Source: Escherichia coli | Lineage (GTDB): Bacteria; Pseudomonadota; Gammaproteobacteria; Enterobacterales; Enterobacteriaceae | NCBI RefSeq assembly: GCF_048403405.1 | Contig: NZ_CP183129.1 | Strand: one strand, 5' to 3' | DNA length: 64,000 nt | Shown: positions 1-64,000 of the stretch, one piece after another | How the letters are laid out: every line of letters starts with the position of its first letter | Position numbering within the stretch: the stretch's first letter is position 1 | Translations under genes and position numbers: made by a program | The notes under the pieces: model-generated | The model's input: only the letters and a program-made list of their open reading frames with translations | Databases searched by the model: none | What the model was told of the DNA's origin: nothing

Positions 1-668
1 CAGTGAATCAGAATGAGGATTCAGTGATTCCTGCTGGATGACATACAAACAGGCTAGGGCAGAAGGTGCGCAAGTTCGTAAGGACTAGCACGGCATGACC
101 GCCATTTTTTATACCATCCTGGAGAAGGAAAACGACACCGGAGAAATTGACCATATCCCGATGCTGAAAACCTTTGTCGTGTTTAATGTCGAACAAATTG
201 ATGGCCTCTCACTGACGGCAGATACCGTTGCCCCACAAGCGACGTTTGACGCGTTGCCACAGGCTGAAAATCTGTTCTGTAACAGCGGTGCTAACATCAT
301 TGAGAAAGGACAAAACGCCTTTTTCATGCCATCAACAGATGAGGTTTTGTTACCTGAACGTCGTTTTTTTCCGATGCCGCTAGCTTTTATGCCACGGATC
401 TGCATGAGATTGTTCACTGGAGCGATGGCAAAAGTCGCCTGAACCGCGAAATGAAAGGAAGATTTAGCAGTGAAAATTATGCATTTGAAGAGTTGATCGC
501 CGAGCTGGGAAGCGTGTTCCTGATGGCGGATCTGGGGATTGTCGGATAGGTTCAGCACGAAAGTTATATTGCTTCTTGGCTGAAAGCACTGAAAAACGAT
601 AAGCGCTATATTTTTAAAGCCGCCAGGCAGCATCGAAAGCGCATCGTTATATGATGGATAAGGTCTGA
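1..668 (+). pseudogene. ArdC-like antirestriction protein (DUF1738-type N-domain plus HExxH metalloprotease domain), decayed copy; 5' end outside window
   Basis: Conceptual translation parallels the intact ArdC at 61927-62901 (WMTYKQA..VRK, FNVEQIDGL, HEIVHW, ENYAFEELIAELG). It requires reading through in-frame stops TGA 14-16, TAG 86-88 and TAG 547-549, plus a frameshift in the T7 run 364-370. Confidence 0.75.
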
Positions 669-1188
669 ACAGAGGAATAAGACGCCGCAAAGGAATGCGG
701 CCTTAACCTTATTTTTGGATCTGGCAGAGTGACATAGATTTCAATTTCCCTGCGAATGCGGACGGTAAAGAGCCCGCTCATCCTGCAAACTACATTTTTA
801 TACTGTTGATAATAGGGTATTCCTTAGTCATGGTAATAAGGCTCAGAAAGCCATATTTAGCTTTCCATAATGGAATATTATCGCCACCTTGAAGAATTCT
901 TTGTTCCGGTTACAGAATCTGCATTTTTATTGAGAGCAAGGGATTTAACCTGCCACGGCGTGGTCAGATTAAGGATGTGGGCATAGAGCGATTTTTCGGC
1001 CATTAATTTGACGCTGATGCTTACTTTAAATTGTTATTATTTTTTGCCCACTTTTTTAATCTTCCATTCGCGTTGGTATAAGGCGAAGATGTATTAAATG
1101 AGATCATTCGGCCCATCGTCCATTTTTTGTATCATGGTTCACCATACAAAACATCATCAGTTCGTTCATCAATAAGCTTTTGTAGTGG

Positions 1189-3778
<2,590 letters not shown>

Positions 3779-3802
3779 GATTTCGGACCTTCCTTAAACA
3801 CT

Positions 3803-3991
3803 TCAGCGGTTGGCTAATTTGAGGTTGATCCATTCATCAATTTCAGATTCGAGCCAGGCTACGCTGGCAGGGCCAACCTTTATTATTGAACGAGGAAAAG
3901 AGCCCCCTTTCATATACAGATAGATTTGCGAGCGTTTCAGACCGGTTTTTTCTTCGACCTGTTTCAGGCGTAATAACTGATGTGATGTCAT
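3803..3991 (-). CDS. alpA: AlpA-family HTH regulator (prophage/island excision-type regulator)
   Basis: MTSHQLLRLKQVEEKTGLKRSQIYLYMKGGSFPRSIIKVGPASVAWLESEIDEWI is the AlpA/Phage_AlpA pattern. The internal ATG at 3989-3991 is chosen over the longer track ORF. Confidence 0.8.
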   Translation of the reverse strand: MTSHQLLRLKQVEEKTGLKRSQIYLYMKGGSFPRSIIKVGPASVAWLESEIDEWINLKLANR

Positions 3992-5212
3992 GATTTTCTC
4001 CAGTGTAGAGTGGGGTTGGAGAAGATAAAAAAGCATAAGCGAAGGTGAAGAAGAAAGCACGTAAGCCCGTATTAAGAGTTTTTGAGTTCTTAATACGTAT
4101 TTCAGTATAATGGTGAGTTAAATCAATAAGGCACTGAAGTGGGAGAACCGCGTTCAAGTGCTGTTTTCAGTGTATCGCCGCTGAATTTGTCAGTAATACC
4201 TTCGGTAGATGCCCATTGTTCGAAAATGGATAAAAGCTTGTAAGGTTTTCCTAGTAATGGACTGATGACTTCATTATGTTTACATGAAAGCCAGAAAAGA
4301 CGAGATAAAGGGCTGGATATGCGTGTCGATGTTGGAGTGTGTTTAATATTTACATAGGCATTCATCAGCTTTTGTAGTTCAGTCAGGCGAATTACAAAAC
4401 AGGAATCTTGTGGTAATTTATAAATAGGGAAATATTCTTTGTCACTGGATTTATGAGTTTCATTCGATTAATGTTGTTATAAATCTCAGATTTTAGTTCT
4501 TCAGGTAATTACATTAGTTGTTGGCTAATTAGTTCTTTTCATGTTATTTTCTCAAACGCTTGAAATAGAGTTCTTGATAATAAAACTGAAATGCCATAAT
4601 TAATACATTGATTGCCTGTGATTGGTGGTGATATATTGATTGAGTGCGCCAGTAAGTGTTGAATTGTTACGAATTCATACCCGATCAGAGTGGTATCAAT
4701 GACCCATTTTTTTAGAATGAATATATTTATCTTGAGTGAGTGTGGTATAATTTATATGTTTAATGAAACAATGTGTATCAAGATAGCATAAACGATCTGT
4801 GAGAGAGTTTCCTATTTTTTTCAATTTAATTTTATTCTTAATTTTTGTGACTTTCCTTAATATAATTGTAGATTGAAAGTATATAGATAAATAAATGTTT
4901 CAAGATAGCGCATGGCGATAAACGTCGCTGTCGGTTAATTGTTTCTCTGTTTTTTTCTGGTTGGCTAGGTATACAGCTTCAGGTATGGTTAACCAATCGG
5001 ATTTATTTTTAATAATAGTATTTTTTGTTTTATTGTTAAACATAATTTTTCCTTATTTATATGAGTGCTAATATATTGATGGTTTTTTATAATTTATTCG
5101 TGTTTTGGTGTGAATATATGAATTGAATTGTCATATCTTTTATATGACCTATAGTCAGTCAAATAATACTTAAAACTAACTGTTAATATATAATTTCATT
5201 GTGGTCGTATAA

Positions 5213-5962
5213 CTATAATAAATGATGTGGCAGGTTGCTTTTTATATCACCCCATGTTAAGAATTTATAGTTAAATGGATGGTGATATGTGATTATGGAT
5301 ATTTTATAGCTATCTAATATTGATTTGGTAATATATGAAAGATGAGCAGAGTAATGCTGTTCTATAAAATATAATTTATCAAATTGATCTCTCTTTATAT
5401 AAAAATCTAAATTCTTAATGATTTCTTCTGATAATCCAATGCCTCTTGATTTAATATAGGCTTCTTTTAATGTCCACATCTTATAGAAATTATGTTTTTT
5501 TTGAGTCTCGTCAAAATAAGATAGGTATTTTTTTTCTTTTTTTGAGAAATAATAATCTATAATGCTATTTATTTCTATATCACGGTTGAAATATTCAATA
5601 TCAATACCAACGGATGATGTATTTGAAATAGCGAGAGCAACACAATTATTTGAATGTGATAAATTGAAGTAAATGCTTTCCTTTGATTCGTTTAAAATAA
5701 ATGGTTTCCCGTACTCATTTTTTGAAAATCTTACATCTTCTGGTGAAATTTTTAAATAAAATGATAAAATATCGCGTAACATGACTCTTGATAGCAAAAA
5801 AATATTTCGTTGTTTTATAAAAGGGTAGTCGAATAACGATGAAATTTCATCGTTATTTAAGATGTGCATTCTGGATTTAGCTTTACTTAAACATGGTATC
5901 GTTTGTAGATTACCAATCCAGATATGCACCTCATTATCTATAAACAAGTTGCTATTACTCAT
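5213..5962 (-). CDS. nrpG: Sfp/EntD-type 4'-phosphopantetheinyl transferase
   Basis: GIDIEY and WTLKEAYIKSRG motifs. It is the last gene of the co-directional siderophore cluster. The symbol is assigned by synteny with P. mirabilis nrpXYRSUTABG, from memory. Confidence 0.8.
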   Translation of the reverse strand: MSNSNLFIDNEVHIWIGNLQTIPCLSKAKSRMHILNNDEISSLFDYPFIKQRNIFLLSRVMLRDILSFYLKISPEDVRFSKNEYGKPFILNESKESIYFNLSHSNNCVALAISNTSSVGIDIEYFNRDIEINSIIDYYFSKKEKKYLSYFDETQKKHNFYKMWTLKEAYIKSRGIGLSEEIIKNLDFYIKRDQFDKLYFIEQHYSAHLSYITKSILDSYKISIITYHHPFNYKFLTWGDIKSNLPHHLL

Positions 5963-5974
5963 TGCATTTGGCTA

Positions 5975-7702
5975 TTAGCATAACGCTTTCTGTTGTAACC
6001 ATAAATGTGCATATAAGCCATTTTTTGCAAGTAACTCAGCATGTTTTCCTTGTTCTGCTATTTTTCCATTTTCCATTACGATAATGTTATCGGCATTTTT
6101 AATGCTATTTAATCGATGGGCAATCATAATGATTGTCTTATCTTTTGATAACAATGATAAAGCTTGTTGAATTAATACTTCTGATGAACAATCGATACTC
6201 GATGTTGCTTCGTCAATCAGTAAAATTGGTGCATTTTTTAATAAAGTTCTAGCAAGAGAAAGACGTTGACGTTCTCCACCTGAGAGTAACATACCACCGT
6301 AACCAATAGGAGTATCATAATTTTGTGGTTTTTGTATAATAAACTCATGTGCATTAGCTAATTTAGCTGCAGTTATTATTTCATCATCGTGAGCATCTGT
6401 TTTTCCCATTAAAATATTATCTTTAATTGTTCCTGAAAATAAAACGACATCTTGATAAACAGAAGATACATATGAACAGAGTTTATCGGAATTTATTTGG
6501 TTAATATTAATATCATCTAGCAATATTTCACCTTGGTTAACATCCCATAGACGAGAAATAAGCTGTAGTAAAGTGCTTTTCCCTGAGCCACTAGGGCCAA
6601 CAATAGCAGTAAAGCTTTTTTCAGGAAAACAGCAAGATATATTATCTAATGTTAATTGACTATTATAAGGATAAATAAAGCTTACATTGTTAAAATAGAT
6701 ATCTGTTCTTATTGGTAATTGAGTATATTTAGGCTCAGAAAGTGGAACCACTTTCATTACTTCTTCTATGCGTTGTAATGATTTTTGTGCATAATTTAAC
6801 AACATACTGGATAATCCTAAATCAAAGAATTGTCGATAAATGGGGAGTGCTAATACAAGGAAAAAAACGAATTGAGAAGGAGAAAGTGAGCCACTAATTA
6901 AACGGCTTGTTCCTATTATCATTAATAAAATAAAACCTGATTCAAGAATAAAACCATAAAGTGCAATCCAAGGGGCAGGCTTGGAATCTAGAACTATTTG
7001 GGTTTTATTTTGTGTTTCTAAGGCTGCTTTTAGTTTTTTCCATGCAGGACCAAGTCGCCCAAAACTACGAATAACCATAATTCCTTGGATATAATCGAGT
7101 AATTCGGATTGTACATTGGCATTAGCATCAGCTGCCTGTTGTGCAGCTTTTAACATTATTTTATGGCTTATGGATAATGCGAACAGAGCGATTGGAATAG
7201 AAAATAATATAATTAAAGTGAGTTGCCAATCTACCCATACTAAGAATAGTGAGAGAAAAACAGGCATCGCTAAAGTACTGATAAACATTCCTAAGAAATG
7301 TGACCAGATATTTTCAATGATCTCTAAATCAGCAGTAAGCCGTGATGCAAGATCACCACTGCGTTGAGAAGAAAACCAGCCAATCGGGATTTTTCGTAAA
7401 TGATCGGCTATTCTTAGACGGGCTTGTCCCATCATTTTATAAGCACCAATAAAAATCATTGGCATACTATAAGTACCAATGACAATACGCAGAACAATAG
7501 ATAAGAGTATTGATAAAAAGTAATAAAATAACTGAGCTAGTGTGATTTTATTGGCAAAAAGATCAATTAATAAAAAATAGAGTAGAATATACGGAATAGT
7601 AGCAAAAAGACCTTCAACTACGGCAAGGCATAGACCCACCATTAAATCTTTATCTTTTTTATTAGAAAGCAAATAACCTGATTTAATTAATTCTTTAATC
7701 AT
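5975..7702 (-). CDS. nrpB: ABC exporter, fused permease/ATPase (YbtQ/Irp7-like)
   Basis: N-terminal multi-TM domain. NBD has Walker A GPSGSGKST, signature LSGGERQRL and Walker B LLIDEATS. There is an 8-nt overlap with the upstream ABC gene. Confidence 0.85.
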   Translation of the reverse strand: MIKELIKSGYLLSNKKDKDLMVGLCLAVVEGLFATIPYILLYFLLIDLFANKITLAQLFYYFLSILLSIVLRIVIGTYSMPMIFIGAYKMMGQARLRIADHLRKIPIGWFSSQRSGDLASRLTADLEIIENIWSHFLGMFISTLAMPVFLSLFLVWVDWQLTLIILFSIPIALFALSISHKIMLKAAQQAADANANVQSELLDYIQGIMVIRSFGRLGPAWKKLKAALETQNKTQIVLDSKPAPWIALYGFILESGFILLMIIGTSRLISGSLSPSQFVFFLVLALPIYRQFFDLGLSSMLLNYAQKSLQRIEEVMKVVPLSEPKYTQLPIRTDIYFNNVSFIYPYNSQLTLDNISCCFPEKSFTAIVGPSGSGKSTLLQLISRLWDVNQGEILLDDININQINSDKLCSYVSSVYQDVVLFSGTIKDNILMGKTDAHDDEIITAAKLANAHEFIIQKPQNYDTPIGYGGMLLSGGERQRLSLARTLLKNAPILLIDEATSSIDCSSEVLIQQALSLLSKDKTIIMIAHRLNSIKNADNIIVMENGKIAEQGKHAELLAKNGLYAHLWLQQKALC

Positions 7703-9461
7703 TATTATTCTCCTGGATTAATTGCCAATGAATAGTGTGACTATAATCATTCCATAATTTTTGATAGGTTGGGCATTGGTTTAATAAATGGGTGTGTGTA
7801 CCTGTATCAATAATCTTTCCATTATCAAGCACAATAATTTTATCTGCGTTAATAATAGTATGTAGGTTATGAGTGATCATAATAACAGTCCGATTCTGGC
7901 ATAGACTCTTTAATGCGCGATAGATCAAAATTTCATTTTCAGCATCAACATTGGCAGTAATTTCATCGAGAAGTAGGATTGGAGAGTTTTTTAATAGTGC
8001 TCTTGCAATTGATAATCGCTGTTTCTCTCCACCTGAAAGTTTATTTCCTTGTTCACCAATTAATGTATTATATCCTGCTGGGAGTTTTTCAATAACATGA
8101 TGAATATTGGCTGCTTTAGTTGCTTTGATAATATCCTCAAATAAGGCATTAGGATTTGCTATGAGTAAATTTTCTAAAATAGTTCCATGAAATAGATATA
8201 CATCTTGAAAAACAACACTTATTTGAGAAAGTAAATCAATTTCTGGCCAGTAGTTGATATCATATTGACCTATTTTTATTTGGCCAGAAGTACAATCATA
8301 AAAACGGGGAATTAGTTTTAATAATGAGGATTTTCCTGCACCACTGTGGCCTACAATTGCAGTTGTTGTACCCGCTTGGGCATTAAAACTAATTTTCTCT
8401 AATATCGGTTTATCACCATGATCCAAACAGACATCTTTAAAAGTAATATCGCTATTTTTAGGGAGAGTAAAATGTTTATCATGTTGTTTATGCTCTGAAA
8501 GTTCAAGGATCATACTGATATGTTTTAAGGTTTGTTTTCGTTGAGCTTGTTCTCCTAGCACAAATGTTAGTCGTAATAACGGCGCAAGTACGAGGGGGGA
8601 TGTCATTAAAAATAAAATATAAGTAGATAAATCAATATTTTGATTCAAATACATCCACCCACCTACTGGTGCTATAATAACGAGATTCGCTGTTAATATC
8701 CCACTAAATACCATCCAAGAGCCTGTACTAGCTTTGACATTATTTTTTATCCATTTAACAGAGGAATTGATAGATTGAGATAATTTACCAAAAGTATGGG
8801 AGGTTAAGTTAAACGCTTTTATTTCTCGTATTCCTTTAATATATTCTCCTATTTCATTAGCAATTTTTTTCTGAATATTCATCCACTCATTGGTTTGTTT
8901 ATTGGCTCGACGCAACATAAGAAGTTGAGCCATAAAAGCAATGGGTAATGGGGTTAGAGATAATAAGGCAAGAGGCCAATTTACATAAAAAAGTAATATA
9001 ATAGCGATAAAGGGAGTCACTATGGCTGAGACGAGATCAGGTAGCATATGTGCGAAAAAACCTTCTAAGCTTTTTATATCATCATTGATAATACGTCGCA
9101 GATTTCCACTGCCATATTGAGCAAAAAATGATAATGGTACTTTACTGATTTTTTTAGCTATTGCGAGTTGTAATTGATGCTGAATATAAAAAGCACCCCG
9201 ATGTGCGGCAATATGACTTATTGCCATTAATCCCCAACGTAAAATTAAAATAATCACAGTGATATAAACTAGATTATTTATTTGTTGAATATTAGGTGAT
9301 GTTGAAAAACAAATCTGGCTGATTTTATAGATGATCCATAATGGTGCTAAACTTAGCATTGTTGAGATTATTGCCATAATAATGCCACTAATCAGAGGGA
9401 GTGGGGCTAATTTTATTAAAATACGAAAGTTAAGTGGCAAAGTATCAATTGTTTTATTCAT
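7695..9461 (-). CDS. nrpA: ABC exporter, fused permease/ATPase (YbtP/Irp6-like)
   Basis: Multi-TM N-domain. NBD has GHSGAGKSS, LSGGEKQRL and LLLDEITA. Confidence 0.85.
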   Translation of the reverse strand: MNKTIDTLPLNFRILIKLAPLPLISGIIMAIISTMLSLAPLWIIYKISQICFSTSPNIQQINNLVYITVIILILRWGLMAISHIAAHRGAFYIQHQLQLAIAKKISKVPLSFFAQYGSGNLRRIINDDIKSLEGFFAHMLPDLVSAIVTPFIAIILLFYVNWPLALLSLTPLPIAFMAQLLMLRRANKQTNEWMNIQKKIANEIGEYIKGIREIKAFNLTSHTFGKLSQSINSSVKWIKNNVKASTGSWMVFSGILTANLVIIAPVGGWMYLNQNIDLSTYILFLMTSPLVLAPLLRLTFVLGEQAQRKQTLKHISMILELSEHKQHDKHFTLPKNSDITFKDVCLDHGDKPILEKISFNAQAGTTTAIVGHSGAGKSSLLKLIPRFYDCTSGQIKIGQYDINYWPEIDLLSQISVVFQDVYLFHGTILENLLIANPNALFEDIIKATKAANIHHVIEKLPAGYNTLIGEQGNKLSGGEKQRLSIARALLKNSPILLLDEITANVDAENEILIYRALKSLCQNRTVIMITHNLHTIINADKIIVLDNGKIIDTGTHTHLLNQCPTYQKLWNDYSHTIHWQLIQENNND

Positions 9462-9479
9462 ATATATTACCTAATCAAT

Positions 9480-10253
9480 TTAATCATTGATAAATTGGTG
9501 ATAAAAATCAATAATAAAACGACAAAAAGTATTTGGGCGTGTAATTGGATAAAAGTGATCTCCAGCGATGCAATTAATAGTGCAATGCTTATCTATCCAA
9601 TCTTGCCATGCTTCAACTTCGTTTTTATCAGCTTCACTATCATGACTACCATACATTAATAAAACAGGGGTATGAAAAAGCCGTTTAGTGCTTTTTTGAA
9701 AAAAATAACGCTCGGTAGCAAGGAAATCAGCACGTAATAATGGCATAAACTGTTTTAACAACTGTGGCTGCTTGATTAATTCAGCATCACATCCACCAAT
9801 GGCAATTAATTGTTGAATAAAGTCATCATCATTTAAATCACTCAGTAATCTCCTTGCTTGAATATGAGGAGCTTGGCAGCCTGATAATATTAGTCCAGAT
9901 AATTCCCAGCCATTTTTTTCTAATTGAATAGCAGTTTCAAAGGCAACTTGGGCCCCCATACTGTGACCGCAAAGTAATAATGAATTATGCCGTGGTGGAT
10001 AAAATTTCTTTATTATTGTTATTAATTCATTGGCTAATAACCCAATATCATTAAAGGCTGGTTCTTTAAATCTGCAACCATGGCCAGAGTAATTAACTAA
10101 TTGACAATTTAACCCTGAAATATCGGTAGATCTCCACGAGTTAAATGCACTATTACTGGCACCAGCAAATGGGCAAACCAATAGGTTAGCATTGTCTTTA
10201 TTTACATTTTGCTCATTTAAAGGAGTAATATATTTGGGAGATTGTTTTATCAT
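9480..10253 (-). CDS. nrpT: Type II (editing) thioesterase, YbtT-like
   Basis: Alpha/beta-hydrolase nucleophile elbow GHSMG, late GDHF motif, about 257 aa, positioned between the reductase and the ABC genes. Confidence 0.8.
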   Translation of the reverse strand: MIKQSPKYITPLNEQNVNKDNANLLVCPFAGASNSAFNSWRSTDISGLNCQLVNYSGHGCRFKEPAFNDIGLLANELITIIKKFYPPRHNSLLLCGHSMGAQVAFETAIQLEKNGWELSGLILSGCQAPHIQARRLLSDLNDDDFIQQLIAIGGCDAELIKQPQLLKQFMPLLRADFLATERYFFQKSTKRLFHTPVLLMYGSHDSEADKNEVEAWQDWIDKHCTINCIAGDHFYPITRPNTFCRFIIDFYHQFIND

Positions 10254-11341
10254 TATTTTCTCCGTCCACTACTTTTGGTGAAGTTCATTCGCTTAAATGG
10301 CGCAATTGTGCCATCAATGGCTTTACCTGCTGTTTGCAATGTTTTTATCCATAATTGAGATAAAGCTAATTGGTAATGGGGTTGTAAAATCATTGGTTTT
10401 TTATCATTAGGTAATTGCCAGCATTTATCTATCTCTGCCAGTAAGTAATTAATAGCTTCTGGTGCTTCACATTCCATCACATCCTGCCAACTATTTGGTG
10501 GAGTATGAAATGAATGAAACAGTGGTTCATCAAGCTCCATCGTGGCAGGAGATTGATACATGGCTTTTTTACTATCTTGGTGATGATGAATATAAAGCGC
10601 ATTATTCCATTCTACTGGCCCATAACTTCCAGCGAGAGTTAAATAACCAGCTGGCCAGCCTAATATCATATGATGCATCACGAGGCTATGCTGATCAGGA
10701 TCGTTAGATGACAAATGTTTTTGTAGGCATAAAAGCAAATCACCAGTAGGGTTGGATAGTCGTAGAAATTGTAGCGGGGTATTATCTTTTTCTAATGTGA
10801 CTGTAATATCATTAGGGTGTAATTTCATTGCTTGGCAATATATATCTAAGGCGGAATAAATTAATTGCCTGCTTGTGATAATTTGTCCCCACACTGGTCG
10901 TTGTTGTATTTGCTGATATATCTTCTGTGTGTTTTCTATCCATAAACGTCCTGCTTTATTATGTGGATAGAGGCTGTTAACGATATAGTGGCAATGCATT
11001 TTTTCTGCTAATGATTGTAGTCTGGTAATTTCATCAGGATGTACAGGATGTTCCTGTACAACCGAGATCCCCCGTTGTAAAAATGCTTGCGCAAGTTGGC
11101 TACCTTCGCCACCAACAATGGCTGATCGCACAACAATACAAGCTAGATCTATTTTTTCAGGTAGTTGATCAAATCGAGTAAAAAGTGGAATACCGAATGC
11201 TTTAGATAATTCTCGAGAACGAGTGCTACCTTTGGAAAAAAGGCCAATAAGATGCCATTTGTCTTGAGGTTGTATAAATGCATTGAGATAAACCTCTCCA
11301 AATTTACTGCCTACAATCACCACTTTTTTTGCCGGTTTCAT
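10253..11341 (-). CDS. nrpU: Thiazolinyl imine reductase (YbtU/Irp3-like oxidoreductase)
   Basis: N-terminal Rossmann-like VVIVGSKFGEVY. Length and position immediately after the HMWP1-like synthase fit. It shows one-nt start/stop overlaps on both sides. Confidence 0.75.
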   Translation of the reverse strand: MKPAKKVVIVGSKFGEVYLNAFIQPQDKWHLIGLFSKGSTRSRELSKAFGIPLFTRFDQLPEKIDLACIVVRSAIVGGEGSQLAQAFLQRGISVVQEHPVHPDEITRLQSLAEKMHCHYIVNSLYPHNKAGRLWIENTQKIYQQIQQRPVWGQIITSRQLIYSALDIYCQAMKLHPNDITVTLEKDNTPLQFLRLSNPTGDLLLCLQKHLSSNDPDQHSLVMHHMILGWPAGYLTLAGSYGPVEWNNALYIHHHQDSKKAMYQSPATMELDEPLFHSFHTPPNSWQDVMECEAPEAINYLLAEIDKCWQLPNDKKPMILQPHYQLALSQLWIKTLQTAGKAIDGTIAPFKRMNFTKSSGRRK

Positions 11342-14300
11342 TAATTACCTCCTTCGGATGGATATCCGTTATTAGAAAGTTTTTGTTGCACCCACTGATC
11401 AATGATTTCGGCCAGATGTGTGCTGGTAGCGCGATCTTGCAGTATTGACCAGTGCTCCCCTGAAAAATAGTGATGTTGGGTATGTGGCGGTAATCGTTGG
11501 TACCACTCTTTTTCAGGTGATGTCCATTCTGTTGGGTGGTTGGTGGCTTCCAGCCATAAACAGGCGATATCATCAGATAATGGTAGGTCACTTTCAGGTA
11601 GGAATGACATAAGTCTTTTAGTGCATGCAAGCTGCTTATTTTCATCTGATGAACTATCTGAGTCATCATGACAAAATTTAATAAAATCATGTCGATAGAC
11701 GGGATCTATTAATACTAATAATACGGAATGATTTTGTTGCGAGAGTTGTTCTGCAAGGTAACTGGCAATAAAAGCACCATATGACCAACCAATAAGAATA
11801 TAAGGGCCAGTCTGTTGTGCTGTTTTTATGCTAGATAAATGTAATGATAACAATGTATCCAAATCAGTTAGTTTTGAAGCATCTGTAACTGTTAATCCCC
11901 ACACTGTATTATTTAACGACTCAGCAAGAGGTAGGTAAACACCGGGATCACCATCAGAAGCATGTACCATAAAGTAGTGGTAAGGTTTTGGAGCAGATAC
12001 AGCGCTTAGAGGTATCAAAGAGGAGTACTCTCGTTGAGATTGCTTTTCCTGCTCTAAATGAGCACAAAAATCGGCTAAGCATGGATAGGTAAAAATCTGT
12101 TGTAATGTTGCTGGATATCCCCGTTGATGTAATTGGCTGATCATTTTGGTTGCAATCAAACTATCTCCTCCAGAACGGAAGAAATCATTTGTACTATTGA
12201 CCTCACGACCTAATAACTCAGACCATAATGCAATGATTTCATTAATCATATTGGTTGGTACATCAGGTATTGCAACAGGTTGTATCTGTTCATTTAGCTC
12301 TTGAGCGGATGATGTTGCTATGCCATTAAGGGTTGCTTCAATATTTTCACATTGGAACAACTCAAAAGAGTCGATATTCTGATCAAGAGAATGAGATAAA
12401 TAATCACGTAATTTACCTAAATAAGGTTTTCCTCCACGAGTGGGAGAGGCTAAAAAGAGTGTTTGTCGCAAAGATGAGGAATCTGTTTGGGGCCATTGAC
12501 CAATAGTTTCAAAACCAGTATTGATTAAAATATCATGCCAACTTTCACTATCAAGCATCGCTTTATTCGTCAATATACGCTTATCTTGATATGCACTTAA
12601 TCCCTCAATAAAGCCAACAGTCGCCATTTGCATAGCACTTTGACACTCGGTTGCTTCGATAAATAATAAATAGCCTTGAGGTTTTAACAGGCTTCTAATC
12701 CGTTTTAGTGCGTGGCCGATATGTGATGCATCATGTAATACATTAGATGCAATGATCAGATCATAGCCATTATCTGGATGATGAGAAAATTGTATTGGTG
12801 CATTAATATCAAAGAGTTGATAGCGCATTTCTCCTACAGCAGTGAATTTTTTTCGCGCTTTATCAAGGAAGTAATGTGATATATCAGTAAAGGTGTATGA
12901 GTAATGCGTATTCTTAAGTACTGCGACTATACCTTGAGTGGTAGCTCCTGTACCTGCCCCTATTTCTAAAATATTGAGTGAAGATGTTGCACCAACCATT
13001 GCACTAACAATATCTTTTGCACATTGATTTAAATAATTTAGTGCAGGGTGTTTGGCGTATAGTGCTGTGGTAATTTCATCTGAATTAAAAAGTAGTGAAA
13101 GAGGAGAAACCTTACCACTAAAGAGTAATTCATGTTGGGTTAGTGATTGTTCAAGGTAATCCCAAAGTACATATTCCCAATCATTAACAGGTTGTTGAAA
13201 TACTGGGGCAGATAAACATAAGTTAATAAACTGTGTTGTGGCATAAAACTGATCACCCTCTTTGGTTAATAAGTGATGCAGGCATAATAAATCTAGCCAC
13301 TGACTAAGTAGCCTCTCATACTGAGGCTTTGCTTTTAAACGAGCCACTATTTCAGCTAGGGTGATTGGTGTGTTTAGCTCGGTAAAAAGAGCATTTCGAT
13401 ACAGTGTGTGACATATGCCATACCGTGCTCGTTCCTCAAATCGTTGCCAACTCTTTTCAATAATGTCACTGAGTGAAGCTGATGGCGAAAGTAAATTAGG
13501 TAACCAATTGGGCTGTTTAATAACGGATAGTGGAATATCAGAAGAGGCTTCAAACAGTAATTGTAGAGGAGGCTCTACTTTCGTATCGTCTTTTACCATT
13601 ACCATAGCATGAGCACGTTTGATTTGCGGATGATTTTCCAATGTTTGCTCGAGTTGTTGATAGCGTGATTGGAGGTGATTATCTATTGCTAAATGTTGAT
13701 ATGAAGGAAGTTGCGCAATAATCTTATCAACTGATTGATTATTATCTTCATCTTGGCATAATTGAGTGATCAAGCTTTGATAATCAGAGAACATCATTGT
13801 TAATAAACCGTCAGCAAAGATGTCATCCATGCAGAACCAATTTAATGTTAGCCCCTCTTTTCCTTCCATTACTTGGTGATCTAACCAAACTTGAGGTGTT
13901 TGCGCGAAGCTATATACGGGTTGGCCGAAAAGCTGATTTAATGCTTCATCAATATTGTCACCATCTAGTGTCATACCTAACATGCTAGTAAATACAATAG
14001 GTAACAGAGATTGGCTACTATCCCCTTTATAGCGTCCCCATTCACGTAAAATCTCTACACCATTTACTTGGGACTTACTTAAATGTTGCCAAAGTCTGCG
14101 CTGTATTTTTGCCATTGACTCATTTAATGTACAGTCGTTATCTAGATAAATATCTATAGGGAGTACAGAGGTAAAATCACCAATAAGTTGTGTAACATCT
14201 GGGTGCCATGGTTGACGATTAAAGAAAGTTAAGTTTAGTGTAAAGGCTGGGTATTTTGTCCAGCGACCTAAAACTAAAGCAAAAAGTGTTAAAAGCCCTG

Positions 14301-17300
14301 CTGATGGTGTAATACCATGCTTTTTCCACCTCTGTTTTAATTTGTCCCATTGCGCTATAGAAACATGATGTTGGAAAGTCGTAAAACGAGGTTGTTCAGT
14401 AATGGATGAATTCTTTATCGGTAAATATGGGGCAGAAGGTAAATCAGATAATAGATCCTGCCAGTAACACCATGCCATTTTCCACTCATCACTGTTACGA
14501 TTTGTTTGATTTTTTAAGCAGTAGTCGCGGAAGGTAAATGTTTGTGGTATTAATTCTTGTCCTGAATAGGCGTTAAATAGATCATCAAACAGAATTTTAA
14601 AGCTCATGGTATCAAACTGCAGTAAATCTAGATTGATATGTAATCTGTAACAATCGTTATTTAGCCAAGAAATTTCAACTTCAAATAATGGCCATGACTC
14701 AGTCGGTAATACCCGATAAGAAAGGGCTTCCCTTATCTGTGTTAGGCTCTCTTGTTGCTCTTGTTGGGTTAAATTTGTTAGGTCATGTTGAATAAAATGA
14801 AAATAAGGAACTTCTTTTAAGATACGTTGTTGTCCATCATCATCTATGATCATTCTCAACATATCATGACGCTGAATAACTTTATTCCAAGCTTTTTCAA
14901 GTGAGGCCGGCTCCCATATATGGCGTTGACAATCCCATTCAAAAATTGCATGGCAAGCAACGCCTCCGTAGTTAAAGAGGTTTTTACGTCCGATCCAATA
15001 GGCGTGTTGAATTGGTGTTAATGGAAATGGGGCATATCGTTCTGACTCCATTGTGTGGGAAATGTTGTCTTGATTATGGAGTGCTTCTGTCACAGTAAAT
15101 TTCTCAGGTGCTGCGGTTCGAATAACTGAGGCTAAACCAGCAATAGTCATATCATCATAAGATTGTTCAGCGTCAATATTGACCGCAAACTGTTTCTTAA
15201 TTTCCGCACTGAGATCGAGGAAAGAGAGAGAATCTAGTCCTAATTGGAATAGTTCAATGTGAGTATCAATATGTTCATCACCAAGACGCAACAGTTGTTT
15301 GATGCATGCTGTTAGCCACTGTTCTAAGTTATCACCAACGCGATAATCAACCCTGTTAGGGCTTACCGGCTCTGTTTGATCCGTTTGAGTTGGGGTTTCA
15401 CAAAGCTGGCGAGTGTGATTAATTTCATGGTTATCATAATGATCATTATGATTAGTCTGATGAAATAAAGGCGTTTTTTGTGTCATTAAAGGTGGAGTCG
15501 CTAAGCGCATTGCAAGGCGACAAGAGGTATTATCTAGCAGACAAGCATCTAAATGTGCCAGTCCTTCCTCAGTAGTAAGCGTACTCATACCTTTGTGTTG
15601 TAATTTATCATGGAGTTGTTTTTCTGCCACAAAGCCAACACTTTGCCATGCCCCCCAAGCGATAGAAATGACGGTTAATCCCTTGATATTGCGACGTGCA
15701 TATTCAGCTAATCCATCTAAATATCCACAAGCGAGGGAATGAGCTGCTTGTCCTTCAGAGCCTATAGTTGCAGCGGCAGAGGAGTATAAAATAAGGTAAC
15801 TGGCATCTGTTTTTTCTAAAGCATCACAAAATTGCTTGGCAGATATCGCTTTAACAGAAAATACGTCAGACATACGCTTAGGGGTGAGTTGTGTCATAAG
15901 TGCATCATCCAAAATACCTGCACTGTGTATAAGCCCCTCAATGCCACCTTCATTTTCAAGCTGAGTGAGTGCTGCATGACATTGAGCGTTATCACGACAA
16001 TCACATGTTAGCCATTTTATTTCTAGCTGGTTAGATTTCTGTAAGTTATTCATCCAATCTAATGCGCTGCTATCAGCTCGTGGTGCCAAAATAGCGATAC
16101 GTTTAGCACCTTGCCTTACTAACCAACTTGCTGTAATTCGACCTAAGCCTCCAAAACCACCAGTAATAATATGCCAGCGCGGGGATACCATGATGTTCTG
16201 CGCTATGATCGTAGAAGATGAGGGCAGTGGGGTTAATTGTGGTAAGTAGCAGCAATGGTTACGAACAATAATTTCATTATTACCTTGTTCTATTTGTATA
16301 AAAGCAGGAACTAATTCAGACCATGAGGCATTTATACCTAAATCAACAATGGCAATTAACCTTGAGCTATATTCTTTTTGAATAGTTTTTAATAAACTTC
16401 GAATACTACGTTGTGCTGGATTAACCGTTTCTATGGCAGTTAATGCCCAGGCTTGTTGCGTGATAACAACAAACCCATCAGACGATGACAGTAATATTTG
16501 GCGGATCTGCTCGGCGATAATTAAAGGATCTGCAAGGTTGGCAACGATTAATTGATTTTCGCCCTGTTCAGAAAGACATCCAATAGCGGATAAAATAGCT
16601 GTGATTTCAGAAGGCAATGTTTGTTGATGGTTAAATATTAATGTTGGCTTGATAAGATCTTGTTCCACACAAGGTGTTAATTGCCATTGGTAGTGTGAAC
16701 TTTGTTGTATCTTGGTGTCACTAGGTAACTCTTGATCAAAGTGATCGTTTTCTGTCGAAACACTGGCGAGAATAATATGTTCACACATATCTTTGGTTTC
16801 TGGTAATGCATCAGGTAACCAGCGAATATGTTGAAATCCTGCTAAGCGACACTGTTGATGCCATAATTCTGGTGATAAAAATAGTTTTCCTTTACGGATC
16901 TTTTCATCATGGAGGGGTAACACCAGTGGGCCAAAAACAAAATCAAATAAGCGAGCTTGTTTGGTTATTTCGCGCATAAGCAAATGACCATTGGAACGCA
17001 GTAAAGTACGAAGAGCAGTTAATGTATCTCCAATATGTTGAGTGGCATGAATAACATTAGCAGCAATAATAATGTCATAATAATCAGATTGAAAACCTTG
17101 TATTTCAGGGGATTGTTGTAAATTGAACTCTCGATAGTTAACAAATGAATATTGACTAAATTTTTGTGCGGCACGTCGGGTGAAGATAGGTGAAATATCG
17201 GTAAATTCGTATTCAACATGTTGTATGGTTGATAAAATAGGTAGCAGCCAAGAGGTGGTTCCTCCCGTGCCACCACCGACTTCAATAATTCGCAAAGGCT

Positions 17301-20300
17301 TAGCCACAGTGGGCTGGTAGTGAGAAAGTAATCCTTTAAGTACCGCGGCAGCAATTTGGTTAAAATAACGACCAAAACTAAAATCTTGATAGAGAACTTC
17401 AACACCTTGAGATGCACCTTCAGGAAAGATCACTGAAACAGGTTCAATCACGCCTGTCATCATATCGTAGAGTTGCTCTCCTGCTCGCTTGACGGTGTCA
17501 GGAATAGATTGAAGACCTTCGCTATCTAATTGTAATTGATGGAATAATAATGGTAATTTATCACTAGAAATAGATTTTATTTTTTTATAGTAGTTGTGCT
17601 GATTTATCTGTTGGTAAATATAATATCCATCCTCAACACAGGCCTCTAATAAACGTACTAATAATTGATAATAGCGGGGTAAAATGCGTCCTGCTCGCAT
17701 AATATCGATTACAGACATGGGGGTATTCAACTCATGGCCTAAACACGAGCATATCATTTTATCGACGTAATAATTATGTAAAGTGGTAAGTGTTGAATTA
17801 AATGAGTTTAAACGAGGAAGATCGAGTGTTGTAAGCGCTTTTAATGCCGTTTCACGACCTTGGCTAATAGGTAAATCAAATGCGCTTTTTTGTGGTTGAT
17901 ATTTTTCACTATCCTTTTTTTCATACCAATAATATTGTTTTTCAAAGGGATAGAGAGGTAATGGTATATAACTTCCTTGAGTTTTAAACAGTGACTGCCA
18001 TGGTAAATCATAGCCTGCAATAAATAGGGTTGTTGCAGCCTGTTGTTTCATCTGAATTTCATCAACTCCCATTCTGGCAGTTGGTATCCAACTAATCTCA
18101 GTAATGCCTTCACGTTCACCAAGATCACTTAATACAGAAGTTGGTCCTAATTCCATAGCATGGGTGACACCATGATTGACTAACGTTTGTATTGCATCTT
18201 GATACATAACTGTATTGCGTAGTTGCTGAGCCCAATATGATGGATGTTGAAGTTCTTTTTGAGAAATTAATTGCCCTGTATAGCCTGAGACTAAGGCTAT
18301 TTTTCCTTGTGAGGCTGATAATGACTCAGTAAATTCCATCAATTGATCAAGAATATTATCAATATAAGAGGTATGAGCAGCACACACGTTATTCATTTCT
18401 CTAAATCGAATATTCTTTGCTTTCAATATTTGAGTAAACTTTTGCATATCATCGGGTTGCCCCGCGAATGATAAGTTGTTATGGCCATTAATTGCAGCTA
18501 ATTCAACATGACATTGTTTAGCAATGATTTGAATATCTTGATATTCTGCAAATACAGCAATCATTTCACCATTAACATGACTTTCCATTAATTGTCCACT
18601 ATATACAGCAAGTGGCATCATTTGTTCGATTGTATAGAAACCAGCGATAACGGCTGCGGCATATTCTCCGCAAGAATGACCTACAATTATTTCAGGTAAA
18701 ATACCGATTGCTCGCCAATGTGCTGCCATTGCGATTTCATAGGCGACAATAGCCGCTTGAATATAACTGGCATTAACAAGTTTATCGCTATGTAGGCCAA
18801 ACATGACTTCTTTTAACGGAAATGTTAAGTGTTGCAGGCATGCTTGCTCACAACGATCGATTGTTTCGGCAAATGTTGTTGAATGTTGGTACATCACTTT
18901 ACCCATAGCAGGATATTGTGATCCCATACCAGAAAATAGCCACGCTATTTTCTTATTTGTTGATGTATGACCATATTGTATTAAAGAATCAGCACTTCCT
19001 TGAGAGAAAGCTAACAGTGAAATATCACTCTCACTTGTTAAGGGGATAGATAAGCGCCATGGTAAGTTGAGTTGTCTTTGCTGTAATGCATTATGAGCCA
19101 GAATGTTTGCTGGGGTAATTTTTATTAATGGTGCATAATCACCAGCAAGTTTTTTTAGACTCTCTTTTGTGGCGGCACTAAGCAATAATGAGTATTCAAA
19201 ATTATTGTCTACCTCTTGTTCAGGTTTGATTGATACTAATGAGTCAGGCAATGATTGCACAATGATATGACAGTTTGTTCCACCAATACCAAATGAAGAA
19301 ACACCAGCAGTTCGTATTCTGCTAGACCAAGCTTTAGGGTTTTTAGGAATGTAGAACGGGCTTTTTTCTATTTGTAATTGAGGATTTGGGTGATTAAAAT
19401 GCATAGATGGAGGAATAAGTGCTTTATTTACCGCTAATATCGTTTTAATTAGGCCAGTGATACCTGCTGCTGTATCCAGATGTCCGATATTGCCTTTAAC
19501 TGAGCCAATAGCGCATTTAGAAGCAGTAAGAGAGCGATCAGCGAAAACCTGACATAATGCACTAAACTCAATTGGATCACCTAATGGTGTAGCTGTTGCG
19601 TGTGCTTCAATAAGTTCAATATCTTCATTTTTAATATCGGCCAGTTGTATTGCTTCTCTAATAACTGAAACTTGGCCTGCTACGGAGGGAGCTGTGAATC
19701 CCGCTTTTTGATGACCATCATTATTAATGGCACTACCACGTAATACAGCAATAATTGTGTTTCCATCCACTAAGGCATCTTCAAGACGACGTAACACTAC
19801 AATACCAAATCCATTACCAGCAAAAGTACCGTTTGCCTCTGCATCAAAAGGACGACAAATACCATCTGGTGAGAAGATCATGCCTTTCTGATATAGATAA
19901 CCACCGGTTTGTGGAAATGTGATACCAATTCCACCAGCAATAGCCATACTGCATTCACCAGAGCGTAAACTTTCACAAGCCATATGTACGGCAACTAAGG
20001 AGCTAGAACAAGCGGTTTGTATAGTTAATGCTGGACCAGTTAAATTTAATTTATATGCAATACGTGTTGCGAGATAGTCTTTATCATTCCCTAATAATTT
20101 TTGCATGCCACGGACATGGCCAATATTGTGCAATGCTAAATCTTGCTGGGCAGGATAGCTGCTCATTCTTGCTGAAGCAAAAACGCCTGTTTTGATGGTT
20201 ATATTGCAAGGGGCATATCCAGCATGCTCTAAAGCATGCCAAGCACCTTGTAAAAAAATTCTTTGCTGGGGATCGATAAGTTCAGCTTCTGAGCGTGAAT

Positions 20301-20556
20301 AATTAAATAGAGTAGCGTCAAAATATTCCGCTTCATCTAACGGCGCGCCACGATTAACAAAATCAGGTGAATGATAAGTTTGTTCAGCGACACCTGCGGC
20401 TTTTAGTTCTTCTTCAGAAAAAAGACGAGAGCTATCGTGTTTATTAATTATGTTATGCCAAAATTGATCAATATTTTGTGCATCAGGGAAGCGACCAGAA
20501 AGACCAATAACAGCTATAGGTTCACTATTACCATAGAAAGTTTCAAAATTCAGCAT
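11341..20556 (-). CDS. nrpS: Hybrid PKS/NRPS, HMWP1 (Irp1)-like: KS-AT-MT-KR-ACP-Cy-MT-PCP-TE
   Basis: Motifs in order: KS TACSSSL / EAHATATPLGD / GNIGHL; AT GHSCGEY; MT EVGGGTGG; KR TGGFGGLGR; ACP LGLDSLS; Cy FPLTPIQHAYWIGR and DLLQFDTMS; MT EIGAGTGA; PCP GGDSLIA; TE GWSYGA. Confidence 0.9.
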   Translation of the reverse strand: MLNFETFYGNSEPIAVIGLSGRFPDAQNIDQFWHNIINKHDSSRLFSEEELKAAGVAEQTYHSPDFVNRGAPLDEAEYFDATLFNYSRSEAELIDPQQRIFLQGAWHALEHAGYAPCNITIKTGVFASARMSSYPAQQDLALHNIGHVRGMQKLLGNDKDYLATRIAYKLNLTGPALTIQTACSSSLVAVHMACESLRSGECSMAIAGGIGITFPQTGGYLYQKGMIFSPDGICRPFDAEANGTFAGNGFGIVVLRRLEDALVDGNTIIAVLRGSAINNDGHQKAGFTAPSVAGQVSVIREAIQLADIKNEDIELIEAHATATPLGDPIEFSALCQVFADRSLTASKCAIGSVKGNIGHLDTAAGITGLIKTILAVNKALIPPSMHFNHPNPQLQIEKSPFYIPKNPKAWSSRIRTAGVSSFGIGGTNCHIIVQSLPDSLVSIKPEQEVDNNFEYSLLLSAATKESLKKLAGDYAPLIKITPANILAHNALQQRQLNLPWRLSIPLTSESDISLLAFSQGSADSLIQYGHTSTNKKIAWLFSGMGSQYPAMGKVMYQHSTTFAETIDRCEQACLQHLTFPLKEVMFGLHSDKLVNASYIQAAIVAYEIAMAAHWRAIGILPEIIVGHSCGEYAAAVIAGFYTIEQMMPLAVYSGQLMESHVNGEMIAVFAEYQDIQIIAKQCHVELAAINGHNNLSFAGQPDDMQKFTQILKAKNIRFREMNNVCAAHTSYIDNILDQLMEFTESLSASQGKIALVSGYTGQLISQKELQHPSYWAQQLRNTVMYQDAIQTLVNHGVTHAMELGPTSVLSDLGEREGITEISWIPTARMGVDEIQMKQQAATTLFIAGYDLPWQSLFKTQGSYIPLPLYPFEKQYYWYEKKDSEKYQPQKSAFDLPISQGRETALKALTTLDLPRLNSFNSTLTTLHNYYVDKMICSCLGHELNTPMSVIDIMRAGRILPRYYQLLVRLLEACVEDGYYIYQQINQHNYYKKIKSISSDKLPLLFHQLQLDSEGLQSIPDTVKRAGEQLYDMMTGVIEPVSVIFPEGASQGVEVLYQDFSFGRYFNQIAAAVLKGLLSHYQPTVAKPLRIIEVGGGTGGTTSWLLPILSTIQHVEYEFTDISPIFTRRAAQKFSQYSFVNYREFNLQQSPEIQGFQSDYYDIIIAANVIHATQHIGDTLTALRTLLRSNGHLLMREITKQARLFDFVFGPLVLPLHDEKIRKGKLFLSPELWHQQCRLAGFQHIRWLPDALPETKDMCEHIILASVSTENDHFDQELPSDTKIQQSSHYQWQLTPCVEQDLIKPTLIFNHQQTLPSEITAILSAIGCLSEQGENQLIVANLADPLIIAEQIRQILLSSSDGFVVITQQAWALTAIETVNPAQRSIRSLLKTIQKEYSSRLIAIVDLGINASWSELVPAFIQIEQGNNEIIVRNHCCYLPQLTPLPSSSTIIAQNIMVSPRWHIITGGFGGLGRITASWLVRQGAKRIAILAPRADSSALDWMNNLQKSNQLEIKWLTCDCRDNAQCHAALTQLENEGGIEGLIHSAGILDDALMTQLTPKRMSDVFSVKAISAKQFCDALEKTDASYLILYSSAAATIGSEGQAAHSLACGYLDGLAEYARRNIKGLTVISIAWGAWQSVGFVAEKQLHDKLQHKGMSTLTTEEGLAHLDACLLDNTSCRLAMRLATPPLMTQKTPLFHQTNHNDHYDNHEINHTRQLCETPTQTDQTEPVSPNRVDYRVGDNLEQWLTACIKQLLRLGDEHIDTHIELFQLGLDSLSFLDLSAEIKKQFAVNIDAEQSYDDMTIAGLASVIRTAAPEKFTVTEALHNQDNISHTMESERYAPFPLTPIQHAYWIGRKNLFNYGGVACHAIFEWDCQRHIWEPASLEKAWNKVIQRHDMLRMIIDDDGQQRILKEVPYFHFIQHDLTNLTQQEQQESLTQIREALSYRVLPTESWPLFEVEISWLNNDCYRLHINLDLLQFDTMSFKILFDDLFNAYSGQELIPQTFTFRDYCLKNQTNRNSDEWKMAWCYWQDLLSDLPSAPYLPIKNSSITEQPRFTTFQHHVSIAQWDKLKQRWKKHGITPSAGLLTLFALVLGRWTKYPAFTLNLTFFNRQPWHPDVTQLIGDFTSVLPIDIYLDNDCTLNESMAKIQRRLWQHLSKSQVNGVEILREWGRYKGDSSQSLLPIVFTSMLGMTLDGDNIDEALNQLFGQPVYSFAQTPQVWLDHQVMEGKEGLTLNWFCMDDIFADGLLTMMFSDYQSLITQLCQDEDNNQSVDKIIAQLPSYQHLAIDNHLQSRYQQLEQTLENHPQIKRAHAMVMVKDDTKVEPPLQLLFEASSDIPLSVIKQPNWLPNLLSPSASLSDIIEKSWQRFEERARYGICHTLYRNALFTELNTPITLAEIVARLKAKPQYERLLSQWLDLLCLHHLLTKEGDQFYATTQFINLCLSAPVFQQPVNDWEYVLWDYLEQSLTQHELLFSGKVSPLSLLFNSDEITTALYAKHPALNYLNQCAKDIVSAMVGATSSLNILEIGAGTGATTQGIVAVLKNTHYSYTFTDISHYFLDKARKKFTAVGEMRYQLFDINAPIQFSHHPDNGYDLIIASNVLHDASHIGHALKRIRSLLKPQGYLLFIEATECQSAMQMATVGFIEGLSAYQDKRILTNKAMLDSESWHDILINTGFETIGQWPQTDSSSLRQTLFLASPTRGGKPYLGKLRDYLSHSLDQNIDSFELFQCENIEATLNGIATSSAQELNEQIQPVAIPDVPTNMINEIIALWSELLGREVNSTNDFFRSGGDSLIATKMISQLHQRGYPATLQQIFTYPCLADFCAHLEQEKQSQREYSSLIPLSAVSAPKPYHYFMVHASDGDPGVYLPLAESLNNTVWGLTVTDASKLTDLDTLLSLHLSSIKTAQQTGPYILIGWSYGAFIASYLAEQLSQQNHSVLLVLIDPVYRHDFIKFCHDDSDSSSDENKQLACTKRLMSFLPESDLPLSDDIACLWLEATNHPTEWTSPEKEWYQRLPPHTQHHYFSGEHWSILQDRATSTHLAEIIDQWVQQKLSNNGYPSEGGN

Positions 20557-20568
20557 GATTAATATCCT

Positions 20569-23500
20569 TTATCTACTATGAGTTCGTAGTTGTAACCGTT
20601 TCTTTCTCTTGTTTTTGTGTTTGTCTCGGTCGGAATATTGCTCACATGTTGGTGAAGTGTTTTGCCAAAGCAATTGCGCTAATGTACTTAGATTTGGACT
20701 AGCGAACAGATCAGTAATTGTAATATGGCTATAGCCATTTTTTTGTAGTGCTGCATGAAGTTGAACCAATTGTAAAGAGCTGGCACCTGCTTCGAAAAAA
20801 TTTGTTTCAGGTGCTAACGTTATTCCAATAACTTGCTTAACAAGTTGTTGTAGTTTTTGTATTGTCTGACCTGTTTTTTGTGTATCAGTAGATTGTTTAT
20901 AATGTGTGTTTTGATTATTTTTGGCATTGAAAACTGGGGTGATGACGAGATTATTGCATCTTGGTATAAGTTTATTTAGTGGCAATTGCCAAGATTGTGG
21001 TTCAGTAGCCAGTTTAGTGAGTATATGTTCATATTGCTGGAACATGGAAAAAATGGTTGTGTAGTCAAATAATTGTTCGACAAAATCCCAGTTTAAATAT
21101 AATTCACCGTCTGACTCATATACTTGATGATCTAGCCATGTTTGTGGTGTTTGTGATATTCCCCAAACAGGTTTTAGCCATGAATGATGAGAAAGAAAAC
21201 CTTCATCATGTTTATAGCCCAATGCACAGGTAAAAACGACAGGTATCTCTATATGAGACATCTGTCGTTGAATTGCCATTTCACGCATTACTTTAATGGC
21301 TGAAACACTACGATGTTGCATATCTTTATGTAAACGTTTTTGCATCATTGAGATACTGTTTGACCAAAGATCACAGGTATACCAATCGAGTAATTGTAAT
21401 GAGGTAAAATCACCAAGTACTTCATTTATTTGAGGATGTACAGGATGCCGATTAAATAATGTCAAATTAATTGTTAACTCAGGGCTTTTACTCCATGCGG
21501 ATAATGTGGCGCAATAAGCAGCAATCAAAAGTGCTGCTGGCGTAACATTATTTTGCTGAGCAACTTGTTGTAGTGCTTGCCAAACAGAAGTAGATAATGA
21601 TGTTTGTAAACGCGAGAAGCGAGGTTGCACAATCTGTGCTGGATCTTTTATTAGTGGCAATTGTGGGGCTGGTGGTAATTGTGGTAAACGCGTTAACCAA
21701 TATTCCCAATCATTTTGTGTGTTAATCGGATAGGCATCACAATCAATATAATCTCGAAAAGTAATATCTAGAGGGATAAATTGGTGATTTGGCTCCATAT
21801 ACAGTGTTTTTAGCTCACTGAAAAATATCTGCATACTCATTCCATCAAGGAATAAGTTATCAAGGCTAATAAAAATATGATCTGGTTGTTCTTTGGTCTT
21901 GATAACTTGAATAGTAAATAAAGGCCAAATTTCTGGATCATAAACAATGTTAGCAAGTTGAGCTCGTAATACTAGAAAAGCGTCACTTTTTTCTGTAGGG
22001 ATATAATGCGTTTTAACGGAATAATAAGGAACTTTTTTAAGTACTTGTTGTTGTCCATTAATAATGACACCACGTAACATATCATGACGAGAAATCAACT
22101 GATTAATTGTACGTTCTAATTTAGGTACATCTAAATTTTCCGCTATAAAATGGACAAAAAAATGTGTACCAACACCCCCAAGTGTAAAATTATTTTGCCG
22201 TCCAACTAAGTAAGCTTGCTGAATATCAGTGAGTGGAAATGGATTGTATCTATACGCCTCGTTATGTGAAATTGCTGGCTGTTTTTCGAAAACTTCGCTC
22301 TGCTTTATATTTTGTGCAAAATCAGAAAGGATCGGATAAGCAAAGATATGCTCCAGTTCAACTTGGTAGCCAATATGGTTTAAATCAGAGATCAATCGAA
22401 TAGCAACTAGGCTATCTCCCCCTTCACGAAAGAAATGACTGTGACGGTGTATCTTGTTGGTGCCAAGGAGCTTTTGCCATATTGTTATGATGATCTGTTC
22501 TTTACCATTGATAGGTTGTTGATTTAGGTATTCTTCTTGGTATTCCTGACAATACAATTTTAATGATTGGTTATCTATTTTGCCATTTGCGGTTAAGGGG
22601 AACTCAGTTAGAAAATAAATATGTTTTGGGATCATATAGTCTGGTAAAAATTGGCGCAAATCATGCTCTAGCTTATTTTTATCTGGTAAATAAATTTTTT
22701 CTGGTGCTTGGTATAACTGTGTCAATATTTCGCCGTTAACTCCTTCACTTTTATAAGTCGCAGTAGAAGCGCTAAAGATATCTTTGCATTTTTTTGCTGT
22801 TAATAATTCATCAGCAGGATCACTACCATTTTGTTGTAATAAAGAGATGCTTATCAGTGATTGTGCAGGGGCATGTAACACTTCTTGTATAAAAATCATT
22901 CCACTCGGAGCACAGAGTGAAACGAATTTTTGTATCTCTTTTTGTGGGCTGTCTAATCGATGAAGATAATTGTTCATCCAAATGATATCTGCACTATATC
23001 GATTTTTATGAAGAAATACTTCTGTAAGAGGCTCAGCATAACTATTTTGATAATCTGATAAATTTTGGTTAGCTTGCGTTACCATTGAAAGAGACTCATC
23101 AGTTAGCAGTAGGGTAACCATATTAGTGGGTAATCGTTGCAGAATATAATTTGCTGAAATACCGCTTCTAGCACCTAATTGAATGATTTTTATTGGCCTT
23201 TTTAGTGAATGATGAAGTTCTCTTATTTGTTGTAGTAAATTTTCTAAGGAGTAGTGCATTCCATCAATACGCATAGTGACTTGTTCTGGTGACCAATAGG
23301 GATCATCAAATAGTGTTAGAGCTGATTTTTTACCTTTGAGTATGTCTGTTAAATTGTTTTTGTGGCGCTGCAAATTTTCTATTAGCGTTCGCTGGGTACT
23401 ATTAGTTGGGGGGGAATTGAGTGTAGTTTGTGGATATTGTGCTATTAAATTTAGCCAATTAGCCATTAATGACTGATAGCTAGCGATAATGCTATGGTCA

Positions 23501-26500
23501 TCTGCTGATTTTTTTTCTGACAAGAGGTTGTCGAAATCAATATTTTGTTCAGTAAGATAATCATATAAAAATCCAGCTATGATTGCCGTTTCTTGGGATT
23601 GTTGTTGTACATTTATTGGGGTTGAGCGCAGATAGTAGAGGGGAGAAAAGGTGCTATTTGAACTGATAATATCCTGGTAATTACCCGAATTTAGTATCAC
23701 AAAAGAGTGTAATGCTTTTTCTTTATTACCATTACCAAGGCATAGTGTAATCGCATTTTGCACACCCTGAAGCTTATTGAATGCAGCATCAATTTCCCCT
23801 GGTTCTATACGGTATCCGCCAATCTTAACTTGGCGGTCACGTCTTCCTAAAAATTCAAGTATACCGCCAGGGAGATATCTTCCCATATCACCTGTTTTAT
23901 ACCAATTTTCACCATTTTGTTTTACAAACTGTTGTGCTGTTTTTTCGGGATCGTTTAGGTAGCCTAACGCAACGCCTGCACCACCAATCCAAAGTTCTCC
24001 TGATACCCAATCAGGGCAATCTTCTCCTCTAGCATTAACAATACGATAACGTTGGTTGGATAAAGGATATCCATAAGGTATCGAGCTCCAGGATGGGTCT
24101 AATGTTGTGACATTAAAATAGTTAGACCAAATAGCGGCTTCTGTGGCACCTCCCATGGCGACTATTTGTCCATCAGGGCAGAAATTATAGTAACGTGTCG
24201 GGAGATCAAGCCCAATCCAATCTCCAGAGAGATAGATTAATAGCAGCGATTGTGGAATGGATGACCCTATTCCTTCTGCATAGGTTAGTAACATATCAAA
24301 CAGTGCAGGTACGCTGTTCCAAAGTGTTATTTTATGTTGGTTAATAAGTCGTAACCATGCATCAGGATTACGGCGCTCATCTTCTTTAACTAATACAAGA
24401 GTCCCTCCGGCATTTAAAACACCGAAAATATCATAAACAGACAGATCAAAATGTAGTGCTGATATGGCAAGTACCCGATCTTTGTCTGAAATGTTATATC
24501 GCCGATTGAGATCAAGGCAGGTATTCATTGCGCTGGCATGGGATACAACAACACCTTTAGGCTCTCCAGTAGAACCTGAAGTATAAATAACATAAGCTGC
24601 TTGATGAGGAGATATATCTATATTGTGTAGTGGTTTATTCTCGGAGGGTTGAACTTTTTGCCAAACAATCCTGTTACAAAATGTAGCATAGATTGAATAG
24701 GATGGATCGCTATCAGATACGATGAGTAATGAAAGCTGAGCATTTTTAGCAATGCGGTTTATACGTTCTTCTGGTTGTAGTACATCAATCGGAACATAAG
24801 TTCCCCCCATTAATAAAATAGCCAGAACGCTAATGATTTGCCCTACTCCTTTTGGCATACATACACCAATTCTGTCTTCTGGTTTATAACCTTGTTGTAT
24901 TATTTGATCACTGAGTATTGTTGCTTTAGATAATAATTTTTTGTAGCTCCATTCCTGAGAGTCGATATCAATGACAGCAATTTTTGATGAATTTGAATAA
25001 TTATGGAAAATAGACTTATGCAGTGTATGTGGTAATAGTGAATTATCTTTTTTGATAACTGATATTCTATTTTTTAATTGTTTTTTAGGAATTAAATCAG
25101 GTTGGGTTTCAATCCAGGCATTAGGATCGTTGGCAAGTTGGCGTATACGAGAAATATAAACATCAAATATTGTTGTTATAACATCATTCCGGAACAAGTC
25201 ATTGTTATAATCCCACTGTAAAACAATATTTCCACTTTTGTTAATTGCCATGTGATCAAGCCAAACTTGTGGGGTTTGTGATATTCCCCATCCTATAGAA
25301 CCTAATACAGATTCTATATTTTTATCAATAAGTGGTTGATTAATATGGCTAGTAAAGACAACAGGACACCCATAAGGATGGGTGCCATTTTTACGAAGGT
25401 CTCTAATGATATCAATACCAGAATAATCAGAATGTTGCCAAGCTTCAATAAATGTATTTTGATTGTCTTTAGATAATGAAATTAATGGTCGATTGTCTGT
25501 TTTCATTTCTAAAAGAATGACATTAGTAAAATCAGCTATAATATTATTAACTGCAGGGGCTAATGGCTTTCTATCAAATAATGTAAAGTTGAGTAATAAG
25601 CTATTTTGGCCAGTCCATCTTGCAAGTACAGATGAGAAACAGGTTGCTAATGCAATGGAAGGTGTAATATTATTTTCTTTAGCCAAATTACTAAAGTTTT
25701 TCCATTCTTTTGAGCTAAATGTCCAGCTAAGGCGTTTAATTTTTATTTTATTTATTTTTTCTGGATCCATATATAATGGCAGAAGAGGAGAGTCTGGTAG
25801 GTTTGGGATTTTATTTTTCCAATATTGATATGCTGATTCTTTGTTTTCATACTGTTTTTTATCTTGTAAATAATGGTAAAAGTCATAGTGCTCATCTAAC
25901 TGAGGCAGTATTTCTCCGCTCAATAATAAACAAAGTTCAGTAAAGAGTAATGAATAACTTGTACCATCTGCAATCAACATATCAATATTAGTACATAAAC
26001 GATATCTGTTGTTAGGTAGCGATATCATGTGAAAATCAATTAACTGACCGCTTTCAACATTTAGTACCTGATGGCTTAATTTTTCCCGTAATTGTAAAAG
26101 TTTTTTCTCATACTCATCTTTTGGTAATTTACTAAAATCATGATATGTAACATATTTTCTATTTGGGTTAGGAGACCAAAATTGTGTACCCTGTTGGTGA
26201 AATACTATATTCAACATGGGATGACGTTTTGATAATAATACTAATGCTTTCTCTAGACTTTCCGGAGTAAATTTAGGGGTGCCATCAAATTCTTGATAAA
26301 TTTGGCAAGCAACACCACCAAGAGTTTGTTTATTCAAACGGCCGACAAAATAGGCATGTTGTATAGGTGTAAGTGAAAACTCACCAGCATTTTTTATTGT
26401 TTTATGTGTATATATATTATCTTTTCTTTCTTTTTTATTTATATCTGATTTTTTTAATATTTTATACCATCCTTTTATTGTTGGATTTAAATACAAATCT

Positions 26501-26673
26501 TTTAATGTTATAGCATAACCATTTTTTTGGAAAATATATAAACATTGCATAAATCCAATTGAATCAAGACCTAATTTTATCAGATTGTCCTTATCTGAAA
26601 ATTTATTTTTGTCAATGTTTATTTGCTTGGAACATAATTCTTTTATGTTATTAATATCACTTAATATTTTCAT
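20569..26673 (-). CDS. nrpR: NRPS, HMWP2 (Irp2)-like: ArCP-Cy-A(with MT-like insert)-PCP-Cy-PCP
   Basis: N-terminal carrier LGLDSIG. Cy1 has FSLTPIQHAYFVGR and DMLIADGTS. A domain has YTSGSTGEPKG ... GRRDRQVKIGGYRIEPGEID, then a roughly 350-aa insert, then NGKID. PCP has GGDSLVA. Cy2 has FPLTDIQQAYLVGR and DNLFLDGMS. Terminal carrier has AGASSLQ. Confidence 0.9.
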   Translation of the reverse strand: MKILSDINNIKELCSKQINIDKNKFSDKDNLIKLGLDSIGFMQCLYIFQKNGYAITLKDLYLNPTIKGWYKILKKSDINKKERKDNIYTHKTIKNAGEFSLTPIQHAYFVGRLNKQTLGGVACQIYQEFDGTPKFTPESLEKALVLLSKRHPMLNIVFHQQGTQFWSPNPNRKYVTYHDFSKLPKDEYEKKLLQLREKLSHQVLNVESGQLIDFHMISLPNNRYRLCTNIDMLIADGTSYSLLFTELCLLLSGEILPQLDEHYDFYHYLQDKKQYENKESAYQYWKNKIPNLPDSPLLPLYMDPEKINKIKIKRLSWTFSSKEWKNFSNLAKENNITPSIALATCFSSVLARWTGQNSLLLNFTLFDRKPLAPAVNNIIADFTNVILLEMKTDNRPLISLSKDNQNTFIEAWQHSDYSGIDIIRDLRKNGTHPYGCPVVFTSHINQPLIDKNIESVLGSIGWGISQTPQVWLDHMAINKSGNIVLQWDYNNDLFRNDVITTIFDVYISRIRQLANDPNAWIETQPDLIPKKQLKNRISVIKKDNSLLPHTLHKSIFHNYSNSSKIAVIDIDSQEWSYKKLLSKATILSDQIIQQGYKPEDRIGVCMPKGVGQIISVLAILLMGGTYVPIDVLQPEERINRIAKNAQLSLLIVSDSDPSYSIYATFCNRIVWQKVQPSENKPLHNIDISPHQAAYVIYTSGSTGEPKGVVVSHASAMNTCLDLNRRYNISDKDRVLAISALHFDLSVYDIFGVLNAGGTLVLVKEDERRNPDAWLRLINQHKITLWNSVPALFDMLLTYAEGIGSSIPQSLLLIYLSGDWIGLDLPTRYYNFCPDGQIVAMGGATEAAIWSNYFNVTTLDPSWSSIPYGYPLSNQRYRIVNARGEDCPDWVSGELWIGGAGVALGYLNDPEKTAQQFVKQNGENWYKTGDMGRYLPGGILEFLGRRDRQVKIGGYRIEPGEIDAAFNKLQGVQNAITLCLGNGNKEKALHSFVILNSGNYQDIISSNSTFSPLYYLRSTPINVQQQSQETAIIAGFLYDYLTEQNIDFDNLLSEKKSADDHSIIASYQSLMANWLNLIAQYPQTTLNSPPTNSTQRTLIENLQRHKNNLTDILKGKKSALTLFDDPYWSPEQVTMRIDGMHYSLENLLQQIRELHHSLKRPIKIIQLGARSGISANYILQRLPTNMVTLLLTDESLSMVTQANQNLSDYQNSYAEPLTEVFLHKNRYSADIIWMNNYLHRLDSPQKEIQKFVSLCAPSGMIFIQEVLHAPAQSLISISLLQQNGSDPADELLTAKKCKDIFSASTATYKSEGVNGEILTQLYQAPEKIYLPDKNKLEHDLRQFLPDYMIPKHIYFLTEFPLTANGKIDNQSLKLYCQEYQEEYLNQQPINGKEQIIITIWQKLLGTNKIHRHSHFFREGGDSLVAIRLISDLNHIGYQVELEHIFAYPILSDFAQNIKQSEVFEKQPAISHNEAYRYNPFPLTDIQQAYLVGRQNNFTLGGVGTHFFVHFIAENLDVPKLERTINQLISRHDMLRGVIINGQQQVLKKVPYYSVKTHYIPTEKSDAFLVLRAQLANIVYDPEIWPLFTIQVIKTKEQPDHIFISLDNLFLDGMSMQIFFSELKTLYMEPNHQFIPLDITFRDYIDCDAYPINTQNDWEYWLTRLPQLPPAPQLPLIKDPAQIVQPRFSRLQTSLSTSVWQALQQVAQQNNVTPAALLIAAYCATLSAWSKSPELTINLTLFNRHPVHPQINEVLGDFTSLQLLDWYTCDLWSNSISMMQKRLHKDMQHRSVSAIKVMREMAIQRQMSHIEIPVVFTCALGYKHDEGFLSHHSWLKPVWGISQTPQTWLDHQVYESDGELYLNWDFVEQLFDYTTIFSMFQQYEHILTKLATEPQSWQLPLNKLIPRCNNLVITPVFNAKNNQNTHYKQSTDTQKTGQTIQKLQQLVKQVIGITLAPETNFFEAGASSLQLVQLHAALQKNGYSHITITDLFASPNLSTLAQLLWQNTSPTCEQYSDRDKHKNKRKKRLQLRTHSR

Positions 26674-26693
26674 TTCTATACCTTAATTATGAG

Positions 26694-27431
26694 TTATTTA
26701 TGGCGGAGGATTGCCATTGGTACAGTACTTGAGCTAATGTTTTCATGGACCAATCCTTCTCTTGATGCCTCCTTAATTACTTGTTCAATTCCAAAAGTAT
26801 ACCAATCTCTTTCTATATTAAAATTTCGTATGACTTTATCGTCTTCTATGATTTTAAAATTCATATTCCAACGAATAGCCTCTTGATCTATAGGTTTGCC
26901 ACTTAAATAAATTTCATAGATATGGTTCCCTATTTTTTTACTATTTAATAGTATCTTAGAAATGTTACAAGGCGTATTAAACGGCATTGTATCTACCAAA
27001 ATAGCACCTTTTTTTTCTAGCCCATTTGCAAGCTTATTCCATAATATTTTTCTATCATTCTGATTAAAATATCCTATACAGCCACATATAATAGCGGCAG
27101 AAAATGATTTTGGTAGAATGGTATTTTGAAATGTATCAGCAATCACAGTTACTTGGTGTTGTATTTCAGGTAACATCATAATTCTTGTCATTAGGCCAAT
27201 ACGCATAGATGCAGACGGTTCAATTGCAAAAATATGTATGTCTGGAAACATTTGCGCAATTATACTTAATTCTTGGCCAGTGCCGGAACCTATATTTAAC
27301 CAGTTGCCTGTTTTTACTCCCATAAACTTCAAGGATTTTATAAATGTATCTTTACGAGTTTCCCAATGAGGTTCGCTTAAAATATCATACATTTCAGCAG
27401 ACTGAGTATAATAATCTTCATAGTTATCCAT
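26694..27431 (-). CDS. nrpY: Stand-alone SAM-dependent methyltransferase
   Basis: Motif I LNIGSGTGQE. About 245 aa. It sits between the MFS gene and the NRPS in the same operon. Confidence 0.75.
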   Translation of the reverse strand: MDNYEDYYTQSAEMYDILSEPHWETRKDTFIKSLKFMGVKTGNWLNIGSGTGQELSIIAQMFPDIHIFAIEPSASMRIGLMTRIMMLPEIQHQVTVIADTFQNTILPKSFSAAIICGCIGYFNQNDRKILWNKLANGLEKKGAILVDTMPFNTPCNISKILLNSKKIGNHIYEIYLSGKPIDQEAIRWNMNFKIIEDDKVIRNFNIERDWYTFGIEQVIKEASREGLVHENISSSTVPMAILRHK

Positions 27432-27462
27432 TCTGTAATTACCTTATTCAATTTCCTACTAA

Positions 27463-28776
27463 TTATACATATTGCTCAAAATTGTTTGATGAAATATTTA
27501 GTTTAAGGCGTTTTTTTATTAATTTAATGGAAATTAGTACTGCGATAAAAGTATAAATAGATGATATTGCAAAAACAAAATGATAAGACCAGTTCTCCGC
27601 TGTCCAAGTGCCTAATAGAGTAGCAATGATTGCTGTAAAAGCATTTGTACATTGGAAAATAGTGAAATCAATACCAGCTTGTTTCAATGAAGATAAGCTC
27701 ATTAAACCAGTGTAAAAAGAAACTAGTCCTGCAGAAAAAAGAATATATTTGAACCCTATAAGTAAAAAAAGTATTTCATGTGGGATATATTTTATTCCTA
27801 TAGCCATGGATATGAAAGTAAAAATTAAACCTTGTAAACCATAGGTAATGAAAATTGATTTCCATATGCCAAATACTTTTATTAATATACCACCTAAAAG
27901 TGTTCCAAATAGGCTTGCACAAAAATTGAAGCTTCCTATTAATAGTGCAATATTATTTAATGTAATATTTATATCTATTAATAGAGGTCCGGTAATCATA
28001 TCTGTGACTCTGTTACCTCCTTCTAATAAAACTACTAATAAAATACCAATTCTTACCTCTTTTCGATTAAATGCATATGATAATTTGGGTATATGGTAAG
28101 TTTCAGATGTGGTTAGTCTATCTGATTCTTTAAAGTAGAGTGTTGGAATTGTAAGTAATATGATGGTTAGAGCTGATATAGCAAATGCAGTATTTAAGCT
28201 AAAATAACTGGAAATTAATAAAAAACCACTAGTGCCTAATAATGCTCCTATTTCTCCTCCGCCAACTTGGGCAATATTTCCCCACCCTCTATTACTTGCC
28301 TTAATCTGTTCTACCGCCATGCCATCACATGCAATGTCAATAGTCGATGTTAAGAATGCACATAGGATAAATATTCCAAAAATCCAAAGATTATTCAGTT
28401 TGCTTATATTATCGTTAGGGTTTATTAGAATAAGTAAAAAAACTAAAAGAGCAACCAATGATTGACCAATAAGAATCAAGTTACGTGAACGGCGAAATTT
28501 TTTTCCAAAAGGTAATCTCAGGCGTTCAATAAATGGAGACCATAAAAATTTAAGTGTCCAAGGAAGCATAAAAAGTGAAGTCAATCCAATTAAAGAGAGA
28601 GAAAATCCTTCACTTCTTAGTAAGGTTGGTACAGATTGCATGATAATCATTGATATAAGGGTTTGGGTGATATAAACCCCACCTATAGCCATAATGATCC
28701 TTCTGTTGGCTGATAACTCATAACAGATTGATTTATAGCAGCAATGATCCTTTTGTTTTTTGTCATTGGTTTGCAC
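27463..28776 (-). CDS. nrpX: MFS transporter (YbtX/AmpG-like)
   Basis: About 12 predicted hydrophobic spans. It is the first gene of the minus-strand operon. The start could be the internal Met (MAIGGVY), about 28 codons downstream. Confidence 0.75.
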   Translation of the reverse strand: MQTNDKKQKDHCCYKSICYELSANRRIIMAIGGVYITQTLISMIIMQSVPTLLRSEGFSLSLIGLTSLFMLPWTLKFLWSPFIERLRLPFGKKFRRSRNLILIGQSLVALLVFLLILINPNDNISKLNNLWIFGIFILCAFLTSTIDIACDGMAVEQIKASNRGWGNIAQVGGGEIGALLGTSGFLLISSYFSLNTAFAISALTIILLTIPTLYFKESDRLTTSETYHIPKLSYAFNRKEVRIGILLVVLLEGGNRVTDMITGPLLIDINITLNNIALLIGSFNFCASLFGTLLGGILIKVFGIWKSIFITYGLQGLIFTFISMAIGIKYIPHEILFLLIGFKYILFSAGLVSFYTGLMSLSSLKQAGIDFTIFQCTNAFTAIIATLLGTWTAENWSYHFVFAISSIYTFIAVLISIKLIKKRLKLNISSNNFEQYV

Positions 28777-28870
28777 TCTATTAACCCACCTTAATATTCA
28801 TGTTTTCTGTTACTCAGCACACTTTCATAAGTATATATAATTTTCATGCTCAAAATGTGATCAACCTCAA

Positions 28871-28903
28871 ATAATAATAACAATGCAAATGATATTAATT
28901 CGC
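28871..28903. promoter_or_regulatory. Candidate Fur-box region in the divergent nrpX / receptor intergenic
   Basis: ATAATAATAACAATGCAAATGATATTAATTCGC contains several NATWAT-type hexamers. The best 19-mer, GCAAATGATATTAATTCGC, matches about 12/19 of GATAATGATAATCATTATC. Confidence 0.4.
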
Positions 28904-28948
28904 ATTAACATTTCGGCGTAAAGTGCCATTGCACATTTTGGGGTTTAT

Positions 28949-30937
28949 ATGGAAAATAAAGGAACTTTATTTAAATCTATATCTTTTGTAGCGGCTACAA
29001 TGGTAACAGTAAGCTCTGTAGCTGCCACAGAACAGCATGATAATACAATAACTGTTACTGCAACTAAGCGCATTCAAAGTAGTTTTGATGTAATTGGTAA
29101 TGTGAATGTTCAAACTGATGAACAGTTAAAAAAATCTTTAGTTAATCAAACTGATGATTTGAGCGCAGTTTTTCCTGAGTTGTTATCTGCAAACCGAAGT
29201 TCGCGTATTTATAACAATATGACTCTTCGGGGCCAATCTTCGGCCGATTTCTTTTCTCCAAGTTTGGGACTGTTTGTTGATGGTGCTCCCCAGCTTTCTC
29301 AATCGTATGCTCAATCTCTTCAAGGGGTTGAGCAAGTTGAGCTACTTAAAGGCCCACAAGGAGTTATTTATGGGCGTGGCACATTGGGAGGGATTATCAG
29401 TGTTATTACCAAAAAACCCAGTAGTCACGCTGAAGCATGGTTAGGGGGGCAATATTTTGGTCAAGGGGAAAGAATCAATACAGGAGGAAGCACTGGCTAC
29501 ATGGAAAACGGCTGGGCTTTTCAGGGGAATGTTAGTCTCGATAGAAATAATGGTTCTTTGAACAATCCAGCATGGGATAAAAAAAATGTTGATAGCAGAG
29601 ATATAAAAGCTGGATGGTTGTCTGCTAATTATATTTCCCCTGATACATTATTTGAGTCTAATTTAAAAGTAGGTGGAGAAAATTACCATTCTCATGAGGA
29701 ATATTTTGTTCCTTTTTCACCTCTTTCACGTTCAAAAATTGATACTGAATGGTTATATGAAACACCTAATCTTAAACGTAAATTAAAAAATATTTCCTGG
29801 AATACAGGTTATGATTTTAATGATGAATGGAAGTTTAAAACGATACTTTCTTATCAAAATATGGATATAGATAGATTGTTTATGGACGGAACGTTACAAG
29901 ATGATTCTCAGGATATTTTGTATTCAGAAGCAAGAGCTAATTATGAGGGGGGGGATTTAAGTGGAATTATAGGGGTATCATTTCAAAAGATGGGTTATAG
30001 ACATGATAATTTATCTGTAGGGAAAGTCGGAATGGGAGGAAAAAAATCTGATAATGATATTTATAATTACTCTGGATATTTTGATGGTGCATACAGGATA
30101 AATGACAATTGGGAGTTAGGTGCAGGGGCTCGTTTTTCTCACGAAAAAGCAAAAACTCGAATGATTATTTTAGAAAAAGGAAAAGGTGAGTCTAATTATA
30201 ATAATAATGCAGTTTTTAATGCCTTTATTCCACGAGCAAGTATCGCCTGGCTTCCAAATGAGCAGAATCGTATATGGTTTGGAGTTGGCCGCGGTTTTAA
30301 ACCTGGTGGTTTTAACAAAGAAGGGGTTGATAAACTAGCTCTGACTTCTTATAAATCGGAAATTGCCACGGAAATGGAATTAGGTTGGAAATGGCACAGT
30401 GTTAATGATAACCATATGGCCGAAATTACTTTATATCAAATAGATAGTAAAGATGTTCAAGGATATGTAGGTGTTATTGGTTATCAGGCATTATCTAATA
30501 TGGGAGATTCAAGAAGTCGAGGGATAGAATATCTTTGGAAATCAAAGCTTACCCCTAATCATAGTATTTCACTGGGTGGCATGTTCAATCAATCAGAGTT
30601 TACCAGTGGAGAACATAAAAATAAAAGACCTGCTTATACTCCTAGTTATAGTTCATTAATTTCATGGGAGGGCTTATATGGCAAGGAGCAAAAGTGGTCT
30701 TCTCGGATTGCAGTCAGATTTAATGGACCATTTTACTTTAATGAGCAAAATAATTTAGAACAAGGGCATTATACTGTTGTTGATGCATCAATATCATGGC
30801 ACCCTACAAAGCAATATGAACTTAGTATCTATGCGAAAAATATTGGTGATGCTTTATATCGAACGTATGCATTTGGTAATAAAGCACAGCTAGGTAATCC
30901 GAGAGAGATTGGGGTTCAGGGAAGTATTAACTTTTAG
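28949..30937 (+). CDS. TonB-dependent siderophore outer-membrane receptor (FyuA-like role)
   Basis: Signal peptide, TonB-box-like TITVTATK, plug motif LLKGPQGVIYGRG, beta-barrel length, and C-terminal ...GVQGSINF ending in Phe. Confidence 0.9.
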   Translation: MENKGTLFKSISFVAATMVTVSSVAATEQHDNTITVTATKRIQSSFDVIGNVNVQTDEQLKKSLVNQTDDLSAVFPELLSANRSSRIYNNMTLRGQSSADFFSPSLGLFVDGAPQLSQSYAQSLQGVEQVELLKGPQGVIYGRGTLGGIISVITKKPSSHAEAWLGGQYFGQGERINTGGSTGYMENGWAFQGNVSLDRNNGSLNNPAWDKKNVDSRDIKAGWLSANYISPDTLFESNLKVGGENYHSHEEYFVPFSPLSRSKIDTEWLYETPNLKRKLKNISWNTGYDFNDEWKFKTILSYQNMDIDRLFMDGTLQDDSQDILYSEARANYEGGDLSGIIGVSFQKMGYRHDNLSVGKVGMGGKKSDNDIYNYSGYFDGAYRINDNWELGAGARFSHEKAKTRMIILEKGKGESNYNNNAVFNAFIPRASIAWLPNEQNRIWFGVGRGFKPGGFNKEGVDKLALTSYKSEIATEMELGWKWHSVNDNHMAEITLYQIDSKDVQGYVGVIGYQALSNMGDSRSRGIEYLWKSKLTPNHSISLGGMFNQSEFTSGEHKNKRPAYTPSYSSLISWEGLYGKEQKWSSRIAVRFNGPFYFNEQNNLEQGHYTVVDASISWHPTKQYELSIYAKNIGDALYRTYAFGNKAQLGNPREIGVQGSINF

Positions 30938-30946
30938 GGTATAGTA

Positions 30947-30979
30947 AAATCCGCCTGCGCCAAAAAGCGGGTTTTTATT
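30947..30979 (+). terminator. Rho-independent terminator candidate after the receptor gene
   Basis: AAATCCGC / GCGGGTTT stem (one G-U pair) with a 12-nt loop, followed by TTTTTATT. Confidence 0.45.
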
Positions 30980-30989
30980 GTCAGCCTTA

Positions 30990-31606
30990 AACCACCACCT
31001 AAGCAGGTGATGATTGACCCTGTGAGGCTATAGCCTGAAGGAAACCCATGTTAAAAAACTACCTCTTACTCACCACAAGTAAAGAGGAAATAACATGGGT
31101 TTATACAGAAGTTCATCACATGTGTATTGACGTTGCAAATATCATCTAGTTTGGACTCCTAAATATCGTTATAATATATTGAAAGATAAAGTAGGAAAAG
31201 AGCTTTATAGAATAATTTATATTCTCTGCATTATGAAAGACTGTGAAGTATTGGTGCTAAATGTTCAGCCAGACCATGCTTATTTAGTTGTAATGATCCC
31301 ACCTAAACTATCAATATCAACACTAATGGGAGTCCTGAAAGGACGTAGTACGATAAGGTTATATAATCGATTTCCACATATACGTAAGAAACTTTGGGGT
31401 AATCATTTTTGGGCTAGGGGATATTTTGCTGATACGGTGGGGGTTAATGAAGTCATCATTAGGCGTTATGTAAGGCATCAGGATAAAGTTGATCAAGAGC
31501 TCGACCAACAAATGGAATTGTTGGGGGATTAATAAAGAATATAGCCCCCTTATAGGGGGCCCAATTTAAAACCACCTCTTTTAGAGGCGGTATTTTACAC
31601 CCGCCG
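30990..31606 (+). mobile_element. IS200/IS605-family (IS200-like) element, boundaries approximate
   Basis: Single Y1-transposase gene flanked by small subterminal hairpins: CACCT-aagc-AGGTG near 31005, GCCCCC-ttata-GGGGGC at about 31544-31560, and ACCACCTCT-ttt-AGAGGCGGT at about 31571-31591. Confidence 0.5.
31095..31532 (+). pseudogene. IS200-type TnpA (Y1 transposase) with an in-frame TGA
   Basis: MGLYRSSSHVY-TGA(31128-31130)-RCKYHLVWTPKYRYNIL...VQPDHAYLVVMIPPKLSISTLMGVLKGRS...FWARGYFADTVG. The stop replaces the conserved Trp before CKYH (TGG to TGA). Confidence 0.8.
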
Positions 31607-31703
31607 TTTTCTTTTTTTTCGGAAAACTAATTTCCTATTGAGAGCGCTTGCTTTTCTGCGCACAGTGTGCCTGTGACTTTATTTTGTTAACTCAGGACAG
31701 AAA

Positions 31704-32366
31704 ATGCGTATGAAAACTCTCCCGATATGTCTTGCCCTGACCTCACTGTTGTTGGGGGGCTGTGCAGACAAGCCAGCCCAGCCTACGGAAGCGGCGGCAG
31801 ACATCGCGATTCCGCTCAACGTCGGTTATGCTCAGCCGCTGCTCCCAGATATTTATCCGTCAGCCCCGGAAGTGGTGCGTTATGACCGTTACCGGCTGGT
31901 TGATATTTCGCCTTCACAGGCACAGCGTTACCCGCTGGAACAAATTGTTCATCTGCGTATTCCTGCTTCCGTCTCCCCGACAGTCGGGGATGCGCTACAT
32001 TATGCCCTGCGTGATTCCGGATATCGTCTGTGCACGTCCGATGGACAGGCGAACCACCTTTATCGTTTGCCGTTACCCGCTGTTCATTATCAGATGGGAT
32101 CGATCCGCCTGAATGTGGCGTTACAGATCCTTGTCGGTCCGGCCTGGCAGTTGTGGGTGGATGATGTGCAACGGGAAGTGTGTTACCGACTTCGTCCGGA
32201 ATACACGCCATCTGCGCCGGATGCAGGAATGAGCGGCGCTTCATCCGTCTCTGTGGTCACCCCACTTTCTGCGGGCAGTACGCCATTACCGGTGCCACCG
32301 GTGCTTAACACTTCCACTGGTCATACCGATGTGAATAAGGTTCATCGCGGAGGGTGGCTGAAATGA
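31704..32366 (+). CDS. pilL: PilL-like lipoprotein, first gene of the GI-type T4SS module (TIGR03748-like)
   Basis: Lipobox LLLGGC. It lies at the head of a translationally coupled plus-strand operon. Family call rests on synteny with the PFGI-1/ICEclc/ICEHin1056 class. Confidence 0.6.
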   Translation: MRMKTLPICLALTSLLLGGCADKPAQPTEAAADIAIPLNVGYAQPLLPDIYPSAPEVVRYDRYRLVDISPSQAQRYPLEQIVHLRIPASVSPTVGDALHYALRDSGYRLCTSDGQANHLYRLPLPAVHYQMGSIRLNVALQILVGPAWQLWVDDVQREVCYRLRPEYTPSAPDAGMSGASSVSVVTPLSAGSTPLPVPPVLNTSTGHTDVNKVHRGGWLK

Positions 32367-33103
32367 CTCATTCTGAAGAATTGTCCGTAACCCCATTACA
32401 TAAAAAAATTTACCGGGGGGTGATTGTGACGGGCGTGGTCGCCTGTGCTCTGGTGGCCGGTATCCCGCTGTTTATCCACAGTAATGTTATCAGTTCACAC
32501 TCAGAGGCTCTGTCACAACTCGGACAACGATTACAGGCGATTGAGATGAAGATGGCTGACTCTGTCACGGATGACCGGATGAATGCGCAACTGGACGTGC
32601 TCCGTCAGGGGCTGACGACGCTAAAACAGGATGTGGCATCACAGCGCGACACCCTCAGAACGGTGACAGCACAGCTGGCGGTGGCCGGCAAACCGGATGA
32701 ACAGATCGCCGTACTGTCTGACGGGCTGGAAAAACGGCTGGCACAACTGGAAACCCGCCAGGCACAGTGGGCACTGGCGTTACATCAGTTGCAGGAACAG
32801 CGTCAGCCGGAACAAAAAACGGTCAATCCCCCGGTTGTCAGGGCAAAACCCGCCACGCCGGAAACTTCCCGTCTCGGGGCTTCTGTCCGTCCATCCCGGA
32901 CCGTGCCGTTTCAGTTAACCGCGATTGAACAGCGGGGCGGTCGTCTTCTTGCCGCACTGGCTCCTGCGGATATTCGTCAGCTGGGGCAGGTACAGTTACT
33001 GCCGGTAGGCGGACGTTATCAGGGCTGGGAAATGACCGACATTCAGACTGATCGTGTGACATTACGTTATCAGGGGCGCACAGTGACGTTGCGCCTGCCA
33101 TAA
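32354..33103 (+). CDS. ICE transfer-region protein: N-terminal TM, coiled coil, C-terminal beta domain
   Basis: Overlaps the pilL stop. One TM (VIVTGVVACALVAGIPLFI) and a Q/L-rich coiled coil. No family recognised. Confidence 0.5.
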   Translation: MAEMTHSEELSVTPLHKKIYRGVIVTGVVACALVAGIPLFIHSNVISSHSEALSQLGQRLQAIEMKMADSVTDDRMNAQLDVLRQGLTTLKQDVASQRDTLRTVTAQLAVAGKPDEQIAVLSDGLEKRLAQLETRQAQWALALHQLQEQRQPEQKTVNPPVVRAKPATPETSRLGASVRPSRTVPFQLTAIEQRGGRLLAALAPADIRQLGQVQLLPVGGRYQGWEMTDIQTDRVTLRYQGRTVTLRLP

Positions 33104-33113
33104 AAGGAATGCC

Positions 33114-33851
33114 GTGATGAAAAACATAAGATGCGTGGTTTTACTGGGTGGGTGTCTGATGTCCGCACCGCTGACAGCTGCACAGTCTGTTTCCGGGGCA
33201 ACCCGACCGGTTCAGATTGAGGCGGGGAAATCGGCTGAGAGTCAGACACAGTCATTGCAGTATGAGGCGCAGGAATGGGGACTGAGTGCGGAGGAGTATG
33301 CCCGTTTTGAGGCGCTGATGAAAGGGCGGCGCGGTATTCAGTCTCCCGGACTGGATCCCCTGACGACATTGGGTATTGAGGCCCGGTCAGACGAAGAGCG
33401 CCGCCGGCTGGCTGAAAAGTGGGTACAGCAGGAATTTGCCAGGGCAGAAAAAGAGCTGGCGTTTCAGCGGGAAGTAGATGCTGCCTGGAAGCGGCTCTAT
33501 GGTCAGGTATTACCGGTCAGTCTGGGAACATTCGGCAGGATGGAACAGGGAACAGCGCAGCGCCGGCAGGCACTGTTTGTGCAGGCGGAAAATTGTAGCG
33601 CGTGTGATGCCCGTCTGGCTACTCTGCTGGCCGGCAAACAGCCGTTTGATATTTATGTGCTGGGGACAAAGGGGGATGATAACCGCCTGAGGGCTTGGGC
33701 CAGACAAAAAAATATCCCGGCAGAGCGCGTCAGAAAGCGGGAAATTACGTTAAATCATGATGGCGGTCTCTCGCTTCAGTACGGACTGACCACCACACCG
33801 GTGGTGATGCAACAGTTACCGGATGGGCGGTGGCGTCCGCTCACACCTTAA
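33114..33851 (+). CDS. ICE protein, PFL_4693 family-like (TIGR03759), thioredoxin-fold with CxxC
   Basis: Signal peptide, CSAC motif (ENCSACDARL), and position before the transglycosylase. Confidence 0.55.
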   Translation: MMKNIRCVVLLGGCLMSAPLTAAQSVSGATRPVQIEAGKSAESQTQSLQYEAQEWGLSAEEYARFEALMKGRRGIQSPGLDPLTTLGIEARSDEERRRLAEKWVQQEFARAEKELAFQREVDAAWKRLYGQVLPVSLGTFGRMEQGTAQRRQALFVQAENCSACDARLATLLAGKQPFDIYVLGTKGDDNRLRAWARQKNIPAERVRKREITLNHDGGLSLQYGLTTTPVVMQQLPDGRWRPLTP

Positions 33852-33860
33852 TCCGGAGGC

Positions 33861-34502
33861 GTGATGCGTAAAAATTCCCTGCTCACTCTTGTCCTGCTGC
33901 TGTTTTCCGTGCCGTTACCGGCTCGGGAGGTGCCGCCGGGCTACCGTGAGGTGGCCCGGCAGGAGAATGTACCAGCAGAAGCCCTGTATTCCCTGGCACT
34001 GACGGAGTCATCCTGGACATTACCGGCACATCACCCGCAGGCCGGTGAAATCCATCCCTGGCCGTGGACGCTGAATGTGGCTGGTAAAGGATACCGTTAT
34101 CCGACACGGCAGGCCGCCTGGCAGGCTTTACAGTCGTTTTTACAGACGACATCCCCCAGACGTATTGATGTGGGGATTGCACAGGTGAACTGGGGCTGGA
34201 ACGGGCATCACTTCCGTTCCGCCTGGGAGGCCTTTGATCCTTATACCAATTTGCATGTGGCCGCCCGCATCCTGCGCCGCTGTTATGAGGCGTCACCGGG
34301 TAGTTGGATCCGTGCCGCCGGCTGTTATCACCATCCGGCGGGCGGTCAGCCCGCAGTACGCTATAAAAATAGTGTCCGGCGTCAGCTGGCGACACTGACG
34401 GGCGGTACACAACCCGTTCCCGCTCATTTACCGGCAGTCAGTACAGATCGGGCTGTATCGTTTGTGTGGATAGAACCGGAGAACAAAACCGATGCGAAAT
34501 AA
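33861..34502 (+). CDS. Lytic transglycosylase (SLT domain)
   Basis: Signal peptide; ALYSLALTESSW (catalytic Glu context), WPWTLNVAGKGY, VGIAQVNW. Confidence 0.8.
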   Translation: MMRKNSLLTLVLLLFSVPLPAREVPPGYREVARQENVPAEALYSLALTESSWTLPAHHPQAGEIHPWPWTLNVAGKGYRYPTRQAAWQALQSFLQTTSPRRIDVGIAQVNWGWNGHHFRSAWEAFDPYTNLHVAARILRRCYEASPGSWIRAAGCYHHPAGGQPAVRYKNSVRRQLATLTGGTQPVPAHLPAVSTDRAVSFVWIEPENKTDAK

Positions 34503-35046
34503 TCCTGAAGAAAAGACAACGCGAGCCTTTTATCCCCTGCCCGTCTTGGGGATGCTGCTGTTTTGCGCAGCCGGCGGCAGTCAGGCGGCATTAACGGTGG
34601 TGGCGGATTATGGCGGGCAACCGGCAGCACCTTTTTATGACGCGATAAATAATGCCCCGAATGAATGGACAGCAAAGCCGGCGTCCCGCCCTCTGCCGTC
34701 CGTGATGGCCCCGTCAATGGTGTTGCCGGTTGAGACACCGGAAATGACGCCGGGGGAGGTGGATGACCGCGTCCTGCATTTACCGGGGATTGGGGCACTG
34801 TATCTGGTGGGGGATGATCCGTTATCCCGGGCATGGCTCACACAGCACGCAGCCCAGCTGAATGCAATGAATGCGGCCGGGATGGTGGTGAATGTGAAAT
34901 CGGAAACCGGGTTACAGGCGCTTCAGGCGCTGGCTCAGGGAGGACTGCTCTCCCCAGCTTCTGGCACCGATTTAGCTCACCGTCTTCAGTTATCACATTA
35001 CCCAGTTCTGATCACGGAAACCGGGTTGACCCAGCAGGTGAAGTAA
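34492..35046 (+). CDS. ICE protein, PFL_4695 family-like (TIGR03765)
   Basis: Signal peptide. Overlaps the preceding stop. Syntenic slot between the transglycosylase and traD. Confidence 0.5.
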   Translation: MRNNPEEKTTRAFYPLPVLGMLLFCAAGGSQAALTVVADYGGQPAAPFYDAINNAPNEWTAKPASRPLPSVMAPSMVLPVETPEMTPGEVDDRVLHLPGIGALYLVGDDPLSRAWLTQHAAQLNAMNAAGMVVNVKSETGLQALQALAQGGLLSPASGTDLAHRLQLSHYPVLITETGLTQQVK

Positions 35047-35243
35047 TGTTACCGCCGATATGGCCTTCAGATGGGGTTGACTCCCCGGCATTCTGGTTGG
35101 CCGTGCTGATGTGGTGCGTGTTCTTTGTTGTGATGAGACTCCTGGGGAAAAAAAACCGTCCTGCCCGCCGTCATCGTCACTGTCACGGGAAAGAATCGCG
35201 TGTACCGGAAAAAGAAAATCCGTCAGATCCTCCCTGGGGTTGA
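35046..35243 (+). CDS. Possible small membrane protein (65 aa), translationally coupled
   Basis: TAATG overlap with the upstream stop. One TM (FWLAVLMWCVFFVVMRLL) followed by a basic tail. No family recognised. Confidence 0.35.
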   Translation: MLPPIWPSDGVDSPAFWLAVLMWCVFFVVMRLLGKKNRPARRHRHCHGKESRVPEKENPSDPPWG

Positions 35244-35252
35244 GTGCAGTGA

Positions 35253-35396
35253 GCACATTGTTTTCCGGACGTGTCGGTGAATTTTCAAACAGTGTTTCCA
35301 GTGGAAACGCTGGATGATTTTTGAACACTGTTTCCACTGGAAACACCGGTGAATTTTTAAACACTGTTTTCCGGGGTAACACCAAAAAAGAGTTTG
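35253..35396 (+). repeat. Four tandem 36-bp iterons; the central two carry the palindrome GTTTCC-N3-GGAAAC
   Basis: Units start at 35253, 35289, 35325 and 35361. Consensus is ACAsTGTTTCCAsTGGAAACrCCGGTGAATTTTTrA. Palindromes lie at 35294-35308 and 35330-35344. The array ends 5 nt before the traD ATG. Confidence 0.85.
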
Positions 35397-35401
35397 AGAG
35401 A

Positions 35402-37549
35402 ATGAGTGATCGTTATGTGATAGAGGCCTGGCTGCGACCGGCGGTGGAATTGAACAGTGCTCTGGTGTCCGGCGGGGCGGCGTTTGTGTGTGCGGTAGCG
35501 CCCTGGGCAGTGGCATTGTCTCCGTCCGTGAGTTATGTCACCGCCGGTGCGTTTGCCGGTTTTTCCGCATTGCGGGCACATCAGGGATTCCGGGTATTAC
35601 GTTACCGCCGGAATCTCCGGCGTCTGCCCCGCTATCAGGTGACGTCGGCACAGGTGCCGGTCAGCCGGCAGCGTCTGTTTCTGGGAAAAGGGTTTCAGTG
35701 GCAGCAAAAACACACGCAACGCCTGCTGGAAACCCAGCGTCCGGAAGTGGAGCGGTATGTTCAGCCGCCGGCACATTACCGGCTGGCCCGGCAGTTTGAA
35801 CTCCGTTTTGAATCCCGTTTTCCGGCGGTTTGCCGGCTTTTGCAAAAAGACAGTTGGCTGAATCCGGTCCGCCCGCTGACGCCGGTGGGGGGGAATCCGG
35901 TGTTACACGGTGTGGAGCCGGATGAGGTGAATGTGACCATGGATTTGCGTGAACGGGTTGGTCATATGCTGGTACTGGGGACCACCCGTGTCGGCAAAAC
36001 CCGTCTGGCGGAAGTGCTGATCACTCAGGATATCCGCCGGGGGAATATCACGATTGTTTTTGATCCGAAAGGGGATGCGGATTTATTGCGCCGGATGTGG
36101 GCGGAAGCGCATCGTGCGGGGCGCAGTGAGGAGTTTTATGTTTTTCACTTGGGCTGGCCTGATATCAGTGCCCGTTATAACGCCATCGGGCGTTTTGGCC
36201 GAGTATCGGAAGTCGCGGGGCGGGTTGCCGGCCAGTTATCCGGGGAAGGGAACAGCGCGGCGTTCCGGGAGTTTGCCTGGCGGTTTGTTAATATCATTGC
36301 CCGGGCACTGGTTGCTCTGGGGGAGCGTCCGGATTATGCCAAAATTTTACGTTATGTCACCAATATCGGGGAACTCTATCAGACATATTCGATGCAGGTG
36401 ATTAAAGCACAACTACCTGATTTGTTTGCCCAAATCGAGAATGCGCAGAACGCGCTGACGGTCGAGGATGTGCCCCGTCATCTGCAAAGTGATCCGAAAG
36501 CTGTGGCTATCTGGGCAACGGAGCTGGCGTTAAGTAGTGAGAAAGGGAAAAAAATCTATGATCCGATTTTGGACGGGCTGCGCAGTGCGATCCGTTATGA
36601 CCGGACCTATTTTGATAAAATAGTGGCTTCTCTGCTGCCGTTACTGGAAAAACTGACTACCGGAAAAACTGCCGCCCTGTTGTCGCCGGATTACACCAAT
36701 ATGCAGGATCCCCGTCCGATTTTTGACTGGCAGCAGGTGATTCGGAAAAAAGGGATTGTATATGTCGGGCTGGATGCGTTATCGGATGCGGAAGTGGCGG
36801 CAGCGGTGGGGAATTCCATGTTTGCGGATTTGGTCTCGGTAGCCGGGCATATTTATAAATTCGGGACTCAGGATGGACTGCCGGAGGATGAGCACGCCGG
36901 AAAATTACCGATCAGCCTGCATTGCGATGAATTTAATGAACTGATGGGGGATGAATTTATTCCGTTACTGAACAAGAGCGGCGGCGCGGGGATTGAAGTG
37001 ACGGCCTACACACAGACCTGGTCTGATATTGAAGCCCGGCTGGGGAATGCGGCGAAATCGGCGCAGGTCACCGGTAACTTTAATACGCTGGTGATGTTGC
37101 GTGTCCGTGAACTGATGACCGCGAAATTACTGACGGAACAGTTACCGGAAGTGGATATTTACACCAAAACCCTGGTATCCGGGATCACCGATATTTCCAA
37201 TCCGAGGCAGGGGAGTGATTTTACCTCCAATACCCAGGACAGGGTCAGTATGGTGGCTAAACCGCTGCTGTTACCGGCAGATATTATTCAGTTACCGAAA
37301 GGACAGGCGTTTGCGCTGCTGGAAGGCGGGAAGTTATGGAAAATCAGGATGCCCCTGCCGGCGGCAGAGGCTGATGCCCTGATGCCACCGGATTTACAAA
37401 AAATCGCACAGTATATGGAGAAAAATTACCGTACCGGCGAAACTTGGTGGACTGCGTCATCATTTTCGGATGCGCGGTATGACAGCGGCGGTATGAATGT
37501 GGCTGAGATGGCACCGGATACCGAAGGGGGCAACGATGGCAACTGCTGA
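35402..37549 (+). CDS. traD: Conjugative coupling protein TraD (TIGR03743-like, ICE/SXT-TOL class)
   Basis: Two N-terminal TMs, Walker A LGTTRVGKT, DxxE-type Walker B region HCDEFNEL, about 715 aa. ATG 35402 is chosen because the upstream part of the track ORF is the iteron array. Confidence 0.85.
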   Translation: MSDRYVIEAWLRPAVELNSALVSGGAAFVCAVAPWAVALSPSVSYVTAGAFAGFSALRAHQGFRVLRYRRNLRRLPRYQVTSAQVPVSRQRLFLGKGFQWQQKHTQRLLETQRPEVERYVQPPAHYRLARQFELRFESRFPAVCRLLQKDSWLNPVRPLTPVGGNPVLHGVEPDEVNVTMDLRERVGHMLVLGTTRVGKTRLAEVLITQDIRRGNITIVFDPKGDADLLRRMWAEAHRAGRSEEFYVFHLGWPDISARYNAIGRFGRVSEVAGRVAGQLSGEGNSAAFREFAWRFVNIIARALVALGERPDYAKILRYVTNIGELYQTYSMQVIKAQLPDLFAQIENAQNALTVEDVPRHLQSDPKAVAIWATELALSSEKGKKIYDPILDGLRSAIRYDRTYFDKIVASLLPLLEKLTTGKTAALLSPDYTNMQDPRPIFDWQQVIRKKGIVYVGLDALSDAEVAAAVGNSMFADLVSVAGHIYKFGTQDGLPEDEHAGKLPISLHCDEFNELMGDEFIPLLNKSGGAGIEVTAYTQTWSDIEARLGNAAKSAQVTGNFNTLVMLRVRELMTAKLLTEQLPEVDIYTKTLVSGITDISNPRQGSDFTSNTQDRVSMVAKPLLLPADIIQLPKGQAFALLEGGKLWKIRMPLPAAEADALMPPDLQKIAQYMEKNYRTGETWWTASSFSDARYDSGGMNVAEMAPDTEGGNDGNC

Positions 37550-38285
37550 GGTACGTCAGGAAACCCCGCGTCACCCGGCAAAAGACCCCGGTTTGCCGGC
37601 TAAATTGTTGTGGCACTGGCCGTGGGCCATCATCGGGGTATTACTGGCCTCCTGGGTATGCAGTCTGTTGATTGAGTGGGTCGGGATTGCGTTTTTCTGG
37701 GCGGACGAAGGGGCGGAGCACAGCCGGCAGGTGATGTTAACCGAGAGCGGGTATCTGTCAGAAGGGTTTACCCGTAGTCTGCTGATGTCCAGTCCGGCGC
37801 AGTGGCTGGCTCATACCGTTGAACAGGCATACCGGTGGCTGTTTGTGGAGTCCGGGCTGATGGAGAGCTGGCAGAACGTGTATCCTGTCAGCGGGAATGC
37901 AGTTGCCCGTGAACTGGATGACTGGCGGATTTGGTTTGTGTCCGAGCTGAGAGACTATCTGCTGGCGACGGTTTATGTGACGCTGACCTTTTTTATCCGG
38001 GTGACTATTCTGGTGCTGTCGATGCCCCTGTTTGTTATGGTGCTGTTGGTGGGCATGGTGGAAGGCTTTAACCGGCGTGATTTGCGGCGTTATGGTGCCG
38101 GGTATGAATCCAGTTTTGTGTATCACCACGCCAAGCGTTTTGTTAAGCCGGCCTTTTTTGTTCCGTGCATGATTTATCTGTCCTGGCCGTCTGCCATTTA
38201 CCCTAATCTGGTGTTGTTACCGGCGGCTCTGTTGTTCGGGCTTGCGGTGGCAGTGGCTACCGCGTCATTTAAAAAATATTTATAG
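37536..38285 (+). CDS. ICE membrane protein, PFL_4697 family-like (TIGR03747)
   Basis: Start overlaps the traD 3' end. Has 4-5 TM spans. Syntenic slot after traD. Confidence 0.55.
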   Translation: MATAEVRQETPRHPAKDPGLPAKLLWHWPWAIIGVLLASWVCSLLIEWVGIAFFWADEGAEHSRQVMLTESGYLSEGFTRSLLMSSPAQWLAHTVEQAYRWLFVESGLMESWQNVYPVSGNAVARELDDWRIWFVSELRDYLLATVYVTLTFFIRVTILVLSMPLFVMVLLVGMVEGFNRRDLRRYGAGYESSFVYHHAKRFVKPAFFVPCMIYLSWPSAIYPNLVLLPAALLFGLAVAVATASFKKYL

Positions 38286-38293
38286 GCGCTGGG

Positions 38294-38328
38294 CAGAGAC
38301 ACACAACACTTGTTTTTGTGTGTCTCTG
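38294..38328. terminator. Bidirectional hairpin terminator between convergent genes
   Basis: Perfect 13-bp inverted repeat CAGAGACACACAA / TTGTGTGTCTCTG with a 9-nt loop. Confidence 0.65.
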
Positions 38329-38372
38329 TCAGCAGACAAGCGGCTAGGCCGCGCGTCAGTGGTGTGATGGGG

Positions 38373-38981
38373 TTATCCTGCGCTGATTGATGGATTGATG
38401 AGTGTGAGCAGTAAATAAAGTGGCGGGTTGTCTGTCGTGATGAGTTGCCAGCCACATTGTGTCAGCAGTTCAGCTAGTGCGGCGATATCACCTCCGATTT
38501 TTACAGGTAGGTGTGCGGTCTGATGACCGTCAGTATCAAAAGCCTGCTCCAGTGCATTTTTGGATAAACAGATGGTGTTGCTGAGCGTATCCGGGCTCAC
38601 CGCATGTCGTCTGTGCCACGATTTATCACTCAATAACTGATAGGCAAAGCCTGCCTCCTTGGCCGATTCAAGCGCATAAGTGAGCCGGAACAGATCGCTC
38701 TGCTCGTGTAATGCGCCTGTACAGGAGCGGTACAGATAATCCAGTTTTTGTGGCAGTTTGGCCCGGCTCCCCAGTGTACGTCCCTGTTGAAGCAGCCAGT
38801 CAATATCCGGCGTAACGTCACGGTCAAAACGGCGTTGCTTTTTGGCGGTTGCCAGCCAGCGTATTAAAAACAGGTTTTTCTGCATGTCGGACTGCACCAG
38901 CCCCTCCCTGCGGGCCAGATGCAGGGCAACCAGTGCACACCAGGCAAAATGCCCAGTTTTTCGGGTGATGGTCTGACTCAT
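38373..38981 (-). CDS. Orphan protein of unknown function, the only minus-strand gene inside the T4SS module
   Basis: 202-aa ORF with ATG start and GC content similar to the backbone. No motif recognised. Confidence 0.5.
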   Translation of the reverse strand: MSQTITRKTGHFAWCALVALHLARREGLVQSDMQKNLFLIRWLATAKKQRRFDRDVTPDIDWLLQQGRTLGSRAKLPQKLDYLYRSCTGALHEQSDLFRLTYALESAKEAGFAYQLLSDKSWHRRHAVSPDTLSNTICLSKNALEQAFDTDGHQTAHLPVKIGGDIAALAELLTQCGWQLITTDNPPLYLLLTLINPSISAG

Positions 38982-39127
38982 AGGCTCACTTTTATTTATT
39001 CATTTCAGCTATTTTCGCAAAAAGCAAGCAATATAAAATTAAAAAATTTGGAAAACTAATTGTTTGCTGTTTTTTCTATCCGCCTTTTTTACCCTGACTC
39101 CACGTTAACCGTCTTTAAGGAGTCGTT

Positions 39128-39454
39128 ATGCGATTATTTTCTCCGCTTATTTCCCTGTTTGCGTTGGTTGTCAGTGCATTTGGGGTATTGCCTGCTCAGG
39201 CCGCTGAAAAAGATGAACTGGCGCTGACGTTAAAGCAGCTCGATCACATCCAGGCCAGCCTGGAGCGCGCCCGTATTCAGGCAAATCAGGACAATCACGC
39301 CCGTTTTTATTTTGATTATTCCCGCGCCTCCAGAGAGGTGGAGATTATCCGGCAGGGGATTGTCCGCTATCTGGAGCCTTCCCGGGCCCAGCCCACGGTG
39401 CCGGTTAATGTGGCGGAGCCGCTGCGCGGGGATTACCGCCGGGAGCAGCGATGA
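39128..39454 (+). CDS. RAQPRD-family ICE protein (TIGR01690-like)
   Basis: Signal peptide and near-C-terminal SRAQPTVP (RAQPRD-motif variant). SD AAGGAG lies 6 nt upstream. It is the first gene of the second T4SS operon. Confidence 0.65.
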   Translation: MRLFSPLISLFALVVSAFGVLPAQAAEKDELALTLKQLDHIQASLERARIQANQDNHARFYFDYSRASREVEIIRQGIVRYLEPSRAQPTVPVNVAEPLRGDYRREQR

Positions 39455-39690
39455 ATCCGTCACAGCAGGCGGCATTTGAGGCTGCTGCCGGCTCGGGGAT
39501 GTCTCCGGCTGTTCTGAATCTGTTGTGTATCGGGGCATTACTGGCGGTGCTGTTTTTATGGGCAGCCTGGGGACTGGTCGATGTTTACCGGGGCTGGGCA
39601 AATGAAAATGTTCGTACTGCAAGGGTGGGGCAGTTTGCTGTCCGGGCAGTGATATTACTGGTGGTCTGCATCTGGATGTTTGCCAGTTGA
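39451..39690 (+). CDS. ICE protein, PFL_4701 family-like (TIGR03758 / DUF3262), 2 TM
   Basis: ATGA overlap with the upstream gene, two hydrophobic spans, syntenic slot. Confidence 0.5.
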   Translation: MNPSQQAAFEAAAGSGMSPAVLNLLCIGALLAVLFLWAAWGLVDVYRGWANENVRTARVGQFAVRAVILLVVCIWMFAS

Positions 39691-39716
39691 GTGTGCTGTT
39701 TAATTTATTTTACAGA

Positions 39717-40100
39717 ATGAAAGGTCATTTTATGGATATGAAATCATTTTGGGGACGTGGTGTCCGTCGTATTGGTGCGTCAGTGGTGACGTTATTCACT
39801 TTATTCAGTCTGATGCCGGCGTATGCCGCACTGCCTTCGGTGGAACCCCCTTCTTCCGGTGGCGGCGGCGGACTGATGGACACCATTAAAGGCTATCTTA
39901 ATGACGGCATTGTGATTGGCGGGCTGGTTGTGGCTGCGACGGCTTTTATCGTGGTGGCCATTGCCGCGGTCACCACGTTCAATGAAGTGCGCGACCAAAA
40001 GGCTGGCTGGGGTAAATTCGGTACAATTATTGTAGTCGGTGTCGTCCTGATTGTGGCGGTCGTCTGGCTGGCCGGAAAATCCGCCACTATTATTTTTTAA
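39717..40100 (+). CDS. ICE membrane protein, PFL_4702 family-like (TIGR03745); possible pilin-like subunit
   Basis: Signal peptide ending AYA, Gly-rich linker, two long hydrophobic helices. Start is uncertain (39687, 39717 or 39732). Confidence 0.5.
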   Translation: MKGHFMDMKSFWGRGVRRIGASVVTLFTLFSLMPAYAALPSVEPPSSGGGGGLMDTIKGYLNDGIVIGGLVVAATAFIVVAIAAVTTFNEVRDQKAGWGKFGTIIVVGVVLIVAVVWLAGKSATIIF

Positions 40101-40112
40101 GCGGAGGCAACG

Positions 40113-40529
40113 ATGCAGACCATCGATTTTATGCCGGATCGCTTAAATGCAGAGCCCACCGTCTTTCGCGGATTTACCACCCATGAAATGTTTGCCGCCG
40201 CCGGTGTCGGTTGTGTGGGCGGGAGCGTTATCAGTATCCCGCTGTTACCGCTGGCCGGGTGGGTGATCCTGCCGACCGGCGCGTTGATAATGCCGCTGTT
40301 GGTGGTGTTTTTTGGCGGCACTTTTCTGACCCGTATCAAACGCGGAAAACCGGAAAATTATCTCTACCGCCGATTGTCCTGGAAACTGCAAACCGGGTTT
40401 GCCCGCACATTGCCGCTGACCGGACGGCTGACTGAAAAATCCCTCATCACCGTATCTCAGGGCTGGTTTTTACGCCGGACGCAGGCGCTGTCACTGTGCC
40501 GGTATATCGCCGGAGGCCGCCATGAGTAA
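40113..40529 (+). CDS. Conjugative transfer region protein TIGR03750-like (VirB3/TraL-like topology)
   Basis: Two adjacent TM helices near the N-terminus, about 138 aa, syntenic slot. Confidence 0.5.
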   Translation: MQTIDFMPDRLNAEPTVFRGFTTHEMFAAAGVGCVGGSVISIPLLPLAGWVILPTGALIMPLLVVFFGGTFLTRIKRGKPENYLYRRLSWKLQTGFARTLPLTGRLTEKSLITVSQGWFLRRTQALSLCRYIAGGRHE

Positions 40530-41166
40530 ATTTCGTCATGCCCTGCAAAACCGGGACCAGCACATTCTGACACTGCGGATGATCTGCGGGGTGCTGGTGC
40601 TCTGCCTGTTTGTGGCCTTTGCCGGCTGGATGCGGGCGCCGGCTAAACTGACGATCCATAATCCGCCGGATTTGCGCTCCGGCAGTACCCGGGCATGGTG
40701 GGAAGTGCCGCTGCCGACGGTGTACGCTTTCAGCTTTTATATTTTTCAGCAACTGAATGCCTGGCCGAAAGACGGCGAGGTGGATTATCCGCGAAAGATT
40801 GCACAGCTCAGTGCCTATCTGACGCCGTCCTGCCGGGCGTATTTTGAGAAAGAGGCCGCTTACCGTACTACGCTCGGGGAGCTGAAAGGGCGTTCCCGGG
40901 TGGTGTATGAGATCCCGGGACGCGGGTTCAGTGAGGATAAAGTCCGGGTGATTGACCGGGATAACTGGATCGTGCGCCTGGATTTGGTAGCGGATGAATA
41001 TTTTAGCGCGGAGCCGGTCAAGCGAGCGACGGTACGTTATCCGGTGAAAGTGGTGCGCTGGGAGGGCGATCCGGAAAGTAATCCGTTTGGTCTGGCCCTG
41101 GACTGCTATGACGGGCTGCCTCAGCGTCTGGAAGCGGCGGAGCAGAATAAGGAGGTCAGTCAATGA
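40522..41166 (+). CDS. ICE protein, PFL_4703 family-like (TIGR03746)
   Basis: Overlapping start, single N-terminal TM, syntenic slot. Confidence 0.5.
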   Translation: MSKFRHALQNRDQHILTLRMICGVLVLCLFVAFAGWMRAPAKLTIHNPPDLRSGSTRAWWEVPLPTVYAFSFYIFQQLNAWPKDGEVDYPRKIAQLSAYLTPSCRAYFEKEAAYRTTLGELKGRSRVVYEIPGRGFSEDKVRVIDRDNWIVRLDLVADEYFSAEPVKRATVRYPVKVVRWEGDPESNPFGLALDCYDGLPQRLEAAEQNKEVSQ

Positions 41167-42059
41167 GCATAAAACGTCATCTGACGGCCTGTGCTCTGGG
41201 GATTTCGGCGGTGTTTTCTGTGGCCGCTCTGCCGCTGCCGGTGCAGGCGGTAGAGCTGGTCCGCTGGGAGCGTATTCCGTTACCGGTTTCTCTGCATGTG
41301 GGGGAAGAGCGCATTGTGTTTGTGGAAAAAAATGTGCGTGTCGGTTTTCCACCGTCTCTGAATGAGAAACTGCGGATCCAGAGTACCGGAGGGGCGGTGT
41401 ACCTGCGGGCGGAAAGCGCCTTCCCGCAGACCCGCCTTCAGTTACAGGATGTGGAAAGCGGGGAAATCCTGTTGCTGGATGTGACGGCCACTGCCGGTAA
41501 AGGGAAGCTGGAGCCGGTGCGGGTGGTGTACAGCGGTGAAGTCAGTACGCAGCGTGACAGTCAGAGCGTCAGACGCAGCGGGCAGGCTGCGGGGGCAGCA
41601 GCCGATGCCGTACCGGAAAGCGTGGACCGCAAAGCGAAAACCCGTTATCCGGCGCCGTTACCGGTCTTACTGACCCGTTATGCCGCCCAGAGTCTGTATG
41701 CACCGTTAAGAACAGTGGAGCCGGTGTCTGGCGTACAACCTTTGCCACTGACCTTACCAAAAACACTGACAGCACTCTACCCGTCTGAACCACTGATCGC
41801 GCGGCCGCTGGCCGGCTGGCAGGCGGCGGAGTACCGGGTGGTGGCGGTGAAACTGACCAATCAGTCCGCTCAGAAAGTCGTGCTGGATCCCCGTCAGTTG
41901 CAGGGGCAGTTTGTCAGCGCCACGTTCCAGCATCAGTGGCTGGACGCGAAGGGCACACCGGAGGATACCACCACAGTGTATCTGGTGATGAAAGGCAAAC
42001 CGGATAAGGCGTTTCCTGCGGAGCCGCCTGTCCGGAGGACGGGAGGGAAAGCCCGATGA
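41163..42059 (+). CDS. ICE protein, PFL_4704 family-like (TIGR03749; VirB9-like role suspected)
   Basis: ATGA overlap, signal peptide, syntenic slot. Confidence 0.5.
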   Translation: MSIKRHLTACALGISAVFSVAALPLPVQAVELVRWERIPLPVSLHVGEERIVFVEKNVRVGFPPSLNEKLRIQSTGGAVYLRAESAFPQTRLQLQDVESGEILLLDVTATAGKGKLEPVRVVYSGEVSTQRDSQSVRRSGQAAGAAADAVPESVDRKAKTRYPAPLPVLLTRYAAQSLYAPLRTVEPVSGVQPLPLTLPKTLTALYPSEPLIARPLAGWQAAEYRVVAVKLTNQSAQKVVLDPRQLQGQFVSATFQHQWLDAKGTPEDTTTVYLVMKGKPDKAFPAEPPVRRTGGKAR

Positions 42060-43552
42060 AAGTGAAATCCAATACGCTGGTCAAAATTCTGGTGCCGTCC
42101 GCACTGGCGTTGGCGGTGCTGATTGGTATCAAAAGCTGCCAGCCCGACACGCCGGTCACCGGCAGCGGACAGGACAACCTGTCTCAGTCAATCAATGACC
42201 TTGACCCAGGGGAGCTGAAGTCACTCGGGATTGAGGGGGATACCCCGGCCGATACACTGAGGACGCTGATTGGCACTATGAAAACGGTACGTGACCGTCA
42301 GGCGGAATTGATCGCCCAGAATGAGAAATTGCTGGAAGAGAATGCGCAGCTGCGTAACCGGCAGCAGAATGTGTCGGGGCAGATCCAGTCTGCGGTGGCT
42401 TCCGTCCGTCAGGAAGCGGAGAGTCAGCAGCGTGCCCTGCAACAGGAGCAGCAGACACTGATGCGGCGTCTGGATAGCCTGGGGGAAACGCTGACAGCAT
42501 CAGGTGGTCAGCCGGCTCAGGGCAGCGGACAAGGCGATATTCCGCTGGGACTGGGGCTGGATACCGGGGGCAGCGGACTGACGGTGAAAGACGGGTTGCT
42601 GTGGGCTGAGCCGCAGGATGCACAACCGGCTGAACCGGGGCGGATGGTGAACGGACAACCGGCTAAACCGGCGTTTCCGACCTCTTTTCTGGAGGATAAC
42701 GCCATTACCCGTCAGAAAGCGGAACTGGACCGGGTGGCCAAAAATCAGCGCACGCTCTCCGGTACAGTGGACGGTGAGGCCCATACCGAACCGGCGTACA
42801 CGATACCGGAGAATGCCACCCTGGTGGGCAGCCAGGCGATGACGGCGTTGCTGGGGCGGGTGCCCATTGACGGTAAAGTGACCGATCCGTATCCGTTCAA
42901 GGTGGTGGTGGGAAAAGACAACCTCACGGCGAACGGCATTGAGTTACCGGATGTGGAAGGGGCGGTGATCAGCGGCTCGGCCACCGGTGACTGGACATTG
43001 TCCTGTGTGCGCGGGGATATCACCTCGATCACCTTTGTTTTTACGGACGGCACGATCCGCACGGTGCCGAAGCCGGCTGACCGGACGGACGGCGGCAGTC
43101 AGGCCAACAGCGGACAGAATGCCCGTAATAACGGCGGGTCGCTCGGCTGGATTTCAGATGAGAGCGGGATCCCGTGTATCAGCGGTGAACGTAAAACCAA
43201 TGCCGGCACCTATCTGCCGACCCTGTTTGCCCTGACGGCAGCGGCCTCGGCCGGGGATGCGATGTCGCAGAGTCAGTATACCGCGCAGAACAACGGGTAC
43301 GGTATCACCTCCTCGCTCTCTGGGGATGCGGGGAAAGCGGCGCTGGGCAGTGCCATCGGCGGCGGGTTTAAGGATGTGGCGGACTGGGTGAAATCCCGCT
43401 ACGGGCAGACCTTTGATGCGGTGTATGTGCCGCCGGGGCAGAAAGTCGCGGTGCATATCAGCCGTCAGATCCCGGTGGATTATGAATCGCAGGGACGCCG
43501 GGTGAATTACGGTTTTTCACTGACAGAGGGTGAGGAAGGAGGTCTGGAGTGA
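42056..43552 (+). CDS. ICE protein, PFL_4705 family-like (TIGR03752; VirB10/TraB-like role suspected)
   Basis: ATGA overlap, N-terminal TM, coiled coil (QNEKLLEENAQLRNRQQ), Gly/Gln-rich linker, C-terminal beta domain. Confidence 0.55.
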   Translation: MKVKSNTLVKILVPSALALAVLIGIKSCQPDTPVTGSGQDNLSQSINDLDPGELKSLGIEGDTPADTLRTLIGTMKTVRDRQAELIAQNEKLLEENAQLRNRQQNVSGQIQSAVASVRQEAESQQRALQQEQQTLMRRLDSLGETLTASGGQPAQGSGQGDIPLGLGLDTGGSGLTVKDGLLWAEPQDAQPAEPGRMVNGQPAKPAFPTSFLEDNAITRQKAELDRVAKNQRTLSGTVDGEAHTEPAYTIPENATLVGSQAMTALLGRVPIDGKVTDPYPFKVVVGKDNLTANGIELPDVEGAVISGSATGDWTLSCVRGDITSITFVFTDGTIRTVPKPADRTDGGSQANSGQNARNNGGSLGWISDESGIPCISGERKTNAGTYLPTLFALTAAASAGDAMSQSQYTAQNNGYGITSSLSGDAGKAALGSAIGGGFKDVADWVKSRYGQTFDAVYVPPGQKVAVHISRQIPVDYESQGRRVNYGFSLTEGEEGGLE

Positions 43553-44034
43553 CGTATTTTGCGAAGCCGGGGGTGCTGGCTGTGACGCCGGTGACGTTTC
43601 CGCTGGTGTTTGTGTTCAGTGCCGGACAGGCCGGTTGTACTGGAAGTCATTTTTGCCTGACGGTGGCCGGTCATCAGGTGTTTGATGAGGAGCAACAGCA
43701 GCTGATTGCCGGCATGTCACCGGCGACGATACAGCTGGCGTGGCAGAGTACCGCCGGTGAGACGCCCGGGGCGGTTCTGTCTGTGGGCCGTCACCGGGTG
43801 GGGCTGAGTGACAACGACATTACCGTTTACCGGTTTGCCCCGCGGGATGAGGCGTGGCCGCAGGACAGTGACTGGGATCGCCTGCTGTACACCGTTTTTA
43901 AAGGGGAGGCGCCGGATAAAGCCGGCTGGCAATGTGTGCCTTTTTCACTATCTGAACTGAGCTGTCACGGTGAGTTTGCCCGGCTGACCTGCCGGGGGGC
44001 GATCCTGAAGGGCGCGGGAGGCGTCATATCATGA
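43549..44034 (+). CDS. Hypothetical protein of the transfer operon (GTG start)
   Basis: GTGA overlap with the upstream stop and ATGA overlap with the downstream start. No family recognised. Confidence 0.4.
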   Translation: MTYFAKPGVLAVTPVTFPLVFVFSAGQAGCTGSHFCLTVAGHQVFDEEQQQLIAGMSPATIQLAWQSTAGETPGAVLSVGRHRVGLSDNDITVYRFAPRDEAWPQDSDWDRLLYTVFKGEAPDKAGWQCVPFSLSELSCHGEFARLTCRGAILKGAGGVIS

Positions 44035-44468
44035 GAATGATGAAATGTGTGATGAAAAGCAGAGTGCTGTGCGCACTGGTGTTGTTGCTGGCCGGCTGTG
44101 CCACCTCCAAAGAGGAGCTGCTGCCGGCGGGAAACAGCGACATGATGGCCATCTGGTCCGGCAGACAGGCTGATCCGAACGGTGCGGCGGACAGCCGGAC
44201 GGTGACGGAGACCGCCCGCAGCGCCCTGCGACGCGCCCTGACGAATGATGAAGCCGCGCGCCTTCAGCAGGCGGACACCGCGTATACCCGGACACAAAGC
44301 AGTGAGATCCATCAGCAGTTTCCGCGTCTGCCGAACCCGGACATGGTGATGTATGTGTTCCCGCATCTCTCGGCCGGCAATCTGCCGGTGCCGGGATACA
44401 GTACGGTGTTTCCGTTTTACCATCAAGTGCAGTATGCCCTGCCGGGTGAGCGTGTGGAGGGCTTGTGA
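44031..44468 (+). CDS. Conjugative transfer region lipoprotein (TIGR03751-like)
   Basis: Lipobox LLLAGC. Sits immediately upstream of, and coupled to, the ATPase gene. Confidence 0.6.
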   Translation: MRMMKCVMKSRVLCALVLLLAGCATSKEELLPAGNSDMMAIWSGRQADPNGAADSRTVTETARSALRRALTNDEAARLQQADTAYTRTQSSEIHQQFPRLPNPDMVMYVFPHLSAGNLPVPGYSTVFPFYHQVQYALPGERVEGL

Positions 44469-47335
44469 TGGGATTTTCATTATTCCGCTCACGCCGGAAA
44501 GCGCAGGCGGTTTCTGCTGAAAAAACGGATGAAAACAAGGCTGACAAAACCGTACACCGCAGTACACCGGCAGAGAATGCCGGTTTAGGCCGTCAGCCGC
44601 TTTCCCGGCCGGGAAAAATGACCCGGGCGGATGAGCAGAAGATTTACCATGCGAATCCGTCCTTTATTGATTACCTGCCCTGGGTGGAATTTCTGGATGA
44701 GGAGCAATGCCTGCTGCTTGATGACGGGGTGTCGGTCGGGGCGGTGTATGCCGTTGAGCCGGCGCCGACGGAAGGGCGCTCTGCCGGCCGTCTGCTCGAA
44801 ATCCGGGATGCGGTGGAGGATGCGCTTCAGGACAGTCTGGATGAGCATGATGATAACCCGTGGGTGGTGCAGTTTTTTTGTCAGGATGAGGACGACGTGA
44901 GCGTCACACTGGCCACATTGCGGGACTATATCCTGCCGGCGGCCCGGGGCACCGCGTTTACCGAAGCCTGGCTGACCGAAATGGCGCGTCATTTACGGGG
45001 GATTGCCCGTCCGGAAGGGCTGTTTAAGGACACGGAGGTGACCGGACAACCCTGGCGCGGACAGCAGCGCCGGACCCGGATGGTGGTTTACCGCCGGCTG
45101 GGGAACAGCTATACCGATCCGATGCCGCCGGTGGCGATGCTCAATCAGATGTGTGACCGGCTGGTCAGCAGTCTGGGCAGTGCCGGCGTGCAGTGTGTCC
45201 GCCAGGACGGGAGGCAGGTGCATCAGTGGCTGCTGCGTCATTTCAATCCGGCCCCTGACTGGGTGGACCGGGAGACGCTGTACCGGGAAGGGGCGTACTG
45301 GCCGGCGGCGGAGGAAGCCCCGGGCACCCTGCCGGTGCTGAAGGATTTTGCGGAAACGCTGTGGTTTACCCCGCCCCGGTCGGATGTGGAAAACGGCGTG
45401 TGGTGGTTTGATAACCTGGCGCACGGTGTGGTGAATATCGAAAAACTGCGTAAAGCCCCGGGGCCGGGGCACCTGACCGGGGAGCAGAAGCGCGGTGACA
45501 AAAATATCAATGCGCTGATGGACCTGTTTCCGGAAGGGACGATGCTGTCGATGACCATCGTCACACAGCCTCAGGATACGCTGGAGCAGGAATTTACCCG
45601 GCTGGGGAAAAACTCGGTGGGGGAAAACACCGACTCGCAACGTACCCGCCGGGACGTGGAAACCGCCAGAGGTTTACTGGGGCACCGCCATAAGCTTTAC
45701 CGGGCCTCCCTGTCATTGCTGCTGCGTGCCGGCTCGGTGGAGGAACTGAACAAAAAGCGCGTGGATCTGACGGCCACGCTGCTGAATGCCGGTCTGGAGC
45801 CGGTGAAGCCGGAATATGATGTGGCGCCGCTGAACGGGTATCTGCGTGCCCTGCCGATGTGTTTTGACCCGCAGACGGATAAAAAACACTGGTATACCCG
45901 GCTGACCTGGGTACAGCACCTGGCCGGATTACTGCCGGTGACCGGGCGCACCAGCGGCACCGGGCATCCCGGCTGGAGTTTCTTTAACCGGGGCGGCGGG
46001 GTGCTGACCTTTGATCCGCAGAATAAACAGGATCGTACCCAGAATGCGCATCTGCTGTTATTCGGTCCCACCGGGGCCGGTAAATCCGCCACCTTATGCG
46101 CACAGTTATCGCAGCTGATGGCGGTCCGCCGTCCGCGTCTGTTTATTGCGGAGGCCGGTAACTCCTTTGGTTTACTGGCGGACTATTACGCCAGTCTGGG
46201 GCTGAGTGTCAATAAGGTCAGTGTCAAGCCCGGCAGCGGGGTGCGTCTGCCGCTGTTTGCGGATGCGCATCAGCTGCTGATGATGGATGAACAGCGTCTG
46301 GCACTGAATGCGGATGAACTGCCAGAGACGGACAGTGAATCTGAGGATGATGACGGGCAGCGTGACATTCTGGGGGAAATGGAAATCTCCGCCCGCATGA
46401 TGATCACCGGCGGGGATGTGCGGGAAGAAGCGGAGCTGAAGCGGGCTGACCGGGCGATGATCCGCCGGGCGCTGATGGCGGGGGCCCGGGCGTCTTATGC
46501 CGCCGACCGGCAGATGCTGCCGGCGGATTTGCAGGAGGCGCTGTATGCCCTCTCCCGGGGGGAAGGTGAAGAGGAAGGGCGGGCATTAAATCCGCAGCGC
46601 CGGGCGAAAGCGGCCGAAATGGCGGAATCCCTGGGGATGTTTACCGAACCGGGCAGTTTTGAGCATGAGCTGTTTAATCTGCCGGGGGAGCTGTGGCCGG
46701 AGGCGGATGTGACCCTGATTGATTTGGGGCACCTGGCGCGGGAAGGGTATGAGGCCCAGATGGCGCTGACGATGGTGAGTCTTATCAACTCCATCAACAA
46801 TATTGCCGAGCGGGATCAGTACCGGGCCCGGGACATTAATTTTGTGGTGGATGAGGCGCATATCGTGACGGTCAACCCGCTGTTATCCCCCTATGTGACC
46901 AAAGTGGTGAAAATGTGGCGGAAACTGGGGGCCTGGCTGTGGCTGGCGACCCAGAACCTCGATGACTATCCGGACTGTGCCGAGAAAATGCTCAATATGG
47001 CGGAGTGGTGGGTGTGTCTGACGATGCCGCAGAAAGAGGTGGAGGCAATCGCCCGCTTTAAGACGCTCAGTGAGGAGCAGAAACAGGTGCTGCTGTCCGC
47101 AGCCAAACTCTCCGGCTGTTACACGGAAGGGGTGGTGCTGGCGCGGAAAGTGGAGGCGCTGTTCCGGGTGGTACAGCCGAGCTTATATCTGGCGCTGGGG
47201 ATGACGGAAAAAGAGGAGAAGCAGCAACGGCGGGTGCTGATGGAGCAATACGGATGCAGTGAGCTGGAAGCGGCGTTCAGGGTGGCAGATGAACTTGACC
47301 GGAAACGGGGGTTACCGCCCCGGGTGCCGGGATGA
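44465..47335 (+). CDS. Conjugative transfer ATPase, VirB4/TraC-like (TIGR03744, PFL_4706 family)
   Basis: 956 aa. Walker A LFGPTGAGKS and Walker B-like NFVVDEAH. Confidence 0.85.
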   Translation: MMGFSLFRSRRKAQAVSAEKTDENKADKTVHRSTPAENAGLGRQPLSRPGKMTRADEQKIYHANPSFIDYLPWVEFLDEEQCLLLDDGVSVGAVYAVEPAPTEGRSAGRLLEIRDAVEDALQDSLDEHDDNPWVVQFFCQDEDDVSVTLATLRDYILPAARGTAFTEAWLTEMARHLRGIARPEGLFKDTEVTGQPWRGQQRRTRMVVYRRLGNSYTDPMPPVAMLNQMCDRLVSSLGSAGVQCVRQDGRQVHQWLLRHFNPAPDWVDRETLYREGAYWPAAEEAPGTLPVLKDFAETLWFTPPRSDVENGVWWFDNLAHGVVNIEKLRKAPGPGHLTGEQKRGDKNINALMDLFPEGTMLSMTIVTQPQDTLEQEFTRLGKNSVGENTDSQRTRRDVETARGLLGHRHKLYRASLSLLLRAGSVEELNKKRVDLTATLLNAGLEPVKPEYDVAPLNGYLRALPMCFDPQTDKKHWYTRLTWVQHLAGLLPVTGRTSGTGHPGWSFFNRGGGVLTFDPQNKQDRTQNAHLLLFGPTGAGKSATLCAQLSQLMAVRRPRLFIAEAGNSFGLLADYYASLGLSVNKVSVKPGSGVRLPLFADAHQLLMMDEQRLALNADELPETDSESEDDDGQRDILGEMEISARMMITGGDVREEAELKRADRAMIRRALMAGARASYAADRQMLPADLQEALYALSRGEGEEEGRALNPQRRAKAAEMAESLGMFTEPGSFEHELFNLPGELWPEADVTLIDLGHLAREGYEAQMALTMVSLINSINNIAERDQYRARDINFVVDEAHIVTVNPLLSPYVTKVVKMWRKLGAWLWLATQNLDDYPDCAEKMLNMAEWWVCLTMPQKEVEAIARFKTLSEEQKQVLLSAAKLSGCYTEGVVLARKVEALFRVVQPSLYLALGMTEKEEKQQRRVLMEQYGCSELEAAFRVADELDRKRGLPPRVPG

Positions 47336-47429
47336 TGAAACGGGTGGAGCAGGGAGTGGGTAAACCGTGTTGCAGCACGGCTTACCCGGCCGCTTCATTG
47401 GGTATGTTAAAAAGAGGAAACATGACGTC

Positions 47430-49655
47430 ATGAAAACGACGGGAGTTAAAGTAACGCTTTTGTCGCTGGTTGTCAGTTATTCCTGCGCTTTACAGGCCAA
47501 AAACGTGTCACTGGGGGACACGGCCGTGGCCACGGGGCAGCACAGTACGGCTGTCGGTGAGGGCAGTATGGCGCTGGGGAACAATATGACGGCGGAACAG
47601 GCGCAGGCGGCGATGAAAGCCCAGAATGCCCTGTTGCAGAACAGGGCGCAGGCGCATGAGCAGTACATGCAGACGCAGGCCCTGTTTGACAGTAAATCGC
47701 TGGCGAACAGCAATATTCTGGAGCGTCAGGAAGCGATGAAACCGTTGTTGCAGCAACAGGAGACCCTGGCGGGTCAGCGTACCGCGCAACAGCAGCAGGT
47801 GACACAGGCACAGCAGGTCGCTGACCGGATGGCACAGATTTATGAACGCAATCTGGGGGCGGTTTCACAGATTGTGGATGAGAATTTTGTGGCGTTGTGG
47901 CAGCAGGGGCAGGCTGACCGTCTGGCTCAGGAAGTGAAAAAACGGGTTGAGCAGGATACGTCGGTCAGTAATGACACGCAGTTTTATGTCAGTTATGTTA
48001 ATGCCTATATTGAAGCGAAAACCAGAAGTGCTCTGGTTAATGAAACCATCAAAGAGAAAACCGGTTCTCAGATTACGACCAACTATCAGGGTGTGGCCCT
48101 GTCCCCGGTACTGAGTGCCGGCCACAGTGATAAAGCGATGCTGTGGTCGGATGCGGTCACGGACAGCGAGCAGAAGAAACAATTATCCCGTTTACACCTG
48201 AATACCGCGGCCCTGAAGGGCGTTGCCGGTTATCAGGAAGAGCTGGCCAAAATCGCCCTGATCACCTCTGCGGACGGGAAAAAGAATCTGTATCAGGCTT
48301 ATCAGAAAAATGCCCGGCAGCAAATTGAGCAGGGGCTCACCGGGGTGACAGAGGCCGGGAAGCAGATCCTGTCAGAGCTGTATCTGGATAACATCGATGA
48401 AGGCACCTTTAATCAGATGGTCAGCGGTATTTTCACCCGCTATGAGAATCAGCTGAACTACCTGATCCAGCTGGATAAGGTCAACAGTTTATCGCCGGAC
48501 AGCCCGGATTATGCCAAAGAGTTACAGCAACTGCTGGTACTGGAAAGCCGTCCCCGGGATAACACCGTCGGGCTGAATACCAACCCGGAGGCGCTGAAAC
48601 AAAAAGTGGATCAGTACCTTCAGGACAATGCGCTCAGTCACACACAGGCCATGTCGTCACAGGCCACACAGCTGAAACAGCAGTTATCGGCGGAAAAAGC
48701 CGTCACCGATCAGGCACTGAAGCAGGCAGAAACGCAACTCTCCCGGCTGGAAAAGGATCTCTCCGCGCTGGATACAAAGTTGTCTGATTTGCGTCCGACG
48801 CAATCCGAGCTGGAAAACATCCGGGATCTGGAGAAGGTGAAAGCCGAACTGGCGCAGAAACAGGCGGAATATCAGGCGGCGGATAAAGCCCTGAATGAGG
48901 CGCAGAGTACGCTGAGTCAGGGTAAACAGGCTGTTGCGGTCGGGGATAAGAGTCTGGCGCTGGGCGAAAAATCCGTGGCACTGAGTGTGGATGCCCGGGC
49001 GCTGGCGAAAAACAGTGTGGCACTGGGGGACGGCAGCCTGGCTGACCGGGATAACAGCGTGTCCGTCGGCCGTGAAGGTCAGGAACGTTTTCTGACGCAT
49101 GTGGCGGCCGGCATTGCAAAAACGGATGCGGTCAACAAAGGGCAACTGGATGAGGAGCGGGATGCGCGTATTGCCGGCGATAAGCAGACGCTGAAACAGG
49201 CCATGGACTACACCGATGTGAGCATTCAGTACAGTGAGGCGAAGATAAACAAGCGGATTACGGAAGAGCAGCAGGCCCGTATTGAGGGGGAGGAACAGAC
49301 CCTGGCGGCCGCAAACCGCTATACCGATGAGACGTTCGGGCAGGTGACCCACACGGTGCTGGACAATGCCCGGCAGTATACCGACCAGCGTTTCAGTCAG
49401 CTGGACAATAAAATCAGTCAGGTGGAGAAACGGGCCAATGCGGGGATTGCCGGGGTGACCGCAATATCTTCCATTCCGTATGTGAACAGTGAGCGTTTTT
49501 CGTTCGGGATGGCGATGGGGCATTACCGTGATGCACAGGCGATAGCCACCGGGGTGCAGTATAAGCCGACGGCCAATACCAATGTGCGCCTGAATGCGTC
49601 ATGGAATAACGGCGGCGATACCAGTATCGGCGCCGGGTTTGCGGTGGGCTGGTAA
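47430..49655 (+). CDS. Trimeric autotransporter adhesin (YadA/Oca family)
   Basis: Signal peptide. YadA-head-like repeats (SLGDTAVATGQHSTAVGEGSMALGNN; KSLALGEKSVALSVDARALAKNSVALGDGSLA). Neck motif SVSVGREGQERFLTHVAAGIAKTDAVNKGQL. Long Q/A/L coiled-coil stalk. C-terminal 4-strand anchor AGIAGVTAISSIPYV...GAGFAVGW. Confidence 0.85.
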   Translation: MKTTGVKVTLLSLVVSYSCALQAKNVSLGDTAVATGQHSTAVGEGSMALGNNMTAEQAQAAMKAQNALLQNRAQAHEQYMQTQALFDSKSLANSNILERQEAMKPLLQQQETLAGQRTAQQQQVTQAQQVADRMAQIYERNLGAVSQIVDENFVALWQQGQADRLAQEVKKRVEQDTSVSNDTQFYVSYVNAYIEAKTRSALVNETIKEKTGSQITTNYQGVALSPVLSAGHSDKAMLWSDAVTDSEQKKQLSRLHLNTAALKGVAGYQEELAKIALITSADGKKNLYQAYQKNARQQIEQGLTGVTEAGKQILSELYLDNIDEGTFNQMVSGIFTRYENQLNYLIQLDKVNSLSPDSPDYAKELQQLLVLESRPRDNTVGLNTNPEALKQKVDQYLQDNALSHTQAMSSQATQLKQQLSAEKAVTDQALKQAETQLSRLEKDLSALDTKLSDLRPTQSELENIRDLEKVKAELAQKQAEYQAADKALNEAQSTLSQGKQAVAVGDKSLALGEKSVALSVDARALAKNSVALGDGSLADRDNSVSVGREGQERFLTHVAAGIAKTDAVNKGQLDEERDARIAGDKQTLKQAMDYTDVSIQYSEAKINKRITEEQQARIEGEEQTLAAANRYTDETFGQVTHTVLDNARQYTDQRFSQLDNKISQVEKRANAGIAGVTAISSIPYVNSERFSFGMAMGHYRDAQAIATGVQYKPTANTNVRLNASWNNGGDTSIGAGFAVGW

Positions 49656-49661
49656 CCGGTG

Positions 49662-49688
49662 AAAACCCGCCGGTCACCGGCGGGTTTT
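49662..49688 (+). terminator. Rho-independent terminator after the adhesin gene
   Basis: 12-bp perfect stem AAAACCCGCCGG / CCGGCGGGTTTT with a 3-nt loop. The A- and T-tracts are part of the stem. Confidence 0.7.
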
Positions 49689-49733
49689 GATGCGCTTTTC
49701 TTCTCTCACCGTTCGTTTGTGAGGACTGACCGA

Positions 49734-50174
49734 ATGAAAAAACGATTTTTATCTCTTTCCGGATTGCTGATGCTGTCGCTGTCATGCCTGCCGTTGACCG
49801 CCGGGGCGGCAGTGGTGCTGTATACCACGCAGGATGACGCTCTGCCGCAGACGGACATCCCGTTTGAGGTGGTGTATCTGGATGCGCCTGAACGCCTGCT
49901 GGATGAGGCCCTGCTTCAGCCGGGGACGGAACTGAGTGAAGCGGATGCCCTGCACATCACCGCCCTGTTACAAAGTCCGGCCTGGCAGGCCAGAGAAACG
50001 GCATTACGGCAGGCTTATCAGGGCGTGGTTCAGGCCTGGCAGCTGGGGGTGTCATCTCTGCCGGCGGTCGTCGTTGATGCGCAGTGGGTGGTTTACGGCA
50101 CCACCGATATTGCACAGGCGGTGACGCAGATACAGCAGTACCGGGAACAACAGGAAGGAGGAGGTCAACCATGA
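49734..50174 (+). CDS. ICE protein, PFL_4709 family-like (TIGR03757 / DUF1525)
   Basis: Signal peptide MKKRFLSLSGLLMLSLSCLPLTAGA, syntenic slot, ATGA overlap with the next gene. Confidence 0.55.
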   Translation: MKKRFLSLSGLLMLSLSCLPLTAGAAVVLYTTQDDALPQTDIPFEVVYLDAPERLLDEALLQPGTELSEADALHITALLQSPAWQARETALRQAYQGVVQAWQLGVSSLPAVVVDAQWVVYGTTDIAQAVTQIQQYREQQEGGGQP

Positions 50175-51145
50175 CCCGACAATCACATCGCCGGCGTCTG
50201 GCGGGGGCTTTGTTACTCGGTTGTTCACTGGTGCCGGTGGCGGAAGCCAGTCTGAGTACCGCCACTCTGGTCGCTTCTGCGGCCTCACCGTCGTGTATCA
50301 GCTGGCGTATCAGCGGGATTTGCTACTGGCTGAAGTGTGGCTGGGGCGGCTGCCGTATCCGGACATCTGTCCGGGTGTCACATTTTATTCCGCAGGCGGT
50401 GGTCTCGGCCTACCATGCCCCGGGTGAAAACCCGTGGCGGGAAATGTCACTGGTCAGCGGGGCGGCCGGCGGGATTGAAAATGCCGTGACCGGCGTGCTG
50501 AGCGGGGTATCTGCCGGGGGCGGAAACAGTGAACAGAAGTTTGAGGCAAAACGTAAAACCGCCCTGCACTTTTTTTATGCGGATGCTATCGGTCATCCGG
50601 CAACCACCCTTATCGGCGGCAGTATTCCGGGGTATTCCTGTGACAGCGCAGCCACACCGCTGTTTCCTTATTACCTGAGCACGCTCGACAGTGTGCCGTG
50701 GCGGCTCGGTGTGCCGGAAATGGCGTATCCGGAAGCGATAATTCCCGGGAAACGGGAAATCGGGGGGCAGAGCCGGGGCAACATGTGGGGAAATCTCTAT
50801 CCGCGCAGCGGTTTTGTCAACCAGCAGGACGGGGATAAAGCGGCGGCTGTGGTGGCGCAGCGCGTGGCAGATATTATGACCCGCACCGGGCAGGCGCATA
50901 CCTATGTGCCCCTGAAAGGCAACCGCCGGGATGGCTATTGGCCGCCGGACGCGGTGACGGAGAATACCGGGACAAAAAACCATAAATGGCAGCGCCTGTC
51001 GCCGGGGCTGAAAAACAGCTGTGCGGTGTTTCCGGATGAGGGCGGAGCACAGGCACAGGACGGTAATTATGCCTGGGCATTGTGGCAGCCGTACAGCTGC
51101 TGCAAGCGCATGGGGCAAAAATTTCTGTACAGCACAACGTTTTAA
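50171..51145 (+). CDS. TraU-like ICE protein (TIGR03756, PFL_4710 family)
   Basis: Signal peptide. Cys-rich CISWRISGICYWLKCGWGGC motif typical of TraU-type proteins. Confidence 0.6.
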   Translation: MTRQSHRRRLAGALLLGCSLVPVAEASLSTATLVASAASPSCISWRISGICYWLKCGWGGCRIRTSVRVSHFIPQAVVSAYHAPGENPWREMSLVSGAAGGIENAVTGVLSGVSAGGGNSEQKFEAKRKTALHFFYADAIGHPATTLIGGSIPGYSCDSAATPLFPYYLSTLDSVPWRLGVPEMAYPEAIIPGKREIGGQSRGNMWGNLYPRSGFVNQQDGDKAAAVVAQRVADIMTRTGQAHTYVPLKGNRRDGYWPPDAVTENTGTKNHKWQRLSPGLKNSCAVFPDEGGAQAQDGNYAWALWQPYSCCKRMGQKFLYSTTF

Positions 51146-51159
51146 GCAGGGATTTTAAG

Positions 51160-52602
51160 ATGATGAAAGCAAAACGACACACGTTTTTTCCGCCGGCGCT
51201 GACACTGATGGTGTTATGCAGTGTACCGGCATTTTCTGTCCGGGCCGGGCTGGATTTTTCTGCCGGTGCGAATGATATCGGCTACGGCGCAAATGTTTCC
51301 GGCGCGGTCTCCGACAAACTGTACTACAACCTGGGCGGCGGCACGGTGTTATCCCAGCCGCCGGGGCGCAGTAATCTGCAACGTCTGGGGATGAGCATGG
51401 GCTGGAACAGTGATCTGATGTGCGGCAATTTTGATATCAAAACCACGGTGGGCAACCAGCTGAACGGGGTGACGGCCGGCTTTAAGAATCTGATGAGTGA
51501 GGTGATCCAGAATGCCACCGGGGCGGTGGCCAGTCTGCCGGCGATGGCTATCCAGCGGGCGAATCCCGGCCTGTATGAAATGCTGACCAACGGGGTGTTG
51601 CAGGCTAATGTGGCGTTTGATAAGGCGCAGCTGAACTGTCAGAACATGGCTAAACGGATGATGGACTTTTCAGAAAATAATCAGTGGACGCAGGCGGCGA
51701 TCCTCGAAGAAGCAAAGAATATCATCAATAACAGTGACGGGGATGCGGTAAAAACTGACCAGCAAATTCAGCAAAGCAGTGGCGATAAAGGGGTTGTATG
51801 GATAGGCGGGAAACAGCGCGGTGGGGTTGGTCAGCCTGCGATTCAGCCGGCGCAGGATTTTGCACAGGCCGGCTTTAATATCATGAACGGTCTGCCGGCA
51901 ACCAGTACGGCCCCGGTGCCGGCCGGCCAGTGTAACGGAGCCGCTTGCAGGCGCTTTGCCAACAGTGAGGAAGCCGCTCAGGTGGTCACACAGGTGCTGG
52001 GCAGCAAATCGGTCCGCACCTGCACCAATCCGGCGGATTGTCAGAGCGGCGGTGAGGCGGAGCAACCGGGCAGTTCCCAGCCAGGAACCGGGCTGGCACC
52101 GGTGCTGGAGACCACCACCCGGGAAAATTTGGAACAGCTGCATAAACTGGTGAACAGCCGGGGCGCGGTCGGGGCGGCAGAGTTGGCGAAACTGAAAACC
52201 GGCAGCCTGACGGTCTCCCGGGGGGTGATTGAAGCGCTGCGCCGGGATCCGGATAAAACGGCATTAACACAGCGTCTGGCCGGTGAGCTGGCGATGGCGG
52301 ACACGATGGAGCTGGCGCTGACGATGCGCCGGATGCTGATCACCGGCCAGGGGGAGCCGAATGCCGGTAATTTTCCGAAAGCCCAGGAGATCGGTAACCA
52401 GTCGGTTGACCAGCTGGATCGCGAAATCGGGATGCTGCAAACGGAAATGGAAGTGCGTAAATCCATTGCCAATAACGCGATGCTGACGGTGATTGAGCGT
52501 GATCAGCAACGGACACAGGCGAACCCTGCCACCCAGACCCCAGATAATACGGATGTGCGTGTACAGGGACTGGAGCAAAACAGTGACACCGGAGGACGTT
52601 AA
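51160..52602 (+). CDS. ICE protein, PFL_4711 family-like (TIGR03755)
   Basis: Signal peptide, conserved Cys pairs, syntenic slot between the TraU-like gene and TraG. Confidence 0.55.
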   Translation: MMKAKRHTFFPPALTLMVLCSVPAFSVRAGLDFSAGANDIGYGANVSGAVSDKLYYNLGGGTVLSQPPGRSNLQRLGMSMGWNSDLMCGNFDIKTTVGNQLNGVTAGFKNLMSEVIQNATGAVASLPAMAIQRANPGLYEMLTNGVLQANVAFDKAQLNCQNMAKRMMDFSENNQWTQAAILEEAKNIINNSDGDAVKTDQQIQQSSGDKGVVWIGGKQRGGVGQPAIQPAQDFAQAGFNIMNGLPATSTAPVPAGQCNGAACRRFANSEEAAQVVTQVLGSKSVRTCTNPADCQSGGEAEQPGSSQPGTGLAPVLETTTRENLEQLHKLVNSRGAVGAAELAKLKTGSLTVSRGVIEALRRDPDKTALTQRLAGELAMADTMELALTMRRMLITGQGEPNAGNFPKAQEIGNQSVDQLDREIGMLQTEMEVRKSIANNAMLTVIERDQQRTQANPATQTPDNTDVRVQGLEQNSDTGGR

Positions 52603-52941
52603 ATGACGAAAGGAAAAACCGGGCGCCGGTTATGGCCGGTGCTGAAAGTAACCGGGCTGACCCTGCTCAGTATGGTGGTGTTGCTGGCGGTGGCTCAGCT
52701 GGGGCTGAGTTATTACGGTGAGGCGGACAGTCTGCGCCGGGCGTTTTACCGTGCCCGCTGGTTCTGGCTGGTCTGGCGGTGTGTGTTGTACGGAGCCGTG
52801 GCGGTTGGATTATGGAAACTGTATCACCACCCGAAAGTCAGTGAGACGGCCCGGCGCAGTCTGAAGCGCAGCGGGCTGGCGATGGCCGCCTTTGTGGCGG
52901 TGAGTGAATGGTCAGTCTGGGCGGGAGGTGACGGCTTATGA
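52603..52941 (+). CDS. Small 3-TM membrane protein of the transfer operon
   Basis: Start abuts the upstream stop. ATGA overlap with traG. Confidence 0.45.
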   Translation: MTKGKTGRRLWPVLKVTGLTLLSMVVLLAVAQLGLSYYGEADSLRRAFYRARWFWLVWRCVLYGAVAVGLWKLYHHPKVSETARRSLKRSGLAMAAFVAVSEWSVWAGGDGL

Positions 52942-54419
52942 TGACAAACAGTTATCTCGAGTATTTTCTCACGCTGCTGGCCTGGGTGGTGAATAACGGA
53001 TTGTGGTCGGTACTGACCAGCACCGGGCTGTTTGCGCTGCCGCTGGTCTTTAAAGTGCTGGGGATCTGGCTGAAAGTGCGGGAAGAGGGGGAGGATGAGG
53101 GTAACAAAGGTTCACTGGCAATTGTGCGTATCGAGAACGCGCTTTACGGCGCCTTTGTGGTGATCCTGTTTTGTTGTGTGCCGTTGATGGAGGTGAGTGT
53201 CAGTACCCTGCAATTTGATACCAGCCGGACCAAAACCTGCGGCACCTGGACCCCGGTGAAGCCGGCGGAATCCGGTTACAGCGGCGTGGTGTCGTCACTG
53301 GATAATCAGACAGCCAAAATCCCGCTGTGGTGGATGCTGGTACATAAGCTGTCGAAAGGGGTGACTCAGGCGGCGGTGGCCAGCATTCCGTGCCGGCCGG
53401 ATTTGCGTCAGGTGCGTTTTGAGGTGCAGCACAGCAACATTAAAAATCCGGCGCTGGCTGCCGCACTTCAGGATTTTACGGATGACTGTTACTCACGTGC
53501 CCTGTATGACTGGAAAGCGAAAGATCAGGGAAAAACACAGGATGAAAAAACGTTACAGGATATCACCTGGATAGGCTCGGCCACCTTTATGAAAGGGGAA
53601 TATCATCAGATCCAGTCACGGACACCGCGGGCGGGCTTTCCCTGGGATGCCGACCGGGATGACGGGTATGCGAATGTCAACGGCAACGGTTACCCGACCT
53701 GTTATCAGTGGTGGAATGATGCGAATGCAGGGTTACTGAAACTTGTCAAAGAGCAGACCGATGAAGGGATGTGGCTGCGTGCCCGGGCGGCGATGAAGCT
53801 GATTAATAAAAACTCGAAAGAGTTTGAGGAGGCCATCGTCCGCCGGCTGGTGAGTCCGGCGAATCTGGATGTCTCCGGCGGCCGGGTATACCGGGGATAC
53901 GGGGGTAATGCGGATATGACGGTGATGAATGAGCTGGCCAGAATGGGAGGGGTAGCCGGGACTTCGCTGGCGTCACTGGGGGCATTCCCTGCCTTTGATA
54001 CGATGCGACAGTCCTTACCGATGGTGCAGGGGCTGATGTTAATGGCGGTGTATATCATGATCCCGATGGTGCTGATGTTTTCGGCGTATGAATTTAAGAC
54101 GGCGATAACGGTGACGTTTGTGATATTTGCGCTGAACTTTCTGACATTCTGGTGGGAGCTGGCACGCTGGATAGACAGCTGGATGATGGAGGCACTGTAT
54201 AATTCCGATACGCACAGTCAGTGGAATATGAACGGGCTTCAGAACACGTCTGATGATGTCATTATGAACCTGGTAATGGGAACGATGTTTTTGGTGTTGC
54301 CGGCGTTGTGGTTGACAGCATTTGGTTGGGCTGGAGCTAAAGTTGGGTCCGAGCTAGGTAATATGACATCTAACGCGACTTCACCTGCGCATAGTGCGGG
54401 GGGAAAGGAGGACAGTTAG
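52938..54419 (+). CDS. traG: TraG-like conjugal transfer membrane protein (TraG_N domain)
   Basis: Polytopic protein with a large periplasmic loop. It is the last gene of the GC-rich module, and composition drops to AT-rich right after its stop. Confidence 0.6.
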   Translation: MMTNSYLEYFLTLLAWVVNNGLWSVLTSTGLFALPLVFKVLGIWLKVREEGEDEGNKGSLAIVRIENALYGAFVVILFCCVPLMEVSVSTLQFDTSRTKTCGTWTPVKPAESGYSGVVSSLDNQTAKIPLWWMLVHKLSKGVTQAAVASIPCRPDLRQVRFEVQHSNIKNPALAAALQDFTDDCYSRALYDWKAKDQGKTQDEKTLQDITWIGSATFMKGEYHQIQSRTPRAGFPWDADRDDGYANVNGNGYPTCYQWWNDANAGLLKLVKEQTDEGMWLRARAAMKLINKNSKEFEEAIVRRLVSPANLDVSGGRVYRGYGGNADMTVMNELARMGGVAGTSLASLGAFPAFDTMRQSLPMVQGLMLMAVYIMIPMVLMFSAYEFKTAITVTFVIFALNFLTFWWELARWIDSWMMEALYNSDTHSQWNMNGLQNTSDDVIMNLVMGTMFLVLPALWLTAFGWAGAKVGSELGNMTSNATSPAHSAGGKEDS

Positions 54420-54493
54420 CAGAACAAGCTATTTCTAAAAAAGTTAACTAATAATATTTTGAAGCCAGCTGCAAAATTTAGTTTTGTGGCTGG

Positions 54494-54901
54494 CTAATCT
54501 TCGTCAATATTTATTCCGTTCATATAATATCCAAAACCTTGGTTGCCATTTCTAAAGTCGTCACTATTGCCAACGAGATTGGATTGCCATTCATTATTGT
54601 TATCAGTGGATTGAATGTTATTTCCTGAAGAAATATCAATGTGTTCTATTACAGAAAATAAAATCACCAACGCTCCAAAGGTAAATAGGATGTACAAACT
54701 GAAATAAGCCAGTAACGCGATGACTGCGAGAGTTATAGATACCAGTGGAATATGCCCCAGCCAACCCGGCATATTTTTGCTTTTGGCGCTTGCCACACAG
54801 TTCTTATCGAAAGCCTTCAATTTTTTGATTAGCCATTTTGCTTTATAAGCTGCTTTTATGCCCCAGCGTTCTCCTCTGGAAGCGGCTGTTTTATCACTCA
54901 T
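54494..54901 (-). CDS. Small 2-TM membrane protein (possibly DUF3742-type ICE protein; unverified)
   Basis: Basic N-terminus (ASRGERWGIKAAYKAKW), two TM helices, Asn/Asp/Gly-rich tail. It is convergent on traG. Confidence 0.4.
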   Translation of the reverse strand: MSDKTAASRGERWGIKAAYKAKWLIKKLKAFDKNCVASAKSKNMPGWLGHIPLVSITLAVIALLAYFSLYILFTFGALVILFSVIEHIDISSGNNIQSTDNNNEWQSNLVGNSDDFRNGNQGFGYYMNGINIDED

Positions 54902-55243
54902 TTCCCCCTCCGGTAATCAGTGAGTCTGATTTATCTCATGCTTGTCGTCTATCGTTAATACAATTTTAGGTCGATTTTTAATCATTGTCTACATCTTGTG
55001 AGTTATGCACATATCCACGGTCACCAAGCCAGTGCAACCCGATGCCAACAAGCAATCGGGTAAACGGGAGCGTACAGGGCATCGGCCCTGATGGTGGCGG
55101 TGGGTATGTGTATAACTTTTTTGTTGCCTTCATATAAAAATCTTATTCTTTCATCTGGATGGATTTATTGAATTTGATTTTTTATGTCAGTTTAAGTAAG
55201 TTTTTAATATGTATCCGAGTCCTTGTATATAGGAGATGATAAT

Positions 55244-55782
55244 ATGAATTTTATTTTTTGGTTTGTGGTCTTAATAGGGGCGGGATATTTGTGGAGGAGG
55301 AGGGGTTGGTTCAGTAAAATAAGGAAGCAATACTCAAGGAGAAAAACAACATTAAATGGTAACAAAGGATGTTTATATAATAAAAAAAATGACAATGATG
55401 CTTTGGAAGGTAATGGGGATTGTAATAATTTTTATTCTGAGAATAAAGAAAGTTTCTTTTGGTTAATGATTGAGAGAGGTATTAAATTTTACAGAAAAGA
55501 ATATTTGACTACGATTACTGAAAAAAATATCATGATAAGTTAGTGAGCTGGTTTGGTGAGAAATGTTATATACATTGTCAGGTTAGTTTAGGGAGTTTAT
55601 TTATATTCCCAAAACAAAAAAATTTTACTGATGAAGAACAAAAACGTTTTTTTTCTGTTTGTAATAGAATGTCCTTGGATTTTATTTTAACATTTAAAAC
55701 TAATATGCCCTTCTTACGTGTTTCTGTTGACTCTATGAAAAATAAACCGCCTGTTTGGGATGTTTATGATAAATCCAAATAA
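55244..55782 (+). pseudogene. DUF2726-like (NERD/nuclease-fold-related) protein, frameshifted
   Basis: ATG 55244 follows AGGAG, then an N-terminal TM. The reading frame breaks at TAG 55541-55543. The next frame continues with CYIHCQVSLGSLF...NRMSLDFILTFKTNMPFLRVSVD, which resembles the DUF2726 core as I remember it. Confidence 0.4.
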
Positions 55783-55868
55783 AAACATATCTGATTGTTG
55801 AGTTTTCGTGATTAAAGATGGCATTGATTATTAATACGATGAAGAACCAACAAGGGGATATTTAATAA

Positions 55869-55907
55869 AGAGAAAAAGGAGGATGTAAAATATTCTCCTT
55901 TTTCTTT
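55869..55907 (+). terminator. Hairpin terminator candidate
   Basis: AGAGAAAAAGGAG / CTCCTTTTTCTTT stem (one G-T pair) with a 13-nt loop, followed by TTTATC. Confidence 0.45.
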
Positions 55908-55915
55908 ATCGGGTA

Positions 55916-55944
55916 TTGACGAAAAAAGAAAGTTTGATTAAATT
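55916..55944 (+). promoter_or_regulatory. Sigma70-like promoter ahead of pseudoknot array 1
   Basis: TTGACG (55916-55921), 17 nt, TAAATT (55939-55944). The array starts about 14 nt downstream. Confidence 0.5.
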
Positions 55945-55957
55945 TACCACGTTACAC

Positions 55958-56176
55958 CGTTGCTTAATGCAACATTGCCAATGCTTCGGTTGTCTGAGAG
56001 AAGCGCCTACGGGTGACAACAATGCCAATCCGGCAATCTGAGAGGAACGCCTACGGGTGATTGCCACTGCCAATCCTCGGGTCATCTGAGACGAGGGCCT
56101 ACGGGCGATGACAGAACTCCGTTCGTCCTTGAAATCGACGGAGGGTGATAACAGAATAGCGTTATCATCAGGATTA
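55958..56176 (+). ncRNA. Tandem pseudoknot array 1 (three units plus two hairpins), STAXI-like
   Basis: Units start at 55977, 56024 and 56069, each GCCAAT-S1-S2-CTGAGA-S1'-GCCTACGGG-S2'. Helix pairs are GCTTC/GAAGC and GTTGTC/GACAAC; CC/GG and GGCAATC/GATTGCC; CCTCG/CGAGG and GTCATC/GATGAC. Hairpins lie at 56117-56143 and 56146-56167. Confidence 0.65.
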
Positions 56177-56389
56177 ACTGCACTTCAGTGACCATGTCAC
56201 AGCTATCCGGTCACTCGGATATCCACAAAAAAGCAGAGTATGCGATAACGTGTATCTGCCTCTTCTGATGTGTTCTGACGAATACGTCCTGCTTTCTGCA
56301 ACCTTTGTATGCCCGGTATGACGCGTTTCCATTGCGCAGCTTTGGAAAGCGGCATCTTCGGAGCAATACATTGAGCAGCAGAATGATGG

Positions 56390-56436
56390 GCGTGCGTCAC
56401 TTTCGTCAAGTGAAACGAAGACAAAGTGACGCACGC
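56390..56436. other. Long hairpin (14-bp perfect inverted repeat) in an untranslated stretch
   Basis: GCGTGCGTCACTTT (56390-56403) pairs with AAAGTGACGCACGC (56423-56436), with additional inner pairs TTCGT/ACGAA. Confidence 0.6.
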
Positions 56437-56824
56437 AAGTGCATACGCTCAGAACGCTTCAATACTGGTCTTACAGCAAAACTGACAATCTGACAGACAT
56501 GTAATGCATTGCTCAGAACGGCTGAAAGTCTTTCAACGCTCAACGTTTATATGATGATAAAAACGTATAACATTATGAAAAAAGGAGAAAAAACGACACG
56601 ATACCAAGGCGACGTCAGGAAACTGACGGACGGAGGTGCCCTGATAACGGGGGCCGGTCTGATGACCGCAAACAGTTCAGAGAACTGATTTGATACCTCT
56701 CAACAACTCAACCTTTTATCGCCCCGGTGCTCAGGTATCTGTCAGGTCGCAGGATGCGCAATATAAAACCGTCGCGCCGGGAAAAGGTAACCAGTTGAGA
56801 GCGAAAGAGGCGGAGAATCAGAGA

Positions 56825-57733
56825 ATGTCCAGAAGAGCAAAAGCCCTGTCCCGTGAAATGCATATCCTTGCACGTCAGGCCGGAGGGAGCTTTAAAACCA
56901 TTGCAGACCGGGTCAAAATTGCAGAACGGGTTGCGGCAGAGCTGGCCGGGTTGAATATTCAGATACGATCTGTTGAGCAACTGAAATCCCGCCATATTGA
57001 AATGTATATCCATGCCCGCAGAGAACAGAATATCAGTTTACGCAGCTGTCAAAACGAAATGTCGGCTATCCGGGCGATATTTCGTGTTGCCGGACGTCAT
57101 AAACTGGCTGACCCTAAACATGAGCGCCTCAGTAATGAGGCGCTGGGGCTTTCAGGTGCCAGCAGGGCTGGCACCCGTACCGCGATATCGGACGAGCGCT
57201 TTCACGAAGCGCTCGCTCGGATTGAGCCTTATGATCAGGGGGTGGCATTAACTATGCAGTTATCCCGTAGTCTGGGATTGAGAAATGAAGAAGCCGTGCA
57301 GTCAGTAAAATCATTACGGACCTGGCAACAGGCGCTTAAAAACGGTAAAGATCGCGTTCATGTGGTTTTTGGGACAAAAGGAGGCAGACCCCGTGAAGCA
57401 TTAGTGCCGGATAAAGCCCGTGTATTAACATTAATTAATAAAGCCATTGAATATGCGGATAAACATAACGGTTATTTAATTAATCGTCCGTCATTACATT
57501 CTGCCAAAGATCGTTATATTAATGTGATGCGACGGATAGGCGGATTTATTCACGAAGAATCAAATCATGGTTTACGGTATGCCTATGCTCAGGATGTTGA
57601 AAAATATTATCTCAGTCAGGGATTCAGTCAAAAGGAAGCCTATGCATTAACCTCCATGGATTTAGGGCATGGTGACGGTCGTGGCGATTATATTAAACGG
57701 GTTTATAGTCAGAAAGGAGATATTGAGGAATAA
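56825..57733 (+). CDS. Tyrosine-recombinase-like protein (phage integrase-fold, Integrase_1-type)
   Basis: Candidate catalytic residues: LGLRNEEA (Arg), HGLRYAYA (His-x-x-Arg), GDYIKRVY (Tyr). ATG 56825 follows GGAG. The TTG-initiated track ORF from 56690 is less likely. Confidence 0.65.
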   Translation: MSRRAKALSREMHILARQAGGSFKTIADRVKIAERVAAELAGLNIQIRSVEQLKSRHIEMYIHARREQNISLRSCQNEMSAIRAIFRVAGRHKLADPKHERLSNEALGLSGASRAGTRTAISDERFHEALARIEPYDQGVALTMQLSRSLGLRNEEAVQSVKSLRTWQQALKNGKDRVHVVFGTKGGRPREALVPDKARVLTLINKAIEYADKHNGYLINRPSLHSAKDRYINVMRRIGGFIHEESNHGLRYAYAQDVEKYYLSQGFSQKEAYALTSMDLGHGDGRGDYIKRVYSQKGDIEE

Positions 57734-57740
57734 GATAAAA

Positions 57741-58352
57741 ATGAAAGTCTGTTTAATTATTTTGTTTATTAATTTTGCTTTTTGTTTTCCGTTAATGGCG
57801 AAGACGTTATTTTTAGGTGATTCATTAACGGCTGTTTATGAAATGTCAGCAAAATATGTTTTGGATGAAAAAATAAAAACAGAATATGTTTCCGGTTCGG
57901 GGTTAATAAATAAAAGTAAAAAAGATTGGATCGCTTTCGTGAATAATTTCGATTTGCGGGAGTTTGATAATGTGATTATTAGTCTCGGAACAAATGATTT
58001 TGTTCAATATGGTTCGGATGAATGGCTGAAATATTACAGTCTGGTATTTCAATTCATTGCTGAAATTCAAAGTGAAAATCCGTTAGCGACAATTGTCTGG
58101 ATATCTCCACCACATTTAAAAAATCCGGAACATGAACGTTATTTAATACATACCCGGCATATAATTAAACACAGTGCGATGTTATTAAATATTCATTATC
58201 TGGATATTAATCAGCCTCATATATTAGGAACGCAATGGCAATCTGTTATTCATAATGAAACTGTACGAACTGATGATGGAATACATATTACCCGTAAAGG
58301 GGGAGTACGGGTGATCAGAGAAGTGGTAAAAATCCTGAATGGGCAGGATTGA
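57741..58352 (+). CDS. Secreted SGNH/GDSL-family hydrolase
   Basis: Signal peptide. Block I FLGDSLT, block III LGTND, block V DDGIHIT. It is markedly more AT-rich than the flanking genes. Confidence 0.75.
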   Translation: MKVCLIILFINFAFCFPLMAKTLFLGDSLTAVYEMSAKYVLDEKIKTEYVSGSGLINKSKKDWIAFVNNFDLREFDNVIISLGTNDFVQYGSDEWLKYYSLVFQFIAEIQSENPLATIVWISPPHLKNPEHERYLIHTRHIIKHSAMLLNIHYLDINQPHILGTQWQSVIHNETVRTDDGIHITRKGGVRVIREVVKILNGQD

Positions 58353-58377
58353 CAAAGATAAAAAAACGGCTAAAAAT
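58349..58377 (+). promoter_or_regulatory. Sigma70-like promoter ahead of pseudoknot array 2
   Basis: TTGACA (58349-58354, overlapping the hydrolase stop), 16-17 nt, TAAAAA/AAAAAT (58371-58377). Confidence 0.5.
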
Positions 58378-58391
58378 GAATCTGCTTATCT

Positions 58392-58612
58392 CGTTGCGTA
58401 ATGCAACTTGCCAATGCTTCGGTTGTCTGAGAGAAGCGCCTACGGGTGACAACAATGCCAATGTTCCGGCAATCTGAGAGGAACGCCTACGGGTGATTGC
58501 CACTGCCAATCCTCGGGTCATCTGAGACGGGAGCCTACGGGCGATGACAGAACTCCGTTCGTCCTTGAAATCGACGGAGGGTGATAACAGAATAGCGTTA
58601 TCATCAGGATTA
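58392..58612 (+). ncRNA. Tandem pseudoknot array 2, STAXI-like (direct repeat of 55958-56176)
   Basis: Near-identical to array 1. Unit 2 has the fuller S1 helix GTTCC/GGAAC (3-nt indel relative to array 1). The array is followed by TTTTT. Confidence 0.65.
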
Positions 58613-58640
58613 TTTTTACGCAACGCTTCATATAACCTGC

Positions 58641-58700
58641 CCGCTGACGGGGAAATCACCCGTCATCAGGGAATTTCTCCGTTTTTTCAGGAGAAATTCA
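58641..58700 (+). promoter_or_regulatory. Leader: conserved ACGGGG...CCCGTCA hairpin plus SD-sequestering hairpin
   Basis: First hairpin: TGACGGG / CCCGTCA (58645-58665). Second: a perfect 10-bp stem GAATTTCTCC (58671-58680) / GGAGAAATTC (58690-58699) with a T-rich loop. The GGAG SD lies inside the stem, and the ATG is at 58701. Confidence 0.6.
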
Positions 58701-59063
58701 ATGAAGGTATCTACATTTCCGGAATCGTCTTTTTTTGACGATCTGCACTCTCTCACGCAACTGCATCACCTCTCAGGTGAGCTCGACATGGTTCTTGCTT
58801 TTGTCCGTCTGGATATTGGCGAGCACCCGGACGAAGATAATTTTCCGCCAAACTTCTGGATAATCAGTGCCGTTGCAGAGCAACTGGGCGCGTTATCTGT
58901 GGAGGCTGATTTTACCCGTCCACATCTTGAGAAAATGGTCCGCGCTGTCTGGAAAGCGGCTGAGCAAACGCCTTATGCGTCTGACTTTCGCCGTATCTAC
59001 AACGATGCGATCAAAAATGCACAGTTTGAAGATCCGGTTGAAGCGCTGATGTTTGGTGCTTAA
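58701..59063 (+). CDS. Hypothetical acidic protein (120 aa)
   Basis: ATG start with the structured leader described above. No family recognised. Confidence 0.55.
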   Translation: MKVSTFPESSFFDDLHSLTQLHHLSGELDMVLAFVRLDIGEHPDEDNFPPNFWIISAVAEQLGALSVEADFTRPHLEKMVRAVWKAAEQTPYASDFRRIYNDAIKNAQFEDPVEALMFGA

Positions 59064-59144
59064 CGGCGGACATTCACTGATTTTATGACCCATACGGGAA
59101 AACATCCCGTGAGGGCTGTATTCCCTTATCTGAGGATAGCCCTT

Positions 59145-59553
59145 ATGACTCTTTTTACATTGAATTATGGTGTTGCCCACGTAATGTCTGGTATTGCCAG
59201 TTATTTATTTCCGCATTCCCGTGTTTCTCAGCAACTGAAGGCCGTTGCTAATGATGCCCGGATGCTGAAAATCACCGCAGAAGAACTGGAGGTGATACGT
59301 TTGGACGAAAAACGGATGTATCAGAGCGGAGATTACAGAGAACTGCCGTTTATTGAGCTTGATTTGTATACAACGGCATTTCGTTTTGGCGCCCTGATTT
59401 ACTATGGACTCGCAAACCGGTGCCCCCGCATTTTTGCTTCACCGGCTGACAGTCATCGCTGAGCGGCTCGATCCGGAAATCTGGAATGAAGCCTGGCGCT
59501 GGGGTTACCGCTGCTGCCTGCAACACGAAAATGAAAAGCATGTAACCGACTGA
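59145..59553 (+). pseudogene. Paralog of the 59629-60051 gene, with a +1 frame break in a C5/T5 homopolymer zone
   Basis: ATG 59145 follows GAGGA. Frame 0 stops at 59460-59462. The +1 frame continues APAFLLHRLTVIAERLDPEIWNEAW..., which aligns to PWPACLLRRLPDIGQRIDAVIWQKGC of the downstream gene. Upstream matches include NYGV/IYGI, DARML/EARTL and LYTTAFRFGALI/LYDAGFAYGRLL. Confidence 0.55.
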
Positions 59554-59628
59554 TTTAACGGACTCACAGGTGTCAGTCAGCTACCCTGAAATGGGGCTGC
59601 TTCCATTTACTGATCAGGTTTGATAACC

Positions 59629-60051
59629 ATGATTTATGGCATTACCCGCGGACTGTTCTTTGTGGCCGATCACGTCTGTCGCTATTCCCGGAGTTGGGAA
59701 TGGCTGATGTGGCTGGTTGAGGAAGCCCGGACACTGCGAAATGTTGAGGCTGATTTGAAACTGGCTGAAAGGTATGCCGGTGAGCAAAACCGCCCTCATT
59801 CCATTTCGCTGATGAAGTGTACGCTTTATGATGCCGGATTTGCTTACGGCAGATTATTACTGTGGCGTGCGGATGGTCTGATGAGACCCTGGCCGGCATG
59901 TCTGCTTCGCCGTTTACCGGATATCGGTCAGCGGATTGATGCAGTGATCTGGCAGAAAGGCTGTGAAGCCGGCTTGGATGAGACCGTCAGTGAATGGATG
60001 GCAATGGAGATGGCTGATGAATACCTTGTCGGTATCGAACTGAGCGACTGA
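59629..60051 (+). CDS. Hypothetical protein (140 aa), intact paralog
   Basis: ATG 59629 (the track ORF starts at TTG 59620). No family recognised. Confidence 0.55.
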   Translation: MIYGITRGLFFVADHVCRYSRSWEWLMWLVEEARTLRNVEADLKLAERYAGEQNRPHSISLMKCTLYDAGFAYGRLLLWRADGLMRPWPACLLRRLPDIGQRIDAVIWQKGCEAGLDETVSEWMAMEMADEYLVGIELSD

Positions 60052-60084
60052 TTTGCCGGCATTCATTCTTTTTTTACTTACCTA

Positions 60085-60147
60085 CCCGACGGGGAAACTC
60101 CCCGTCAGGTGGACGTTTCTCCGTCTTTTTTTACCGGAGAAACACAC
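60085..60147 (+). promoter_or_regulatory. Leader: conserved ACGGGG...CCCCGTCAGG hairpin plus SD-sequestering hairpin
   Basis: First hairpin: GACGGGG / CCCCGTC (60088-60106), loop AAACT. Second: a 9-bp stem GTTTCTCCG (60115-60123) / CGGAGAAAC (60135-60143) with a T-rich loop. GGAGA is inside the stem, and the ATG is at 60148. Confidence 0.6.
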
Positions 60148-60504
60148 ATGTCTGTTTTACTGCCAGAAAACAAACCGTTTTCATTTCTGAGTCTGATCAT
60201 GCAACGGCTGTACCGTTTTTATGACCGTATACCGTTTGTTTCGTCAGGGATACCCGGTGAATTACCGTGGATAAGTAACCGAACCGGCCGGCGCGCTTAC
60301 CGTGCGACGGTGGTGAAAGTGAATCCCCGGCAGTTCAGGATCCGCATTACTGTACGTCTGGGCGCGCATTCGAAAGAATACCGCTTTCATTCGTTGATAA
60401 CCTCGCTGGACAGCAGGACATTTTGTTCCATAAAAGCGGCCTCCCGTGCCGGATTTGCACTGACATACCAGCTGGCACAGGTGCGTTATGCCTGGTGTCG
60501 CTGA
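60148..60504 (+). CDS. Hypothetical basic protein (118 aa)
   Basis: ATG 60148 is preferred over the GTG 60109 track start because of the SD position. No family recognised. Confidence 0.5.
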   Translation: MSVLLPENKPFSFLSLIMQRLYRFYDRIPFVSSGIPGELPWISNRTGRRAYRATVVKVNPRQFRIRITVRLGAHSKEYRFHSLITSLDSRTFCSIKAASRAGFALTYQLAQVRYAWCR

Positions 60505-60550
60505 TTTGTTGTACTGATAGCACCATTGACTTTTTGTTATGACCCCGCCC

Positions 60551-60593
60551 GGCGGATTGATTTCCGTCAGGAGATGAATCCGCCATTTTTTTA
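60551..60593 (+). terminator. Hairpin plus T7 tract directly upstream of the next gene's SD
   Basis: GGCGGATT / AATCCGCC outer stem with inner pairs around CCGTCAGG, followed by ATTTTTTT. SD GAGGA lies at 60602-60606 and the ATG at 60615. Confidence 0.55.
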
Positions 60594-60614
60594 ATCAGAA
60601 TGAGGATTTATCAC

Positions 60615-61127
60615 ATGGGATATACACATTATTTTACACAAAAACAAAGCGTTGACCCCCTGATGTGGCAGAACTTCCGTGAACATCTGGACAAGCTCTA
60701 TCACCACTATCTGGCCAATCCCATATCCGCAGAGCAGATTTGCGGCGGATACCCAGATAAACCTATTGTGTTGTGTGATGGCCTGGAGGAAAAACGGCTG
60801 AATGATGGCTCATTATTCACCGACGACGGTGAGGCGCTTTGTTTTAACGGTAATGCGGCTGATGACATGAATCATGAGACGTTTATTGTTCAGCGCGAAA
60901 TCCCCGTAGAGGACTACTGGGATTTCTGCAAGACAGCATACAAACCCTATGACGTGTTTGTAGTCGCGGCATTACTGTTGTTGTACAACCTGTGCCCGGG
61001 ATATTTTTCGGTCTCTTCTGACGGGGATATCCGGGACTGGCAGCCGGTGCTGGACTATGTCAGTCAGGTATTTCCTTATCTTATCCTGACGTTACCGGAA
61101 GGGATAGGTTTACCGGAGGCAGGATAA
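60615..61127 (+). CDS. Hypothetical protein (about 170 aa; MGYTHYF...)
   Basis: ATG 60615 sits 8 nt after GAGGA. No family recognised. Confidence 0.55.
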   Translation: MGYTHYFTQKQSVDPLMWQNFREHLDKLYHHYLANPISAEQICGGYPDKPIVLCDGLEEKRLNDGSLFTDDGEALCFNGNAADDMNHETFIVQREIPVEDYWDFCKTAYKPYDVFVVAALLLLYNLCPGYFSVSSDGDIRDWQPVLDYVSQVFPYLILTLPEGIGLPEAG

Positions 61128-61774
61128 TGGCCAGAGCCTGTACGATACGGGAACTGATAGCGGATTTATCCCGCTGCAATCCGGAGGCATTCGTCTTGTG
61201 TGAGATGTGGTTCCCCGATGATGTTACCTATGTTGATGAAACGGCTTGTCCGGCAGAGACACGGGCAACATTAACGCATGTTGCACATCATTTTGATGCG
61301 GAGCTGGGGATCAACTGGGACACGCTGGCGTGTGCGTTATCGTGTGTCAGAGATGCTGAGCAGAAGGGACTCGATATTTACTTTTATGCCAGTGAAAAGC
61401 GTGGTACAGACAAAAGCCGGATACCCGCCTCACGTTACGCAGAAGCGGACAGCGACGGCGATATTGAAGTCGGGTATTTCCGTAAGGTTAATGCGCTGTT
61501 TAAGTGGGTGCATGACCATATCGGGGCTTTTGAGAACTGTGAAAAGGTGCTGGTGACAGAGGCCCATCTGCGGGCTTTACAGCAGGACTTGCAGGCACTG
61601 ACACCGGAAAACTGTCAGACACGGTTCCCGACCACTGAGGGCTTTTTCTTTGGTTCAACGGCTTATGATGAGGCGTACTGGGCTGATGTGGAAGGCGTCA
61701 GACGCTGGCTGTCAGAGATAACGGAGACGTTTGACTTTGACGCAGAGTCACTGTTTTTTGTGGCCTGGTGGTAA
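61127..61774 (+). CDS. Hypothetical protein (215 aa; C-terminal GFFFGSTAYDEAYWADVE...FFVAWW)
   Basis: TAATG overlap with the upstream gene. No family recognised. Confidence 0.55.
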   Translation: MARACTIRELIADLSRCNPEAFVLCEMWFPDDVTYVDETACPAETRATLTHVAHHFDAELGINWDTLACALSCVRDAEQKGLDIYFYASEKRGTDKSRIPASRYAEADSDGDIEVGYFRKVNALFKWVHDHIGAFENCEKVLVTEAHLRALQQDLQALTPENCQTRFPTTEGFFFGSTAYDEAYWADVEGVRRWLSEITETFDFDAESLFFVAWW

Positions 61775-61780
61775 TCAGGT

Positions 61781-61852
61781 AAGGTGTTTCCCCGGGAAGC
61801 ACTGAACACATTTTAATCAGTGTTTCCACTGGAAACGCCGGTTGAAAATTAA
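61781..61852 (+). repeat. Two tandem 36-bp iterons of the same family as 35253-35396
   Basis: Unit 1 contains GTGTTTCCCCGGGAAGCAC. Unit 2 contains the perfect palindrome GTTTCCACTGGAAAC at 61822-61836, followed by GCCGGTTGAAAATT. GTGTTTCC recurs at 61784 and 61820, 36 bp apart. Confidence 0.8.
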
Positions 61853-61874
61853 CCATATTGTTTTTTCACCTGAT

Positions 61875-61911
61875 GGTGTATCTCACCGTCAGGACGGGAT
61901 ACACCTTTTTT
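61875..61911 (+). terminator. Strong hairpin plus T6 between the iterons and the ardC ribosome-binding site
   Basis: GGTGTATC / GATACACC outer stem with inner CCGT/ACGG pairs (CCGTCAGG core), then TTTTTT. SD GAGGG lies at 61915-61919. Confidence 0.55.
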
Positions 61912-61926
61912 ATTGAGGGTATTCCG

Positions 61927-62901
61927 ATGAAAAAATCTGACCGTAAACGCCGTCCGGCAGCGGATAAGCCGGTTCGCGATATTTATCAGGAAGTGACTGA
62001 CCGTATTGTGGCCGCGCTGGAAAAAGGCACCCGTCCGTGGAAACGACCATGGCGGCCGTCGGAAGGGACAGGCACCGGTTTTCCGGTGAACGCCCTGACC
62101 GGTCATTCCTACCAGGGGATAAATGTGCTGCTGTTATGGTTGTCGGCGGCGGAGCAGGGCTTTGGTTACGATATCTGGCTGACTTACCGTCAGGCACAGC
62201 AACTGGGTGGCCATGTCCGTAAAGGCGAAATGGCGACGAATACTGTGATATTCAAACCGGTGAAGGTGCCGGCAAAAGACCGTCACGGTGAGCTGCTGCG
62301 GGATGAACACGGTGAGGTGGTGATGACGGAGGTGCCGATGATAAAGGCGAATCCGTTATTTAACATAGCCCAGTGTGATGACCTGCCGGCGCATTTTTAC
62401 GAAAACCGGCGACTACCCGGAGAGGAGACAGCAGGGATAACCCTGCCGGCCACGCACCGGGTGCTGGATATCCTGAATGCCAGCGGCGTGAAGGTGACCA
62501 GTGCGGCGCAGAACCGGGCGTATTACAGTCCGTCACAGGACCGGATTGTGATGCCGCTGTCGTCACAGTTTGACCGGAATGCCGATTACCAGGCCACCTT
62601 ACTGCATGAGTTGGTGCACAGTACCGGTCATCCGTCCAGGCTGGCCCGTGAAGGCATCACCTCATCGTCCCTGAAGTTTGGTGACCCGCTGTACAGTTTT
62701 GAGGAGCTGGTTGCGGAAATGGGCAGCGCTTTTCTTTGTGCGCAGTTAAGCGTCGAGGGAGAAGTGAACCATGAAAGCTATCTTGACAGCTGGCTGCGGG
62801 TACTGAAATCGGACAAAAAAGCGTTGTTCCGGGCCGCCGGGCAGGCCCGCCAGGCCTGTGAGTTTTTACTGAATGTGGCCGCATCCCGACAGGCCGCGTA
62901 G
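61927..62901 (+). CDS. ardC: ArdC antirestriction protein (ssDNA-binding N-domain plus zinc-metalloprotease domain)
   Basis: RPWKRPW, YQGINVLLLW, WLTYRQAQQLGGHVRKGE, FNIAQCDDL, HELVHSTGH (HExxH), FEELVAEMGSAFL. Confidence 0.85.
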   Translation: MKKSDRKRRPAADKPVRDIYQEVTDRIVAALEKGTRPWKRPWRPSEGTGTGFPVNALTGHSYQGINVLLLWLSAAEQGFGYDIWLTYRQAQQLGGHVRKGEMATNTVIFKPVKVPAKDRHGELLRDEHGEVVMTEVPMIKANPLFNIAQCDDLPAHFYENRRLPGEETAGITLPATHRVLDILNASGVKVTSAAQNRAYYSPSQDRIVMPLSSQFDRNADYQATLLHELVHSTGHPSRLAREGITSSSLKFGDPLYSFEELVAEMGSAFLCAQLSVEGEVNHESYLDSWLRVLKSDKKALFRAAGQARQACEFLLNVAASRQAA

Positions 62902-62910
62902 GAGACTGCG

Positions 62911-63210
62911 ATGAACAAAATGACCATTATCCGCTTTCAGTTACTGGTACATCAGTTACTGCAAGTGCATTACGGCATTACGCTGAGTGATACCGGATTG
63001 TCCGATGATGCTGAGGTGTCCCGGATGATTGAACTCGGGATATCGCCGGTATCGGTGGTCAACCGTCTGGTGGATAAGTACCACCTGGATAAACTGAATG
63101 CATCCTGTTATCTGCCGGCATCCCCGTATGTCAGTGACAGCGATGCCTTACTTGCACAGGCTCAGCTGAGCGGTGCCATTAACCCGGATGTCATGCCGGA
63201 TAATCCTTAA
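62911..63210 (+). CDS. Hypothetical protein (99 aa)
   Basis: ATG start 10 nt after the ardC stop. No family recognised. Confidence 0.5.
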   Translation: MNKMTIIRFQLLVHQLLQVHYGITLSDTGLSDDAEVSRMIELGISPVSVVNRLVDKYHLDKLNASCYLPASPYVSDSDALLAQAQLSGAINPDVMPDNP

Positions 63211-63230
63211 CGATTAACGACTGACATCTT

Positions 63231-63294
63231 TCCCGTGAGGGCTTGTTCCTCACGGGATAAGCCCTCTTTTTTATTCTGAAAAGAGGACATCATC
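63231..63294 (+). promoter_or_regulatory. Hairpin terminator plus SD-sequestering hairpin ahead of the DUF1281-like gene
   Basis: Perfect 10-bp stem TCCCGTGAGG / CCTCACGGGA (63231-63257). Then CCTCTTTT (63263-63270) / AAAAGAGG (63279-63286), enclosing the SD. The ATG is at 63295. Confidence 0.55.
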
Positions 63295-64000
63295 ATGCCA
63301 AACTGGTGCTCGAACCGACTTGACATCACCTTACACAACGCGGCGGATATGCCGGCTCTTAAACACTGGATATATGCGGATGATGGGATACCCGCCTGGC
63401 AGACGGCGATAGCACAAAGTCTGCATTTGTTGCTGGCCGGCTGCGCGGGGATACTGAAACCGGTCAGACCGCTGTCTTTTCCGCCGTTACCGGAACTGAC
63501 TTCATACGGTGCAACCGGGCCTGTTTCCCCGGGAAACACGGCTTTCACGCACTGGGTTGACCTGCTGATGACTGCACCGGATTTGACACCGTCATGTTGT
63601 CAGCAAATCCATCAGTGGTATCAGATGTGGTTATCTGAAGGCGGGGCGTACCATTCCTGGGACTCGCTGACGGCGACGCAGAAAGCGAGACTGTCCCCGT
63701 TGTTATCGGGAAGCAGTTTTGACTGGCTTAACCGGTTTACCGGAGAGGATGAGAGCCGGGTGGCGACAGCCTGGGAGGATATTCAGTACCTTCGCAGTAC
63801 CGGAGAAGCCATACCGATGGATATGCGGACTCTGTTACCGACCAGCCTTGCGGCTGAATTACACGGTTTTAACGGCTGTTTATGGAAAACACCGGAGGTC
63901 ATCTGGCGGCAGGCGCGCTGGCAGGCGTTTGCCCCCGGTAACAGTACATATCACCTTTATCAGTGCCGTTATGGTGTGAAATGGCCGAACGGCAGTGGTT
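63295..64000 (+). CDS. DUF1281-like protein (MPNWCSNRL... N-terminus), 3' end outside window
   Basis: Frame checked by hand and open from ATG 63295 to the window end; it is absent from the ORF track because no stop is reached. The MPNWC start is characteristic of the DUF1281/Api92-like family common in plasmid and ICE leading regions, from memory. Confidence 0.6.
   Translation, partial: MPNWCSNRLDITLHNAADMPALKHWIYADDGIPAWQTAIAQSLHLLLAGCAGILKPVRPLSFPPLPELTSYGATGPVSPGNTAFTHWVDLLMTAPDLTPSCCQQIHQWYQMWLSEGGAYHSWDSLTATQKARLSPLLSGSSFDWLNRFTGEDESRVATAWEDIQYLRSTGEAIPMDMRTLLPTSLAAELHGFNGCLWKTPEVIWRQARWQAFAPGNSTYHLYQCRYGVKWPNGSG

Follow-up and report, generated by a model that had tools for sequence, protein, structure and literature searches.

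TaaP of ICEPm1 resides in a variable slot of the conjugative transfer operon: comparison with surface adhesins of other DNA-transfer gene clusters

Stable mating contacts in liquid are poorly understood for integrative conjugative elements (ICEs) of the ICEclc/PFGI-1 class as well as for rigid-pilus plasmids. Among Enterobacterales, virulence and resistance genes are spread by ICEPm1 as well as by the IncX plasmids. ICEPm1 encodes the trimeric autotransporter adhesin (TAA) TaaP, which in Proteus mirabilis HI4320 is PMI2575, and the protein has reportedly been detected on the P. mirabilis cell surface. Its functions in the literature are adhesion to the host and autoaggregation: in later papers, TaaP is described as an adhesin and autoagglutinin encoded on ICEPm1, and the element as a pathogenicity island with siderophore genes and TaaP. 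Reviews citing Alamuri et al. (2010) name autoaggregation and extracellular matrix binding as TaaP phenotypes.

Here, we compare this system with a locus in a window of 64,000 nucleotides of Escherichia coli DNA. The list of open reading frames of the window contains a frame spanning 47367-49655 on the plus strand. Starting with the ATG at 47430, it encodes 741 aa and ends at 49655, and RefSeq gives the same extent for the CDS of an identical gene.

47430-49655, plus strand: taaP coding sequence, 741-aa trimeric autotransporter adhesin (type Vc), from domain profiles, PDB matches and RefSeq identity
47413-47418, plus strand: Shine-Dalgarno-like AGAGGA, 11 nt 5' of the ATG, from direct sequence reading

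For E. coli M24, RefSeq lists WP_004239700.1 ("trimeric autotransporter adhesin TaaP"), with which the encoded protein shares 100% identity. In blastn, the window DNA matches E. coli M24 and P. mirabilis ATCC 29906 with identities of 99.86-99.9%, the value for the latter being 99.86%. Judged by this identity, 47430-49655 is taaP of ICEPm1, an adhesin gene that had been named and examined experimentally before, and it shows no difference from it at the sequence level. The first-pass annotation of the window had not identified 47430-49655 as TaaP of ICEPm1. The surrounding element is also the same one in terms of its PFGI-1-class type IV secretion system (T4SS) gene set, its NRPS/siderophore cargo and, in the E. 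coli copy, the tRNA-Phe site. The window carries the T4SS set TIGR03746, 03749, 03752, 03744, 03757, 03756, 03755 and TraG_N in conserved order; the set is complete in an identical E. coli copy, where pilL2, TraD, a protein with a TraI domain and, adjoining tRNA-Phe, an integrase are also present. From this gene content, the element is classified as a PFGI-1/ICEclc-class (MPF_G) ICE. The gene in itself is already known and adds nothing new; the possible importance lies in the comparative pattern around it. Beyond the known TaaP, the comparison adds that the slot is a cargo hotspot, that passengers are exchanged, that the gene has diverged in step with the backbone, and that IncX-like plasmids carry homologues. 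Taken as a whole, our explanation is that TaaP of ICEPm1 occupies a hotspot slot, is old and selected, has an exchangeable passenger and may serve mating contacts, and with some reserve we regard it as probable.

The domain architecture was determined with the curated Pfam cut-offs as threshold, which the YadA head, stalk and anchor each exceed. YadA_head (PF05658) scores 53 bits against a cut-off of 25 with its best stretch at residues 526-547, YadA_anchor (PF03895) reaches 42 bits against 22.7 at residues 687-741, and YadA_stalk (PF05662) is borderline with 28.8 against 28.4 bits at residues 556-575. In the PDB search, solved TAA structures align with residues 483-741, where head, neck and stalk structures cover 483-681 and the YadA/Hia anchor structures 2lme, 2gr7 and 3emo match the C-terminal anchor. 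The structure model is a monomer with a mean pLDDT of 50.6 (below 50 in the anchor region, and 72-92 in two long helices only), of which the secondary-structure layout alone was used. The signal peptide was assigned by inspection only (MKTTGVK, a hydrophobic core, then ALQA followed by KN), and residues 24-59 align with the N-terminal repeats of the plasmid homologues P0022 and P0023, which match Pfam YadA_head.

47430-47498, plus strand: predicted Sec-type signal peptide, residues 1-23, by inspection; likely cut after ALQA, model helix at 4-20
47499-47606, plus strand: N-terminal YadA-head-like beta repeats, residues 24-59; model strands at 25-49 and homologue alignment
47607-48914, plus strand: helical passenger, residues 60-495, about 435 aa, from the predicted model
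48915-49154, plus strand: second YadA head repeat block and neck, residues 496-575; Pfam and PDB 2yo0, 7o23, 1p9h
49155-49394, plus strand: coiled-coil stalk, residues 576-655; model helix 570-671 and YadA stalk structures 3h7x, 3lt7
49395-49652, plus strand: membrane anchor, residues 656-741; YadA_anchor 42 bits and PDB 2lme, 2gr7

The order is thus signal peptide, mini-head, helical passenger, second head, neck, stalk and anchor, where the passenger in the model runs from a coiled coil through a helical core (approximately 151-405; dN/dS 0.156) into a coiled coil again. Residues 60-495 gave no match in Pfam or PDB. By its predicted anchor, head, neck/stalk and signal peptide, TaaP is a trimeric autotransporter of type Vc and of the YadA family. 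It has the head repeats, neck, coiled-coil stalk and C-terminal four-strand anchor in common with YadA, the Yersinia prototype, whereas nothing comparable to residues 60-495 is present in YadA or among the solved structures. Also, YadA is encoded on the pYV virulence plasmid, and TaaP inside a transfer operon.

The immediate neighbourhood of the gene is as follows.

44465-47335, plus strand: traC, PFL_4706-type VirB4-like conjugative transfer ATPase; TIGR03744 with 1355 bits and Pfam TraC_F_IV
47358-47387, plus strand: strong hairpin without U-tract in the traC-taaP spacer, from folding; inside the part exchanged between passenger types
49662-49688, plus strand: terminator-like GC-rich hairpin followed by UUUU; -23.8 kcal/mol, z = -3.1
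49734-50174, plus strand: TIGR03757 (PFL_4709-family, DUF1525) ICE protein; 96 bits

RefSeq names the traC neighbour "conjugative transfer ATPase". All three genes are on the same strand, and taaP is separated by 94 bp from traC and by 78 bp from the TIGR03757 gene. When folded, the complete 94-nt upstream spacer reaches -34.1 kcal/mol (z = -3.4). A scan of this spacer gave no promoter-like site, which is compatible with read-through from traC, although taaP is itself flanked by the upstream hairpin and a strong terminator. The downstream hairpin, which stands between taaP and the following T4SS genes, was missed by a consensus terminator scan and was detected by direct folding. It travels together with the anchor-coding end of taaP. 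With GC 0.553 and GC3 0.66, taaP is within or near the ranges of the backbone genes (GC 0.54-0.61, GC3 0.65-0.74). Several statements of the first-pass annotation are in good agreement with these data, namely a 741-aa YadA-family adhesin between the VirB4-like ATPase and the PFL_4709-family gene, the common strand and similar composition, an upstream hairpin at about 47357-47386 (found one position further on), and a strong terminator at 49662-49688. Its simple domain layout of head, neck, long coiled coil and anchor was right in the YadA parts and not in their order, as a second head and the helical passenger of about 435 aa are present.

The surroundings were compared across 80 related ICE loci. 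The distance from traC to the TIGR03757 gene varies from 72 bp, where the slot is empty in Photorhabdus, to more than 10 kb, and its contents include restriction-modification systems, defence genes, regulators and toxins, with contact-dependent toxins (a CdiA-like protein and Rhs) in Xenorhabdus ICEs. A search with the anchor profile found the YadA anchor at this place in the ICEPm1 clade only. This shows that a single variable slot, with traC as its left and the TIGR03757 gene as its right boundary, serves as a cargo hotspot in the MPF_G operon. The first-pass annotation had assumed a canonical order in which the ATPase is closely followed by the 4709-4711 genes, regarded the adhesin as a module insertion ameliorated to backbone composition, and proposed a survey of related ICEs. 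This order holds approximately only, as most related ICEs have at least one intervening conserved ORF, of about 125 aa, after traC. The insertion itself is borne out by the survey: the anchor is not universal, the slot is empty in Photorhabdus and elsewhere houses unrelated cargo. Amelioration fits the GC3 value as well as a synonymous divergence equal to that of traC. Two other placements were rejected in this comparison: taaP as a universal backbone gene, by the empty or otherwise filled slots and the clade-limited anchor, and taaP as a recent insertion, by its dS.

The dS of taaP is 0.196, compared to 0.197 for traC, and its dN/dS of 0.118 is in the range of the T4SS genes (0.07-0.15). An intact TAA is kept in all 26 E. 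coli copies of the ICEPm1 clade, mouse-gut strains included. Since dS equals that of traC, dN/dS is low and the gene is intact in every copy, taaP is an old acquisition that is held under purifying selection together with the backbone. An alternative is a decaying remnant, unexpressed and without current function. Nothing speaks for it except the strong terminator and a spacer in which no promoter of its own is recognisable; the intact 741-codon ORF with its Shine-Dalgarno motif, the selection at a dS of 0.196, the 26 intact copies and the published phenotypes all speak against it, and we consider a remnant extremely improbable.

At the same locus, a second, low-GC type of passenger was found, which has the anchor in common with the first.

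47324-49396, plus strand: segment replaced between the passenger types, comprising leader, signal peptide and the whole passenger, from blastn against the type-2 loci L002 and L003

In these blastn comparisons, the flanks are 90-93.5% identical, stop at about 47323 and restart at 49397, and the aligned anchor is approximately 95% identical between taaP and the type-2 alleles. The type-2 alleles have a different hairpin in place of 47358-47387. The downstream hairpin is kept in type-2 loci and missing from empty-slot ICEs. Judged by these breakpoints, recombination at the traC end and at the conserved anchor can exchange the passenger. One may read such a swap as a change of recognition specificity rather than of host target: homotypic, passenger-specific binding would then clump cells with the same element or of the same type, or exclude others. 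This is in line with the homotypic aggregation of TAAs, which can exclude cells with a dissimilar TAA, with two unrelated passengers on one anchor at one locus, with in-frame length variants of 741, 691 and 680 aa, and with the CdiA-like protein and Rhs in the same hotspot of Xenorhabdus ICEs. However, the TaaP-type passenger is under purifying and not diversifying selection (dN/dS 0.12-0.21 per segment), and just two passenger types occur among the 26 E. coli elements. We thus regard a self-recognition module as unlikely.

Homologues of the TaaP passenger are rare, with only six matches among 1.84 billion representative proteins. The only distant ones (P0022-P0025) are all located on IncX-like plasmids after VirB11/VirD4-Cag12-TrbM, at the tail of a VirB-type T4SS operon, and P0023 aligns with TaaP along its entire length at 30% identity (E = 2e-89) and has its domains in the same order. 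Like TaaP, these TAAs and related YadA-like genes in pRPEC180_47 (IncX1), pLG26p3 (IncX3) and pU90-1 are on the strand of the transfer operon, where they are the last or near-last gene; the machinery, in contrast, is MPF_T instead of MPF_G, and TrbM/Cag12 takes the place of TraC as the neighbour. In some IncX TAAs, the passenger is an ordinary YadA head, and only the anchor half is common to them and TaaP. A further candidate, the TAA of an Acinetobacter plasmid, was rejected as too weak with 25% identity over the passenger and a position near traN on the opposite strand; this gene spans the record origin. The TaaP-type passenger was thus found on conjugative elements only, inside or at the end of a T4SS cluster of two unrelated machineries.

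The slot is also used by adhesins of other secretion subclasses. In two Xenorhabdus ICE clades that are separate on the TraC tree, type Va and type Ve autotransporters are located after traC and before TIGR03757, on the same strand as in the case of TaaP. They are the sole cargo in several loci, and the only large cargo in the type Va loci, but their passengers are unrelated to that of TaaP. The type Va assignment is based on the C-terminal 290 aa of the 827-928-aa ORFs, which alone score above the cut-off of PF03797; profile scans of the whole proteins gave only noise from the Pro-rich linker. Among 11 sampled plasmid TAAs, eight lie in or beside a T4SS cluster, including an F-type arrangement traV-TAA-dsbC-traC, and three, Saa included, are away from any T4SS; plasmid TAAs such as Saa are found among virulence genes. 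The three closest TAAs outside the family are chromosomal with no T4SS in the vicinity.

The first-pass annotation had offered two functions, host-adhesion cargo and mating-pair stabilisation or aggregation. On this background, TaaP may be pure host-colonisation cargo, i.e., a virulence or colonisation adhesin in a permissive ICE hotspot that helps the host and has no role in DNA transfer. The benefit would go to the host bacterium in bladder, gut or biofilm and hence indirectly to the element. The phenotypes and the pathogenicity island description in the literature are in agreement with this, as are the general use of the slot for defence genes, regulators and toxins and the location of other plasmid TAAs, e.g., Saa. 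It is less easily reconciled with a passenger restricted to conjugative elements and always encoded inside the T4SS cluster or at its end, in two unrelated machineries, with an intact TAA both in urinary isolates and in mouse-gut E. coli, and with the convergence of three classes of type V protein on one slot. We give this reading a substantial chance, short of even.

The alternative is that adhesion also serves conjugation. From the biology of the TAA family in the literature, the Sec signal peptide would take TaaP to the periplasm, three C-terminal anchors would build one outer-membrane barrel, and the passenger would be exported through it as a trimeric fibre that causes autoagglutination of the cells and their attachment to host matrix. 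T4SS-expressing cells that clump or attach to a surface by means of the adhesin might then make more productive conjugation contacts in liquid or under flow, in addition to any benefit in host colonisation, and conjugative elements would repeatedly have taken up TaaP-family and other type V adhesins as accessory contact modules. From the passenger homologues at T4SS tails, the type Va/Ve proteins in the slot and the eight of 11 plasmid TAAs, a role in mating or aggregation appears plausible. The position within a transfer cluster, between traC and TIGR03757 for taaP and likewise in MPF_T clusters for its relatives, was found directly. We further count in favour that synthetic adhesins increase liquid conjugation 28-108-fold and that TrbM/Pep neighbours represent adhesin-like conjugation enhancers.

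Several observations count against a mating role. YadA and Eib aggregation is TAA-to-TAA, and TAA-free cells failed to co-sediment; such homotypic aggregation would clump donor with donor and not with the recipient. The long TAA BadA reportedly interferes with a VirB/D4 T4SS. As the slot also houses defence genes and toxins, residence there alone implies no transfer function. On plasmids of 30-45 kb, the T4SS makes up about one third of the replicon; three of the 11 plasmid TAAs are away from it, and a strong terminator stands between taaP and the downstream T4SS genes. Due to common ancestry of the IncX-like cases, only about four to five independent events remain. That taaP is kept in the transfer operon since adhesion raises conjugation contacts is proposed as a serious possibility, on which we would not quite place even odds. 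Somewhat more tentative still is the general form, in which type V adhesins would be a recurrent accessory module, independently recruited to at least three T4SS architectures and selected for conjugation contact, with the passenger setting partner or niche specificity. The architectures meant are MPF_G ICEs, MPF_T IncX-like and related plasmids, and an F-type MOBH plasmid.

In the literature, we did not find the IncX-like T4SS-tail homologues, the use of the slot by type Va/Ve proteins in Xenorhabdus or the adjacency of plasmid TAAs and T4SS described; for IncX and YadA, judged by titles alone, no title about TAAs was found. The recurrent presence of the TaaP family and other surface adhesins in DNA-transfer gene clusters is apparently a new observation. 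If operon-encoded adhesins make transfer more frequent in urine, gut fluid or biofilm, the places and the recipients that these elements reach would in part depend on them. They would also explain the conservation of a "virulence adhesin" in commensal strains and would offer a surface-exposed target for blocking transfer.

Known adhesins associated with conjugation are Pep of pKM101, the TrbM/KikA family, the enterococcal aggregation substance, TraN of F and PilV of R64. Pep and TrbM enhance conjugation, and engineered cell-cell adhesion raises liquid mating. TaaP has no sequence relationship to any of these proteins, and the aggregation of model TAAs is homotypic and not aimed at recipients. 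What TaaP has in common with all of them is a predicted exposure on the cell surface and a gene encoded within the transfer cluster.

The ORF listing of the window contains an open reading frame at 47367-49655 (+), in which the taaP start is the ATG at 47430, preceded by an AGAGGA Shine-Dalgarno sequence and identical to the RefSeq start of the same gene. The first-pass annotation had described, from sequence alone, a 741-aa YadA-family adhesin between a VirB4-like ATPase and a PFL_4709-family gene, with a hairpin upstream and a strong terminator downstream. ORF, Shine-Dalgarno sequence, domain and profile matches as well as folding are in good agreement with this arrangement:

44465-47335: traC, PFL_4706-type TraC ATPase (TIGR03744, 1355 bits), 5' neighbour of taaP
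47358-47387: hairpin 5' of taaP, real on folding, without a U-tract
47430-49655 (+): taaP, trimeric autotransporter adhesin (TAA, type Vc) of 741 aa
49662-49688: hairpin 3' of taaP, -23.8 kcal/mol, z = -3.1, UUUU after the stem; it looks like a terminator
49734-50174: TIGR03757 gene, 3' neighbour, followed by TIGR03756, TIGR03755 and a TraG_N protein (profile matches)

A scan found no promoter-like site between the 3' hairpin and the essential T4SS genes (49662-49733). A strong terminator lies between taaP and these genes, though ICEPm1 is reportedly self-transmissible.

Pfam matches of TaaP comprise YadA_head (53 bits), YadA_anchor (42 bits) and YadA_stalk, the latter barely over the cut-off at 28.8 bits; the NCBIfam models YadA and BimA match in part. 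TAA structures in the PDB match residues 483-741 only, while residues 60-495 have no match in Pfam or PDB. A monomer model of poor quality (mean pLDDT 50.6) shows two confident long helices around a low-confidence helical region. Since the family features are present, type Vc secretion and surface display of TaaP are predicted to follow.

Several E. coli chromosomes carry copies of the 6.7-kb stretch from traC to TIGR03756 with 100% identity; in these, the gene has the RefSeq name taaP and its product is called 'trimeric autotransporter adhesin TaaP'. Identity amounts to 99.9% between window 24465-64000 and the E. coli M24 copy, and to 99.86% between 34465-57331 and P. mirabilis ATCC 29906. 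In E. coli M24, taaP is surrounded by a full PFGI-1-class ICE gene set, and the element also carries NRPS/siderophore cargo, a TraI-domain protein and an integrase adjoining tRNA-Phe. Judged by these identities, the adhesin was known before, as TaaP of ICEPm1. We take it to be PMI2575, inside the ICEPm1 gene range. Published papers describe ICEPm1 as integrating at tRNA-Phe and as self-transmissible, and the literature attributes autoaggregation and matrix binding to TaaP.

A long low-GC block (window 4000-31000, GC 0.26-0.42) lies inside the element and adjoins the high-GC transfer module. Its portion closest to this module is annotated, in the identical E. coli copy, with NRPS, methyltransferase, MFS transporter and TonB receptor genes, which are consistent with the ICEPm1 siderophore cargo. 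Given its high GC beside this block, the transfer module must have arisen in a genome unlike that of Proteus. A repeat of ~220 bp (94-97% alike) occurs at 55958-56176 and 58392-58612, and a small length difference to the E. coli M24 copy is located near 56017-56061.

The interval between traC and the TIGR03757 gene, here called the slot, was surveyed in 80 loci, fetched by TraC alignment and covering about 70 species of Enterobacterales. The gap is smallest in five Photorhabdus ICEs, whose slot is empty (72 bp), and largest at >10 kb; the median is ~2.7 kb. In other E. coli ICEs of the same class the slot contains small hypothetical genes, an AraC regulator or a methylase/McrBC-type defence cluster. 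In this survey, a profile of diverse YadA anchors matches ICEPm1-clade loci only. As the gap size varies and the anchor is confined to one clade, the adhesin is specific to the ICEPm1 lineage and its seat is a true hotspot for cargo; related ICEs do not carry it universally, as a module added to the backbone would lead one to expect.

In some Enterobacteriaceae ICEs (L005:10801-16630, L024:13539-20216) a methylase, Eco57I-like enzyme, AAA ATPase and McrC-type defence cluster fill the slot, and in others it holds YobI-like NTPase, HATPase_c_3 or AAA_13 proteins; the hotspot thus doubles as a defence island. Directly 3' of traC, a conserved ORF of ~125 aa without family match is present in most ICEs of this class (L004:9703-10083 and about 50 other loci) and missing in ICEPm1 and in the Xenorhabdus clade with an inverse autotransporter.

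The insertion suggested by the first-pass annotation was said to resemble the backbone in composition, which holds for taaP (GC 0.553, GC3 0.66 versus a backbone GC3 of 0.65-0.74). Its age was assessed against a ~93%-identical allele from mouse-gut E. coli M19.

Divergence of taaP and neighbouring genes from E. coli M19
taaP: dS 0.196, dN/dS 0.118
traC: dS 0.197, dN/dS 0.074
TIGR03757: dS 0.215, dN/dS 0.146
TIGR03756: dS 0.237, dN/dS 0.070
TIGR03755: dS 0.308, dN/dS 0.121

A recent arrival is contradicted by the equal dS of taaP and traC; the purifying dN/dS and an intact TAA in the slot of all 26 ICEPm1-clade elements in complete E. coli genomes point to maintenance of the gene. The helical core, the middle of residues 60-495, is constrained too (dN/dS 0.156). 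In three of the 26 elements, the slot encodes another protein (503 or 597 aa in the two measured). Its passenger is unrelated to that of TaaP (36-39% overall identity) and its last ~86 residues are about 95% identical. On the DNA level, backbone-like flanks of 90-93.5% identity end at window 47323, twelve bases ahead of the traC stop, and resume at 49397; therefore the swapped unit comprises leader, signal peptide and the whole passenger. Anchor and terminator belong to the conserved part of the locus. A strong hairpin directly follows the traC stop in both types, a different one in each. Owing to its low GC (0.39-0.40, GC3 0.35-0.36), the second passenger looks like a later import. TaaP-type proteins vary in frame between 741, 691 and 680 aa. 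Together, the comparisons support an insertion, with taaP as an old, selectively maintained occupant of the hotspot whose passenger is exchangeable.

An exhaustive HMMER search with TaaP residues 60-480 against 1.84 billion representative proteins gave six matches, namely four TaaP or TaaP fragments and the distant homologues P0022 and P0023. P0023 aligns end to end with TaaP (30% identity, E = 2e-89) and has the same domain order; its identity to P0022 and to two more relatives, P0024 and P0025, amounts to 46-48%. All four genes lie 3' of VirB8-VirB9-VirB10-VirB11, (VirD4), Cag12 and TrbM on the same strand, on backbones with topoisomerase III, H-NS, Hha and ParA; Salmonella enterica is the recorded source for three of four protein clusters (P0022, P0024). 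On IncX-like plasmid contigs, genes for full-length TaaP homologues (671-829 aa) occupy the last position, or one close to it, in VirB-type T4SS operons:

L088:8001-10012
L089:8001-10286
L093:10001-12490
L096:6513-9002

In annotated IncX1, IncX3 and IncX4 plasmids, the same position is taken by a YadA-like gene. As all distant relatives follow T4SS genes on IncX-like plasmids, the TaaP-type passenger was found only on conjugative elements, across two unrelated transfer machineries. We found no description of these operon-tail homologues in the open-access literature, nor of the recurrent placement of TaaP-family and other type V adhesins inside transfer operons.

Two further adhesin types occupy the slot in Xenorhabdus ICEs:

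L049:13661-16909 and L058:12831-16079, just 3' of traC, same strand: type Ve, 1082-aa inverse autotransporter of intimin/invasin type (IAT_beta 286 bits, five Big_1, Invasin_D3)
L009:13490-16276, L011:10962-13472 and L013:13465-15948: type Va, classical autotransporter of 827-928 aa

The type Ve gene occurs in about a dozen ICEs, including about ten more loci (L046, L047, L051, L053, L054, L059, L061, L062, L072, L073), and is the sole gene of the slot in L058 and L061. The type Va proteins consist of a signal peptide, a repeat-rich passenger without family match, a long PEPK-repeat linker and a PF03797 beta-domain ending in KYRF (C-terminal 290 aa, 27.6-43.1 bits, cut-off 26). Several loci have no other cargo in the slot than the adhesin (for type Va, no other large cargo). 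The TraC tree places carriers of Va, Vc and Ve in three clades apart from one another, and the slots of their closest outgroups are empty or nearly so. Xenorhabdus slots also hold contact-dependent weapons (a CdiA-like TPS protein with nuclease tip, PAAR-Rhs toxins, T6SS TssF/VgrG), at L048:13174-17835 (-), L050:16295-20695 (-) and L052:15136-18858.

The TaaP stalk-anchor region matches 431 plasmid records, and in 8 of the 11 plasmid contexts inspected the TAA lies in or beside a T4SS cluster:

IncX-type plasmids and pYptb32953: 3' of TrbM/Cag12 or VirD4
Morganella morganii pMM2467-2 (L101:3861-5408) and Proteus terrae pZF1-cfr (L110:5029-6558): directly 5' of VirB1-VirB2-VirB3/4, same strand, a third placement relative to a VirB-type cluster
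Citrobacter freundii pKPC_CAV1321-244 (L106:3873-5471), a 244-kb KPC plasmid with F-type (MOBH) transfer operon: 532-aa YadA-like gene between traV and dsbC-traC

Many large plasmids of Citrobacter, Klebsiella and Enterobacter contain matches like the last. The other three TAAs, Saa on pO113 and those of two IncF plasmids, are not at a T4SS cluster. The three nearest TAAs that do not belong to the TaaP family served as a control; all are chromosomal and lack a T4SS gene within 10 kb.

This recurrent placement turns the mating-adhesin role proposed in the first-pass annotation into a concrete, cheaply testable hypothesis. [quoted passage not shown] TrbM-family genes adjoin the IncX TAAs. Since the IncX-like cases share ancestry, the independent events number only about four or five. 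Serious objections stand against a mating role: the slot also takes defence genes, and T4SS adjacency is not improbable on small plasmids. A long TAA reportedly interferes with a VirB/D4 system. In the known systems YadA and Eib, aggregation proceeds from TAA to TAA and TAA-free cells did not co-sediment, which also counts against such a role.

Follow-up and report, generated by a model that had tools for sequence, protein, structure and literature searches.

STAXI RNA arrays head transcription units of an ICEPm1/SGI-4-type element in Escherichia coli, one of them next to a predicted MOB_M relaxase gene

Two direct repeats in the window, i.e., the analysed stretch of 64,000 nt of E. coli DNA, are full-length STAXI elements and make up the 5' termini of consecutive transcription units of an integrative conjugative element (ICE) of the ICEPm1/SGI-4 type with a type G mating-pair apparatus. 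STAXI folds as RNA, and a reading as single-stranded DNA (ssDNA) is disfavoured. Array 1 most likely starts the mobilization transcript across a putative oriT. All features given below are located on the plus strand, unless stated otherwise.

Identity, anatomy, and RNA structure of the arrays

The assignment to STAXI, suggested in the preliminary description of this DNA, is confirmed by the Rfam covariance model RF01728 (gathering score 40.5), which is matched end to end (model positions 1-153 of 153) by array 1 with 112.1 bits over 55958-56115 and by array 2 with 123.3 bits over 58392-58551. A third array, situated outside the window, scores 121.3 bits. As described before, arrays 1 and 2 are direct repeats of about 220 bp (55958-56174 and 58392-58610), which differ by a 1-nt indel, a 3-nt indel, and three substitutions; they are approximately 97% identical and flank a recombinase-like operon. 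The definition of array 1 (55958-56174) rests on the RF01728 match, the covariation of the units, the terminal pseudoknot, and the fact that identity with arrays 2 and 3 stops exactly at 56174. Array 2 (58392-58610), which comprises a 5' hairpin, three units, and a terminal pseudoknot, is defined by its RF01728 match, the unit covariation, and the terminal pseudoknot.

In array 1, a 5' hairpin (55959-55973) is followed by three pseudoknot units (55977-56021, 56024-56065, and 56069-56113) and a terminal, divergent pseudoknot (56117-56174). The three units beginning with GCCAAT reported for each array were recovered, with CCAAT at 55978, 56025, and 56070 in array 1 and at 58411, 58458, and 58506 in array 2, whose units span 58410-58454, 58457-58501, and 58505-58549 and whose terminal pseudoknot ends at AGGAT (58606-58610). 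A 3-nt deletion has shortened helix S1 in unit 2 of array 1. Units inside one array have diverged in their helices (approximately 76% identity). Among the arrays of one genome the RNA part is 82-97% identical, and the promoter is not kept to this degree. Nothing sets the arrays of the window apart from the STAXI family, and the motif itself is already known; its description, dated to 2017 in the preliminary account, was published by Weinberg et al. in 2010 (PMC2864571).

The two interleaved helices S1 and S2 proposed for every unit hold in a set of 56 distinct units from many genera (one genome per species), which were picked by their loop strings only. In this set 98.2% of the helix cells are paired, compared to 33-50% in controls with slid partners, and two-sided changes are seen in each of the 11 pairs of S1 and S2 (11 of 14 pairs overall). 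The loop strings UGAGA and CCAAU are invariant across units. Two strings previously considered as unpaired have to be corrected: the C of CTGAGA is paired and covaries with the 3' arm of S2, and GCCTACGGG folds into a hairpin of 3 bp with a UACG tetraloop as its cap, such inserted caps being C(UNCG)G in 54 of the 56 units. Likewise, what had been taken for two hairpins closing each array is a fourth, divergent pseudoknot situated 3' of the end of the Rfam model, with a loop-tail helix that is paired in 95% of the cells and shows two-sided changes in 5 of 5 pairs.

Wobble pairs fall on the sense strand, with 88 G·U compared to 7 A·C in the 56 units, and one G·U pair is conserved in 49 of these. 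UNCG caps stabilize RNA and not DNA, an argument already put forward by the original STAXI authors, who favoured RNA (PMC2864571). A DNA fold computed for the complement of 58330-58640 leaves the -35 and -10 boxes of array 2 unpaired and shows no Frpo-like duplex. Helix covariation, G·U bias, UNCG tetraloops, and a sigma-70 promoter at fixed distance thus argue for STAXI being RNA rather than ssDNA; the ssDNA role considered in the preliminary description is disfavoured by the sense-strand wobbles, the 54 UNCG caps, and the unpaired promoter boxes.

Promoters and genomic context

The promoter-like signals noted upstream of the arrays were located as sigma-70-type promoters at 55916-55944 (array 1, TTGACG-17-TAAATT, consensus scan) and 58349-58377 (array 2, TTGACA followed by TAAAAT or AAAAAT, with a 17-nt spacing to AAAAAT), with predicted transcript starts near 55951 and 58384. 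The slot relative to the first CCAA is fixed: it is occupied by a promoter (score of at least 9 of 12) in 38 of 59 dereplicated arrays, compared to 3% of control slots. The earlier view that the arrays head two transcription units stands; each array has its own promoter, and the units are co-oriented with the arrays. No intrinsic terminator was found after array 1 or array 2. Transcripts were reported elsewhere: strand-specific RNA-seq of Pectobacterium lists three STAXI RNAs, one of them a 228-nt species after topB (PMC4710047), and both STAXI and EFASI RNA were detected by RT-qPCR (PMC12370729). In EHEC grown in LB just 2-6 reads fall on STAXI loci (PMC5331693), so the promoters are not constitutively strong there.

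The context in the E. coli ICE fits STAXI, with topB before array 3, an Integrase_1 gene after array 1, and ArdC after array 2. Considering 55 loci, the first same-strand gene downstream of STAXI encodes an Integrase_1 protein in 25 and a DUF3577 protein in 17 cases. More than half of the arrays are not situated beside a relaxase gene or EFASI, and some occur singly, next to unrelated genes. Of 5,426 complete E. coli genomes, 667 contain STAXI-like sequences, the tellurite/urease TAI islands of O157:H7 being among the carriers.

Between array 1 (end at 56174) and the gene starting at 56825, the preliminary description had overlooked a strand-symmetric inverted repeat, the EFASI RNA, and the identity of the gene itself. 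The conserved inverted repeat (56392-56434, no strand assigned) consists of the arms GTGCGTCACTTT and AAAGTGACGCAC around a variable centre that is still able to form a hairpin. It was found at every relaxase-linked locus, on relaxase-less plasmids, and in SpLE1/TAI, with an arm conservation of approximately 0.9-1.0 in a map of 25 diverse loci. It folds equally well as either DNA strand (z approximately -6) and lacks a wobble bias (154 Watson-Crick, 5 G·T, and 4 A·C pairs); it is likely the oriT repeat. The same map revealed a short conserved block (56483-56506, no strand assigned) between the repeat and EFASI. EFASI (RF02957), a motif distinct from the STAXI arrays and no part of them, is matched over the full model at 56593-56744 with 78.1 bits (gathering score 51.2), 80 nt upstream of the relaxase-like gene. 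Its position several hundred nt past STAXI and just before a gene annotated as integrase is the published association; the name stands for "Enterobacteriaceae, Frequently Around STAXI and Integrases" (RF02957). EFASI is absent after arrays 2 and 3; the order STAXI-then-EFASI recurs on three small plasmids, in SpLE1, and in SGI-4.

The gene at 56825-57733 encodes a predicted MOB_M relaxase of the tyrosine-recombinase fold (Pfam Integrase_1 and Phage_int_SAM_2). The label "integrase-like" of the preliminary description holds in so far as the product belongs to Integrase_1, but the protein is exactly WP_004252296.1 (RefSeq; encoding locus 100% identical in DNA), which serves as one of the seeds for the MOB_M profile (bioRxiv 10.64898/2026.01.13.699239). 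Residues R153, K185, H248, and R251 do not vary among 17 homologs, at least 80% conservation was seen for the LGH motif and C-terminal tyrosines, and the tyrosine-recombinase core Arg-Lys-His-Arg-His plus Tyr is present. BLASTP against TcpM, which belongs to Pfam Phage_integrase and not to Integrase_1, aligned only the generic HxLR box (E = 1.1). Because the adjoining gene encodes a MOB_M seed, array 1 is placed in a predicted oriT/mobilization region; the oriT of MOB_M systems is placed between the type G mating-pair operon and the relaxase gene (bioRxiv 10.64898/2026.01.13.699239). Second in the relaxase operon is a DUF459/SGNH-GDSL hydrolase-like gene (57741-58352; Pfam, RefSeq annotation), whose stop codon overlaps the -35 box of array 2.

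Array 2 is followed by conserved leader hairpins at 58636-58703 (RNA fold of -34.6 kcal/mol, z = -4.55), of which a 10-bp stem (58671-58699) sequesters in the fold the GGAG ribosome-binding site of the ORF starting at 58701. The arrangement TTTCTCC...GGAGAAA repeats in approximately 15 dereplicated loci and in SGI-4. According to the ORF list and RefSeq annotation, the operon headed by array 2 (58701-62901) comprises six ORFs and, as expected from the preliminary description, ArdC (61858-62901); searches against Pfam, NCBIfam, PHROGs, and PADLOC assigned no family to the six ORFs. The label "leading region" is plausible for this ArdC block. Array 3, with topB upstream, leads a DUF3577 gene.

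The two-array design is also present in SGI-4, where the relaxase is 58% identical to that of the window and the two arrays are approximately 68% identical to each other, which indicates that the arrangement is ancient. Small plasmids and TAI/SpLE1 of O157 carry the STAXI-repeat-EFASI module without a relaxase gene; at these loci a promoter-like site in the expected slot is present only in three cases (L079, L080, and L082), with 8 of 12 matches. TAI islands are classed as oriT-only hitchers (bioRxiv 10.64898/2026.01.13.699239). SGI-4 and TAI are 65% identical over the interval of this module, matching the "60% identical oriT region" stated in the same preprint, where a citation reports the homologous SGI-4 region as an experimentally localized oriT.

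Possible function of the STAXI RNA

We give an even chance to the reading that STAXI is an RNA domain with its own promoter, which heads transcription units of the ICE and acts in cis on the downstream RNA. This domain of approximately 225 nt comprises the 5' hairpin, three H-type pseudoknots with UNCG-capped inserts, and the fourth, divergent pseudoknot. The transcript of array 1 would run untranslated for approximately 0.9 kb across the inverted repeat and EFASI before entering the predicted MOB_M relaxase gene, and array 2 would start the leader of the ArdC block. STAXI may set in cis the amount of downstream RNA that is made, kept, or correctly processed; protection of the 5' end and of the long untranslated leader against RNase E and Rho, or guidance of maturation, are possible routes. 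One RNA-level control would thus cover the relaxase/oriT module, the anti-restriction block, and the DUF3577 gene. A pure stabilizer does not explain the invariant UGAGA and CCAAU loops, which suggest a specific partner, and the retention of STAXI by relaxase-less hitchers fits an RNA or transcription role in oriT at least as well as a leader role. As a tentative possibility, it is tempting to speculate that STAXI and EFASI are the RNA parts of MOB_M modules and that a transcript of promoter, STAXI, oriT hairpin, and EFASI would be needed in the donor for nicking or transfer, like the sgm-sRNA of SGI1; if true, the retention of the entire transcribed module by oriT-only hitchers would be accounted for.

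We regard it as rather unlikely that STAXI has a role in trans or in the relaxosome, where it would join EFASI as an RNA component required for MOB_M-type DNA processing, or that transcription through the repeat activates oriT, with the other copies being secondary. Such a role is in agreement with a specific partner of the invariant loops, the near identity of the arrays within one element, the discrete 228-nt RNA of Pectobacterium (PMC4710047), and the maintenance of the whole STAXI-repeat-EFASI module on relaxase-less plasmids and TAI islands, and a precedent is given by SGI1, which depends on an RNA that acts in trans and is encoded in the interval from oriT to mpsA. However, the essential part in SGI1 is the 3' core, at the position of EFASI, with a dispensable 5' part, and the majority of STAXI arrays lies away from a relaxase gene or EFASI. 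Decidedly unlikely is an action as ssDNA on the transferred strand, as ssi priming signal or as Frpo-like single-strand promoter. The placement before ssDNA-handling and anti-restriction genes parallels Frpo of the F and ColIb plasmids, the ssi of pIGRK just downstream of mobK corresponds to the position of array 2, and the presence of three dispersed copies in the ICE would be in line with several priming sites; against this reading stand UNCG caps that stabilize RNA and not DNA, the G·U pair kept in 49 of 56 units, the duplex sigma-70 promoter at conserved distance, and its unpaired -35/-10 region in the complementary-strand fold. The wobble bias would also be compatible with G·T pairs if the plus strand is transferred, but if the genes obey the rule by which the transferred strand is the template, the entering strand is the complement and the wobbles turn into A·C mismatches.

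Very unlikely is a ToxI-like decoy or antitoxin RNA against an RNA-binding toxin or a defence protein of the recipient, as tandem pseudoknots behind a strong promoter on a mobile element and the ORFs of no known function after array 2 might suggest, since the array units have diverged helices (approximately 76% identity) compared to the near-identical ToxI repeats, no endoribonuclease toxin gene follows the arrays, the downstream genes vary (relaxase, DUF3577, and others) and match no toxin family, a terminator between array and gene is missing, and there were no PADLOC matches. The lowest probability is assigned to DNA-level recombination sites for the adjacent recombinase or a functionless recent duplication; both would account for 220-bp direct repeats of approximately 97% identity around a recombinase-like operon, but covarying helices and the strand-specific wobble bias signal selection at the RNA level, the two-array design is ancient and also present in SGI-4, and single arrays occur beside unrelated genes.

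STAXI has been without a function since 2010 and EFASI since 2017; the MOB_M/oriT context makes the function of STAXI testable, as both motifs occur in the predicted oriT module of MOB_M relaxases, with the mobilization RNA of SGI1 as precedent. If these RNAs are needed for transfer, the "oriT" regions of the MOB_M family would be transcription units beyond DNA sites, which would affect the prediction of oriT-only hitchers and provide a target for blocking the spread of such islands; RNA-dependent relaxosomes would be widespread in Enterobacterales and no peculiarity of SGI1, and through the additional STAXI copies this RNA-level switch would also govern the anti-restriction block and the DUF3577 gene. 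If they are merely stabilizing leaders, the locus represents an ordinary instance of a known motif.

Comparison with known systems

The type III antitoxin RNAs ToxI, CptI, and TenpI are, like STAXI, repeats on mobile elements that form pseudoknots in tandem and are preceded by a promoter. ToxI repeats are near-identical, processed by the adjacent toxin, and followed by a terminator and the toxin gene, none of which was seen for the STAXI arrays. Frpo and ssi of the F and IncI leading regions are, like STAXI, repeated elements in front of ssb-like and anti-restriction early genes. However, Frpo is a long imperfect DNA hairpin, through which the -35 and -10 boxes arise in the transferred strand, whereas the STAXI promoter is an ordinary duplex that is unpaired in ssDNA folds, and the structure of STAXI, unlike Frpo, carries RNA signatures. 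Within the MOB_M systems (TcpM, MobK, and MpsA) the window protein is among the seeds by a bioinformatic assignment; the preprint handles the oriT region as DNA alone, and the term "RNA" is absent from its main text (bioRxiv 10.64898/2026.01.13.699239).

The mobilization module of SGI1 (PMC6414798, PMC9299015) has the layout P5 promoter, oriT, sgm-sRNA, and mpsA/mpsB, to which the window is likened on the basis of the published layout description, with the promoter at 55916-55944, the repeat at 56392-56434, EFASI at 56593-56744, and the gene at 56825. Both comprise a near-consensus sigma-70 promoter, a long untranslated transcript across inverted repeats, and a structured RNA directly before the gene of a tyrosine-recombinase-like relaxase; a 5' part with influence on RNA yield or maturation, known from SGI1, is proposed for the window as well. 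Differences concern the 5' end, which in SGI1 is a single terminator-like repeat and in the window a pseudoknot array, and the N-terminal domain, which is fused in the window protein whereas MpsA requires the separate MpsB. RNA dependence of mobilization is shown for SGI1 only, where the primary transcript affects through its 5' part how the essential sgm-sRNA matures, the essential part being the 3' core adjoining mpsA and the 5' part dispensable though helpful (PMC9299015).

STAXI itself was described as tandem pseudoknots, with two or three units, of Enterobacterales hosts (Weinberg et al. 2010, Genome Biol 11:R31), and the published neighbours comprise topoisomerase, anti-restriction, "XerDC integrase", and Ssb-like genes, the first three of which are shared by the ICE. 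To this description we add the fourth pseudoknot, the conserved promoter, the homogenization of arrays within an element, and the MOB_M/oriT context.

Structure, strand and expression of the STAXI arrays

Exactly three matches were returned by an Rfam scan of the whole window, all on the plus strand, full-length and above the curated thresholds. Two of these are STAXI (RF01728), namely array 1 at 55958-56115 (112.1 bits) and array 2 at 58392-58551 (123.3 bits), in the two regions for which the preliminary description had proposed this motif. The third is an EFASI RNA (RF02957, 56593-56744, 78.1 bits), situated between array 1 and a relaxase-like gene. As had been described, the arrays are direct repeats of approximately 220 bp; two indels (of 1 and 3 nt) and three substitutions distinguish them. 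The STAXI motif itself is already known and goes back to Weinberg et al. 2010 (PMC2864571), not to 2017 as previously cited; these authors mentioned ssDNA and favoured RNA on account of UUCG tetraloops. The motif from 2017 is EFASI, whose full name, "Enterobacteriaceae, Frequently Around STAXI and Integrases", fits the layout present in the window.

When one genome per species was scanned for the pattern, 74 loci were obtained, nearly all in the Enterobacterales. From these, 56 distinct 45-nt units, selected by the conserved loop strings only, were aligned without gaps. Each unit consists of xCCAAU, S1a (5 nt), 1 nt, S2a (6 nt), UGAGA, S1b (5 nt), a hairpin GCC-UNCG-GGU and S2b (6 nt), S1 and S2 being the two interleaved helices. 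Standard pairs occupy 98.2% of the cells, compared to 33-50% after shifting the partners by 1-3 columns. In S1 and S2, each of the 11 pairs shows changes on both sides, and the observed covariation was reached in none of 500 shuffles, in support of the covarying pseudoknots described earlier. Of the two strings regarded as invariant and unpaired, CTGAGA and GCCUACGGG, the UGAGA loop holds, but the C that precedes it in CUGAGA is part of S2, and GCCUACGGG folds into a hairpin of 3 bp with UACG as its loop. What had been taken for "two further hairpins" closing each array is in fact a fourth pseudoknot with the topology of the units: hairpin 1 has a loop (ACCUU-UGAAA, or UCCU-UGAAA in the window) that base-pairs to the tail 3' of hairpin 2 (AAGGU, or AGGA in the window). 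In a MAFFT alignment of 40 sequences built regardless of complementarity, this helix between loop and tail is 95% paired, with five out of five pairs changing on both sides; column counts were used because a test of own against other complements is blurred by wobble-tolerant U-rich variants. The nested minimum-free-energy fold of the whole array (z = -0.27) is uninformative, since pseudoknots lie outside that model. On a 3.1-kb E. coli plasmid (L078, about 3063-3130, minus strand) an extra pseudoknot unit occurs upstream of the Rfam STAXI start, and thus the number of units varies beyond three.

Considering 14 pairs in the 56 units, 88 G·U were counted versus 7 A·C (39 versus 7 without the conserved G29·U38, which is G·U in 49 units), and the inserted hairpin is capped by C(UUCG)G or C(UACG)G in 54 of the 56. 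A sigma-70 promoter is situated at a fixed distance, the TTGA starts clustering between positions -63 and -60 relative to the first CCAA. Within a 48-nt slot, scores of at least 9/12 were observed for 38 of 59 dereplicated arrays versus 3% of 5,000 control slots, and scores of at least 10/12 for 20 arrays versus 0.3%, so that the promoters proposed earlier are retained. We conclude that STAXI is a sense-strand RNA; the former emphasis on ssDNA is not sustained in view of the G·U bias, the UNCG caps and the fixed promoter. A Frpo-like single-strand promoter was rejected, since a DNA fold of the complementary strand leaves the -35/-10 region unpaired. A mimic of a type III antitoxin was rejected as well, because a toxin gene is lacking, no intrinsic terminator was found 3' of arrays 1 and 2, and the units are diverged.

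Published transcript data give a mixed picture. Strand-specific RNA-seq of Pectobacterium lists three STAXI RNAs, one of them a 228-nt species termed "3'UTR: topB" (PMC4710047), and both STAXI and EFASI were detected by RT-qPCR in a STEC strain (PMC12370729). Only 2-6 reads per STAXI locus were reported for EHEC in LB (PMC5331693). The STAXI promoters are probably regulated.

Host element and genes associated with the arrays

A 3.4-kb part of the window is 100% identical to a chromosomal island in 27 out of 5,426 complete E. coli genomes, and the same region had no match in the plasmid collection. According to the RefSeq annotation, the island is an integrative conjugative element (ICE) at tRNA-Phe, about 92 kb in length, with PFL_/TIGR037xx type G transfer genes, SPI-7-type parA, dnaB and parB, as well as topB, taaP and an NRPS/PKS cluster. 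The ICE is also present in Proteus mirabilis and Providencia stuartii, and going by this occurrence and its gene content it is ICEPm1-like. In the matched genome NZ_CP166757.1 the coupling-protein gene traD (window about 35400-37550) is annotated as frameshifted, and thus this copy of the element may be unable to transfer alone. A second ArdC-family gene at the left edge (about 1-670) is annotated there as a frameshifted pseudogene beside IS remnants.

Outside the window, NZ_CP166757.1 carries a third array of the same ICE (about 4072612-4072772; 12613-12773 of locus L003, minus strand; 121.3 bits). It has the same orientation as arrays 1 and 2 and is located after topB, directly upstream of a gene annotated as DUF3577/"STY4534-family ICE replication protein". 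No STAXI match was obtained in the phage collection.

For 55 dereplicated loci, the first same-strand ORF encodes an Integrase_1 protein in 25 cases and a DUF3577 protein in 17, the remainder being small unassigned proteins. The ORF starts 650-870 nt downstream of the array in the Integrase_1 class and 80-240 nt downstream in the DUF3577 class. Array 2 is followed by a conserved leader (58636-58703) with a CCCG..GGGAAA..CCCG hairpin and a 10-bp stem, which buries the region of the ribosome-binding site and start codon of the ORF at 58701 (z = -4.55); this leader recurs in SGI-4 and many other loci. Further downstream, six unassigned ORFs precede ArdC and a CbtA-like gene. Sequence searches of NCBIfam, PHROGs, PADLOC and PDB gave nothing useful for these six ORFs or for DUF3577. 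The CbtA-like toxin gene (62911-63210) is situated directly 3' of ArdC, and upstream of it no CbeA-type antitoxin gene was recognized.

The gene downstream of array 1 (56825-57733) encodes RefSeq protein WP_004252296.1, one of four extra seed sequences of the MOB_M relaxases in a recent preprint (bioRxiv 10.64898/2026.01.13.699239). MOB_M relaxases, with TcpM, MobK and MpsA as characterized members, resemble tyrosine recombinases and often carry an integrase annotation; type G ICEs account for 44% of them, 56% are stand-alone, and the MOB_M profile has a cut-off of 84 bits (bioRxiv 10.64898/2026.01.13.699239). WP_004252296.1 retains the catalytic residues: R153, K185, H248 and R251 do not vary, and both the LGH motif and the C-terminal Tyr are conserved. 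The gene previously termed "integrase-like" is a predicted relaxase. BLASTP detected no similarity to TcpM, the two being too distant for pairwise comparison, and therefore the MOB_M assignment is a bioinformatic one. A DUF459/SGNH-GDSL hydrolase-like gene (57741-58352) is coupled to the relaxase-like gene, and a gene of similar size occupies the matching position in SGI-4.

A candidate origin of transfer between array 1 and the relaxase-like gene

Upstream of the relaxase-like gene, the interval that follows array 1 contains four conserved blocks in a map of 25 loci: an inverted repeat (56392-56434), 56483-56506, EFASI and 56760-56782. The repeat, a candidate oriT element, reads GCGTCACTT followed by G or T, and C or A followed by AAGTGACGC. 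All relaxase-linked loci have it, as do the plasmids without relaxase and SpLE1/TAI of O157 Sakai. Its arms hardly vary across genera, and the compensating changes in them keep strictly to Watson-Crick pairs. Since either DNA strand folds equally well (-19.2 and -18.9 kcal/mol) and there is no bias in the wobble pairs (154 Watson-Crick, 5 G·T, 4 A·C), the repeat, unlike STAXI, behaves as a DNA-level hairpin. In EFASI, the single-stranded and invariant CUCAACAACUCAAC ranks among the best conserved strings of this interval, and several loci have a conserved GCGCATAC-like string after the repeat. An 86-aa ORF antisense to the STAXI-repeat interval (56174-56434, minus strand) is probably not a gene, since it lacks a RefSeq annotation and overlaps conserved non-coding blocks.

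STAXI-like arrays were also observed on plasmids of 3-7 kb. STAXI, repeat and EFASI occur without the relaxase-like gene on E. coli p3 (L078, 3.1 kb), Rahnella pHW30076 (L079) and Pantoea pOC5aC (L080), as well as on the short contigs L006, L010, L014, L020, L022, L031, L052 and L062. Three of the small plasmids have STAXI and then EFASI on one strand and lack an integrase gene. In two of these, a distinct ColE1 RNAI replicon lies elsewhere, for which reason a ColE1 RNA II-like replication pre-primer, considered because of a Rop-encoding STAXI plasmid, was rejected. Most of these very small plasmids are typed as non-mobilizable in PLSDB, and they look like oriT-only hitchers of MOB_M elements. 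The survival of a cis-acting module without its enzyme is suggestive of an origin of transfer. MOB_M oriTs are located between the mating-pair operon and the relaxase gene, and SpLE1/TAI has been classed as an oriT-only hitcher (bioRxiv 10.64898/2026.01.13.699239); in SpLE1/TAI, a gene-free 1.5 kb holds STAXI (134 bits) together with an element resembling EFASI (48.9 bits, slightly below the threshold).

The circular form of SGI-4, pSGI4, has the order promoter, STAXI, repeat, EFASI, MOB_M gene, second gene, second STAXI and ArdC block; its relaxase, WP_033567157.1, is another MOB_M seed. On pSGI4 (NZ_CP061046.1), STAXI occupies 2051-2221, the repeat about 2492-2550 and EFASI 2697-2845. The two-array arrangement common to pSGI4 and the window is ancient, since the relaxases are only 58% identical and the two arrays of SGI-4 about 68% identical to one another. 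Between SGI-4 and TAI, the interval under consideration is 65% identical, in agreement with the 60% given for the TAI oriT region and the reported SGI-4 oriT in the preprint (bioRxiv 10.64898/2026.01.13.699239).

Role of STAXI and comparison with SGI1

Because STAXI also heads operons without repeat, EFASI or relaxase gene, the simplest common role would be that of a cis-acting 5' RNA module governing the fate of the transcript. It is possible that STAXI instead acts as a cofactor or binds a partner, as the relaxase-less hitchers keep the whole transcribed module. Furthermore, where one genome has several arrays (arrays 1 and 2 with the L003 array, and pairs in Cedecea, Citrobacter braakii, Klebsiella oxytoca, Phytobacter and Trabulsiella), their transcribed structured part is 82-97% identical, the promoter spacers being as diverged as those of unrelated arrays. 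This identity breaks off with the final base pair of the terminal pseudoknot and could stem from gene conversion or from selection for a shared partner. A role in ssDNA priming is unlikely; it is considered because in pIGRK an ssi is situated just 3' of mobK.

Thus, of the initial interpretation, STAXI, its promoters and its position at operon heads are kept; the emphasis on ssDNA, the "integrase" and the citation are replaced, and EFASI and the oriT context, which had been missed, are added. The value of the locus lies in two orphan RNA motifs tied to MOB_M mobilization modules, a connection that is directly testable.

The closest worked example for a transcript heading such a module is SGI1 (AF261825, mob region 1295-2065). 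There, a near-consensus promoter (ttgacg-16-taatat) drives a primary RNA of 650-700 nt across oriT; the 3' core of this RNA, immediately 5' of mpsA, acts in trans and is essential for mobilization, and the 5' part affects yield and maturation (PMC6414798, PMC9299015). The order in the window, with promoter, STAXI, repeat, EFASI and relaxase gene, matches that of SGI1, and EFASI is found in the position held by sgm-sRNA in SGI1.

Follow-up and report, generated by a model that had tools for sequence, protein, structure and literature searches.

Within the window, the whole 64-kb stretch of Escherichia coli DNA that was analysed, a gene encoding an integrase-like protein (56825) is preceded by 648 nt devoid of any conserved ORF (56177-56824), which on balance probably represent the oriT/leader module of this gene, a putative MOB_M relaxase gene, with a conserved hairpin, H1, as recognition hairpin. 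This stretch is composite, as it carries both H1 and the EFASI motif, and it belongs to a larger module in which a promoter, a STAXI pseudoknot array, H1, EFASI and the 56825 gene follow each other in this order, all on the + strand (Table 1). The fixed duplex core of H1, its DNA-type G-N-A loops found on one strand and its relaxase-like neighbour point to an oriT hairpin and not to a promoter or a priming site.

Table 1. Features of the module and of its surroundings (positions are those of the window)
Feature	Position	Strand	Basis or remark
TraG_N gene	52938-54419		upstream of H1 and of the 56825 gene
Sigma-70-type promoter, TTGACG-17 nt-TAAATT	55916-55944	+	consensus scan; would start a transcript at the STAXI array
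STAXI pseudoknot array 1	55958-56115	+	Rfam RF01728; 112.1 bits (gathering score 40.5)
Hairpin H1, proposed oriT recognition inverted repeat	56385-56442	+	conserved; no Rfam match
Core duplex, 5' half, GCGTCACT	56394-56401	+	unchanged, or G.U/compensated pair only, in distinct sequences
Apical mini-hairpin, GTGAAAC	56410-56416	+	GAA triloop closed by T-A and G-C
Core duplex, 3' half, AGTGACGC	56425-56432	+	same basis as the 5' half
TCTGAC motif	56489-56494	+	between H1 and EFASI
Purine box, AAGGAG	56582-56587	+	directly 5' of EFASI
EFASI, candidate structured RNA	56593-56744	+	Rfam RF02957; 78.1 bits (gathering score 51.2)
Tyrosine-recombinase-fold gene	56825-57733	+	Pfam PF12834 and PF12835; 909 nt
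STAXI array 2	58392-58551	+	123.3 bits; fronts the next gene block

The first-pass annotation had found no convincing ORF in this stretch, and the comparison of 14 diverged homologous regions leads to the same view. All six frames display an equally low share of synonymous changes (10–12%) with no synonymous excess, every one of them is interrupted by stop codons (55–83 per frame), and the lengths of the indels (130/232/148 modulo 3) are not biased towards multiples of three. As there is no frame-specific conservation and no Pfam match among the short ORFs of 56177-56824, a small protein-coding gene was rejected. The smaller dyads that had been reported are real, the fold of 56116-56830 reaching z = -8.1 versus shuffles on the + strand and z = -3.8 on the - strand. 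The alignment of orthologous regions, which had been suggested as a check, reveals a conserved hairpin and uncovers no conserved reading frame, and the orientation of the stretch ahead of the 56825 gene is identical in every relative. Two short motifs emerge from the aligned Enterobacterales loci. The AAGGAG box, present in most of them (degenerate in L003 and L018), is followed in these loci by no conserved start codon or frame, and they give no coding signal. The TCTGAC motif, invariant in 13 of 13 aligned Enterobacterales loci and absent from six non-Enterobacterales loci, is a candidate recognition or nic-region motif.

The same annotation placed the stretch downstream of a promoter-like signal and of a pseudoknot array, and this is borne out. 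The signal was recovered by a consensus scan and, in most of 15 loci inspected by eye, a TTGAC(A/G) -35 box with a plausible -10 box occupies the same place, about 10–15 nt before the start of STAXI. The array is STAXI, whose position relative to H1 and EFASI is the same across related loci; after STAXI array 2, neither H1 nor EFASI was found, model R1 giving no second H1 in the 64-kb window. The EFASI match is full-length (model positions 1–133 of 133), and its score assigns it to the family. That 56593-56744 corresponds to this known Rfam family had been overlooked by the first reading of the sequence. EFASI occupies only 152 of the 648 nt and sits between H1 and the gene in all scanned Enterobacterales relatives free of IS disruption. 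According to its description (PMC12370729), the family follows STAXI at a distance of several hundred bp and precedes an integrase-like gene, and the positions found here (end of STAXI at 56115, start of EFASI at 56593, start of the gene at 56825) agree with this description. H1 is located 150 nt 5' of the EFASI match, outside both Rfam models, and the search of Rfam with 56385-56442 gave no match, even at E <= 1. The earlier proposal of a regulatory leader or ncRNA holds as far as the stretch is non-coding, structured and in part a catalogued RNA motif; its best reading is, instead, an oriT/leader module.

The 56825 gene had been called recombinase-like, and Pfam does assign a tyrosine-recombinase fold to its product. 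However, over its 909 nt the gene does not differ from the CDS annotated as WP_004252296.1, one of the seven MOB_M relaxase seeds of a 2026 preprint, and the homologue carried by pSGI4, WP_033567157.1, is also among these seeds (bioRxiv 10.64898/2026.01.13.699239). The assignment of the 56825 protein to MOB_M, which rests on identity with an entry of the seed list, is bioinformatic, and the protein is therefore best termed a putative relaxase. Like a true recombinase, it has a SAM-like domain at its N-terminus and all the candidate catalytic residues (Arg, Lys, His-x-x-Arg, His and Tyr), and these residues are invariant. By contrast, the relaxases MobK, TcpM and MpsA are described as devoid of a core-binding domain, so that, among these proteins, only the 56825 protein keeps an N-terminal core-binding-like domain. 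No PDB sequence was matched in a profile search with the protein, and a single-protein search of genome contigs retrieved only two identical loci. The same ICE also encodes a MOBH TraI relaxase, and ArdC, typical of leading regions, is encoded downstream. The complete catalytic set, the SAM-like domain and the presence of TraI as a second relaxase in the ICE are points against the oriT reading.

H1, EFASI and the 56825 gene are inherited together. H1 was found in 73 of the 74 metagenome loci fetched through the 56825 protein alone, with one copy per locus, on the same strand and 274–558 nt upstream of the 56825 homologues. It also precedes homologues of only 26–38% identity in plasmids of Thiothrix, Burkholderia, Caballeronia, Paraburkholderia and Vibrio; at the H1 loci of Thiothrix and Burkholderia, the two of these five genera covered by the corresponding scan, neither STAXI nor EFASI was found. 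High-identity homology between lineages seldom breaks from H1 to the end of the gene (one bin, at +125, with 2 loci), and several lineage pairs switch partners exactly at H1. The module is found on a Rep_1 rolling-circle plasmid (L021) and on ColE1-type plasmids, and STAXI-H1-EFASI without the gene occurs on small plasmids typed non-mobilizable. The search of the 2-kb relatives of the L021 plasmid with the H1 model gave no match.

The perfect 14-bp inverted repeat of H1 (56390-56403 / 56423-56436, with 19 nt between the arms) lies exactly where it had been reported, and chance does not account for it: when 56177-56824 was shuffled 300 times, the longest perfect inverted repeat with a 3–30 nt loop reached 10 bp, and none reached 14 bp. 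Its extension by TTCGT/ACGAA, also proposed, is correct in that these pentamers are complementary but not in that T56402-03 are already paired inside the 14-bp stem; in the minimum-free-energy fold, the stem continues past a 1-nt bulge (C56404) with the pairs G56405-C56422, T56406-A56421 and C56407-G56420. Model R1 gives a single H1 match in the 64-kb window, with 60.4 bits on the + strand, its palindromic shadow on the - strand scoring 32.6 bits.

H1 is under structural selection. Its 8-bp core, GCGTCACT/AGTGACGC, is invariant or altered only by G.U or compensated pairs in sets of 47 and 65 distinct sequences, and it is kept in Vibrio, Thiothrix and Burkholderiales. The flanking pairs of the stem covary; in H1, 12 pairs are changed on both sides versus 7.3 +/- 1.3 in shuffles, a level reached by none of 500 shuffles, and slid controls collapse; globally, 88.6% of the cells of the H1 alignment pair. 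The spacing between the half-sites (GTCAC..GTGAC) is 25 nt in the window and 13–26 nt among relatives, which excludes a fixed dimer on duplex DNA. The apex follows a rule of its own. Of 49 distinct apices, 39 display a central G-N(1-3)-A loop with two closing Watson-Crick pairs on the + strand but only 2 do so on the - strand, and shuffling leaves a mean of 4.8. This rule is the one established for DNA mini-hairpins, whose RNA counterparts are much less stable (PMC13037366). When DNA energy parameters are used, the + strand is the one with the more stable fold in 48 of 59 sequences; RNA folding energies (35 versus 21 sequences) and wobble pairs (12 G.T versus 6 A.C) each give a weak strand signal. 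Globally, with the identity of the core pairs fixed and with varying loops and flanks, the pattern looks like DNA read-out.

An intrinsic terminator at H1 was considered and rejected, as no T-run is present in the sequence after H1 (AAGTGCATACGC, + strand; CCCATCATTC, - strand), and the terminator scan reported none at H1 on the + strand. It could also be proposed that H1 acts only as RNA, as a protein-binding or processing hairpin (for example for RNase III) within a STAXI-H1-EFASI 5' leader that would control the mRNA. The conserved promoter before STAXI, the lack of any convincing terminator ahead of the gene and the stability of the + strand fold (z = -8.1) would suit such a role, as would the facts that every strand-specific feature lies on the transcribed sense and that stem changes affecting one side only give G.U pairs on the + strand. 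Furthermore, both STAXI and EFASI have catalogue entries as RNAs, and RT-qPCR revealed the two of them in a different E. coli strain (PMC12370729). This detection and the UNCG loops, which are RNA-type, present in STAXI are compatible with an RNA role of H1. However, conservation is inverted in comparison with typical RNA elements, the identity of the 8-bp stem being fixed while the loops vary, and the apex tetraloops (GUUA, GGUA, GCCA, GCUA and GUCA) mostly violate the GNRA rule of RNA and fit the GNNA rule of DNA; the RNA forms of these mini-hairpins are much less stable. In addition, the oriT repeats of SGI1 are transcribed yet dispensable for the function of its sRNA, and H1 is retained on small plasmids that lack the gene that it would regulate. 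A role of H1 as RNA only is therefore considered improbable.

The first-pass annotation had also suggested that the hairpin acts on single-stranded DNA. The general notion of a conjugation hairpin fits the data, whereas the two forms that had been proposed, a promoter and a priming site, are not supported. In the second of these forms, H1 and its neighbours would be a host-dependent ssi or single-strand origin that primes the complementary strand after transfer or during rolling-circle replication. Mini-hairpins of the same sequence do occur at priming sites, GCGTTAGC in St-1/alpha3, CCGAAGG in ssiA of RSF1010 and GCGAAAGC in G4 (PMC13037366), and are matched in L008 and in L019, L020 and L022. 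Similarly, the apices of H1 are identical to those of the G4, St-1 and alpha3 origins, of RSF1010 ssiA and of the N4 promoters, or of the same GCGNAGC or GCGNNAGC type. An invariant CTG-containing motif is found 3' of the hairpins, and the presence of the module on Rep_1 rolling-circle and ColE1-type plasmids would also suit a priming site. In H1, however, the mini-hairpin is a variable cap and the 8-bp duplex below it is the conserved part, and no associated primase or N4-type polymerase accompanies it. A core that does not vary is more in line with a dedicated partner that recognizes its sequence, and the linkage is tight and ancient with one protein family, not with hosts or replicon types. 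Moreover, there is one copy per 60–100 kb element, where discontinuous synthesis would need several. The module of L021 has the opposite orientation to rep, whereas the pC194-like origin motif is rep-sense. With the nick strand presumed from sequence similarity, the displaced strand would be the complement of the module, which speaks against priming by the host. An ssi function is considered very unlikely. A CTTGAT at position 2531 of L021, considered as a rolling-circle nick on the strand of the module, was discarded; such a single 6-mer is expected by chance, and it is unconserved in related plasmids, where the conserved pC194-like block is rep-sense.

As for the promoter form, H1 would be an Frpo-type single-stranded DNA promoter that allows the 56825 gene to be transcribed early, from the strand entering the recipient. 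The TTGACG reported on the complementary strand does exist, as the complement of 56404-56409, and the neighbours, including ArdC downstream, are of leading-region type; as in Frpo and ssi promoters, a hairpin-forming sequence that probably acts as single-stranded DNA lies amid such genes. This hexamer belongs, however, to the variable apex and is absent from relatives, and 17 nt beyond it only TCATTC is found, outside the stem. The stem of 17 bp is too short for both hexamers, whereas the known hairpins rebuild the -35, the -10 and the UP element (PMC11541004). Unlike these promoters, H1 shows no conserved -35 and -10 boxes and has a short stem, and its strand-specific features, the loop motif among them, belong to the gene-sense + strand rather than to the template. 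It is thus scarcely conceivable that H1 is such a promoter.

Since the neighbouring protein displays both tyrosine-recombinase domains and invariant candidate catalytic residues, H1 could also be its core recombination site, involved in the resolution of multimers or cointegrates, as loxP for cre or rfsF for resD. The repeat of Vibrio pSIO1 (15-nt arms, 7-nt spacer) and that of Thiothrix (arms of about 14 nt, 6-nt spacer) have the canonical geometry of a core site, two arms around a 6–8 bp spacer. Each element has one H1, which precedes the gene, mosaic junctions occur at or inside H1 in three lineage pairs, and homologues are carried by small plasmids, replicons in which a resolvase is to be expected; small plasmids carrying H1 alone would then recombine with the large element. 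However, among the loci compared, the canonical geometry is restricted to pSIO1 and Thiothrix and is not that of the window; there and in all Enterobacterales, the spacing of the half-sites is variable (21–26 nt), which is incompatible with strand exchange across a 6–8 bp spacer. In addition, the spacer is selected for self-pairing and has a strand-specific loop motif, neither of which a duplex site needs. The junctions fall at three positions (the 5' edge, after the 5' half of the core, and the 3' edge) and are as common or commoner upstream, at -125 and -375; as they are scattered and equally frequent upstream, they resemble what is expected from recombination at any conserved patch. Furthermore, the gene is accompanied in pSIO1 by a coupling protein (T4CP), a function of transfer and not of resolution. 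A recombination site is therefore held to be unlikely. An enrichment of breakpoints at H1 was not retained, the junctions being real but located at differing nucleotides and equally common further upstream, and the L021-IncK homology that ends at H1 is uninformative as a sign of site-specific exchange, an IS adjoining the break.

In the oriT/leader module favoured here, the 56825 product would be a tyrosine-recombinase-like (MOB_M) relaxase and not an ordinary integrase, and H1 would provide the oriT with its inverted repeat, recognized in the form of a DNA hairpin folded on the gene-sense + strand. The relaxase, alone or with partners, would recognize the duplex GCGTCACT/AGTGACGC, while the variable apex need only close the hairpin stably, which may account for its G-N-A mini-hairpin loops. 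After nicking near H1, the + strand would enter the recipient with its 5' end leading, so that the relaxase gene and the anti-restriction region would come first and the genes of the mating pore last. Transfer of the + strand would give the leading genes the sense of the T-strand, counter to the rule described for plasmid leading regions (PMC11541004). By analogy with SGI1, the transcript initiated at the STAXI promoter would run through the oriT, and EFASI, as its 3' domain, may be an RNA cofactor of transfer rather than part of a classical leader. Small plasmids that have STAXI-H1-EFASI but lack the gene would then qualify as oriT-only hitchers.

This arrangement is comparable to that of known oriTs. 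TcpM, MobK and MpsA act on oriTs with inverted repeats that adjoin the relaxase gene, the oriT of MobK being directly upstream of it, and in SGI1 one GC-rich repeat is both fully conserved and essential. In the MOB_M family, the oriT immediately precedes the relaxase gene and separates it from the MPF genes; oriT-only hitchers exist, and the oriT of SGI-4 was experimentally localised, as cited in the same work (bioRxiv 10.64898/2026.01.13.699239). The region studied here resembles these oriTs (SGI1/mpsA, pIGRK oriT1/mobK, pCW3/tcpM and SGI-4) in its non-coding nature directly upstream of a tyrosine-recombinase-fold gene, in its inverted repeats, one of them strictly conserved, and in its apparent oriT-only hitchers, here small plasmids. 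It also shares their location between MPF and relaxase genes, as a conserved inverted repeat lies in a non-coding region between the TraG_N gene and the relaxase-like gene, which is what is looked for in an oriT. In contrast, the sequences of H1 and of IR1 of SGI1 (as read from a primer) are unlike. In the literature on MOB_M oriTs that was examined, no description was found of the H1 core, its covariation, its G-N-A apex or its spread to Vibrio, Thiothrix and Burkholderiales.

In SGI1, the primary transcript crosses the oriT, and an essential sgm-sRNA is located between the oriT and mpsA (PMC9299015). The two modules share the succession of a promoter, a transcript over the oriT repeats, an RNA domain and a relaxase gene, a resemblance of architecture only, and no STAXI has been reported in SGI1. 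Based on this analogy, it is possible, although rather doubtful, that STAXI-H1-EFASI is a self-contained mobilisation cassette for tyrosine-recombinase-like relaxases that would combine a DNA hairpin, H1, recognized by the relaxase on the transferred strand, with structured RNAs encoded by the same DNA and required by the relaxosome, EFASI being the counterpart of sgm-sRNA. If so, a function would be provided for two orphan Rfam motifs, STAXI and EFASI, the recognition element of MOB_M relaxases would be defined, and the cassette-only small plasmids now regarded as 'non-mobilizable' would be explained as oriT-plus-RNA hitchers.

MOB_M relaxases, reported as the commonest relaxase type in bacterial chromosomes (bioRxiv 10.64898/2026.01.13.699239), were recognised as abundant only in 2025–2026. 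H1, with its core GCGTCACT/AGTGACGC, offers a concrete and testable candidate for their recognition element, from Enterobacterales to Vibrio, Thiothrix and Burkholderiales. STAXI and EFASI are placed in a proposed oriT module and are thereby tied to SGI1, the sole system with an RNA known to be required for mobilisation. Furthermore, the H1 covariance model could help to detect oriT-only hitchers among the small plasmids and genomic islands now typed as non-mobilizable.

The window lies in an ICEPm1-like integrative conjugative element; an 801-nt query is 100% identical to E. coli CRE287, and Proteus and Providencia encode a 100% identical product of gene 56825-57733. This product carries PF12834 and PF12835 domains, and its candidate tyrosine-recombinase catalytic residues are invariant across the alignment; a profile search against PDB sequences gave no relative of solved structure. 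Over its 909 nt, the gene matches the CDS annotated WP_004252296.1 exactly, and the pSGI4 homologue is WP_033567157.1. Both proteins are listed as seeds of MOB_M, the tyrosine-recombinase-like relaxases, which are associated with MPF type G ICEs and frequently bear an integrase annotation (2026 preprint, bioRxiv 10.64898/2026.01.13.699239). The same preprint places the oriT of this family between the MPF genes and the relaxase gene; it reports that the SGI-4 oriT was localised experimentally and that a similar oriT occurs, with no relaxase, in O157 tellurite-resistance islands.

The three studied members, TcpM, MobK and MpsA, have oriTs with inverted repeats adjoining their gene. We consider it moderately probable that the non-coding stretch serves a MOB_M relaxase as its oriT and leader module, with H1, on the DNA strand of gene sense, as the predicted recognition hairpin. 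Against this reading, the window protein resembles a complete recombinase, which TcpM, MobK and MpsA do not, and the ICE has a TraI relaxase gene as well. Furthermore, if the + strand were the one transferred, its leading genes would read in T-strand sense, whereas those of plasmid leading regions reportedly run the other way (PMC11541004).

Coordinates of the features in the window and in related loci
Feature	Location	Remarks
ICE-type conjugation genes	TraG_N at 52938-54419	upstream of the non-coding stretch; TIGR037xx proteins
Terminator-like hairpin and T-run	55871-55905	directly ahead of STAXI promoter; 3' arm 55893-55903 (TTCTCCTTTTT)
Promoter-like site	55916-55944	before STAXI
STAXI repeat unit (part)	56024-56044	GCCAATCCGGCAATCTGAGAG
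Non-coding stretch	56177-56824	
H1	56385-56442 (+)	
TCTGAC-bearing segment	56476-56496	GCAAAACTGACAATCTGACAG
Purine box	56579-56589	AAAAAGGAGAA; ahead of EFASI
EFASI	56593-56744	RF02957, full-length, 78 bits
CTCAAC motif	56700-56712	Thiothrix L014, 1246-1253; Francisella pFNL10 L110, 2300-2308
'Integrase domain-containing protein' gene	56825-57733	downstream of the non-coding stretch
SGNH/GDSL-type hydrolase gene (DUF459)	57741-58352	next after relaxase-like gene; signal-peptide-like N-terminus; unexpected neighbour within DNA-processing region
Second STAXI array		after hydrolase gene
Hypothetical genes, ArdC, MOBH-type TraI, true integrase, tRNA-Phe	past window end	
Module on small plasmids	L021 (NZ_CP135679.1, 3139 bp) 78-880; L023 4401-5160; L003 3043-3670; L024 4374-4834	
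Segment replaced by module in L021	L105 (CP067583.1, 2058 bp) about 560-610	GTGACGTCACTTTGCGGCGTTAGCC
Burkholderiales H1-gene sequence	L015 2105-2333; L107 1065-1306; L108 1072-1327	hairpin-rich
pSIO1 gene set	L109 (NC_006860.1) 1366-4819	in this order: H1-type repeat (15-nt arms, 7-nt spacer), PF12834/PF12835 gene, small ORF, full type IV coupling protein
Repeats adjoining SGI1 oriT	SGI1 17987-18017	GCGCGAAGCGCG, CGCCGAAGGCG

The 14-bp perfect inverted repeat reported by the first-pass annotation lies exactly where it was placed, and shuffles of the region reach 10 bp at most. Its proposed TTCGT/ACGAA extension holds in part: the pentamers are complementary but not collinear, the stem resuming past a 1-nt bulge with 3 pairs. 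Folding of 56116-56830 against shuffles gave z = -8.1 for the + strand and z = -3.8 for the - strand. The judgement that no convincing ORF exists was borne out: Pfam matches are absent, and 14 diverged homologous regions display no coding-type substitution, stop-free frame or indel-length bias in any frame. The suspected promoter was recovered, and its counterpart before STAXI (the Rfam RF01728 pseudoknot array) is kept in most loci inspected. The suggestion of a hairpin-type ssDNA promoter (Frpo) had to be abandoned, as TTGACG is not kept in relatives and the stem geometry also rules it out. That H1 is a priming site is highly improbable.

The candidate structured RNA EFASI is placed by Rfam several hundred bp past STAXI and ahead of integrase genes, with function unknown (PMC12370729), which the window locus fits exactly. 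No Rfam family matches H1, which lies outside both EFASI and STAXI. The 3' arm of the terminator-like hairpin is the exact complement of the purine box, which could be chance. The segment holding an invariant TCTGAC shares 76% identity with a portion of a STAXI repeat unit and may be a degenerate unit. A CTCAAC motif, reading AACTCAAC in the window (within EFASI) and in Thiothrix, also present in pFNL10, occurs about 90-150 nt ahead of the start codon.

The order STAXI, spacer, hairpin, EFASI and gene recurs in Pantoea, Erwinia, Salmonella, Klebsiella, Serratia and other E. coli elements. A covariance model of H1 (12 input sequences) detected a single H1 in the whole 64-kb window and likewise one in each related locus, the gene-sense strand scoring higher in every case. 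Eighty metagenome loci were fetched solely via protein alignment; among the 74 with sufficient upstream DNA, 73 carry H1 274-558 nt 5' of the start codon. Across 47 distinct sequences, pairing holds in 88.6% of cells and two-sided changes affect 12 of 20 pairs (7.3 +/- 1.3 in shuffles, 0 of 500 equalling this), a signal lost when pairing partners are slid. The central GCGTCACT/AGTGACGC core is an 8-bp duplex, invariant except for two G.U pairs and one compensated change. As its halves lie 13 to 26 nt apart, this core is constant only when folded.

A central G-N(1-3)-A loop with two Watson-Crick closing pairs is found in 39 of 49 distinct apices on the + strand and 2 of 49 on the - strand (shuffled expectation 4.8). 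Under DNA energy parameters, 48 of 59 H1 sequences fold better as the + strand. An invariant duplex with free loops, the opposite of the usual picture in RNA elements, would suit read-out of B-form DNA and argues against H1 being an RNA-only leader hairpin, itself a rather improbable explanation. The apices seen (GCGAAGC, GCGTAGC, CCGAAGG, CCGGAGG, GCGTTAGC, GTGAAAC) are 'mini-hairpin DNA' motifs of the GCGNAGC/GCGNNAGC type, whose RNA forms are far less stable (PMC13037366), which also tells against an RNA-only role.

In SGI1, a primary transcript runs through oriT; mobilisation requires the sRNA that forms the 3' domain of this transcript and is encoded between oriT and mpsA (PMC9299015). 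The likeness of the window to SGI1 is one of part order alone (promoter-STAXI, H1, EFASI, gene). Two small GC-rich repeats adjoin the SGI1 oriT (primer deloriTfor, PMC9299015 supplement); they are GAA-triloop mini-hairpins, a type shared with the H1 apex.

Between lineages, high-identity homology has few breaks from H1 to the gene 3' end (one bin, +125, 2 loci); upstream of H1 breaks are frequent, and three lineage pairs break exactly at H1. Because homology seldom breaks between H1 and the gene end, H1, EFASI and the gene form one inherited unit. In some element pairs, identity is 94-99% on one flank of H1 but only about 60% on the opposite flank, and it changes at the 3' edge of H1 (window versus related locus L044), just past the 5' core (L022 versus L083-L085, L020 versus L086) or at its 5' edge (L042 versus L054).

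STAXI, H1 and EFASI also occur without the gene on small plasmids typed non-mobilizable: ColE1-like Rahnella pHW4594 and Pantoea pOC5aC, a 3.1-kb Rep_1 rolling-circle plasmid and a 5.3-kb plasmid of E. coli TUM9803. The module occupies a quarter to a third of some very small plasmids devoid of a MOB_M gene, the replicons of the gene-less hosts being Rep_1 rolling circle, ColE1-like and one other. The module is missing from L105, a 2-kb relative of the rolling-circle plasmid; the corresponding segment of L105 carries an H1-like half-core, then the GCGTTAGC mini-hairpin on the same strand, and obtains no score with the H1 model.

H1 is older than EFASI and STAXI. With its core unchanged, it lies ahead of homologues of just 26-38% identity in Thiothrix, Burkholderia, Caballeronia, Paraburkholderia and Vibrio pSIO1 and, in diverged form, in Francisella pFNL10. 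An Rfam scan of the Thiothrix and Burkholderia loci found neither STAXI nor EFASI. In Burkholderiales loci, a conserved sequence peculiar to them separates H1 from the gene; it could be an EFASI counterpart, and a scan covering L015 found nothing in Rfam there. The 4.9-kb pSIO1, typed non-mobilizable, carries what looks like a minimal mobilisation unit. Its pairing of the gene with a coupling protein fits a role in DNA transfer and not one in multimer resolution; this weighs against H1 being the resolution site of a true recombinase, an unlikely reading that the complete-recombinase look of the window protein favours. Among the readings weighed, the oriT and leader module with H1 as recognition hairpin is the best supported.
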